A stretch of 64,000 nucleotides of DNA from Escherichia coli (lineage in GTDB: Bacteria; Pseudomonadota; Gammaproteobacteria; Enterobacterales; Enterobacteriaceae): assembly GCF_003334385.1 (NCBI RefSeq), contig NZ_QOWN01000006.1, one strand, 5' to 3'. A model generated the notes under the pieces. The model was given only the letters and a program-made list of their open reading frames with translations. It did not search any database and was not told where the DNA came from. Below are positions 1 to 64,000 of this stretch, piece after piece (within the stretch, counting starts at the first letter, position 1; every line of letters begins with the position of its first letter). The position numbers and the translations under genes were made by a program.

Positions 1-546
1 AAATCCGGCACGCGAGACATACATCGCCTGTTCAACCATCGACGAGGTGTTGTGCGCCAGTCGCAGCAAGTAACCAACTTCCAGTGCAGCGGTAATTTCA
101 TTGTCGAGGCTTTCATTTTCGCGAGACAGGAGATTCCCCTCGCTGACTAATGCATCCGATACGCCATTGACTGACAGGGTGCGTCGTCGGTTGAGTTCAA
201 TTTGCCAGGCGTGCTCGTCGCGATGCTGTTCGAACTCGGTTACAGCATTACGCAGTGAAGTGAAATCCAGTGGCGCTACGAGAGCTTCGCGCATGCCATT
301 ACGCAAAAAGATCAGTTTGTCGACGTTATACTGCAAATGCTTATCGAGCGCGTTGGCTACGTTTTCCAGATGATTACGCTGGCTGGAGATATAGGCATCT
401 TCCAGCACCACTACTTCACGCCAGGTGAGCAAGGTGGAAAAAAGCAATACCACGATAAAGCAGAGATTAACGACATGACCAGGCCCCAGGCGGCGTGCGA
501 GTTTTTTCAACCAGCTCTGGTTTTCCATTTTTGTCTCGTGCTGCAC
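1..546 (-). CDS. dgcQ: Diguanylate cyclase DgcQ (YedQ), N-terminal part only; gene runs off the window start
   Basis: Minus-strand frame open from a GTG at about 546 ([26 protein letters not shown]...) to position 1; matches recalled DgcQ N-terminus; synteny with yodC/yedI. Confidence 0.6.
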
Positions 547-589
547 CCTGACGACTCCCAACCTGCTTTTTTATGATTCTGGCATAACC

Positions 590-775
590 TGGCGATAGCG
601 TACCGCAAAACAGCGATAATTTTATAATGGTGGCATGATAAGACGCGACAGACATCGATAGTTTTATAACGTAGGCATGATAAGACGCGATAGCGTCGCA
701 TCAGGCAATTCAGTGCAGACACTGGCACACCCGACCGGATGCGACGTGAGCGCCACATCCGGTCGGGTGTTAATG
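590..775. repeat. REP/BIME-type extragenic palindromes (two copies of ggcatgataagacgcga plus palindrome cacccgaccggatg...catccggtcgggtg)
   Basis: Direct repeat at about 613-642 and 671-690; perfect inverted repeat at about 730-772; resembles E. coli REP families. Confidence 0.5.
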
Positions 776-783
776 ATACCCTT

Positions 784-966
784 TCAAACTTCTTCCGCAG
801 GACGACTTCCCTCCCCCGGAACAAGCTCGGTTTCATGAAAAGCTTCCCGCTTGACCCCGTAACCGTCATACCAACGACACTCAACCATACCGCTGGAGTA
901 TCCGGTGACAATCATCCGCGGGCCGCCCTCTTTAACCGTAACTTCCTCACTAACCATAAAGCTCAT
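784..966 (-). CDS. yodC: Small protein YodC (60 aa)
   Basis: 60-aa ORF in the expected position between dgcQ and yedI; sequence MSFMVSEEVTVKEGG... recalled as YodC. Confidence 0.5.
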   Translation of the reverse strand: MSFMVSEEVTVKEGGPRMIVTGYSSGMVECRWYDGYGVKREAFHETELVPGEGSRPAEEV

Positions 967-1044
967 ACTCGCCTCCTTTTTTCGAGTGAAACTTGTTCAC
1001 CTTAGTTGAAGATGGCGAATTTTGCATAATAGCCTGTGCGAGTA

Positions 1045-1962
1045 TTAATGTGCCTGACCGCGTATTTTCGCTACGGCTTTCACTCCCAGCACCACGATGC
1101 CGCCGATGATAAATCCAAGAATCAGATTTAAAACAGTCGGTAATATCATCGCCACCACTGCACTTTGCTGCCCGGCGAAATGTTCAATGGCGTGATGCAG
1201 CGGCGCAATACCATGTACCACAATCCCGCCGCCGACGAGGAACATCGCCAGCGTGCCGACAATCGATAACGCTTTCATCAGCCAGGGCGCGATAATCAAT
1301 AATCCTTTACCTAATGCCTGCATCAGCGCGCTGGATTTTTCCGCCAGCCAATACCCCAGGTCATCAATCTTAACGATAACCCCTACCAGACCGTAGACGC
1401 CCACGGTCACTACCAACGCGATGCCTGAAAGCACCAGCACCTGATTAAGCAACGGCGCTTCGGCCACAATCCCCAGCGTGATGGCGACGATTTCGGCAGA
1501 CAATATAAAATCGGTACGAATCGCCCCTTTTATTTTGTCCTTTTCAAACTTCAGCGGATCCTGCGCCGCCAGCTTCTCCAGACGCTGCTGGCTCTGCGCC
1601 GGATCTTCTTTATGTTTACGCGCCTCCAGCATATGCAGCACTTTCTCTACTCCTTCAAAGCAGAGAAACGCGCCACCAATCATCAACAGAGGCGTAATCG
1701 CCCACGGGATAAACGCACTGATGATCAGCGCCAGCGGCACCAGAATCACTTTATTAATCAGCGATCCTTTCGCCACGCCCCAGACCACGGGAAGTTCCCG
1801 GTTGGCCCGCACGCCTGAAACTTGTTGCGCATTGAGCGATAAGTCATCCCCTAATACACCGGCGGTTTTCTTCGCCGCCAGTTTGCCCATCACGGAGATA
1901 TCGTCCAGCAGTGTGGCGATATCATCGAGCAACGTCAGTAAACTACTCCCGGCCAAAAGCAT
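1045..1962 (-). CDS. yedI: DUF808 inner membrane protein YedI
   Basis: 305-aa hydrophobic ORF; synteny. Confidence 0.8.
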
Positions 1963-2134
1963 TCCCTCTCATTTTTATTGTTGAAGGGTGTAAGTATGAA
2001 GCAAAAACGGCAGCTCTGATACTTGCTTCACAGGTCAACATTTTTTTAACAATCAAGTGCAATTATATCTCTCGCCAGCAGAATGATTTTCACGTTTACT
2101 ATGAACCACCTTTTTATTTCCACCGTGAGGGATT

Positions 2135-3055
2135 ATGCGTTTCCGCCAGTTGTTACCGCTTTTTGGCGCGCTGTTTGCGTTGTATATCATTTGGGGCTCA
2201 ACCTATTTTGTCATTCGGATTGGCGTGGAAAGCTGGCCTCCGTTAATGATGGCAGGCGTTCGATTCCTGGCAGCCGGTATTTTATTGATGGCATTTTTGC
2301 TACTGCGCGGACACAAACTCCCCCCGCTACGTCCGCTGCTCAATGCCGCGCTGATTGGCCTGTTATTGCTGGCTGTCGGTAATGGCATGGTGACGGTTGC
2401 CGAACATCAAAATGTTCCTTCCGGCATCGCCGCCGTAGTGGTTGCAACCGTGCCCCTCTTTACCCTGTGCTTCAGCCGCCTGTTTGGCATTAAAACGCGC
2501 AAACTGGAATGGGTGGGTATTGCCATTGGGCTTGCCGGAATCATCATGCTCAATAGCGGTGGAAATTTAAGCGGCAATCCGTGGGGCGCGATTCTGATTT
2601 TAATCGGCTCGATTAGCTGGGCGTTTGGCTCGGTTTATGGCTCGCGCATTACCTTACCTGTAGGGATGATGGCGGGTGCGATTGAGATGCTGGCGGCAGG
2701 CGTGGTGTTAATGATCGCGTCGATGATTGCAGGTGAAAAACTGACGGCACTCCCTTCCCTTTCAGGCTTCCTTGCGGTCGGCTATCTGGCGCTGTTTGGT
2801 TCGATTATCGCCATTAACGCTTATATGTATTTAATCCGCAACGTCAGTCCGGCTCTCGCCACCAGCTACGCCTACGTTAACCCGGTGGTCGCGGTCTTGC
2901 TGGGTACGGGACTGGGCGGAGAAACGCTGTCGAAGATTGAATGGCTGGCGCTCGGCGTAATTGTCTTCGCGGTGGTACTGGTCACGTTGGGAAAATATCT
3001 CTTCCCGGCAAACCCCGTAGTTGCGCCAGTTATTCAGGACGCATCAAGCGAGTAA
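2135..3055 (+). CDS. yedA: EamA/DMT-family membrane transporter YedA
   Basis: 306-aa ORF with multiple hydrophobic segments; synteny upstream of vsr-dcm. Confidence 0.8.
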   Translation: MRFRQLLPLFGALFALYIIWGSTYFVIRIGVESWPPLMMAGVRFLAAGILLMAFLLLRGHKLPPLRPLLNAALIGLLLLAVGNGMVTVAEHQNVPSGIAAVVVATVPLFTLCFSRLFGIKTRKLEWVGIAIGLAGIIMLNSGGNLSGNPWGAILILIGSISWAFGSVYGSRITLPVGMMAGAIEMLAAGVVLMIASMIAGEKLTALPSLSGFLAVGYLALFGSIIAINAYMYLIRNVSPALATSYAYVNPVVAVLLGTGLGGETLSKIEWLALGVIVFAVVLVTLGKYLFPANPVVAPVIQDASSE

Positions 3056-3514
3056 ATGAATCCCCTGCGTGTCGATCTGCGCGCTGGCACCTTCGCCGCA
3101 GATCCACTCTTCCAGACGCTCGCTAAGCGCTTCATCCGTCAGCTTCTCGCGCCCACGTAATGCACACTCCCAGACAATCAATACGCGCCAGCCGAGTTCC
3201 TGCAAACGACTGATATCGCGGCGATCGCGTTCAACATTTTTACCTATCTTCTCCAGCCAGAACTCGGTTCGAGTCGCAGGCACTTTAAACAGATAGCAGT
3301 GATGATGATGCCAGAAGCAGCCGTGGGTAAATATCACGCAGCGATATTCATCAACGACAAAATCCGGGCGTCCGGGCAGACTGGCGTCCTGAACGCGAAA
3401 TGCCAGGCCCTGCCCGGTTAACAGACTGGCGAGGCGCTTCTCTATCGCCGTATCACGCGTGGCAATCGCGCGCATATTTTTGCTGCGAGTGGCCTTATCG
3501 TGAACGTCGGCCAT
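3044..3514 (-). CDS. vsr: Very-short-patch repair endonuclease Vsr
   Basis: Internal start [32 protein letters not shown]... within the listed 210-aa ORF; 156 aa; overlaps the dcm 3' end. Confidence 0.9.
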
Positions 3515-4913
3515 GTTGTGCCTCTTGCTGACGCAACGCCACCGCCTGTTTGATTTTTGGCTCAAGCAGTTTTGCCACCGCGGCAAAGACCGGCACGACC
3601 ACCGAGTTACCGAACTGGCGATAGGCCTGAGTGTCCGAAACCGGAATGCGGAATTTCGCTTCTCCCGGCGCTTCAAAACCCATTAAGCGCGCGCATTCCC
3701 GAGGCGTTAACCGACGTGGACGATGTTGCTGATTCAGCGGATCGTCAAAGTCTTTCTCACCCGTGGCCATATCCCAGCCGCGATCGATTAAAATTTCCGC
3801 GCCATCTTTGTAATAACGCGCAGACAGCGTACGCGTGACGCTTTGCGGATTGTTAGGATAGACCATTCCATAACCGAAGCCGTTACCGCGCGCCTGATGT
3901 TTTTTCGCATAACGATAGAGGTACTTCCACAGCACCGGCGTCAGGATATATTTCGCCTCGACCATCGGGTCCAGCAGCTGTGCCAGCGTCACTCGCTGTG
4001 CAGGGAAACATTCGCTGATATCACGCAGAGTAAAATCGGCTTTCAGATTCAGATCGCGACGAAAACCCACCAGCACGATGCGTTCACGGTGCTGCGGCAG
4101 AAAATGTTTACCATCGATGATTTTCGGATCGTCCGGCCCGTTATCTTCTGCATCAGCCACGTCATAGCCCAGTTCGTCCAGCGTCTGCATGATGATGCGG
4201 AACGTTTTACCCTGGTCGTGGCTTTTCAGGTTTTTGACGTTTTCGAGCACAAACATCGCCGGACGACGCGCGTCGATAATGCGCACCACATCAAAGAACA
4301 GCGTGCCCTGAGTATCGCAGGCAAAACCGTGCGCCCGCCCGAGCGAGTTCTTTTTCGATACGCCAGCCAGCGAAAATGGCTGACAAGGGAAACCGGCCAG
4401 TAAAACATCGTGTTCAGGAATGTGTTTACGAATATGTTCCGCCGCCGCCTCATCACTCACGCCTTCTTTATGGCTGAGGGTGATGTCGCGGATATCTTCA
4501 TTAAAATGATGCGTCGCCGGGTCGCAATAATGATTGGCTTTATAAGTGCGTACCGCATGTTTGTTCCATTCGCTGGTAAACACGCATTGTCCGCCAATCG
4601 ATTCAAAACCGCGACGGATGCCGCCAATTCCGGCAAATAGATCGATAAAGCGAAACGCATAATGCGGATGATGTGCCGGTGGTTTGGGTAACAACGTTTG
4701 CAGATGGGCGAACTCTTTCTCACTTAAACGGTGCCATGCCGAGTCATTCGCCAGCGCACGTTTTAAAATTGCCGCGCTCCAGTGATTCTCACCCACACCA
4801 TTAAGCTGCGCCACCAGCGTTTTAACATCATAAATTTGCAGCAGTTTCTCCAGCATTGCCTGTGCGGCATTCCCGGTGCTGTATGAATCGGTTACTGATA
4901 TATTTTCCTGCAT
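3495..4913 (-). CDS. dcm: DNA cytosine-5 methyltransferase Dcm
   Basis: Motifs FAGIGG and PCQPFS (catalytic Cys) present; start taken at MQENIS (alternative start 4922). Confidence 0.9.
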
Positions 4914-4979
4914 AGATTTCACCGGCCATCTGAGATGGCCGACAGGTTAACATAATTACAGCCATTTAGGGCCACGCGC

Positions 4980-5675
4980 TCAGCCAGCGGATGAAAACGC
5001 ATCTATCACCTTGTGATCGACACCTTCATTCTCCCCCGCCAGTTCGGCACTGAGCTTCGCCATAAACTCGACTAAAAAATGCGCGTTGTGCTGCGCCAGC
5101 TGCTTGCCTCTTGCGGTTTGCATGGTTTGCGGTAGCTTCAGCAACTTAGTCTGGAAATGATCCAGCGCGTAGCGTTTATCATCAAGCGGGCGATGCTGTG
5201 CGAGCGGATCTTCACCATCAAACAGCGCCACGCCCAATGCCCCTGAAACGGCAAACACGCGCGCCAGGCCAATCGCTCCCAGGGCTTCCAGCCGATCTGC
5301 ATCCAGGACGATTTTAGCTTCCGTGGTTAAGGGGGCGATTTGCGCGCTGAAACTGTGAGCGGCAATGGCATGACAAACGGCCTCAATTTTCTCCGCCGGA
5401 AATTGCACGAACTCTTCACGGAGCAGGCGACGCGTCTCTTCTGCTGCCAGGATTGAAGAACGCTGCCTTTGCGGATGATTTTTCGCCAGGCTCACAATAT
5501 CGTGAAAATAACAGGCGGTTAAAATCACCAGCATATCGACGTCGTCATCTGCCGCCAGCTTCTGTGCCGTAGCCCAGACGCGGCGAAAATGACACACGTC
5601 ATGGGCCGCGTCCTGGTGCTGATGATGGTTTTTCAACCAATTTTCGAACTGTGCCTGCCAGTGTTGTAAGTCCAT
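4980..5675 (-). CDS. yedJ: HD-domain phosphohydrolase YedJ
   Basis: 231-aa ORF with H..HD motif (CYFHDIV); synteny. Confidence 0.75.
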
Positions 5676-5714
5676 ACGCGCTCCGTTGCCAAAGAGTCGC
5701 CACCTTAGCAGTTT

Positions 5715-6017
5715 TTATTCATAGCGTCTGCTACGTGCGGGACGAGGTCGGGTGTACCAGGCAATGCTGCCTAACAATGCCCCGACCAGAGCCATAAATA
5801 AAAATCCGACCAGTGCCCCTAACCACTTTCCCGCGGTAGAGCCTAAATCGCTTTCAAATCCCGACACGGGGGCATCGGGGATCCGGCTCATCACCCAGAT
5901 GTAACGCGCCATTGCCCAGACGAAATAGCCACACCATGTATAGAAAGCCCACAAAGCCAGTTTGCCGCCAGGGCTGCGAGAGAGTCTCTCTTCCATCTTT
6001 GTCGAACCGTATTCCAT
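5715..6017 (-). CDS. yedR: Small inner membrane protein YedR (start uncertain; ORF could extend to 6098 with a TTG)
   Basis: Hydrophobic small ORF; synteny. Confidence 0.55.
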   Translation of the reverse strand: MEYGSTKMEERLSRSPGGKLALWAFYTWCGYFVWAMARYIWVMSRIPDAPVSGFESDLGSTAGKWLGALVGFLFMALVGALLGSIAWYTRPRPARSRRYE

Positions 6018-6243
6018 TTTGAGATAACCCGGAAAATTCAGACTTAGTACTATTATGTGATAAAAGTCACATTTTTCCACATTGGATGAGCCAGTCAAGA
6101 CTCACTCATTTTTTGAACAAATAGATAATTTTTGCGCAACGGCAGTGAATACAGGAAAAATCGTTTTGAGCGATTTTATTTATCTTTGATATCGGCTTTA
6201 TTAATTCATTTAATCAATATATTAGCACTGATTACAATTATAC

Positions 6244-6335
6244 CTTTTTATTATTCTGTGTCATGATGCTTACGTTATTAGCCTTTTATCGTCTTGTTTA
6301 TATTTTTTGGGCCGGCATGATGCCGGCTTTTTTTA
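6244..6335 (+). ncRNA. Candidate small RNA (RseX-like position) ending at a strong intrinsic terminator
   Basis: Hairpin gggccggcatgatgccggc plus T-run at about 6309-6335 with no upstream plus-strand CDS; TACAAT -10-like hexamer at about 6232; RseX is reported between yedR and yedS in K-12 (recalled, not aligned). Confidence 0.3.
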
Positions 6336-6645
6336 TACCTTCATTAATGTGCGCGTGATCACACCAAGTGTTTAGCGCAACAATCATTGATACTCCCTAT
6401 CTTTCCGCTTAACTCATAACATATTGATATACATTTATAATTTTCATGAATATTTATATTTGGAATTCATGATTCTGAATTATATTAAATAGATTAGAAA
6501 CATTTTGAAATCTTTTAAATACATTTGTTGCATGTAATCCTTAAAATAAAATGAAGTTCATAGAATAGTATCCAAATGTGCTTTTTTTTGGATAACGGCA
6601 CTTATTGATATATTCATGAAGATTATAATCACAAGGGAATACATA

Positions 6646-7704
6646 ATGAAAAGAAAAGTTCTGGCAATGCTGGTCCCGGCGTTATTAGTTGCTGGCGCAG
6701 CAAATGCGGCTGAAATTTATAATAAAAATGGCAATAAACTGGATTTGTACGGCAAGATGGTTGGTGAGCGCATTCTGACCGACCGTGAAAATGGTGAAAA
6801 AGGCGATAATTCTCAAGATACCTCTTATGCCCGTGTAGGCGTGAAAGGTGAAACTCAGATCAACCCTGAATTGACTGGTTACGGTCAGTTTGAACTAGAC
6901 CTGGAAGCATCAAACAGACACAACCCTGACCAAACTCGTTTGGCTTATGCTGGTTTGAGTTACAAAGATTTTGGTTCATTCGACTATGGTCGTAATGTCG
7001 GTGTCGCGTATGATGCAGAAGCATTTACTGATATGTTTGTTGAGTGGGGCGGTGATTCATGGGCTGGTACTGACCTGTTCATGACCAACCGTACCAACGG
7101 TGTTGCAACCTATCGTAACACAGATTTCTTTGGCATGGTTGAAGGTCTAAATTTTGCTCTGCAATATCAGGGTAAAAATGAAGGTACAGGCAACTACAAA
7201 GCAAATGGCGATGGCCATGGTTTATCTGTAACTTACACTATTGACGGTTTCTCATTTGCTGGTGCTTACGCAAACTCTGATCGTACTGATTTCCAGTCTA
7301 GTGATAGTAAAGGTGAAAAAGCAGAAGTTTGGGCACTGTCAACAAAATATGATGCCAACAACGTCTATGCTGCTGTGATGTACGGTGAATCTCACAACAT
7401 GAATTCCGACGACGGTGATGTTGTGAACAAAACACAAAACTTCGAAGTTGTTCTGCAATATCAGTTCGACTTCGGTCTGCGTCCATCCATCGGTTACTCC
7501 TATTCTAAAGCACTGGACGTAGCAGGTTACAAAGATTCTGATCGTCTGAACTACATTGAAATCGGTACCTGGTATTACTTCAATAAGAACATGAACGTAT
7601 ATACCGCTTATCAGATCAACCTGCTTGATAAGAGTGATTATGTTCTCGCTCATGGACTGAACACCGACGACCAACTCGCATTTGGTATCGTCTACCAGTT
7701 CTAA
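6646..7704 (+). CDS. yedS: OmpC/OmpF-family general porin (YedS-like), apparently intact
   Basis: Signal peptide MKRKVLAMLVPALLVAGAANA, C-terminal YQF, beta-barrel porin pattern; RBS aaggg upstream of the ATG at 6646. Confidence 0.85.
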   Translation: MKRKVLAMLVPALLVAGAANAAEIYNKNGNKLDLYGKMVGERILTDRENGEKGDNSQDTSYARVGVKGETQINPELTGYGQFELDLEASNRHNPDQTRLAYAGLSYKDFGSFDYGRNVGVAYDAEAFTDMFVEWGGDSWAGTDLFMTNRTNGVATYRNTDFFGMVEGLNFALQYQGKNEGTGNYKANGDGHGLSVTYTIDGFSFAGAYANSDRTDFQSSDSKGEKAEVWALSTKYDANNVYAAVMYGESHNMNSDDGDVVNKTQNFEVVLQYQFDFGLRPSIGYSYSKALDVAGYKDSDRLNYIEIGTWYYFNKNMNVYTAYQINLLDKSDYVLAHGLNTDDQLAFGIVYQF

Positions 7705-7746
7705 TCAGCCAACGCGCCGCGGCGTGTTACTGTAAAACTTAACACT

Positions 7747-7785
7747 AGCCTGAGTTCGTCCCTCATCGAACTCAGGCTTTTTTAT
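7747..7785 (+). terminator. Intrinsic terminator of the porin gene
   Basis: agcctgagttcg...cgaactcaggct stem followed by a T-run. Confidence 0.7.
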
Positions 7786-8295
7786 TGGCATTTTATCTCC
7801 CTCTGCGGCACGCGCAATTGCCAAAGCATATCGATACAGCACCTTACCCTGCCCCTGCTGGCACAATAACATCTACCAGCGACTCTTCCAGCCAAGACCC
7901 AAATGCATTTCTTTATGAATTAATCTGCAACAAAACCGCCTCCCATATAGAAATATTTGCAAAAATAGTGCATGAAATACGCTTTTTCTCTACCAATCCG
8001 GGATATAAATATTCATCAGCACCACAATATTCCACAGCACTAAATCTCTCCCCGTCGCCCCGTACCTCTGATAATGGTCTAAAATCATTGAGGCCACTTG
8101 CGACGACGTTGCTCAATAAGGAAAATTTGGCGTGAATAATATTCAACACCAGTGCAGCATCATCATTACATACTTACACCCGCCGACGACCGCTTTCGAT
8201 ATATTGACTCAATTTTCCAGCCTGGTTAAAAATAGCGACCAGCTCAGTCGAAAATATAGTGACTACCCTAACTAAGCAACAATAAGGAATACACT

Positions 8296-9147
8296 ATGAC
8301 TGTTCAAACAAGTAAAAATCCGCAGGTCGATATTGCTGAAGATAATGCATTCTTCCCTTCAGAATATTCGCTTAGCCAATATACCAGTCCCGTCTCTGAT
8401 CTTGATGGCGTGGACTATCCAAAACCGTATCGCGGTAAGCATAAAATTCTGGTGATCGCCGCGGACGAACGTTATTTGCCAACCGATAACGGAAAACTGT
8501 TCTCGACCGGTAACCATCCGATTGAAACGTTGCTGCCGTTGTATCATCTCCATGCTGCAGGTTTCGAATTCGAAGTGGCGACCATTTCCGGTCTGATGAC
8601 CAAGTTTGAATACTGGGCTATGCCGCACAAAGATGAAAAAGTAATGCCATTCTTTGAGCAGCATAAATCGTTGTTCCGCAATCCGAAGAAACTCGCGGAT
8701 GTTGTCGCCAGCCTCAACGCTGACAGCGAATATGCAGCAATCTTTGTTCCTGGTGGTCATGGCGCACTTATTGGTTTACCAGAAAGCCAGGACGTAGCTG
8801 CTGCTTTGCAGTGGGCAATCAAAAATGACCGTTTTGTTATCTCCCTTTGCCACGGCCCGGCGGCTTTTCTGGCGCTTCGCCACGGCGATAACCCACTGAA
8901 TGGTTATTCCATTTGCGCATTCCCAGACGCCGCAGACAAACAAACGCCAGAGATAGGCTATATGCCGGGTCATCTCACCTGGTACTTCGGCGAAGAGCTG
9001 AAGAAAATGGGCATGAACATTATTAATGACGACATCACCGGGCGAGTACATAAGGACCGTAAAGTTCTCACCGGCGACAGTCCTTTCGCAGCGAATGCGT
9101 TGGGTAAACTGGCGGCGCAGGAAATGCTGGCAGCTTATGCGGGTTAA
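8296..9147 (+). CDS. hchA: Hsp31 chaperone / glyoxalase III (DJ-1/PfpI family)
   Basis: 283-aa ORF with catalytic Cys context SLCHGPAA; synteny. Confidence 0.9.
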   Translation: MTVQTSKNPQVDIAEDNAFFPSEYSLSQYTSPVSDLDGVDYPKPYRGKHKILVIAADERYLPTDNGKLFSTGNHPIETLLPLYHLHAAGFEFEVATISGLMTKFEYWAMPHKDEKVMPFFEQHKSLFRNPKKLADVVASLNADSEYAAIFVPGGHGALIGLPESQDVAAALQWAIKNDRFVISLCHGPAAFLALRHGDNPLNGYSICAFPDAADKQTPEIGYMPGHLTWYFGEELKKMGMNIINDDITGRVHKDRKVLTGDSPFAANALGKLAAQEMLAAYAG

Positions 9148-9254
9148 TCCCTGTTACGTATGAATGTAAGCGCATAATCAATCGCAGCCACGTTAATACT
9201 CACGACGTGGCTGCGTTTTTTCATGGTTGATTTATGGCGTACTGAAGCCCTATG

Positions 9255-10613
9255 TTAATTTCTTTGCGGTAACATAATCCGGAACACATTATGCTTATTG
9301 AGATAGTGATACGTAGCACTTCCCCCATGTAATTCGGCAATCGCTTTGACTAAAGAAAGACCAAGTCCCTGACCTACGGAATGACGCGAATTATCTCCCC
9401 GCCAAAATCTACGGAAGAGTTTTTCAGGCTCATGAATTTTCGTTCCAGGACTGGCGACATCAATATTAAGATAGCCGTTGGTATCAAGAAAACTGGTTAT
9501 CTCAATACGCGATTTTTCTGGTGAATATCTAATGGCATTAACAATAAGATTCGATAACATTCGTTGCAGTAAAATTTTATCCGCAAAGATTTGCTGATTG
9601 CACTCGACCTTAAAGCAAATCTCTTTCTCGTCTGAAAGGTATTCAAGATAATCCAACAAATTTTCGACTTCCTTATTGAGAGAAAGCGAGTCCAGTTTCA
9701 CCAAAACATTGTTTTTATCTGCCCGGGCAAGAAACAGTATGTTCTCTGTTAACCGCGAAATATTTTCCAGCTCTTCAATGTTACCGGCAATTGTTTTTTG
9801 ATATTCAGCGATACTTCTGGTTTGACTGAGCGTAACCTGATTCTGACCCAGTAATGCATTAATGGGCGTTCTAAGTTCATGAGCGAGATCGTCAGCAAAT
9901 TGACTTAGGCGTTCAAAATCTTTGACTAAAGCATGATGCATTTTATTCAACGCCTGCCCAAGAGGTTTTAGTTCTCTCGGTAATGCGCTAACCTCAACAG
10001 GCTCCCGGCTATCGTTATAATTCAGCGCTTCCGTTACACCACTCAACTTTTTGATCTCTCGTAACCCCGTTCGGATTAACAGCGGACTTAATACTGAGCA
10101 CAGTATAATGGCGACAATGCAAATTATAATGCTATTGATTTTATACTGTTCAAGCATGTTATGTCTGGCTGAAGCCAATTTAGCCACAGTAACCGTTAAT
10201 GATGGCGAAACTTCATCAATATTAATTCGTAAAGCATCTATCTCTGTATCATTAATAATGCTTCTGTAAATGCCAGCTGCGCTGATTGTCTCACTAGCAG
10301 GTATGTTATTTAACATGCCATCACTGACATTTGTCCGGTTAACAATTTTATTGATGCTATCACCATGAATGATCAAGATATCCTGACTAACATCCATCAT
10401 CCGGTTAAAGTACACAGGTAACGTATCTGGATTTACCCCATCAATTAACAACTGCTTGATCTGTGCTGTCCGGTTAATGAGTGTTGTATCATCGCGCCAT
10501 TTCAACTCACTTGCCAGGCCATTATAGAGAGTCCAGACAATTCCAGCACCAGCAACAGACAGTAGCAATATAAAAAGCAAGGTTAAACGGACGGTTATAG
10601 ACAATCTTTTCAT
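9255..10613 (-). CDS. hprS: Two-component sensor histidine kinase HprS (YedV)
   Basis: 452 aa; N-terminal transmembrane segments; H-box LAHELRTPI; ATPase motifs near the C-terminus. Confidence 0.85.
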   Translation of the reverse strand: MKRLSITVRLTLLFILLLSVAGAGIVWTLYNGLASELKWRDDTTLINRTAQIKQLLIDGVNPDTLPVYFNRMMDVSQDILIIHGDSINKIVNRTNVSDGMLNNIPASETISAAGIYRSIINDTEIDALRINIDEVSPSLTVTVAKLASARHNMLEQYKINSIIICIVAIILCSVLSPLLIRTGLREIKKLSGVTEALNYNDSREPVEVSALPRELKPLGQALNKMHHALVKDFERLSQFADDLAHELRTPINALLGQNQVTLSQTRSIAEYQKTIAGNIEELENISRLTENILFLARADKNNVLVKLDSLSLNKEVENLLDYLEYLSDEKEICFKVECNQQIFADKILLQRMLSNLIVNAIRYSPEKSRIEITSFLDTNGYLNIDVASPGTKIHEPEKLFRRFWRGDNSRHSVGQGLGLSLVKAIAELHGGSATYHYLNKHNVFRIMLPQRN

Positions 10614-11284
10614 TATTTTTTTACCGCTACGAACGAATATCCCATCCCACGGATTGTGGCAATTAGCTTTTCAGGAAAAGGATCATCAACTTTTGCGCGG
10701 AGCCTGCGAATGGCGACGTCCACCGTATTGGTATCACTATCAAAGTTGATTCCCCAAATTTCACTCGCAATAACCGTTCTGGGTATAATTTCGCCAGCTC
10801 TGGAGGCCAGTAGCCAAAGTAACTGAAACTCCTTGCGCGTCAGTGTAATACTGATATTGTCCCTGCTCACACTTTGACTAACAGAGTCCATTCTTAAGCC
10901 GCTGATTTCTAATGTTGAATTCAAAGCGTGATGTTGCCTTAATTGTGCCCGAACCCTTGCCAGCAACTCAGAAAATGAAAAAGGTTTTACCAGATAATCA
11001 TTTGCCCCACTGTCCAGCCCTCTGACTCTGTCATCGACAGAATCCCTTGCAGTAAGGCAAATAACAGGGGTTTGCTTTGCTGTTCTTAACGTTTGTAAGA
11101 TCTGCCAGCCATCCATACCCGGAAGCATAATATCCAGAATGATCAATGCATAATCATCCTTCAGCGCAAGATAAAGCCCATCTCTGCCATCAGAAACGGC
11201 ATCAATGACATAACCCGCTTCGGAAAGCCCCTGCGTTACCCACTCCTGGGTCCTTTGATTATCTTCAATAAGTAAAATCTTCAT
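10613..11284 (-). CDS. hprR: Two-component response regulator HprR (YedW), OmpR family
   Basis: Start taken at MKILLIEDNQ (223 aa); receiver domain plus winged-helix; stop/start overlap with hprS. Confidence 0.85.
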   Translation of the reverse strand: MKILLIEDNQRTQEWVTQGLSEAGYVIDAVSDGRDGLYLALKDDYALIILDIMLPGMDGWQILQTLRTAKQTPVICLTARDSVDDRVRGLDSGANDYLVKPFSFSELLARVRAQLRQHHALNSTLEISGLRMDSVSQSVSRDNISITLTRKEFQLLWLLASRAGEIIPRTVIASEIWGINFDSDTNTVDVAIRRLRAKVDDPFPEKLIATIRGMGYSFVAVKK

Positions 11285-11416
11285 GAAAATAATATGCCAT
11301 AAATCATATGTTATAGAAACAGCCTGGTTCATTACAAAATTGTAATGCTGCTGTAAGGTTACCCTGGACGCTTTTTCGCTATCCTCAAAACTCATTCACA
11401 TGACAAGGATATAAAC

Positions 11417-11830
11417 ATGTTAAAGCGTTATTTAGTACTCTCCGTAGTAACGGCTGCATTTTCATTACCTTCTTTGGTCTATGCTGCACAACAAAACATT
11501 CTTAGCGTGCACATTTTGAACCAGCAAACAGGAAAACCCGCTGCCGACGTGACAGTCACTCTTGAAAAGAAAGCGGACAACGGCTGGTTACAACTTAATA
11601 CCGCCAAAACAGATAAGGATGGACGAATTAAGGCACTGTGGCCCGAGCAAACTGCAACTACGGGCGATTACCGTGTCGTATTTAAAACCGGGGACTATTT
11701 CAAGAAACAAAATCTTGAAAGTTTCTTCCCTGAGATCCCCGTTGAATTTCATATTAATAAAGTGAACGAGCATTATCATGTGCCTTTATTACTTAGCCAA
11801 TATGGGTATTCAACCTATCGTGGCAGTTAA
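11417..11830 (+). CDS. hiuH: 5-hydroxyisourate hydrolase (transthyretin-like), periplasmic
   Basis: 137 aa with signal peptide and C-terminal YRGS motif. Confidence 0.85.
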
Positions 11831-23945: not shown

Positions 23946-24905
23946 ATGATGGAGTCACCGCAAACGCAATCTGAAATCTCTATTCACCAGTTGGTGGTCG
24001 GGAAACCTGCAAACGATGGCAATATTCCTGCTCAGTGTGAACTGCTGCGCTGTTCGTTGCAGGAAGGTATGGATATTTTGCTCTGGAGGGGCCATTTTGC
24101 GCGGCCTGAGACGTTGCAGCTACACGACGATCTGGGCAGGATTAACTTCTCGTGCATCCTGGAAGGCACATCGCGCTTTGCGATTCAGGGACTCCGGCGC
24201 CACACCGACTGGGAGCTTGCGCGCAATCGTCATTACATTACCCATACGCCAGACTGTCGCGGCAGCGCCTCCTATTGTGGCCGATTCGAGAGCATTACCC
24301 TCTCCTTCAGCCCTGAAACCCTCGCGCTGTGGGTGCCGGATATTAGCGCGGTCATTAAGAATAAGATCGACTCCCACTGCTGTTGCCAGCAGCAGCGTTG
24401 TAATGCTGAAACCCACTTAACGGCTCAGGCCTTGCGTCACGCGCTGATGCGCATGCACGGCGGCTTCAGTCATGAACAAAAGCCGTCGACGCTATGGTTG
24501 CAGGGGCAAAGTCTGGTCATGCTCAGTCTGGTGCTGGATGAACATCGCGAAGACGCCAGTTGCCTCTCCTGCCACTTCAACCCGATGGAACGCCAGAAAC
24601 TGCTGCGGGCGAAGGATCTGCTGCTGGCTGATCTGACGCAAGCGCCGGGCGTCGCGGAGCTGGCCAGAGAGTCCGGTCTGAGCGTTCTCAAAATTAAGCG
24701 AGGCTTCCGCGTTCTGTTCAACAACAGCGTCTATGGCCTGTTTCAGGCTGAACGAATGCAGGAAGCCAGAAGACGCCTGGCCAACGGCAATACCTCCGTC
24801 ATGACGGTGGCGGCCGATCTGGGCTATGCCAACGCCAGCCATTTCTCTGCCGCCTTCCAGAAACAGTTTGGCGTAACTCCTTCGACCTTTAAACGCGGGA
24901 TGTAA
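23946..24905 (+). CDS. ybtA: AraC-family transcriptional activator of yersiniabactin genes
   Basis: 319 aa; C-terminal AraC helix-turn-helix; divergent from ybtP. Confidence 0.85.
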   Translation: MMESPQTQSEISIHQLVVGKPANDGNIPAQCELLRCSLQEGMDILLWRGHFARPETLQLHDDLGRINFSCILEGTSRFAIQGLRRHTDWELARNRHYITHTPDCRGSASYCGRFESITLSFSPETLALWVPDISAVIKNKIDSHCCCQQQRCNAETHLTAQALRHALMRMHGGFSHEQKPSTLWLQGQSLVMLSLVLDEHREDASCLSCHFNPMERQKLLRAKDLLLADLTQAPGVAELARESGLSVLKIKRGFRVLFNNSVYGLFQAERMQEARRRLANGNTSVMTVAADLGYANASHFSAAFQKQFGVTPSTFKRGM

Positions 24906-24937
24906 CCGGGGTCGCGCCCCCCTAAACTCCTCCCTGA

Positions 24938-24976
24938 CAGAGGCCCGGATACCCCATCCGGGCCTCTGTTCTTTCC
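24938..24976 (+). terminator. Intrinsic terminator after ybtA
   Basis: cagaggcccggat...atccgggcctctg stem followed by ttcttt. Confidence 0.65.
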
Positions 24977-24986
24977 GCCTGTTACC

Positions 24987-25056
24987 AACCCGAAACGGGC
25001 ATAAATAAACCCGTTTCGGGTAGCATCCAATTGTTAATAATTATTATTCTCATATG
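24987..25056 (+). promoter_or_regulatory. irp2 promoter region: inverted repeat cccgaaacggg...cccgtttcggg (presumed YbtA site) plus Fur-box-like ttaataattattattctcat
   Basis: Palindrome at about 24989-25020, nearly identical to the one upstream of fyuA; AT-rich Fur-like element at about 25031-25056. Confidence 0.6.
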
Positions 25057-25095
25057 AGTAATGCTTTTCGGTAAGACGTGCCATCAGGAGGAAGA

Positions 25096-28000
25096 ATGAT
25101 TTCTGGCGCACCATCTCAGGATTCGCTGTTACCGGACAACCGCCACGCGGCTGATTACCAACAATTACGCGAGCGGCTCATACAGGAACTGAATTTAACG
25201 CCGCAGCAGTTACATGAAGAGAGCAACCTGATCCAGGCCGGTCTGGATTCCATAAGATTGATGAGATGGTTACACTGGTTTCGTAAAAATGGCTACCGCC
25301 TTACCCTTCGCGAGCTGTATGCCGCCCCCACGCTGGCGGCATGGAACCAGTTAATGCTCAGCCGGTCGCCGGAGAACGCGGAAGAAGAAACGCCGCCCGA
25401 CGAATCATCCTGGCCGAACATGACCGAAAGTACCCCCTTCCCATTGACGCCAGTACAGCACGCCTACCTGACGGGCCGCATGCCGGGGCAGACGCTTGGC
25501 GGCGTGGGTTGCCACCTGTATCAGGAGTTTGAAGGCCATTGTCTGACGGCGTCGCAGCTGGAGCAGGCCATCACGACCTTGCTGCAACGCCACCCAATGC
25601 TGCATATCGCCTTTCGCCCCGACGGGCAGCAGGTCTGGCTACCGCAACCTTACTGGAACGGCGTCACCGTTCATGATTTACGCCATAACGACGCTGAAAG
25701 CCGCCAGGCCTATCTGGACGCACTGCGCCAGCGCCTGAGCCACCGTCTTTTACGCGTGGAAATCGGCGAAACGTTTGATTTTCAGCTGACGCTCTTGCCG
25801 GACAATCGCCACCGCCTCCATGTCAATATTGACCTGCTGATTATGGATGCCTCCAGCTTTACGCTTTTCTTCGATGAGCTTAACGCCCTGCTGGCCGGAG
25901 AATCGCTGCCGGCTATCGACACCCGCTATGATTTCCGCTCGTATTTGCTGCACCAGCAGAAGATCAATCAACCACTGAGAGACGTCGCGCGCGCTTACTG
26001 GCTGGCGAAAGCATCGACGCTTCCCCCCGCGCCCGTCTTGCCGCTGGCCTGCGAACCCGCCACGCTACGTGAAGTCCGTAATACCCGACGCCGCATGATT
26101 GTCCCGGCAACACGCTGGCACGCCTTTAGCAACCGGGCCGGCGAGTATGGCGTGACGCCGACAATGGCACTGGCGACCTGTTTTTCTGCCGTGCTGGCTC
26201 GCTGGGGCGGCCTGACGCGTCTGCTGCTTAACATCACCTTATTCGACCGCCAGCCGCTGCAACCGGCGGTTAGCGCGATGCTTGCCGACTTCACCAATAT
26301 TCTTCTGCTGGATACCGCCTGCGATGGCGATACCGTCAGCAACCTGGCGCGTAAAAACCAGCTCACGTTTACGGAGGACTGGGAGCATCGCCACTGGTCC
26401 GGCGTCGAATTACTCCGTGAACTCAAACGCCAGCAGCGCTACCCCCACGGCGCCCCGGTGGTATTTACCAGCAATCTGGGGCGTTCCCTCTACAGCAGCC
26501 GCGCAGAATCGCCGTTGGGCGAGCCGGAATGGGGCATCTCGCAAACGCCGCAGGTCTGGATAGATCATCTGGCGTTCGAGCATCACGGCGAGGTCTGGCT
26601 ACAATGGGACAGCAACGACGCGCTGTTCCCTCCGGCGTTAGTCGAAACATTGTTCGACGCCTACTGCCAGTTGATTAACCAACTCTGCGATGACGAAAGC
26701 GCCTGGCAAAAGCCGTTCGCAGATATGATGCCCGCCAGCCAGCGCGCGATACGCGAACGGGTCAACGCCACCGGCGCCCCCATTCCCGAAGGCTTGCTGC
26801 ATGAAGGCATTTTCCGTATCGCTCTGCAACAGCCGCAGGCGCTGGCGGTAACGGACATGCGTTATCAGTGGAATTATCATGAGCTGACAGACTATGCCCG
26901 CCGTTGCGCGGGCAGGTTAATCGAGTGCGGGGTTCAGCCCGGCGATAATGTGGCTATCACGATGTCGAAAGGCGCAGGACAACTTGTTGCGGTTCTGGCC
27001 GTCCTGCTGGCCGGGGCGGTTTACGTTCCGGTTTCGCTGGATCAGCCTGCCGCACGGCGCGAGAAAATCTACGCTGACGCCAGCGTCCGGCTGGTGCTCA
27101 TTTGTCAGCACGACGCCAGCGCCGGGTCAGACGATATTCCCGCCCTTGCCTGGCAGCAGGCCATTGAGGCGGAGCCGATCGCCAACCCGGTAGTACGCGC
27201 CCCCACGCAACCGGCCTACATTATCTACACCTCCGGCTCTACCGGTACGCCGAAAGGGGTAGTCATTTCTCACCGGGGAGCGCTTAACACCTGTTGCGAT
27301 ATCAATACCCGCTATCAGGTTGGCCCGCATGACAGGGTGCTGGCCCTCTCCGCCCTACATTTTGATTTATCGGTTTACGACATTTTTGGCGTACTGCGCG
27401 CGGGCGGCGCGCTGGTGATGGTGATGGAAAATCAACGGCGCGATCCTCACGCATGGTGTGAGCTGATCCAGCGCCATCAGGTCACGCTCTGGAACAGCGT
27501 CCCGGCGCTGTTCGATATGCTGCTGACCTGGTGTGAAGGTTTCGCCGACGCCACGCCGGAAAACCTGCGCGCAGTGATGCTTTCCGGCGACTGGATCGGG
27601 CTTGACCTCCCCGCCCGTTATCGGGCCTTCCGGCCACAAGGACAATTTATCGCGATGGGCGGCGCCACCGAGGCGTCTATCTGGTCTAACGCCTGCGAAA
27701 TTCACGACGTCCCCGCCCACTGGCGCTCCATCCCTTACGGTTTTCCGCTAACCAACCAACGCTACCGGGTGGTGGATGAACAGGGCCGGGACTGCCCTGA
27801 CTGGGTGCCGGGTGAATTATGGATTGGCGGCATTGGGGTCGCGGAAGGCTATTTCAACGATCCCCTGCGTAGCGAGCAGCAATTTTTGACGCTCCCGGAC
27901 GAGCGCTGGTATCGCACCGGCGATCTCGGCTGCTACTGGCCAGATGGCACAATCGAGTTCCTCGGTCGTCGCGACAAGCAGGTCAAAGTCGGAGGATATC

Positions 28001-31000
28001 GCATCGAGCTGGGCGAAATCGAAAGCGCGCTCAGCCAGCTGGTGGGGGTGAAACAAGCAACCGTTCTGGCGATCGGCGAAAAAGAAAAAACGCTGGCGGC
28101 ATACGTTGTTCCTCAGGGCGAGGCTTTTTGCGTTACCGATCATCGGAACCCGGCACTGCCGCAGGCGTGGCACACGCTTGCGGGAACGTTGCCCTGTTGC
28201 GCCATCTCGCCAGAGATCTCCGCAGAACAGGTAGCCGATTTCCTTCAGCATCGCCTGCTAAAACTGAAGCCGGGTCACACCGCTGGCGCCGATCCTCTCC
28301 CCCTGATGAACTCACTCGCTATCCAGCCGCGCTGGCAGGCCGTGGTGGAACGCTGGTTAGCATTTCTGGTGACACAACGGCGACTGAAGCCCGCTGCTGA
28401 AGGTTATCAGGTCTGCGCTGGTGAAGAACGCGAGGATGAGCACCCGCACTTCAGCGGACATGATTTAACGTTATCGCAAATTCTTCGCGGTGCCCGTAAC
28501 GAACTGTCGTTACTGAACGACGCGCAGTGGTCGCCGGAAAGCCTGGCCTTTAACCATCCGGCCAGCGCCCCGTATATTCAGGAACTGGCGACAATTTGCC
28601 AACAGCTTGCACAGCGCTTACAGCGCCCGGTACGCCTGCTTGAGGTGGGAACCCGCACTGGCCGCGCCGCAGAATCGCTGTTAGCACAGCTCAACGCCGG
28701 ACAGATTGAGTATGTCGGGCTTGAGCAGAGCCAGGAGATGCTGCTGAGCGCCCGGCAGAGGCTCGCCCCCTGGCCTGGCGCCCGTCTGTCCCTCTGGAAT
28801 GCAGACACGCTGGCGGCGCACGCTCACTCGGCGGACATTATCTGGCTTAATAACGCCCTGCATCGTCTGCTGCCGGAAGATCCCGGGCTCCTTGCGACAT
28901 TACAACAGCTTGCCGTTCCCGGCGCGCTGCTCTACGTGATGGAGTTTCGCCAGTTAACGCCGTCCGCCCTACTCAGCACGCTCCTGTTAACCAATGGGCA
29001 GCCGGAGGCCTTGCTGCATAACAGCGCCGACTGGGCGGCATTATTTAGCGCGGCCGGCTTCAACTGTCAGCATGGCGATGAGGTCGCGGGGTTACAACGC
29101 TTCCTCGTACAATGTCCTGACAGGCAGGTGCGCCGCGATCCCCGTCAACTTCAGGCCGCCCTCGCCGGGCGTCTGCCGGGGTGGATGGTGCCGCAACGGA
29201 TCGTCTTCCTCGACGCCTTACCGCTGACAGCTAACGGGAAAATTGACTACCAGGCGCTGAAGCGTCGTCATACCCCTGAAGCGGAAAACCCGGCCGAAGC
29301 GGATTTACCCCAGGGCGACATTGAAAAACAGGTTGCCGCCCTCTGGCAGCAACTCTTATCAACTGACAATGTCACCAGAGAAACCGACTTCTTCCAGCAA
29401 GGCGGCGATAGCCTGCTGGCGACCCGTCTGACCGGGCAACTTCATCAGGCAGGTTATGAAGCGCAATTAAGCGACCTGTTTAATCATCCCCGGCTGGCGG
29501 ATTTTGCCGCCACGCTGCGGAAAACCGACGTCCCGGTCGAACAACCATTCGTCCACTCCCTTGAAGATCGCTACCAGCCCTTTGCGCTTACCGACGTGCA
29601 GCAGGCTTACCTGGTGGGGCGTCAGCCGGGCTTTGCCCTGGGCGGCGTCGGCTCACATTTATTTGTTGAATTTGAAATTGCCGATCTGGACCTCACCCGG
29701 CTGGAGACGGTCTGGAACCGATTAATCGCCCGCCACGATATGCTGCGCGCCATCGTGCGTGATGGACAGCAACAGGTGCTCGAACAGACGCCCCCCTGGG
29801 TGATACCCGCACACACCCTCCATACGCCTGAAGAGGCGTTGCGGGTGCGCGAAAAACTGGCGCATCAGGTACTCAACCCCGAAGTGTGGCCGGTATTCGA
29901 TCTCCAGGTCGGATACGTGGACGGGATGCCTGCCCGCCTGTGGCTGTGTCTGGATAACCTGTTGCTTGACGGTCTGAGCATGCAGATCCTGCTGGCGGAG
30001 CTGGAGCACGGCTACCGCTACCCGCAACAGCTGCTTCCGCCGCTGCCCGTCACCTTCAGGGATTATCTGCAACAACCCTCGCTACAGTCGCCCAATCCAG
30101 ATTCTCTGGCATGGTGGCAGGCGCAGCTTGATGATATTCCTCCGGCGCCTGCGTTGCCGCTGCGCTGCTTGCCTCAGGAGGTTGAAACACCGCGCTTCGC
30201 CCGCCTGAACGGCGCACTGGACAGCACGCGCTGGCATCGGCTGAAAAAACGGGCGGCTGACGCCCATCTCACCCCGTCGGCCGTACTGTTGTCGGTGTGG
30301 TCAACGGTTCTCTCTGCATGGAGTGCACAGCCTGACTTCACGCTTAACCTTACGCTTTTCGACAGGCGACCGCTGCACCCGCAAATCAACCAGATTCTGG
30401 GCGATTTCACCTCGCTGATGCTGCTGAGCTGGCATCCCGGCGAAAGCTGGCTGCACAGCGCGCAGTCACTACAGCAGCGGCTGAGCCAGAACCTCAACCA
30501 CCGCGATGTGTCAGCCATCCGCGTGATGCGTCAACTGGCGCAACGGCAAAACGTGCCAGCCGTTCCGATGCCCGTCGTCTTTACCAGCGCGCTGGGCTTT
30601 GAGCAGGATAACTTCCTCGCCCGGCGTAATCTGCTCAAACCGGTCTGGGGCATCTCCCAGACGCCGCAGGTCTGGCTCGATCACCAGATTTATGAATCCG
30701 AAGGCGAACTGCGCTTTAACTGGGATTTTGTCGCCGCGCTGTTTCCTGCCGGGCAGGTGGAGCGCCAGTTTGAACAGTATTGCGCATTGCTAAACCGAAT
30801 GGCCGAGGATGAAAGCGGCTGGCAACTGCCGCTCGCCGCGCTGGTGCCTCCCGTTAAACACGCAGGGCAATGCGCAGAGCGCTCACCGCGCGTATGCCCT
30901 GAGCACTCTCAGCCACACATTGCGGCGGACGAGAGCACCGTCAGCCTGATTTGCGACGCCTTCCGCGAGGTGGTTGGCGAGTCTGTCACGCCCGCAGAAA

Positions 31001-31203
31001 ACTTCTTTGAGGCGGGCGCAACGTCGCTGAATCTGGTGCAACTGCACGTTTTGTTACAACGTCACGAATTTTCCACCCTGACGTTGCTTGACCTCTTCAC
31101 CCACCCTTCTCCTGCTGCCCTGGCCGATTATCTGGCCGGCGTCGCCACGGTGGAGAAAACACAACGACCTCGCCCTGTTCGCCGTCGTCAGCGGCGGATA
31201 TAG
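25096..31203 (+). CDS. irp2: HMWP2 yersiniabactin NRPS (ArCP-Cy-A-PCP-Cy-PCP architecture)
   Basis: Start at MISGAPSQ with an AGGAGG RBS; carrier motifs GLDSI, GGDSLL, GATSL; adenylation motif [11 protein letters not shown]; Cy motifs DxxxxDxxS; embedded methyltransferase-like LEVGTRTG. Confidence 0.9.
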
Positions 31204-31290
31204 CGCGAAGCAAACTGATTTTCCCCGGAACGCCATCGCGAACGCATGGCGTTCCATTGACTTTGTGAATCTTAGGAAACGGGACCGATT

Positions 31291-34200
31291 ATGGATAACT
31301 TGCGCTTCTCTTCTGCGCCGACAGCAGATTCCATTGATGCATCGATCGCTCAACACTACCCGGACTGCGAACCTGTCGCGGTTATCGGCTACGCCTGCCA
31401 TTTTCCTGAATCGCCGGATGGCGAAACGTTCTGGCAAAATCTGCTGGAAGGTCGTGAATGCAGCCGACGCTTTACGCGCGAAGAGCTTCTGGCCGTCGGT
31501 CTGGATGCCGCCATCATTGACGATCCTCATTATGTCAATATCGGTACGGTGTTAGACAACGCCGACTGCTTCGACGCCACCCTGTTTGGCTATTCGCGAC
31601 AGGAAGCGGAGTCGATGGACCCGCAGCAGCGCCTGTTTTTGCAGGCGGTCTGGCATGCGCTGGAACATGCCGGTTATGCCCCCGGCGCCGTCCCCCATAA
31701 GACCGGCGTTTTCGCCTCTTCCCGGATGAGTACCTACCCCGGTCGCGAAGCATTGAACGTGACAGAAGTCGCGCAGGTAAAAGGTCTGCAATCTCTGATG
31801 GGCAATGATAAAGACTATATTGCCACCCGCGCCGCGTACAAACTCAACCTGCACGGCCCGGCGTTATCGGTACAGACCGCCTGCTCCAGCTCGCTGGTTG
31901 CCGTGCATCTGGCCTGTGAAAGCCTGCGCGCTGGCGAATCCGATATGGCGGTTGCCGGCGGCGTGGCGCTCTCTTTCCCCCAGCAGGCAGGCTACCGCTA
32001 CCAGCCCGGAATGATTTTCTCTCCTGATGGTCACTGTCGTCCCTTTGACGCCTCGGCTGAGGGCACCTGGGCCGGTAACGGTCTCGGCTGCGTGGTGCTG
32101 CGTCGCCTGAGAGACGCGCTGCTGTCAGGCGATCCGATTATCTCGGTGATCCTCTCCAGCGCGGTCAACAACGACGGCAACAGAAAGGTCGGCTATACCG
32201 CCCCTTCCGTCGCAGGGCAACAAGCAGTCATCGAAGAGGCGTTAATGCTGGCGGCCATCGACGACAGGCAGGTAGGTTACATTGAAACCCACGGCACCGG
32301 CACACCGCTGGGCGACGCGATTGAAATTGAAGCGTTACGCAACGTCTATGCGCCTCGCCCGCAGGATCAGCGCTGTGCGCTCGGTTCCGTGAAAAGTAAC
32401 ATGGGCCATCTGGATACCGCGGCGGGCATTGCCGGACTGCTGAAAACCGTTCTGGCAGTCAGTCGCGGGCAAATTCCTCCCTTACTGAATTTTCACACCC
32501 CCAACCCGGCGCTGAAACTTGAAGAGAGCCCCTTTACCATACCGGTGTCGGCACAGGCATGGCAGGACGAAATGCGCTATGCGGGCGTCTCCTCCTTTGG
32601 TATTGGCGGCACCAACTGCCATATGATCGTCGCCTCGCTGCCCGACGCGCTCAACGCGCGCCTCCCCAATACGGATAGCGGCAGAAAAAGTACCGCGCTG
32701 CTGCTCAGCGCCGCCAGCGACAGCGCGTTGCGGCGGCTGGCGACGGATTATGCCGGGGCGCTGAGAGAGAATGCGGATGCCAGCTCTCTGGCCTTCACAG
32801 CCCTGCACGCGCGCCGTCTCGATCTCCCCTTCCGCCTGGCGGCGCCATTAAACCGTGAAACCGCCGAGGCGCTCAGCGCCTGGGCTAGTGAGAAATCGGG
32901 GGCGCTGGTTTACAGCGGCCACGGCGCCAGCGGCAAGCAGGTGTGGCTGTTTACCGGCCAGGGCTCGCACTGGCGCACTATGGGTCAAACGATGTACCAG
33001 CACTCAACGGCGTTTGCCGACACGCTGGATCGCTGTTTTTCCGCCTGTAGCGAAATGCTCACGCCGTCACTGCGCGAAGCGATGTTTAACCCCGATTCGG
33101 CGCAGCTGGACAATATGGCCTGGGCGCAGCCGGCGATTGTCGCGTTTGAAATCGCGATGGCGGCGCACTGGCGTGCTGAAGGACTGAAGCCAGACTTCGC
33201 CATTGGGCATTCCGTCGGTGAATTTGCCGCTGCCGTTGTCTGCGGACACTATACGATTGAACAGGTCATGCCACTGGTTTGTCGGCGCGGCGCGCTAATG
33301 CAGCAGTGCGCAAGCGGCGCGATGGTGGCGGTATTTGCAGACGAAGACACGCTGATGCCGCTGGCTCGCCAGTTTGAGCTGGATCTCGCCGCCAACAACG
33401 GTACGCAACATACGGTATTTTCCGGGCCGGAAGCCCGTCTCGCGGTATTTTGCGCCACGCTCTCGCAGCATGACATTAACTATCGTCGCCTGAGCGTAAC
33501 CGGTGCGGCGCACTCCGCTTTACTGGAGCCGATACTCGATCGGTTCCAGGACGCCTGCGCGGGACTGCACGCGGAGCCGGGGCAAATACCGATTATTTCC
33601 ACGCTCACCGCCGACGTCATTGATGAGTCAACGCTCAACCAGGCGGATTACTGGCGCCGACACATGCGCCAGCCGGTGCGTTTTATCCAGAGTATTCAGG
33701 TGGCGCATCAGCTCGGCGCCCGCGTTTTTCTGGAGATGGGGCCCGATGCCCAGTTGGTTGCTTGCGGGCAGCGCGAATACCGCGATAACGCATACTGGAT
33801 AGCCAGCGCCCGGCGTAACAAAGAGGCGAGCGATGTCCTCAATCAGGCCCTGCTCCAGCTTTACGCTGCCGGCGTCGCCCTACCGTGGGCCGACCTGCTG
33901 GCGGGCGATGGACAACGTATCGCTGCGCCATGTTATCCGTTTGATACTGAACGTTACTGGAAAGAGCGCGTCTCCCCGGCCTGCGAGCCTGCCGACGCAG
34001 CGCTGTCTGCCGGGCTGGAGGTGGCGAGTCGCGCCGCGACAGCGCTCGATCTCCCTCGCCTGGAAGCGCTTAAACAGTGCGCCACGCGACTGCACGCCAT
34101 CTACGTCGATCAACTGGTACAACGCTGTACCGGCGATGCCATTGAGAACGGCGTGGACGCCATGACCATCATGCGCCGTGGACGTCTGCTGCCCCGCTAC

Positions 34201-37200
34201 CAGCAGCTACTCCAGCGCCTGCTGAATAACTGCGTGGTCGACGGCGATTACCGCTGCACCGACGGGCGATACGTCCGCGCCCGCCCCATTGAACATCAAC
34301 AGCGGGAATCACTGCTGACGGAACTTGCCGGTTATTGTGAAGGTTTTCAGGCTATTCCCGACACCATCGCCCGTGCCGGCGATCGGTTATATGAAATGAT
34401 GAGCGGCGCGGAAGAACCGGTGGCGATTATCTTCCCGCAAAGCGCCTCCGACGGCGTGGAAGTGCTGTATCAGGAATTCAGCTTTGGCCGCTATTTCAAC
34501 CAAATCGCCGCCGGGGTATTACGCGGCATTGTCCAGACGCGTCAGCCCCGCCAGCCGTTGCGTATTCTTGAAGTTGGCGGCGGAACCGGCGGCACCACCG
34601 CGTGGCTGCTGCCGGAACTCAACGGCGTTCCGGCACTGGAGTACCATTTCACCGATATCTCGGCGCTGTTCACCCGTCGCGCCCAGCAGAAATTCGCCGA
34701 CTACGATTTTGTGAAGTATAGCGAGCTGGATCTCGAAAAAGAGGCGCAGTCTCAGGGTTTCCAGGCACAGTCTTACGATCTTATCGTGGCAGCGAACGTG
34801 ATTCACGCCACCCGCCATATTGGCCGCACGCTCGATAATCTGCGCCCCCTGCTCAAGCCGGGCGGGCGCCTGCTGATGCGCGAAATCACCCAGCCAATGC
34901 GTCTGTTTGACTTCGTTTTCGGCCCGCTGGTTCTTCCGCTACAGGATCTCGACGCCCGCGAAGGTGAGTTATTCCTCACCACCGCTCAGTGGCAACAACA
35001 GTGCCGCCACGCCGGATTCAGCAAAGTGGCGTGGCTACCGCAGGATGGCAGCCCGAACGCCGGGATGAGCGAACATATCATTCTCGCCACGCTGCCCGGT
35101 CAGGCGGTTAGCGCCGTAACATTCACCGCGCCATCAGAACCCGTGTTGGGGCAGGCGCTGACGGATAACGGTGATTATCTCGCCGACTGGTCTGATTGCG
35201 CAGGTCAGCCCGAACAGTTTAACGCCCGCTGGCAGGAGGCATGGCGTCTGCTTTCACAGCGTCATGGCGACGCTCTGCCTGTGGAACCGCCCCCCGTCGC
35301 CGCCCCGGAGTGGCTGGGGAAGGTTCGCTTAAGCTGGCAAAACGAAGCCTTTTCCCGCGGTCAGATGCGCGTTGAAGCCCGTCATCCTGCTGGCGAGTGG
35401 CTGCCGCTATCGCCCGCCGCGCCTCTTCCTGCGCCGCAAACGCATTATCAATGGCGCTGGACGCCCCTCAACGTCGCCAGCATTGACCATCCGCTTACCT
35501 TTAGCTTCAGCGCCGGTACGCTTGCGCGCAGCGACGAGCTGGCGCAATACGGCATCATTCACGATCCGCACGCCTCTTCACGACTGATGATTGTTGAGGA
35601 GAGCGAGGATACGCTGGCCTTAGCGGAGAAAGTGATAGCAGCGCTCACCGCCAGCGCAGCCGGGTTGATTGTGGTTACTCGCCGCGCGTGGCGAGTCGAG
35701 GAAAATGAAGCACTCTCTGCATCCCATCACGCGCTATGGGCCTTGCTTCGCGTCGCGGCCAACGAACAGCCGGAACGGTTGCTTGCCGCCATCGATCTCG
35801 CCGAAAACACCCCGTGGGAAACGCTGCATCAAGGGTTGAGCGCAGTCTCACTATCACAGCGCTGGCTCGCCGCACGGGGTGACACCCTTTGGCTTCCTTC
35901 ACTGTCGCCCAATACGGGATGCGCCGCTGAATTACCGGCAAACGTGTTTACCGGCGATAGCCGCTGGCATCTGGTGACCGGAGCGTTTGGCGGATTAGGC
36001 CGCCTTGCCGTGAACTGGCTCAGAGAAAAAGGGGCGCGACGCATCGCCCTGCTGGCGCCGCGCGTGGATGAGTCATGGCTACGCGACGTGGAGGGCGGGC
36101 AGACGCGCGTCTGCCGTTGTGATGTGGGCGATGCCGGGCAACTGGCCACGGTTCTTGACGATCTGGCGGCCAACGGCGGCATTGCCGGAGCGATTCATGC
36201 CGCTGGCGTATTGGCTGACGCGCCCTTGCAGGAGCTTGATGACCACCAGCTGGCTGCCGTTTTCGCGGTAAAAGCGCAGGCGGCAAGCCAGCTGTTGCAA
36301 ACCCTGCGCAACCACGACGGACGCTATCTTATTCTCTACTCTTCCGCTGCCGCCACCCTCGGCGCGCCGGGTCAGAGCGCCCATGCGCTGGCCTGCGGCT
36401 ACCTGGACGGGCTGGCCCAGCAGTTTTCCACCCTTGATGCGCCGAAAACGCTCTCTGTCGCCTGGGGCGCATGGGGAGAAAGCGGTCGGGCGGCCACGCC
36501 GGAAATGCTGGCGACGCTCGCCAGCCGAGGTATGGGCGCGTTAAGCGATGCCGAAGGCTGCTGGCACCTGGAACAGGCGGTGATGCGCGGCGCCCCGTGG
36601 CGACTGGCGATGCGCGTTTTTACCGACAAAATGCCCCCGTTACAACAGGCTCTGTTTAACATCAGCGCCACAGAAAAAGCCGCAACGCCGGTCATTCCTC
36701 CTGCTGATGACAACGCCTTTAACGGCAGCCTGAGCGATGAAACAGCGGTGATGGCATGGCTGAAAAAGCGGATTGCGGTTCAGCTAAGGCTGAGCGATCC
36801 GGCGTCACTGCATCCAAACCAGGATCTGTTGCAACTCGGCATGGACTCGCTGCTCTTCCTTGAACTCAGTAGCGATATTCAGCACTACCTGGGTGTACGC
36901 ATCAATGCGGAACGGGCGTGGCAGGATCTGTCTCCTCATGGACTCACGCAGCTTATCTGTTCTAAGCCAGAGGCGACGCCTGCCGCTTCGCAGCCGGAAG
37001 TGTTGCGGCACGACGCCGACGAGCGTTATGCGCCCTTCCCTTTGACGCCCATTCAGCACGCCTACTGGCTGGGGCGAACCCACCTCATTGGCTATGGCGG
37101 CGTCGCCTGTCACGTCCTGTTTGAGTGGGATAAACGCCACGATGAGTTCGATCTCGCCATACTGGAGAAAGCATGGAACCAGCTCATCGCACGCCACGAT

Positions 37201-40200
37201 ATGTTGCGTATGGTGGTTGATGCCGACGGGCAGCAGCGAATCCTGGCGACAACGCCGGAGTATCACATCCCGCGTGACGATCTGCGCGCGCTTTCCCCGG
37301 AAGAACAGCGCATCGCGCTGGAAAAACGGCGGCATGAACTGAGCTATCGCGTTTTGCCTGCCGACCAGTGGCCTCTTTTTGAGCTGGTGGTCAGCGAAAT
37401 CGACGATTGCCATTACCGTCTGCATATGAACCTCGACCTTTTGCAGTTTGATGTGCAGAGTTTTAAAGTCATGATGGACGACCTGGCGCAGGTCTGGCGC
37501 GGTGAAACGCTGGCACCGCTCGCTATTACCTTCCGTGATTATGTGATGGCTGAACAGGCGCGCCGACAGACATCGGCATGGCACGATGCCTGGGATTACT
37601 GGCAGGAAAAACTGCCGCAACTGCCCTTAGCGCCAGAGCTGCCGGTGGTTGAGACGCCCCCGGAAACGCCACACTTCACCACCTTCAAATCGACGATCGG
37701 CAAGACAGAATGGCAGGCCGTGAAACAGCGCTGGCAGCAGCAAGGCGTCACACCGTCTGCCGCGCTGCTCACGCTGTTTGCCGCCACCCTTGAGCGCTGG
37801 AGCCGTACCACAACATTTACGCTGAACCTGACGTTCTTCAATCGCCAGCCGATCCATCCGCAAATCAACCAGTTGATTGGTGATTTTACCTCCGTCACGC
37901 TGGTTGATTTTAACTTCTCAGCGCCGGTGACGTTGCAAGAGCAGATGCAACAGACCCAACAGCGCCTCTGGCAAAACATGGCGCACAGTGAAATGAACGG
38001 TGTTGAGGTGATCCGTGAGCTGGGCCGCCTGCGCGGATCACAACGTCAACCGCTGATGCCGGTAGTGTTTACCAGTATGCTGGGGATGACGCTGGAAGGC
38101 ATGACTATCGATCAGGCGATGAGCCATCTGTTCGGCGAACCCTGCTATGTATTCACGCAAACGCCGCAGGTCTGGCTGGATCATCAGGTCATGGAGAGCG
38201 ACGGCGAGTTGATGTTTAGCTGGTACTGCATGGACAACGTGCTGGAACCCGGCGCTGCCGAGGCGATGTTTAATGACTATTGCGCCATCCTGCAAGCCGT
38301 CATCGCCGCCCCTGAAAGCCTGAAGACTCTCGCCAGCGGCATCGCCAGGCACATTCCCCGCCGACGCTGGCCGCTGAACGCGCAGGCGGACTACGACCTG
38401 CGGGATATTGAGCAGGCGACGCTCGAATACCCCGGCATCCGGCAGGCCAGAGCGGAAATAACCGAACAGGGCGCGTTGACGCTGGATATCGTGATGGCCG
38501 ACGATCCTTCGCCATCAGCGGCGATGCCTGATGAGCACGAACTTACCCAACTGGCGCTGCCGTTGCCTGAGCAGGCGCAGCTTGATGAGCTGGAGGCGAC
38601 CTGGCGCTGGCTGGAGGCGCGTGCGCTACAGGGGATCGCGGCTACGCTAAATCGTCACGGCCTGTTTACCACGCCGGAGATCGCCCATCGCTTTAGCGCA
38701 ATAGTACAGGCGCTGTCCTCGCAAGCATCTCACCAGCGTCTGCTGCGCCAGTGGCTACAGTGTCTGACGGAAAGAGAGTGGTTAATCCGCGAAGGTGAAA
38801 GCTGGCGCTGCCGCATTCCGCTCAGCGAGATTCCTGAGCCTCAGGAAGCGTGCCCGCAAAGCCAATGGAGCCAGGCGCTGGCGCAGTATCTGGAAACCTG
38901 CATCGCCCGGCACGACGCCCTCTTCTCCGGGCAGTGTTCTCCGCTGGAATTGCTGTTCAACGAGCAGCATCGCGTTACCGACGCGCTGTATCGCGACAAC
39001 CCCGCCAGCGCCTGTCTGAATCGCTATACCGCGCAGATTGCCGCCTTGTGCAGCGCAGAACGGATTCTGGAGGTTGGCGCCGGAACCGCAGCCACTACCG
39101 CGCCGGTGCTGAAGGCCACGCGGAACACGCGACAGTCGTACCACTTCACGGACGTCTCCGCGCAGTTCCTCAATGACGCCAGAGCCCGTTTCCATGATGA
39201 ATCGCAGGTGTCTTATGCCTTGTTCGACATCAACCAGCCGCTGGATTTCACCGCCCACCCGGAGGCGGGTTACGACCTGATCGTTGCCGTCAATGTGCTC
39301 CACGACGCCAGCCATGTCGTCCAGACGTTGCGCAGATTAAAACTGTTGCTGAAAGCCGGCGGACGTTTGCTGATCGTTGAAGCGACGGAGCGAAACAGCG
39401 TATTCCAGCTGGCGAGCGTGGGCTTTATTGAGGGATTAAGCGGATACCGCGATTTCCGCCGCCGGGATGAGAAACCGATGCTCACCCGCTCCGCATGGCA
39501 GGAGGTTCTCGTTCAGGCCGGGTTTGCAAACGAGCTGGCGTGGCCCGCGCAGGAATCGTCGCCGCTGCGCCAGCATCTGCTGGTAGCGCGTTCGCCTGGC
39601 GTAAATCGCCCGGATAAAAAAGCCGTGAGCCGCTATTTACAGCAGCGCTTTGGCACCGGTCTGCCCATTTTACAGATCCGGCAAAGAGAAGCGTTATTTA
39701 CGCCGCTGCATGCCCCGTCTGATGCGCCGACTGAGCCAGCCAAACCCACGCCAGTTGCCGGGGGGAATCCGGCACTGGAAAAACAGGTGGCTGAACTCTG
39801 GCAATCGCTGCTGTCTCGCCCCGTGGCAAGGCATCACGACTTTTTCGAACTGGGCGGCGACAGCCTGATGGCGACAAGGATGGTCGCGCAGCTAAACCGG
39901 AGAGGGATTGCCAGGGCTAACCTTCAGGATCTGTTCAGCCATTCGACGCTGAGCGACTTCTGCGCCCATCTACAGGCGGCTACGTCAGGAGAGGACAACC
40001 CGATACCCCTTTGCCAGGGCGACGGTGAGGAAACCCTGTTTGTCTTCCACGCTTCAGACGGCGATATCAGCGCCTGGCTGCCGCTCGCTAGCGCGTTGAA
40101 CAGGCGCGTTTTCGGCCTGCAAGCAAAATCGCCGCAGCGCCTTGCCACGCTCGACCAGATGATCGATGAGTATGTCGGGTGCATCCGTCGTCAGCAGCCT

Positions 40201-40782
40201 CACGGCCCTTATGTGCTGGCGGGTTGGTCGTATGGCGCGTTTCTTGCGGCGGGCGCCGCACAACGCCTGTACGCCAAAGGCGAGCAGGTTCGGATGGTGT
40301 TAATCGATCCCGTGTGCCGACAGGATTTCTGTTGCGAAAACCGGGCGGCCCTGCTGCGCCTGTTAGCCGAAGGACAAACGCCTCTGGCACTGCCCGAACA
40401 TTTCGACCAGCAGACGCCCGACAGCCAGCTTGCCGACTTTATCAGCCTCGCTAAAACGGCCGGTATGGTGTCGCAAAACCTGACGCTGCAAGCGGCAGAA
40501 ACGTGGCTCGACAACATCGCGCATCTGCTGCGTTTACTGACTGAGCATACGCCGGGCGAAAGCGTTCCGGTCCCCTGTCTCATGGTGTATGCCGCCGGGA
40601 GACCCGCGCACTGGACGCCAGCAGAAACCGAGTGGCAGGGCTGGATAAACAACGCCGACGACGCTGTGATTGAAGCCAGCCACTGGCAAATCATGATGGA
40701 AGCCCCCCACGTTCAGGCTTGTGCGCAACACATTACGCGCTGGCTTTGCGCAACCTCAACGCAACCGGAGAACACGTTATGA
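31291..40782 (+). CDS. irp1: HMWP1 yersiniabactin hybrid PKS/NRPS (KS-AT-MT-KR-ACP-Cy-MT-PCP-TE)
   Basis: 3163 aa; AT GHSVGE; SAM-MT LEVGGGTGG; KR GAFGGLGR; ACP LGMDSL; Cy DLLQFDVQS; PCP GGDSLM; TE GWSYGA. Confidence 0.9.
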   Translation: MDNLRFSSAPTADSIDASIAQHYPDCEPVAVIGYACHFPESPDGETFWQNLLEGRECSRRFTREELLAVGLDAAIIDDPHYVNIGTVLDNADCFDATLFGYSRQEAESMDPQQRLFLQAVWHALEHAGYAPGAVPHKTGVFASSRMSTYPGREALNVTEVAQVKGLQSLMGNDKDYIATRAAYKLNLHGPALSVQTACSSSLVAVHLACESLRAGESDMAVAGGVALSFPQQAGYRYQPGMIFSPDGHCRPFDASAEGTWAGNGLGCVVLRRLRDALLSGDPIISVILSSAVNNDGNRKVGYTAPSVAGQQAVIEEALMLAAIDDRQVGYIETHGTGTPLGDAIEIEALRNVYAPRPQDQRCALGSVKSNMGHLDTAAGIAGLLKTVLAVSRGQIPPLLNFHTPNPALKLEESPFTIPVSAQAWQDEMRYAGVSSFGIGGTNCHMIVASLPDALNARLPNTDSGRKSTALLLSAASDSALRRLATDYAGALRENADASSLAFTALHARRLDLPFRLAAPLNRETAEALSAWASEKSGALVYSGHGASGKQVWLFTGQGSHWRTMGQTMYQHSTAFADTLDRCFSACSEMLTPSLREAMFNPDSAQLDNMAWAQPAIVAFEIAMAAHWRAEGLKPDFAIGHSVGEFAAAVVCGHYTIEQVMPLVCRRGALMQQCASGAMVAVFADEDTLMPLARQFELDLAANNGTQHTVFSGPEARLAVFCATLSQHDINYRRLSVTGAAHSALLEPILDRFQDACAGLHAEPGQIPIISTLTADVIDESTLNQADYWRRHMRQPVRFIQSIQVAHQLGARVFLEMGPDAQLVACGQREYRDNAYWIASARRNKEASDVLNQALLQLYAAGVALPWADLLAGDGQRIAAPCYPFDTERYWKERVSPACEPADAALSAGLEVASRAATALDLPRLEALKQCATRLHAIYVDQLVQRCTGDAIENGVDAMTIMRRGRLLPRYQQLLQRLLNNCVVDGDYRCTDGRYVRARPIEHQQRESLLTELAGYCEGFQAIPDTIARAGDRLYEMMSGAEEPVAIIFPQSASDGVEVLYQEFSFGRYFNQIAAGVLRGIVQTRQPRQPLRILEVGGGTGGTTAWLLPELNGVPALEYHFTDISALFTRRAQQKFADYDFVKYSELDLEKEAQSQGFQAQSYDLIVAANVIHATRHIGRTLDNLRPLLKPGGRLLMREITQPMRLFDFVFGPLVLPLQDLDAREGELFLTTAQWQQQCRHAGFSKVAWLPQDGSPNAGMSEHIILATLPGQAVSAVTFTAPSEPVLGQALTDNGDYLADWSDCAGQPEQFNARWQEAWRLLSQRHGDALPVEPPPVAAPEWLGKVRLSWQNEAFSRGQMRVEARHPAGEWLPLSPAAPLPAPQTHYQWRWTPLNVASIDHPLTFSFSAGTLARSDELAQYGIIHDPHASSRLMIVEESEDTLALAEKVIAALTASAAGLIVVTRRAWRVEENEALSASHHALWALLRVAANEQPERLLAAIDLAENTPWETLHQGLSAVSLSQRWLAARGDTLWLPSLSPNTGCAAELPANVFTGDSRWHLVTGAFGGLGRLAVNWLREKGARRIALLAPRVDESWLRDVEGGQTRVCRCDVGDAGQLATVLDDLAANGGIAGAIHAAGVLADAPLQELDDHQLAAVFAVKAQAASQLLQTLRNHDGRYLILYSSAAATLGAPGQSAHALACGYLDGLAQQFSTLDAPKTLSVAWGAWGESGRAATPEMLATLASRGMGALSDAEGCWHLEQAVMRGAPWRLAMRVFTDKMPPLQQALFNISATEKAATPVIPPADDNAFNGSLSDETAVMAWLKKRIAVQLRLSDPASLHPNQDLLQLGMDSLLFLELSSDIQHYLGVRINAERAWQDLSPHGLTQLICSKPEATPAASQPEVLRHDADERYAPFPLTPIQHAYWLGRTHLIGYGGVACHVLFEWDKRHDEFDLAILEKAWNQLIARHDMLRMVVDADGQQRILATTPEYHIPRDDLRALSPEEQRIALEKRRHELSYRVLPADQWPLFELVVSEIDDCHYRLHMNLDLLQFDVQSFKVMMDDLAQVWRGETLAPLAITFRDYVMAEQARRQTSAWHDAWDYWQEKLPQLPLAPELPVVETPPETPHFTTFKSTIGKTEWQAVKQRWQQQGVTPSAALLTLFAATLERWSRTTTFTLNLTFFNRQPIHPQINQLIGDFTSVTLVDFNFSAPVTLQEQMQQTQQRLWQNMAHSEMNGVEVIRELGRLRGSQRQPLMPVVFTSMLGMTLEGMTIDQAMSHLFGEPCYVFTQTPQVWLDHQVMESDGELMFSWYCMDNVLEPGAAEAMFNDYCAILQAVIAAPESLKTLASGIARHIPRRRWPLNAQADYDLRDIEQATLEYPGIRQARAEITEQGALTLDIVMADDPSPSAAMPDEHELTQLALPLPEQAQLDELEATWRWLEARALQGIAATLNRHGLFTTPEIAHRFSAIVQALSSQASHQRLLRQWLQCLTEREWLIREGESWRCRIPLSEIPEPQEACPQSQWSQALAQYLETCIARHDALFSGQCSPLELLFNEQHRVTDALYRDNPASACLNRYTAQIAALCSAERILEVGAGTAATTAPVLKATRNTRQSYHFTDVSAQFLNDARARFHDESQVSYALFDINQPLDFTAHPEAGYDLIVAVNVLHDASHVVQTLRRLKLLLKAGGRLLIVEATERNSVFQLASVGFIEGLSGYRDFRRRDEKPMLTRSAWQEVLVQAGFANELAWPAQESSPLRQHLLVARSPGVNRPDKKAVSRYLQQRFGTGLPILQIRQREALFTPLHAPSDAPTEPAKPTPVAGGNPALEKQVAELWQSLLSRPVARHHDFFELGGDSLMATRMVAQLNRRGIARANLQDLFSHSTLSDFCAHLQAATSGEDNPIPLCQGDGEETLFVFHASDGDISAWLPLASALNRRVFGLQAKSPQRLATLDQMIDEYVGCIRRQQPHGPYVLAGWSYGAFLAAGAAQRLYAKGEQVRMVLIDPVCRQDFCCENRAALLRLLAEGQTPLALPEHFDQQTPDSQLADFISLAKTAGMVSQNLTLQAAETWLDNIAHLLRLLTEHTPGESVPVPCLMVYAAGRPAHWTPAETEWQGWINNADDAVIEASHWQIMMEAPHVQACAQHITRWLCATSTQPENTL

Positions 40783-41879
40783 TGCCGTCCGCCTCCCCAA
40801 AACAACGCGTACTGATTGTGGGCGCCAAATTTGGCGAAATGTACCTGAATGCCTTTATGCAGCCCCCGGAGGGGCTGGAACTGGTCGGCCTGCTGGCGCA
40901 GGGAAGCGCCCGTTCAAGAGAGCTGGCTCATGCGTTTGGCATTCCGCTGTATACCTCGCCGGAACAGATAACCAGGATGCCGGATATCGCCTGTATTGTC
41001 GTGCGTTCGACCGTCGCCGGAGGAACCGGTACGCAGCTTGCCAGACACTTTCTGACGCGCGGCGTACACGTCATTCAGGAGCATCCCCTCCACCCGGATG
41101 ACATCAGTTCCTTACAAACGCTGGCGCAGGAACAGGGCTGCTGCTATTGGGTAAACACGTTTTATCCGCATACGCGCGCGGGACGCACATGGCTTCGCGA
41201 TGCGCAGCAGCTGCGTCGCTGTCTGGCTAAGACGCCGCAGGTGGTCCACGCCACCACCAGCCGACAGTTGCTCTACTCCACTCTGGATTTGTTGTTGCTG
41301 GCTCTGGGCGTTGATGCCGTCGCCGTGGAGTGCGACGTGGTTGGCAGCTTTAGCGATTTTCACTGTCTGAGACTCTTCTGGCCGGAGGGAGAAGCCTGCC
41401 TGCTGCTTCAGCGCTATCTCGATCCTGACGATCCAGATATGCATAGCCTTATCATGCACCGCCTGCTGCTGGGCTGGCCGGAAGGTCATCTTTCGCTGGA
41501 GGCGAGCTACGGCCCCGTCATCTGGTCATCCAGCCTGTTTGTCGCAGACCATCAGGAGAACGCCCACAGCCTCTACCGCAGACCGGAGATCCTGCGCGAT
41601 CTGCCGGGTCTGACGCGCAGCGCGGCGCCCCTGAGCTGGCGCGACTGCTGCGAAACCGTCGGGCCGGAGGGCGTCAGCTGGTTGCTACACCAGTTGCGCA
41701 GCCATCTGGCGGGCGAACATCCACCAGCGGCCTGCCAAAGCGTACATCAGATCGCGTTATCACGTTTATGGCAGCAGATTTTACGTAAGACCGGCAATGC
41801 GGAGATCAGACGCCTGACGCCGCCGCACCACGACCGGTTAGCCGGTTTCTACAACGATGATGATAAGGAGGCGCTGTGA
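40779..41879 (+). CDS. ybtU: Thiazolinyl reductase (Irp3/YbtU)
   Basis: Start at MMPSASPKQRVLIVGAKFG; nucleotide-binding N-terminus; ATGA overlap with the irp1 stop. Confidence 0.85.
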   Translation: MMPSASPKQRVLIVGAKFGEMYLNAFMQPPEGLELVGLLAQGSARSRELAHAFGIPLYTSPEQITRMPDIACIVVRSTVAGGTGTQLARHFLTRGVHVIQEHPLHPDDISSLQTLAQEQGCCYWVNTFYPHTRAGRTWLRDAQQLRRCLAKTPQVVHATTSRQLLYSTLDLLLLALGVDAVAVECDVVGSFSDFHCLRLFWPEGEACLLLQRYLDPDDPDMHSLIMHRLLLGWPEGHLSLEASYGPVIWSSSLFVADHQENAHSLYRRPEILRDLPGLTRSAAPLSWRDCCETVGPEGVSWLLHQLRSHLAGEHPPAACQSVHQIALSRLWQQILRKTGNAEIRRLTPPHHDRLAGFYNDDDKEAL

Positions 41880-42679
41880 CGCAATCTGCAATGTGCATAC
41901 CGCTGTGGCCCGCCCGGAACGGCAATACTGCGCATCTGGTCATGTGCCCTTTCGCTGGCGGCAGCAGTAGCGCGTTTCGCCACTGGCAAGCTGAGCAACT
42001 GGCTGATTGCGCGCTTTCTCTGGTGACCTGGCCGGGGCGCGATCGCCTTCGCCATCTGGAACCGCTCAGAAGCATTACACAACTGGCGGCACTGCTGGCG
42101 AACGAGCTGGAAGCATCCGTATCGCCTGACACGCCGCTTTTACTCGCCGGGCACAGCATGGGGGCGCAGGTGGCGTTTGAAACCTGCCGACTTCTGGAGC
42201 AACGGGGGCTTGCGCCACAAGGACTGATTATTTCCGGGTGCCATGCCCCGCATCTGCATTCTGAACGCCAGCTCAGCCATCGCGATGATGCCGACTTTAT
42301 CGCTGAGCTGATAGACATTGGCGGATGTTCTCCTGAACTGCGGGAAAACCAGGAATTAATGTCGCTGTTTCTTCCTCTTCTGCGCGCTGATTTTTACGCC
42401 ACCGAGAGCTATCACTACGACTCGCCCGACGTCTGTCCGCCGCTGCGCACGCCTGCGCTGTTATTGTGCGGCAGCCACGATCGCGAAGCCTCCTGGCAGC
42501 AGGTCGATGCCTGGCGTCAGTGGCTGAGCCACGTTACAGGCCCGGTGGTGATTGACGGCGATCATTTCTATCCCATTCAACAAGCCCGGTCCTTTTTTAC
42601 GCAGATTGTCCGCCATTTTCCCCACGCATTTTCTGCAATGACCGCGTTGCAAAAACAGCCCAGTACTTCAGAAAGGTGA
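41876..42679 (+). CDS. ybtT: Type II thioesterase (editing) YbtT
   Basis: GHSMGA motif; GTG start overlapping the ybtU stop. Confidence 0.85.
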   Translation: MTQSAMCIPLWPARNGNTAHLVMCPFAGGSSSAFRHWQAEQLADCALSLVTWPGRDRLRHLEPLRSITQLAALLANELEASVSPDTPLLLAGHSMGAQVAFETCRLLEQRGLAPQGLIISGCHAPHLHSERQLSHRDDADFIAELIDIGGCSPELRENQELMSLFLPLLRADFYATESYHYDSPDVCPPLRTPALLLCGSHDREASWQQVDAWRQWLSHVTGPVVIDGDHFYPIQQARSFFTQIVRHFPHAFSAMTALQKQPSTSER

Positions 42680-42682
42680 CGC

Positions 42683-44260
42683 ATGAATTCTTCCTTTGAA
42701 TCTCTGATTGAACAGTATCCCTTACCCATTGCCGAACAGTTGCGCCACTGGGCGGCCCGTTATGCCTCGCGAATTGCCGTCGTTGATGCAAAGGGGTCGT
42801 TAACCTACAGCGCGCTTGATGCACAAGTTGACGAACTTGCCGCAGGTCTGTCATCACTGGGTTTGCGTTCGGGGGAGCATGTAATTGTGCAGCTTCCCAA
42901 CGACAACGCGTTTGTTACCCTGCTGTTCGCCTTGTTAAGACTGGGCGTTATCCCCGTGCTGGCGATGCCCTCGCAACGGGCGCTGGATATCGACGCGCTG
43001 ATTGAGCTGGCGCAACCCGTCGCTTACGTTATTCACGGGGAAAACCACGCAGAGCTGGCCCGACAGATGGCGCACAAACACGCCTGCTTGCGTCATGTTC
43101 TGGTCGCTGGAGAGACCGTGAGCGACGATTTTACGCCGCTCTTCTCCCTTCACGGTGAGCGACAGGCATGGCCGCAGCCTGATGTTTCCGCCACCGCGTT
43201 GTTGTTGCTCTCAGGCGGCACAACCGGCACGCCAAAACTCATCCCGCGCCGACATGCCGACTATAGCTATAACTTCAGCGCTTCTGCTGAACTGTGCGGC
43301 ATCAGCCAACAGAGCGTGTATCTCGCCGTCCTCCCGGTGGCGCATAACTTTCCGCTGGCCTGCCCCGGTATTCTGGGAACGCTTGCCTGCGGCGGAAAAG
43401 TGGTGCTGACCGACAGCGCCAGCTGTGATGAGGTGATGCCTTTAATCGCGCAGGAAAGAGTGACTCACGTCGCCCTGGTTCCGGCGCTGGCGCAATTATG
43501 GGTGCAGGCCAGGGAGTGGGAAGACAGCGACCTTTCGTCGCTGCGCGTCATTCAGGCAGGCGGCGCCCGGCTCGACCCGACGCTTGCTGAGCAGGTTATC
43601 GCCACCTTTGACTGTACCCTGCAACAGGTTTTCGGTATGGCGGAAGGCCTGCTCTGTTTTACCCGGCTGGACGATCCGCATGCCACCATTCTCCACAGCC
43701 AGGGGCGCCCGTTGTCCCCTCTGGATGAAATCCGCATCGTTGATCAAGACGAGAACGACGTCGCGCCGGGCGAAACCGGGCAATTGTTAACGCGCGGCCC
43801 TTATACCATTTCGGGCTATTACCGCGCCCCTGCCCACAACGCGCAGGCCTTTACCGCGCAAGGGTTTTACCGCACAGGCGACAATGTCAGGCTGGATGAG
43901 GTGGGGAACCTGCACGTTGAGGGACGCATAAAAGAGCAGATCAACCGCGCCGGAGAAAAAATAGCCGCGGCTGAAGTGGAATCGGCACTGCTGCGTTTAG
44001 CGGAAGTGCAAGATTGCGCGGTGGTCGCCGCGCCGGACACGCTGCTTGGCGAGCGGATTTGCGCGTTTATCATCGCGCAGCAGGTGCCAACTGACTATCA
44101 GCAGTTGCGTCAACAACTGACCCGTATGGGGCTCAGCGCGTGGAAAATTCCTGACCAAATCGAGTTTCTGGACCACTGGCCGCTCACCGCCGTCGGCAAG
44201 ATAGACAAAAAACGCCTGACGGCTCTCGCCGTCGACCGTTATCGCCATTCTGCCCAATAA
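42683..44260 (+). CDS. ybtE: Salicyl-AMP ligase (aryl acid adenylating enzyme) YbtE
   Basis: 525 aa; adenylation motifs SGGTTGTPK and YRTGD. Confidence 0.85.
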   Translation: MNSSFESLIEQYPLPIAEQLRHWAARYASRIAVVDAKGSLTYSALDAQVDELAAGLSSLGLRSGEHVIVQLPNDNAFVTLLFALLRLGVIPVLAMPSQRALDIDALIELAQPVAYVIHGENHAELARQMAHKHACLRHVLVAGETVSDDFTPLFSLHGERQAWPQPDVSATALLLLSGGTTGTPKLIPRRHADYSYNFSASAELCGISQQSVYLAVLPVAHNFPLACPGILGTLACGGKVVLTDSASCDEVMPLIAQERVTHVALVPALAQLWVQAREWEDSDLSSLRVIQAGGARLDPTLAEQVIATFDCTLQQVFGMAEGLLCFTRLDDPHATILHSQGRPLSPLDEIRIVDQDENDVAPGETGQLLTRGPYTISGYYRAPAHNAQAFTAQGFYRTGDNVRLDEVGNLHVEGRIKEQINRAGEKIAAAEVESALLRLAEVQDCAVVAAPDTLLGERICAFIIAQQVPTDYQQLRQQLTRMGLSAWKIPDQIEFLDHWPLTAVGKIDKKRLTALAVDRYRHSAQ

Positions 44261-44269
44261 GCGCAAACC

Positions 44270-44340
44270 GACCCGAAACAGGTTGAAATAAACCCGTTTC
44301 GGGTAGCACTACTATTAGAAATAGTTATCATTTTCAATTC
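44270..44340 (+). promoter_or_regulatory. fyuA promoter region: YbtA-type repeat plus Fur-box-like gaaatagttatcattttcaattc
   Basis: aaataaacccgtttcgggtagca is identical over about 23 bp to the irp2 promoter copy. Confidence 0.6.
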
Positions 44341-44390
44341 ACCATTGTCGGTATTTTTGGCGTTTCGCCGTCTTACAGGGACTCACAACA

Positions 44391-46412
44391 ATGAAAATGA
44401 CACGGCTTTATCCTCTGGCCTTGGGGGGATTATTGCTCCCCGCCATTGCTAATGCCCAGACTTCACAGCAAGACGAAAGCACGCTGGTGGTTACCGCCAG
44501 TAAACAATCTTCCCGCTCGGCATCAGCCAACAACGTCTCGTCTACTGTTGTCAGCGCGCCGGAATTAAGCGACGCCGGCGTCACCGCCAGCGACAAACTC
44601 CCCAGAGTCTTGCCCGGGCTCAATATTGAAAATAGCGGCAACATGCTTTTTTCGACGATCTCGCTACGCGGCGTCTCTTCAGCGCAGGACTTCTATAACC
44701 CCGCCGTCACCCTGTATGTCGATGGCGTCCCTCAGCTTTCCACCAACACCATCCAGGCGCTTACCGATGTGCAAAGCGTGGAGTTGCTGCGAGGCCCACA
44801 GGGAACGTTATATGGCAAAAGCGCTCAGGGCGGGATCATCAACATCGTCACCCAGCAGCCGGACAGCACGCCGCGCGGCTATATTGAAGGCGGCGTCAGT
44901 AGCCGCGACAGTTATCGAAGTAAGTTCAACCTGAGCGGCCCCATTCAGGATGGCCTGCTGTACGGCAGCGTCACCCTGTTACGCCAGGTTGATGACGGCG
45001 ACATGATTAACCCCGCGACGGGAAGCGATGACTTAGGCGGCACCCGCGCCAGCATAGGGAATGTGAAACTGCGTCTGGCGCCGGACGATCAGCCCTGGGA
45101 AATGGGCTTTGCCGCCTCACGCGAATGTACCCGCGCCACCCAGGACGCCTATGTGGGATGGAATGATATTAAGGGCCGTAAGCTGTCGATCAGCGATGGT
45201 TCACCAGACCCGTACATGCGGCGCTGCACTGACAGCCAGACCCTGAGTGGGAAATACACCACCGATGACTGGGTTTTCAACCTGATCAGCGCCTGGCAGC
45301 AGCAGCATTATTCGCGCACCTTCCCTTCCGGTTCGTTAATCGTCAATATGCCTCAGCGCTGGAATCAGGATGTGCAGGAGCTGCGCGCCGCAACCCTGGG
45401 CGATGCGCGTACCGTTGATATGGTGTTTGGGCTGTACCGGCAGAACACCCGCGAGAAGTTAAATTCAGCCTACGACATGCCGACAATGCCTTATTTAAGC
45501 AGTACCGGCTATACCACCGCTGAAACGCTGGCCGCATACAGTGACCTGACCTGGCATTTAACCGATCGTTTTGATATCGGCGGCGGCGTGCGCTTCTCGC
45601 ATGATAAATCCAGTACACAATATCACGGCAGCATGCTCGGCAACCCGTTTGGCGACCAGGGTAAGAGCAATGACGATCAGGTGCTCGGGCAGCTATCCGC
45701 AGGCTATATGCTGACCGATGACTGGAGAGTGTATACCCGTGTAGCCCAGGGATATAAACCTTCCGGGTACAACATCGTGCCTACTGCGGGTCTTGATGCC
45801 AAACCGTTCGTCGCCGAGAAATCCATCAACTATGAACTTGGCACCCGCTACGAAACCGCTGACGTCACGCTGCAAGCCGCGACGTTTTATACCCACACCA
45901 AAGACATGCAGCTTTACTCTGGCCCGGTCGGGATGCAGACATTAAGCAATGCGGGTAAAGCCGACGCCACCGGCGTTGAGCTTGAAGCGAAGTGGCGGTT
46001 TGCGCCAGGCTGGTCATGGGATATCAATGGCAACGTGATCCGTTCCGAATTCACCAATGACAGTGAGTTGTATCACGGTAACCGGGTGCCGTTCGTACCA
46101 CGTTATGGCGCGGGAAGCAGCGTGAACGGCGTGATTGATACGCGCTATGGCGCACTGATGCCCCGACTGGCGGTTAATCTGGTCGGGCCGCATTATTTCG
46201 ATGGCGACAACCAGTTGCGGCAAGGCACCTATGCCACCCTGGACAGCAGCCTGGGCTGGCAGGCGACTGAACGGATGAACATTTCCGTCTATGTCGATAA
46301 CCTGTTCGACCGTCGTTACCGTACCTATGGCTACATGAACGGCAGCAGCGCCGTCGCGCAGGTCAATATGGGTCGCACCGTCGGTATCAATACGCGAATT
46401 GATTTCTTCTGA
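44391..46412 (+). CDS. fyuA: TonB-dependent outer membrane receptor for ferric yersiniabactin (FyuA/Psn)
   Basis: 673 aa; signal peptide; TonB-dependent receptor pattern ending in aromatic F. Confidence 0.9.
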   Translation: MKMTRLYPLALGGLLLPAIANAQTSQQDESTLVVTASKQSSRSASANNVSSTVVSAPELSDAGVTASDKLPRVLPGLNIENSGNMLFSTISLRGVSSAQDFYNPAVTLYVDGVPQLSTNTIQALTDVQSVELLRGPQGTLYGKSAQGGIINIVTQQPDSTPRGYIEGGVSSRDSYRSKFNLSGPIQDGLLYGSVTLLRQVDDGDMINPATGSDDLGGTRASIGNVKLRLAPDDQPWEMGFAASRECTRATQDAYVGWNDIKGRKLSISDGSPDPYMRRCTDSQTLSGKYTTDDWVFNLISAWQQQHYSRTFPSGSLIVNMPQRWNQDVQELRAATLGDARTVDMVFGLYRQNTREKLNSAYDMPTMPYLSSTGYTTAETLAAYSDLTWHLTDRFDIGGGVRFSHDKSSTQYHGSMLGNPFGDQGKSNDDQVLGQLSAGYMLTDDWRVYTRVAQGYKPSGYNIVPTAGLDAKPFVAEKSINYELGTRYETADVTLQAATFYTHTKDMQLYSGPVGMQTLSNAGKADATGVELEAKWRFAPGWSWDINGNVIRSEFTNDSELYHGNRVPFVPRYGAGSSVNGVIDTRYGALMPRLAVNLVGPHYFDGDNQLRQGTYATLDSSLGWQATERMNISVYVDNLFDRRYRTYGYMNGSSAVAQVNMGRTVGINTRIDFF

Positions 46413-46419
46413 TTATTGT

Positions 46420-46448
46420 AAAAGGGATACCGAAAAGGTATCCCTTTT
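46420..46448 (+). terminator. Intrinsic terminator after fyuA
   Basis: aaagggatacc gaaaa ggtatcccttt hairpin. Confidence 0.65.

Positions 46449-64000: not shown

What the first reader, a model, noticed from the sequence alone, without database searches (positions are those of the whole stretch)
6100..7704. Intact YedS-type porin with a terminator-defined small-RNA candidate upstream
The porin ORF is full length with an intact signal peptide (it is disrupted in K-12 as I recall). About 300 bp upstream, a strong intrinsic terminator on the same strand (6309-6335) has no CDS feeding it, which fits a small RNA of about 90 nt. This is the position reported for RseX, which targets ompA and ompC mRNAs. 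The long AT-rich leader (6100-6640) suggests dense regulation.
Basis: partly seen in the sequence, partly recalled or inferred. Interest (0 to 1): 0.3.

Follow-up and report, generated by a model that had tools for sequence, protein, structure and literature searches.

The report
RseX small RNA beside intact porin
This stretch of an Escherichia coli chromosome holds the already described small regulatory RNA RseX followed by an intact outer-membrane pore gene at the place where the laboratory strain K-12 has the broken gene yedS; this is ordinary, except that the pore protein is a very different version from the K-12 one.

Summary
The window is the E. coli dcm-yedJ-drpB / rseX / porin / hchA-hprS locus. 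The terminator-defined RNA at 6245-6334 (+) is rseX: Rfam RF01401 scores 96.8 bits against a gathering score of 50. It differs from K-12 by one loop substitution and one T fewer in the tail. RseX is a known Hfq-dependent sRNA, silenced by H-NS, that represses ompA, ompC and fepA.

The porin CDS (6646-7704, 352 aa) is intact: signal peptide, full-length Pfam Porin_1 match, conserved pore-constriction residues and C-terminal Phe. K-12 carries a frameshifted pseudogene with an internal stop at this site.

Two refinements:
- "YedS-type" is true by position only. The flanks are 92-100% identical to K-12, but the mature-protein coding part (about 6713-7690) is only 47-70% identical in DNA and 60% in protein. 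It is one of at least four deeply diverged allele classes at this locus and is found in about 21% of complete E. coli genomes. It groups with the syntenic porins of Klebsiella oxytoca, Enterobacter and E. fergusonii and with OmpK35, not with K-12 YedS.
- 6100-6640 is not one leader. It holds the drpB and rseX promoters, rseX, a CRP box and a conserved porin promoter block.

Verdict: already known, low interest.

The parts
5715..5996 (-). drpB (yedR) CDS, left neighbour. The published start, ATG-22, would extend it to 6017.
   Evidence: RefSeq annotation of near-identical loci; start site discussed in PMC7648144.
6018..6098 (-). drpB promoter region, divergent from rseX.
   Evidence: Two sigma-70-like sites on the minus strand at 6098..6071 and 6079..6052. 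PMC7648144 places the drpB promoter between the old GTG-1 and ATG-22.
6205..6244 (+). rseX promoter region, with -10 TACAAT at 6233-6238 and a weak -35 TTAATC at 6210-6215.
   Evidence: Read directly from the sequence. 6200-6244 is 100% identical to K-12, where 5' RACE supports a sigma-70 promoter (Douchin 2006, as cited in PMC8313858). It was not picked up by the consensus scan.
6245..6334 (+). rseX small RNA gene, 90 nt.
   Evidence: Rfam RF01401, 96.8 bits against a gathering score of 50, model positions 1-94 of 94. One substitution (6272 A where K-12 has C, in the loop of hairpin 1) and one T fewer than K-12.
6309..6334 (+). Rho-independent terminator of rseX (GGGCCGGCA-UGA-UGCCGGCUU plus U tail). 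Its loop is the element reported to drive fepA repression.
   Evidence: Stem and loop are identical to K-12. PMC11979758.
6345..6365 (.). CRP box, taaTGTGCgcgtgaTCACAcc.
   Evidence: Same site as K-12 coordinate 2033766 (ggTGTGAtcaggcGCACAtta on the other strand), with an in vitro Kd of 4.9 nM in Footprint-seq (PMC12871828). Both half-sites are intact here, with one change in the spacer.
6495..6645 (+). Conserved promoter-proximal block of the porin gene, including the Shine-Dalgarno AGGGA at 6634-6638.
   Evidence: 85-87% identical in E. fergusonii and 58-60% in K. oxytoca, against 32-60% for the segments of the spacer upstream of 6495. Contains ACATTTTGAAA, identical to the core of the sequence I recall as the ompC OmpR box C1 (weak, E 0.04).
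6646..7704 (+). Intact general porin gene, 352 aa. Signal peptide 6646-6708, mature protein 6709-7701.
   Evidence: Pfam Porin_1, 370 bits, model positions 1-337 of 337. Best solved relative is OmpK35 at 443 bits. Below the NCBIfam cut-offs for OmpF, PhoE and OmpC. 99% identical to a cluster of 2356 E. coli sequences named 'porin'. The AF2 model shows 16 strands.
6713..7690 (+). Allelic cassette: the part of the porin gene that differs deeply between E. coli strains.
   Evidence: In 100-bp bins, identity to K-12 and to the 357-aa and 371-aa alleles falls to 47-78% inside this range and is 89-100% outside it.
7747..7784 (+). Rho-independent terminator of the porin gene.
   Evidence: 12-pair stem followed by a T run. 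Conserved in K-12.

Best explanation
The region is the E. coli rseX-porin locus between drpB and hchA, and it contains two independent genes.

(1) rseX (6245-6334) is transcribed from its own sigma-70 promoter and ended by a Rho-independent terminator. It gives a roughly 90-nt Hfq-dependent sRNA. In K-12 this RNA is silenced by H-NS/StpA. When made, it lowers OmpA and OmpC synthesis, and through its terminator loop it lowers FepA.

(2) Starting 311 bp downstream of the terminator is an intact classical 16-stranded trimeric general-diffusion porin of 352 aa. It has its own conserved promoter-proximal block and its own terminator.

The porin is not the K-12 YedS lineage. It is one of at least four deeply diverged allele classes that replace one another by homologous recombination in the conserved flanks. 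The break points lie at the end of the signal peptide and at the last codons.

Shown here: the identity and intactness of both genes, the cassette structure, the allele frequencies and purifying selection within the class.

Inferred from K-12 literature and from AT-richness: the locus is probably silent under laboratory conditions, and RseX and the porin are probably de-repressed together.
For: rseX:
- Rfam 96.8 bits with a full-length match.
- 89 of 90 positions identical to K-12, plus one T missing from the tail.
- Terminator found by scan and by folding.
- Promoter region 100% identical to K-12.
- rseX is found upstream of all three other E. coli allele classes and in E. fergusonii, but not in the K. 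oxytoca or Enterobacter loci.
- Published biology: PMC8313858, PMC11979758, PMC7648144.

Porin:
- Full-length Pfam Porin_1 match.
- 443 bits to OmpK35, 370 to OmpF and 365 to PhoE.
- The residues aligned with OmpF K16, R42, R82, R132, D113 and E117 are conserved (K, R, R, R and D are invariant columns).
- The sequence ends in YQF.
- The AF2 model has 16 strands.
- dN/dS is 0.0135/0.0914 against the NC101 sub-allele, which indicates purifying selection.

Cassette:
- Flanks are 89-100% identical and the core 47-78% identical to the other classes.
- Surface loops other than L3 are 39-43% identical; strands are 63-77% identical.
- Class counts among 5426 complete genomes: about 1140-1171 for the window class, about 1599 for the 357/371-aa classes and about 1662 for the K-12 type.
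- The synteny dcm-yedJ-drpB-porin holds in K. oxytoca and E. fergusonii; in Enterobacter the same neighbourhood holds but without a called drpB gene.

Silencing: GC is 29-31% across 6000-6650.
Against: - No expression data exist for this strain, so transcription of either gene is unproven here.
- The porin transcription start is not mapped. The promoter block is inferred from conservation only, and the similarity to an OmpR box is a single 11-mer (E 0.04).
- The AF2 model has only moderate confidence (mean pLDDT 68), so the loop boundaries are approximate.
- Allele counts come from megablast coverage and identity bands, not from a per-genome typing.
- Co-regulation of rseX and the porin is an inference. 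PMC8313858 says only that 'RseX and surrounding areas' rise without H-NS in K-12.
Confidence: 0.9

Rival explanations
1. The terminator at 6309-6334 is an attenuator within a long porin leader. Transcription would start at the rseX promoter and read through conditionally into the porin gene, so RseX would be a by-product of leader termination rather than an independent sRNA gene.
For: The RNA and the porin are on the same strand, 311 bp apart, with no other gene between them. A CRP box sits just after the terminator. The porin transcription start is unmapped.
Against: RseX acts in trans on ompA, ompC and fepA (PMC11979758, PMC8313858). The block 6495-6645 next to the porin ATG is conserved in K. 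oxytoca, which has no rseX, so the porin has its own control region. The terminator is strong, with a 9-pair GC-rich stem and seven U.
Confidence: 0.07
2. The porin gene is a recent horizontal acquisition from another genus and is decaying or non-functional; it is intact only by chance.
For: GC is 42-45%, below the roughly 54% of the genes to the left. The locus is silenced in K-12. IS-disrupted and deleted versions exist in other strains.
Against: No near-identical donor was found outside E. coli among 5.8 billion proteins; the best non-E. coli named hit is K. oxytoca at 69%. The porin position is syntenic across genera. dN/dS of about 0.15 within the class indicates purifying selection. The class is present, mostly full length, in about 21% of complete genomes.
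Confidence: 0.05
3. The allele classes descend from tandem paralogues, as in E. fergusonii, which has two porin genes here. Different lineages would have kept different copies.
For: E. fergusonii carries a second porin gene directly downstream (L010 5663-6772).
Against: That second porin has a different signal peptide. It is only 63-65% identical to K-12 YedS and 54-56% identical to the window porin, so it is ancestral to neither. All E. coli classes share the same signal-peptide DNA and the same 3' flank.
Confidence: 0.05

Closest known systems
RseX sRNA of E. coli K-12 (Rfam RF01401; Douchin et al. 2006, as cited in PMC8313858)
   Same: Same locus and strand. 89 of 90 positions are identical, with the same two hairpins, terminator loop and promoter region.
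   Different: One A-for-C change in the loop of hairpin 1 (6272) and seven U instead of eight in the tail. No functional difference is expected, but none was tested.
YedS of E. coli K-12 (pseudogene) and the intact YedS reported in a clinical isolate (Warner et al. 2013; known to me only through citations in PMC4048246 and PMC11267920)
   Same: Same chromosomal position. The upstream region, signal peptide, last codons and terminator are identical or nearly so.
   Different: The mature protein is only 60% identical and is 331 residues against 376, with much shorter loops L4-L7. L3 reads VEWGGDSW where K-12 YedS has PEFGGDTY. The two fall on opposite sides of the split with 87% support in the NJ tree. 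I could not check which allele the Warner isolate carried.
OmpK35 of Klebsiella pneumoniae (PDB 9hn1, 5o77) and OmpF and PhoE of E. coli
   Same: Same fold family. The best solved-structure match is OmpK35, which shares the VEWGGD form of L3. The constriction residues are conserved.
   Different: 62% identity to OmpK35, 57% to OmpF, 59% to PhoE and 53% to OmpC. Scores are below the NCBIfam cut-offs for all three E. coli families. It has N where PhoE has K in the aligned motif MTKR (from memory this is PhoE K125, the anion-selectivity determinant). It sits at a different locus.
Syntenic drpB-adjacent porins of K. oxytoca, Enterobacter hormaechei and E. fergusonii, and the 357-aa and 371-aa E. 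coli alleles
   Same: Same position downstream of the dcm-yedJ(-drpB) genes, the same signal peptide and the same VEWGGD form of L3. They form one side of the split with 87% support, which also includes OmpK35.
   Different: Only 67-70% identical. The window class forms its own branch together with a few apparently mosaic sequences (P0008, P0011, P0015; 86% support). rseX is present only in the Escherichia loci.
sRNA-next-to-porin pairs micF-ompC and micC-ompN; quiescent, H-NS-silenced porins OmpS1 and OmpS2 of Salmonella (all from my own knowledge)
   Same: An sRNA that represses other major outer-membrane proteins is encoded beside a porin gene. The control region is AT-rich and H-NS-silenced.
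   Different: rseX is co-oriented with and upstream of the porin, not divergent from it. No relation to OmpS1 was tested here.

Membership tests
RseX sRNA (Rfam RF01401) | Covariance-model score at or above the curated gathering score, over the full length | tested here: met
   96.8 bits against 50, model positions 1-94 of 94.
RseX sRNA (Rfam RF01401) | Located between drpB (yedR) and the yedS-locus porin, on the porin strand | tested here: met
   Window 6245-6334 (+), between drpB (5715-5996, -) and the porin (6646-7704, +). Same layout as K-12.
RseX sRNA (Rfam RF01401) | Rho-independent terminator with a U tail (the 3' module of Hfq-dependent sRNAs), with the K-12 loop sequence | tested here: met
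   Stem and loop are identical to K-12, and the tail has 7 U.
RseX sRNA (Rfam RF01401) | Transcribed as a roughly 91-nt RNA; binds Hfq; represses ompA, ompC and fepA | not testable with these tools
   Literature exists for K-12 only (PMC8313858, PMC11979758). An RNAduplex test was uninformative even for the known target ompC.
General bacterial porin, OmpC/OmpF/PhoE type (Pfam Porin_1, PF00267) | Full-length match to the family profile | tested here: met
   370.1 bits, residues 27-352, model positions 1-337 of 337.
General bacterial porin, OmpC/OmpF/PhoE type (Pfam Porin_1, PF00267) | Cleavable signal peptide ending A-x-A, and a C-terminal aromatic residue | tested here: met
   MKRKVLAMLVPALLVAGAANA followed by AEIYNK; the protein ends in YQF. 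Read directly from the sequence; no signal-peptide predictor was run.
General bacterial porin, OmpC/OmpF/PhoE type (Pfam Porin_1, PF00267) | 16-stranded barrel with the L3 constriction loop and conserved basic and acidic pore residues | tested here: met
   The AF2 model has 16 strands (pLDDT 68). Residues aligned with OmpF K16, R42, R82, R132, D113 and E117 are conserved. The OmpF numbering is from my own knowledge.
YedS of K-12 (orthologue by descent) | Same chromosomal locus | tested here: met
   Flanks are 91-100% identical to K-12 on both sides.
YedS of K-12 (orthologue by descent) | Mature protein closer to K-12 YedS than to other porin lineages | tested here: not met
   60% identity to K-12 YedS against 67-69% to the syntenic porins and 62% to OmpK35. 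The two fall on opposite sides of the split with 87% support.
OmpF, PhoE or OmpC equivalogs (NCBIfam NF007446, NF007544, NF007841) | Score at or above the curated cut-off | tested here: not met
   414.9 against 583, 407.8 against 599 and 391.8 against 484.

The most novel reading that the evidence does not exclude
The drpB-hchA porin site of E. coli carries an old, balanced polymorphism. At least four cassette-like porin lineages, 60-69% identical and differing mostly in surface loops, are swapped by recombination in conserved flanks. This would be driven by phages, colicins or host antibodies. Because the conserved flank includes rseX, de-repression of the H-NS-silenced locus would act as a porin-switch module: the strain-specific alternative porin goes up while RseX takes OmpC and OmpA down. 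The window allele has the shortest loops, has no relative above 70% among named sequences outside E. coli, and would be one functional state of that switch.
Probability: 0.3. Interest if true: 0.4.

Novelty: already known. Interest (0 to 1): 0.12.

Why it matters
It matters little beyond correct annotation. RseX and its position next to the yedS porin locus are textbook knowledge for sRNA specialists, and the porin is already annotated as 'porin' in thousands of E. coli genomes.

The useful by-product is a caution. 'yedS' in non-K-12 strains is not one gene but several deeply different porins at one site. This bears on studies that link 'YedS' to carbapenem susceptibility, or that use the yedR-yedS spacer as a host marker (PMC11267920).

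A strain such as this one, with rseX and an intact porin, would be a suitable background for asking whether the sRNA and its neighbour are switched on together.

Tried and rejected
(1) Tandem-paralogue origin of the allele classes. The second E. fergusonii porin is only 54-65% identical to any E. coli class and has a different signal peptide, so the idea is not supported.

(2) RseX pairing with the neighbouring porin's translation-initiation region. RNAduplex with full-length RseX opened the terminator and scored no better than shuffles (262 of 500 shuffles). With nt 1-63 only, the result was again no better (846 of 1000), and the known target ompC was not significant either (214 of 1000). The test is uninformative, not negative.

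(3) Coding potential in rseX. The 31-aa ORF at 6263-6358 has no Shine-Dalgarno sequence, runs past the terminator and would be frameshifted by the extra T in K-12. Rejected.

(4) Similarity of the porin's upstream region to the ompC promoter. Only an 11-mer, ACATTTTGAAA, is shared (E 0.04). Kept as a hint only.

(5) Weak Rfam hits to STnc430, RyhB and MicX (18-28 bits, all far below their gathering scores). The first two reflect only the terminator hairpin.

(6) The first bootstrap run compared rooted clades with unrooted replicates and gave meaningless supports. It was replaced by the bipartition count.

(7) The Warner et al. 2013 YedS paper could not be read, so I could not determine which allele was studied there.

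(8) rseX in Klebsiella or Enterobacter: no hit at the gathering threshold, and no terminator-like hairpin at the aligned position in K. oxytoca.

Full report
**Where we are.** ORF listing and comparison with complete E. coli genomes place the finding in the chromosomal segment vsr-dcm-yedJ-drpB(yedR) / rseX / porin / hchA-hprS. Window coordinates are:
- dcm, 3495-4922 (-)
- yedJ, 4980-5675 (-)
- drpB, 5715-5996 (-)
- porin, 6646-7704 (+)
- hchA, 8296-9147 (+)
- hprS, 9255-10613 (-)

The closest complete genome over 6000-7800 is strain 1919D62, at 99.8% identity.

**The observation.** The + strand carries a 9-pair, GC-rich hairpin at 6309-6329 followed by seven T up to 6334. Only mechanical ORFs of 31-44 aa overlap it. 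The porin ORF is uninterrupted. Its real start is the ATG at 6646, preceded by AGGGA at 6634-6638, as RefSeq annotates in the near-identical strain. It begins with the signal peptide MKRKVLAMLVPALLVAGAANA. In K-12 the gene at this site is annotated 'frameshifted; internal stop', and I see both lesions in the alignment and translation. The spacer 6000-6650 has 29-31% GC, against about 54% in the genes to the left.

**The small RNA is RseX.**
- Rfam family RF01401 (rseX) matches 6245-6334 (+) over the whole model at 96.8 bits, against a gathering score of 50.
- Against K-12 there is one substitution, at 6272 in the loop of the first hairpin, and one T fewer in the tail. The terminator stem and loop are identical.
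- The 45 bp upstream (6200-6244), with a TACAAT -10 at 6233-6238, are 100% identical to K-12.

What is published on RseX, for K-12:
- It is a roughly 91-nt Hfq-dependent sRNA found as a multicopy suppressor of RseP essentiality, and it lowers OmpA and OmpC.
- Its native transcript was undetectable until H-NS was removed; StpA backs up the silencing; Fis, H-NS and Rob occupancy peaks lie at its promoter (PMC8313858).
- Its 3' end, and specifically the loop of its terminator, represses fepA in an Hfq- and RNase E-dependent way (PMC11979758).

rseX is present upstream of every E. coli porin allele class I examined and, more diverged (68.8 bits), in E. fergusonii. It is not found at the syntenic loci of K. 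oxytoca or Enterobacter hormaechei (alignment).

**The porin.**
- The 352-aa product matches Pfam Porin_1 end to end (370 bits).
- Its best solved relatives are OmpK35 (443 bits), Klebsiella PhoE, E. coli OmpF and E. coli PhoE.
- Mature-protein identities are 62% to OmpK35, 57% to OmpF, 59% to PhoE and 53% to OmpC.
- It scores below the curated NCBIfam cut-offs for OmpF, PhoE and OmpC, so it is a distinct, unnamed general porin.
- Residues aligned with the OmpF pore-lining K16, R42, R82 and R132 and the L3 acidic D113 and E117 are conserved (the numbering is from my own knowledge).
- L3 reads VEWGGDSW, as in OmpK35, rather than PEFGGD.
- The position aligned with the K of PhoE's MTKR motif is N (that this K is K125, the anion-selectivity determinant, is from memory).
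- An AlphaFold model built on 29 homologues has moderate confidence (mean pLDDT 68) and shows the expected 16 strands.
- The protein is 99% identical to a cluster of 2356 E. coli sequences named only 'porin'.

**'YedS-type' is true by position only.**
- Aligning 6000-7800 with K-12 shows 92-100% identity up to codon 23 and again from the last few codons onward. Between about 6713 and 7690 identity is 47-70%, with many indels.
- Reconstructed K-12 YedS (397 aa) is 60% identical to the window protein.
- Other E. coli strains carry a 357-aa or a 371-aa porin at the same site. These are 90% identical to each other and 68-69% identical to the window protein.
- NC101 carries a 97%-identical sub-allele of the window class.
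- Elsewhere the gene is split by an IS element or has been partly deleted together with hchA.

Approximate class counts among 5426 complete genomes, from searches with the divergent cores:

| Allele class | Genomes | Share |
|---|---|---|
| Window class (352 aa) | 1140-1171 | 21% |
| 357-aa and 371-aa classes | about 1599 | 29% |
| K-12 type | about 1662 | 31% |

Further features of the cassette:
- Divergence is concentrated in the modelled surface loops. Loops other than L3 are 39-43% identical. Strands are 75-77% identical to the 357-aa, 371-aa and K. oxytoca porins and 63% identical to K-12 YedS.
- The window allele has the shortest L4-L7 loops of the four classes.
- Within the class, dN/dS against NC101 is 0.0135/0.0914, about 0.15, so the gene is under purifying selection.
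- NC101's flanks are more diverged from the window (88-95%) than most of its porin core (mostly 94-100%; one 100-bp bin is 91%). This hints at exchange of the cassette between lineages.

**Which lineage is it?** A porin downstream of dcm-yedJ-drpB is syntenic in K. oxytoca and E. fergusonii. Enterobacter hormaechei has the same neighbourhood but no called drpB gene. In an NJ tree with 300 bootstrap replicates:
- The window porin, the 357-aa and 371-aa alleles, these syntenic porins and OmpK35 lie on one side of a split with 87% support.
- K-12 YedS, OmpC, OmpF and PhoE lie on the other side.

So the window protein belongs to the lineage native to this locus across genera, and K-12 YedS looks like the odd one out. 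The window class is nevertheless a deep branch. Apart from a few apparently mosaic sequences of 77-92% identity, its best named non-E. coli relative among 5.8 billion proteins is K. oxytoca at 69%.

**The 'leader'.** 6100-6640 is not a single leader. From left to right it contains:
- The drpB promoter region. Minus-strand sigma-70-like sites lie at 6098..6071 and 6079..6052, matching the mapped location in PMC7648144.
- The rseX promoter and gene.
- A CRP box, TGTGCgcgtgaTCACA, at 6348-6363. Its K-12 counterpart binds CRP in vitro with a Kd of 4.9 nM (PMC12871828).
- A poorly conserved AT-rich stretch.
- A block, 6495-6645, that stays 85-87% identical in E. fergusonii and about 60% identical in K. 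oxytoca, while the segments of the spacer upstream of 6495 fall to 32-60%.

That block contains ACATTTTGAAA, the core of what I recall as the ompC OmpR box C1, but this is one 11-mer with E 0.04. Because the block is conserved in a species that lacks rseX, the porin most likely has its own promoter there. The transcription start remains unmapped.

**Mechanism, with status.**
- Shown here: two intact genes, each with its own terminator; cassette-like allelic replacement of the mature-porin coding part; purifying selection on the window class.
- Established for K-12 in the literature and transferable because the sequences are identical or nearly so: RseX is made from a sigma-70 promoter, is silenced by H-NS/StpA, needs Hfq, and represses ompA, ompC and fepA.
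- Inferred: the AT-rich spacer keeps both genes silent in laboratory culture. On de-repression, the alternative porin would appear while RseX lowers the major porins. This resembles the micF-ompC and micC-ompN neighbour pairs (from my own knowledge).

**Comparison with what is known, and verdict.** Within the searchable library I found no description of the discrete allele classes. These are, however, plain to see in public annotation, and the pattern is typical of surface-exposed outer-membrane proteins. I rate the finding as already known and of low interest. One practical caveat follows: 'yedS' names several different proteins across E. coli strains.

Noticed in passing
window 6345-6365: CRP box taaTGTGCgcgtgaTCACAcc immediately after the rseX terminator. 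The K-12 equivalent is listed as a novel high-affinity CRP site (Kd 4.9 nM) assigned to yedS in a 2026 Footprint-seq preprint. It is unknown which promoter it serves.
   Followed up: partly
window 6264..6237, minus strand: Near-consensus sigma-70-like site (ATGACA, 16-nt spacer, TATAAT; 11 of 12 matches) antisense to the first 20 nt of rseX. It is not the mapped drpB promoter. It could drive an antisense or long drpB transcript, or be a chance match in AT-rich DNA.
   Followed up: no
window 6495-6645: The promoter-proximal block of the porin is conserved to E. fergusonii (85-87%) and K. oxytoca (about 60%), unlike the rest of the spacer. It contains ACATTTTGAAA, as in the ompC regulatory region.
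   Followed up: partly
window 6530: G in TTGTTGCATG where K-12, the 357-aa and 371-aa alleles, NC101, E. fergusonii and K. oxytoca all have A (GTTACA). The G is shared with strain 1919D62. It lies in the conserved block, so it might affect regulation.
   Followed up: no
L010 5663-6772 and 7231-8688 (E. fergusonii): A second porin gene (369 aa, with a different signal peptide) and a TrkH-family gene lie between the first porin and hchA. This gives a tandem porin pair at the syntenic locus.
   Followed up: partly
L005 3146-5542; L007 3146-3388: In other E. coli strains the porin at this site is split by an IS3-family element, or is truncated with loss of its 3' part and hchA. The locus is often damaged.
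   Followed up: no
L006 (NC101) compared with window 5700-9147: NC101's flanks are 88-95% identical to the window, but most of the porin core is 94-100% identical (one 100-bp bin is 91%). This suggests the cassette moved between lineages more recently than the flanks diverged.
   Followed up: no
window 7800-8100: The spacer between the porin terminator and hchA has a strongly negative GC skew (down to -0.38) and is conserved in K-12. RefSeq annotates a 64-aa hypothetical protein there in one strain (L003 3361-3555, minus strand).
   Followed up: no
window 15159-15245 (-), 16237-16309 (+), 55789-55861 (-), 57610-57682 (+), 60019-60091 (+), 63814-63984 (-): The Rfam gathering scan of the whole window finds five tRNA genes, four of which have identical scores, and an EFASI RNA match (59.5 bits against a gathering score of 51.2) near the right end. 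About 39 kb lies between the second and third tRNA.
   Followed up: no

What the first reader, a model, noticed from the sequence alone, without database searches (positions are those of the whole stretch)
24987..25025. Near-identical 23-bp repeat shared by the irp2 and fyuA promoters, each paired with a Fur-like box
aaataaacccgtttcgggtagca occurs upstream of both irp2 (about 25003-25025) and fyuA (about 44286-44308), each preceded by the partner half-site acccgaaac(g/a)gg and followed within 10-30 bp by an AT-rich Fur-box-like element. This fits the established dual control of yersiniabactin genes by the YbtA activator and Fur repression. The ybtP/ybtA divergent region has a clear Fur-like box (about 23859-23877) but only a weak version of the repeat.
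Basis: partly seen in the sequence, partly recalled or inferred. Interest (0 to 1): 0.3.

Follow-up and report, generated by a model that had tools for sequence, protein, structure and literature searches.

The report
Known YbtA operator with Fur box
The repeated 23-bp sequence is the promoter-proximal half of the already described binding site for YbtA, the yersiniabactin regulator, and it sits next to a Fur iron-repressor box in the irp2 and fyuA promoters of the E. coli high-pathogenicity island, so it is real and functional but already known.

Summary
AAATAAACCCGTTTCGGGTAGCA occurs exactly twice in the window, at 25003-25025 and 44286-44308, and none is expected by chance. Each copy is preceded by ACCCGAAAC(G/A)GG and followed by a Fur-box match in the same register.

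The window is the E. coli high-pathogenicity island (ybtS-X-Q-P, ybtA, irp2, irp1, ybtU-T-E, fyuA).

These are the "repeated sequences" (RS) that the literature treats as YbtA operators, each paired with a Fur box.

New details from this work:
- The ybtP/ybtA region carries a third, degenerate copy of the whole 38-bp site on the minus strand, in ybtP orientation. It coincides with published RS1/RS2.
- A matrix built from these sites finds the same bipartite box beside 53 of 59 YbtA homologues (33-97% identity) across Proteobacteria. It finds none in shuffled sequence or in 21 unrelated AraC loci.
- A Fur box follows at a fixed distance, although it was not part of the search matrix.
- Family-wide, the half-sites are direct repeats 21 bp apart. 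The perfect palindrome is peculiar to the island.

Hairpin or terminator function is not supported.

Verdict: already known, low interest.

The parts
24988..25002 (+). irp2 promoter, distal YbtA half-site (ACCCGAAACGGGCAT)
   Evidence: Scores 15.4 bits with the family half-site matrix. It is the arm of the 12/12 inverted repeat.
25003..25025 (+). Copy 1 of the 23-bp exact repeat. It covers the A-rich spacer end, the proximal half-site core and TAGCA.
   Evidence: Exact match; 0 expected by chance.
25009..25023 (+). irp2 promoter, proximal YbtA half-site (ACCCGTTTCGGGTAG)
   Evidence: Scores 19.9 bits, joint top half-site score in the window.
25033..25051 (.). irp2 Fur box (GTTAATAATTATTATTCTC)
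   Evidence: 15/19 to the Fur consensus, joint best in the window. The sequence is identical to the Fur binding site named in PMC11225919, whose irp2 promoter fragment was shifted by Fur.
25042..25047 (+). Inferred -10 hexamer of the irp2 promoter (TATTAT), inside the Fur box
   Evidence: Inference from the family-wide conserved TATCAT at composite positions 56-61. PMC11225919 also predicts that the -10 overlaps the Fur site. No transcription start data were available.
44271..44285 (+). fyuA promoter, distal YbtA half-site (ACCCGAAACAGGTTG)
   Evidence: 11/12 to the irp2 arm. Scores 9.3 bits in direct orientation and 14.1 bits reversed.
44286..44308 (+). Copy 2 of the 23-bp exact repeat
   Evidence: Exact match.
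44292..44306 (+). fyuA promoter, proximal YbtA half-site (ACCCGTTTCGGGTAG)
   Evidence: Scores 19.9 bits.
44317..44335 (.). fyuA Fur box (AGAAATAGTTATCATTTTC)
   Evidence: 13/19 to the consensus. It sits in the same register (position 47) as the other two promoters and contains the family-conserved TTATCATT.
23906..23920 (-). ybtP promoter, distal degenerate half-site (GACCAATGCGGGTAT on the minus strand). It corresponds to the RS retained in construct p1RS.
   Evidence: Scores 11.3 bits. The 1RS primer 5' end maps to 23905.
23885..23899 (-). ybtP promoter, proximal half-site (AACCGAATGGGGTAG on the minus strand). It lies in the ybtA 5' leader.
   Evidence: Scores 17.0 bits, third best half-site in the window. 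The 2RS primer 5' end maps to 23878. PMC8805033 places two YbtA sites in the ybtA leader.
23856..23874 (.). Fur box shared by the divergent ybtP and ybtA promoters (GTGAATAATAACCATTATC)
   Evidence: 15/19. The near-identical pESI sequence lies in a ybtA promoter fragment that was shifted by Fur (PMC11225919).
23946..24905 (+). ybtA, the AraC-family regulator that is expected to read these sites
   Evidence: RefSeq annotation. Pfam PF12833 and PF00165 are on record for the identical protein.

Best explanation
Each 23-bp repeat is the promoter-proximal part of a bipartite operator for YbtA, the AraC-family regulator encoded between the two sites.

Anatomy of the operator (shown):
- It is about 36 bp long and holds two ~15-bp half-sites with family consensus a-n-CCGAT-n-CGGGT-n-G.
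- The half-sites are 21 bp apart, so they lie on the same face of the helix.
- An A-rich spacer (AAATA) separates them.
- The proximal half-site ends in GGGTAG.

How it is thought to work:
- Inferred: the proximal half-site abuts or overlaps a poor -35 hexamer (GTAGCA). Yersiniabactin-loaded YbtA, probably as a dimer, then recruits RNA polymerase in the way AraC does from I1-I2.
- Shown for position, reported for binding: a Fur box starts about 10 bp further downstream and covers the inferred -10 (TATTAT or TATCAT). Fe-Fur therefore blocks the promoter whatever YbtA does.
- The result is an AND gate. irp2-irp1-ybtUTE and fyuA fire only when iron is low and the siderophore signal is present.
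- In the ybtP/ybtA region one degenerate copy of the same cassette faces ybtP. It lies in the ybtA leader, which fits activation of ybtP and autorepression of ybtA.
For: Sequence in the window:
- The 23-mer is an exact repeat with partner half-sites, and none is expected by chance.
- Three promoters share one architecture in one register.
- The three best half-site scores in 64 kb are the three promoter-proximal half-sites.
- There are only three composite sites in the window, all in ybt promoters.
- No consensus sigma-70 promoter was found, as expected for activator-dependent promoters.

Distribution in E. coli:
- The 45-bp site occurs only in E. coli genomes that carry the island: 2267 of 5426. 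The median is 4 places per genome, which I read as two sites, each matching on both strands.

Phylogenetic footprint:
- A 38-nt matrix gave 153 hits in 80 loci plus the window, and 0 in block shuffles.
- 53 of 59 loci with a full-length YbtA homologue have a hit. In 48 the hit is divergently upstream of the regulator gene, and in 23 it is just downstream.
- There were 0 hits in 21 loci that matched only the AraC helix-turn-helix domain.
- A Fur-box consensus (AATGnGAATnATTATCATT) is conserved at fixed distance, although it was outside the matrix.
- In the two divergent loci examined (Pectobacterium L004, Pseudomonas L027), the genes next to the sites include a TonB-dependent siderophore receptor, an RhtX/FptX-family transporter and ABC transporters.

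Literature:
- RS are treated as YbtA binding sites in the irp2, fyuA and ybtA/irp6 promoters (PMC5634559; PMC8725597; PMC8805033).
- Fur shifts the irp2 and ybtA promoter fragments (PMC11225919).
- A fyuA-promoter::luc fusion with ybtA is the standard yersiniabactin biosensor (PMC7592755; PMC3893282).
Against: - No binding experiment could be done or read here. The primary papers with footprints and mutational data (Fetherston 1996; Anisimov 2005a, b) are not held, so footprint borders were not compared with 24988-25023 or 44271-44306.
- PMC8725597 still calls the sites 'putative' or 'predicted'.
- The -35 and -10 positions and the start sites are inferred, not measured.
- The third published RS of the ybtA promoter (between 23788 and 23837) gives no match to the family half-site matrix; the best score is 0 bits.
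- PMC5634559 reports ybtA-promoter activity in a strain without YbtA, so another factor may also use this region.
- The matrix was seeded from sites chosen for similarity to the island's arms, so conservation within positions 1-38 is partly circular. The shuffles, the negative-control loci and the Fur box outside the matrix are not circular.
Confidence: 0.93

Rival explanations
1. The inverted repeat acts as an RNA or DNA hairpin. It would be a terminator or attenuator ending ybtA and irp2-ybtE transcription, or a processing or stability element, rather than a protein operator.
For: - As RNA the two sites fold into strong hairpins: -22.4 and -20.2 kcal/mol, z about -5.
- The fyuA site starts 11 bp after the ybtE stop codon.
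- The pattern scan flags minus-strand 'terminator-like' mini-hairpins at 25021-25009 and 44304-44292.
Against: - No T-run follows the hairpin on the transcribed strand, and the scan found no plus-strand terminator there.
- ybtA already has its own stronger hairpin with a T-rich tail at 24936-24970, -29.3 kcal/mol.
- The third copy, at ybtP, does not fold better than shuffles (z -1.5).
- In 41 non-island sites the arms are less complementary (6.5/12) than they are identical as direct repeats (8.3/12). The sequence is conserved, not the pairing.
- The minus-strand hits come from the small internal palindrome CCCG-N3-CGGG followed by the A-rich spacer.
Confidence: 0.03
2. The repeat is bound mainly by a different factor, such as a host-encoded AraC-like protein or another global regulator, and YbtA acts elsewhere or indirectly.
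For: - PMC5634559 found ybtA-promoter activity that needed the full RS region in DH5-alpha, which lacks YbtA, and proposed an unknown AraC-like factor.
- PMC8725597 calls the sites 'predicted'.
Against: - The motif travels with YbtA homologues across alpha-, beta- and gamma-Proteobacteria. It sits directly beside the regulator gene in 53 of 59 loci and is absent from 21 unrelated AraC loci.
- In E. coli it occurs only in island-positive genomes.
- Several papers cite direct YbtA binding (Anisimov 2005).
Confidence: 0.03
3. The 23-bp identity is only a historical trace of promoter duplication or gene conversion between irp2 and fyuA, with no sequence-specific function.
For: - The identity is exact over 23 bp while the flanks have diverged.
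- A recombinant junction between the two promoters exists in Klebsiella indica.
Against: - The same half-site consensus is kept in loci whose regulator is only 33-55% identical, where no recent duplication can explain it.
- Spacer and centre positions vary, whereas CCG...CGGGTAG does not.
- Duplication may explain the origin of the identity, but it does not exclude function.
Confidence: 0.01

Closest known systems
[quoted passage not shown] 1996; Anisimov et al. 2005)
   Same: Same island, same promoters and same regulator gene next door. The degenerate ybtP/ybtA copy maps onto RS1/RS2 as delimited by E. coli reporter constructs. This is the same element, not an analogue.
   Different: Nothing substantive. 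The published footprint borders and the Yersinia sequences themselves could not be retrieved for a base-by-base comparison.
PchR-box of the Pseudomonas aeruginosa pyochelin genes (Michel et al. [quoted passage not shown]
   Same: - The regulator is a siderophore-sensing AraC-type protein.
- The box is bipartite and spans about 32 bp, which matches composite positions 3-34 here.
- It sits in the promoters of biosynthesis, receptor and regulator genes, and combines with Fur.
- Pseudomonas loci with 39-41% YbtA homologues carry related composite sites followed by Fur boxes.
   Different: The Pseudomonas sites score lower (22-33 bits against 42-52) and their distal half-site is more diverged.
AraC I1-I2 half-sites at the araBAD promoter (general AraC/XylS class II activation; established knowledge)
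   Same: Two direct half-sites with a 21-bp period. The proximal one abuts or overlaps a weak -35. The ligand-bound dimer recruits RNA polymerase.
   Different: - The sequence is different.
- Each YbtA half-site has an internal palindrome (CCCG-N3-CGGG).
- No distal O2-type looping site is known.
- The overlap with the -35 is inferred here, not measured.
Fur box (GATAATGATAATCATTATC)
   Same: 15/19, 15/19 and 13/19 matches that overlap the inferred -10. The irp2 and ybtA promoter fragments are shifted by Fur (PMC11225919).
   Different: The fyuA box is a weaker match on its own. Its support comes from the fixed register and from family-wide conservation.

Membership tests
YbtA operator (RS) of the high-pathogenicity island | Lies in the promoter regions of fyuA/psn, irp2 and the divergent ybtA-ybtP(irp6) region of a ybt locus | tested here: met
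   The sites are 73 bp and 85 bp upstream of the irp2 (25096) and fyuA (44391) start codons, and in the ybtP-ybtA intergenic region.
YbtA operator (RS) of the high-pathogenicity island | A repeated sequence shared between the promoters | tested here: met
   The 23-mer is exact in two promoters. The third copy matches 26/38, the best non-self match in the window and above all shuffles. A three-way alignment shows invariant columns.
YbtA operator (RS) of the high-pathogenicity island | Coincides with experimentally delimited RS | tested here: met
   This was tested for the ybtA/ybtP copy only. The p2RS and p1RS primers of PMC5634559 start at 23878 and 23905 and bracket the two half-sites at 23885-23899 and 23906-23920. 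The irp2 and fyuA footprints could not be read.
YbtA operator (RS) of the high-pathogenicity island | Bound by YbtA and required for yersiniabactin-dependent activation | not testable with these tools
   Reported in papers cited by PMC5634559, PMC8725597 and PMC3672683. The primary papers are not held.
YbtA operator (RS) of the high-pathogenicity island | Co-occurs with a ybtA-type regulator gene | tested here: met
   53 of 59 homologue loci carry the motif beside the regulator, and 0 of 21 unrelated AraC loci do. In E. coli it occurs only in island-positive genomes.
Fur box | Match to the 19-bp consensus well above background | tested here: met
   The irp2 and ybtA/ybtP boxes match 15/19 and are the two best of about 128,000 positions. 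The fyuA box matches 13/19, which is not exceptional on its own because 21 positions reach it.
Fur box | Overlaps the core promoter and is bound by Fur | tested here: inconclusive
   The identical irp2 sequence and a near-identical ybtA sequence lie in fragments shifted by purified Fur in PMC11225919. The overlap with the -10 is predicted, not mapped. No data were read for fyuA.
AraC/XylS class II activator site | Two half-sites in direct orientation about 21 bp apart | tested here: met
   In the family consensus CCGATnCGGGT recurs at positions 3-13 and 24-34. Direct identity is 8.3/12 against 6.5/12 inverted complementarity.
AraC/XylS class II activator site | The proximal half-site overlaps or abuts the -35 hexamer | tested here: inconclusive
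   Conserved TATCAT at positions 56-61 would put the -35 at positions 33-38 (GTAGCA). No start-site data were available, and the sigma-70 scan found no consensus promoter.
Intrinsic terminator | A G+C-rich hairpin followed by a T-run on the transcribed strand | tested here: not met
   The hairpin is present, but no T-run follows it. The scan reports only minus-strand mini-hairpins.
PchR-box | Sequence match to the published 32-bp PchR-box | not tested
The only evidence is indirect: related sites lie beside Pseudomonas homologues.

The most novel reading that the evidence does not exclude
The YbtA box followed by a Fur box in a fixed register is an old, portable promoter cassette. Siderophore-sensing YbtA/PchR-type regulators share it across alpha-, beta- and gamma-Proteobacteria. 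Its half-sites are direct repeats with a 21-bp period, and only the island's copies have become a perfect palindrome.

Because the island carries two near-identical cassettes 19 kb apart, recombination between them can excise the whole biosynthetic operon and leave regulator, exporter and receptor in place. That would be a ready-made 'receptor-only' genotype, as the ybtA-fyuA junction of Klebsiella indica suggests.

The pattern itself is well supported here. The doubt is whether it has already been described at this breadth, and whether the K. indica junction is a real deletion with any biological consequence.
Probability: 0.35. Interest if true: 0.3.

Novelty: already known. Interest (0 to 1): 0.1.

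Why it matters
These sites set the regulatory logic of yersiniabactin, a siderophore strongly associated with extraintestinal virulence in E. coli, Klebsiella and Yersinia. Expression needs low iron (Fur released) and the siderophore signal (YbtA).

The fyuA promoter is already used as a yersiniabactin biosensor. Nothing here changes that picture.

The practical gain is a family-wide matrix for the YbtA-type box plus its Fur box. It could be used to annotate the regulons of uncharacterised yersiniabactin- or pyochelin-like clusters.

Tried and rejected
Literature:
- I tried to read the primary papers and reviews: PMC3148425, PMC175194, PMC172914 and the DOI of Anisimov 2005. None is held.
- Full-text searches for the motif strings and for the PchR-box sequence found nothing useful.

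Yersinia sequence:
- I tried to obtain a Yersinia locus through cluster members of YbtA and FyuA. Only E. coli, Klebsiella and Salmonella members were listed, so no base-by-base comparison with Y. pestis was made.

Conservation within the island:
- Plasmid-borne ybt loci are at least 98% identical, so they carry no footprinting information.

Promoter scan:
- The sigma-70 consensus scan found no promoter in either region. I take this as consistent with activator dependence, not as evidence against a promoter.

Half-site search:
- The half-site alone with up to 2 mismatches is not enriched over chance: 7 found against 4.75 expected. Only the composite site and the matrix are informative.

Third published RS:
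- I searched for it with the family half-site matrix between 23788 and 23837. There was no match.

Terminator and hairpin reading:
- Rejected.

K. indica-type junction:
- I searched E. coli genomes and plasmids for it and found none.

Full report
**What is in the sequence**

The 23-mer AAATAAACCCGTTTCGGGTAGCA occurs at 25003-25025 and 44286-44308. It occurs nowhere else in the window, even when three mismatches are allowed. None of 100 dinucleotide-preserving shuffles produced a match.

Each copy is preceded by ACCCGAAAC(G/A)GG, at 24988-24999 and 44271-44282. This is the reverse complement of the CCCGTTTCGGGT inside the 23-mer. When the two regions are anchored on the 23-mer they stay in register without gaps from about 24984 to 25025.

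**Where it is**

Window 23600-25300 is 100% identical to many E. coli chromosomes, where RefSeq annotates ybtP, ybtA and irp2. The window differs at 42 positions from strain 7/2 over 16000-47000.

That stretch is annotated as asn-tRNA, a frameshifted integrase, ybtS-X-Q-P (minus strand), ybtA, irp2, irp1, ybtU, ybtT, ybtE and fyuA. This is the high-pathogenicity island.

The first site lies between ybtA (stop at 24905) and irp2 (start at 25096). The second lies between ybtE (stop at 44260) and fyuA (start at 44391).

**Fur boxes**

I scanned the whole window for the 19-bp Fur consensus.
- The two best matches, both 15/19, are 25033-25051 (irp2) and 23856-23874 (ybtP/ybtA).
- The fyuA region has a 13/19 match at 44317-44335.
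- In all three promoters the best Fur match starts at position 46 or 47 of the composite site.

The irp2 sequence GTTAATAATTATTATTCTC is exactly the Fur binding site named in PMC11225919. In that paper purified Fur shifted the irp2 and ybtA promoter fragments.

**A third copy**

I scanned the window with the 38-nt composite site, accepting either the irp2 or the fyuA base at each position.
- The best non-self hit is 23883-23920 on the minus strand, at 26/38. The next best is 23, and the maximum in 20 shuffles is 24.
- Read in the ybtP direction, it has the same layout as the other two: distal half-site, ATAAATA spacer, proximal half-site ending GGGTAG, then the Fur box.
- The reporter-construct primers of PMC5634559, which define 'two RS' and 'one RS' fragments of the ybtA promoter, start at 23878 and 23905. 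They bracket exactly these two half-sites.
- PMC8805033 likewise places two YbtA sites in the ybtA 5' leader.

It faces ybtP and corresponds to published RS1/RS2.

**Literature**

- PMC5634559 states that the irp2, fyuA and divergent irp6/ybtA promoters contain repeated sequences that bind YbtA. It proposes binding as a homodimer with yersiniabactin, with Fur as co-regulator.
- PMC8725597 shows the same elements in UTI89 and calls them predicted YbtA sites.
- PMC7592755 and PMC3893282 use a fyuA-promoter::luciferase fusion with ybtA as a yersiniabactin sensor.
- The primary papers (Fetherston 1996; Anisimov 2005) are not held. I therefore did not compare footprint borders for irp2 and fyuA.

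**Distribution in E. coli**

The 45-bp site is found in 2267 of 5426 complete E. coli genomes. That is essentially the same number that carry ybtA-irp2 (2268). The median is four places per genome, which I read as two sites that each match on both strands. I infer that it is not a dispersed repeat.

**Phylogenetic footprint**

Island copies in Enterobacteriaceae plasmids are at least 98% identical and so carry no information. I therefore collected YbtA homologues, aligned 20 of them and fetched 80 genomic loci. Of these, 59 have full-length homologues (33-97% identity) and 21 match only the C-terminal helix-turn-helix domain.

A 38-nt matrix built from 18 sites gave these results:
- 153 hits of at least 14 bits, against none in block-shuffled sequence.
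- 53 of the 59 homologue loci have a hit. In 48 it lies divergently just upstream of the regulator gene, and in 23 just downstream.
- The 21 control loci have none.

From 44 non-redundant sites the consensus is aaCCGATnCGGGtnGAAAtaGAcCcGATtCGGGTAGa. It is followed, after about six variable bases, by aAatGnGAATnATTATCATTt.

The second block is a Fur box. It was outside the matrix, so its conservation at a fixed distance is independent evidence that the two elements work as one cassette.

In the two divergent loci I examined, Pectobacterium (L004) and Pseudomonas (L027), the genes next to the sites are siderophore transport genes. They include a TonB-dependent siderophore receptor, an RhtX/FptX-family transporter and ABC transporters.

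**Direct or inverted repeat**

- In the family consensus, CCGATnCGGGT recurs at positions 3-13 and 24-34, a 21-bp period.
- Outside the island the two halves are more alike as direct repeats (8.3/12) than they are complementary as inverted repeats (6.5/12). Perfect complementarity is limited to the island's irp2-type sites.
- Each half-site has an internal palindrome (CCCG-N3-CGGG). That is why the island's copies, with AAA against TTT in the centre, read as an inverted repeat.

**Mechanism**

Shown: the positions, the sequences, their conservation and their co-occurrence with the regulator.

Reported by others: YbtA binding, the dependence of irp2, fyuA and ybtP expression on YbtA, autorepression of ybtA, and Fur binding.

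Inferred here:
- The conserved TATCAT (island: TATTAT at 25042-25047, TATCAT at 44326-44331, TATTAT at 23865-23860 on the minus strand) is the -10.
- That puts a poor -35 (GTAGCA) overlapping the end of the proximal half-site, as at AraC-activated promoters.
- It also puts the Fur box over the -10.
- The absence of any consensus sigma-70 promoter fits activator dependence.

**Rivals**

The hairpins that the island's sites could form are strong. Against a hairpin function:
- No T-run follows them.
- ybtA has its own terminator-like hairpin at 24936-24970.
- The ybtP copy does not fold better than shuffles.
- Pairing is not what is conserved across the family.

A different binding protein is unlikely, because the motif travels with the regulator gene. 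A purely historical duplication cannot explain conservation at 33-55% regulator identity.

**Verdict**

The element is already known. The added value is a clearer anatomy and a family-wide motif. Interest is low.

Noticed in passing
L001:3186-4400 (Klebsiella indica TOUT106), compared with window 24890-25100 and 44240-44400: K. indica has ybtP-ybtA followed directly by fyuA, and irp2-irp1-ybtUTE are missing. The junction is a hybrid promoter with an irp2-type distal half-site and a fyuA-type Fur box and leader. This is what recombination between the two near-identical cassettes would produce. No E. coli complete genome or PLSDB plasmid shows this junction.
   Followed up: partly
window 24936-24970: A strong hairpin (-29.3 kcal/mol, z -7.5) followed by CTTTCC lies 31 bp after the ybtA stop codon. 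It is probably the ybtA terminator and is separate from the YbtA operator.
   Followed up: partly
window about 23812-23828; loci L004, L005, L010, L011, L013, L017 and L020-L024, about 20-25 nt beyond the Fur box of the divergent promoter: A conserved GTCGAG/GTCGAC box lies beyond the Fur box in the divergent promoters of many YbtA-homologue loci. The island's counterpart (GACGCCAAAAACGACAA on the plus strand) falls in the interval where the literature places the third RS. It could be RS3 or the -35 of the regulator's own promoter.
   Followed up: partly
window 23788-23837: Published constructs imply a third YbtA site here, but the family half-site matrix finds nothing. The best candidate is GACAATTCAGGGTGG at 0 bits.
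   Followed up: yes
window 23689 vs 23779 (minus strand): The ybtP start codon is ambiguous. RefSeq annotates 23689 (570 aa), while the longest ORF starts at 23779 (600 aa). This changes the ybtP leader length by 90 nt.
   Followed up: no
window 25021-25009 and 44304-44292 (minus strand): The pattern scan calls 'terminator-like' mini-hairpins here. They come from the internal palindrome of the proximal half-site (ACCCGAAACGGGT) followed by the A-rich spacer read on the other strand.
   Followed up: yes
window 58967-58981; 50699-50717; 4526-4544: A lone half-site-like sequence, GGCCGATTCGGGTAA (14.4 bits), lies at 58967-58981, and two 14/19 Fur-consensus matches lie at the other two positions. 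All three are outside the ybt genes. None has a partner element, so they are probably chance.
   Followed up: no
L002:11033-11070, L003:11037-11074: In Klebsiella oxytoca and K. michiganensis the irp2 site differs from E. coli in the spacer (AAATAG, CACAAATAA) and in the centre of a half-site (GATTC for GTTTC). CCG...CGGGTAG is kept. This shows which positions tolerate change.
   Followed up: partly
window 1-8400 vs NZ_CP023820.1: The window is not colinear with strain 7/2 upstream of about 8.4 kb. That strain has an IS1 insertion between a truncated HD-domain gene and hchA. The annotation from that record was therefore used only for 16-47 kb.
   Followed up: no
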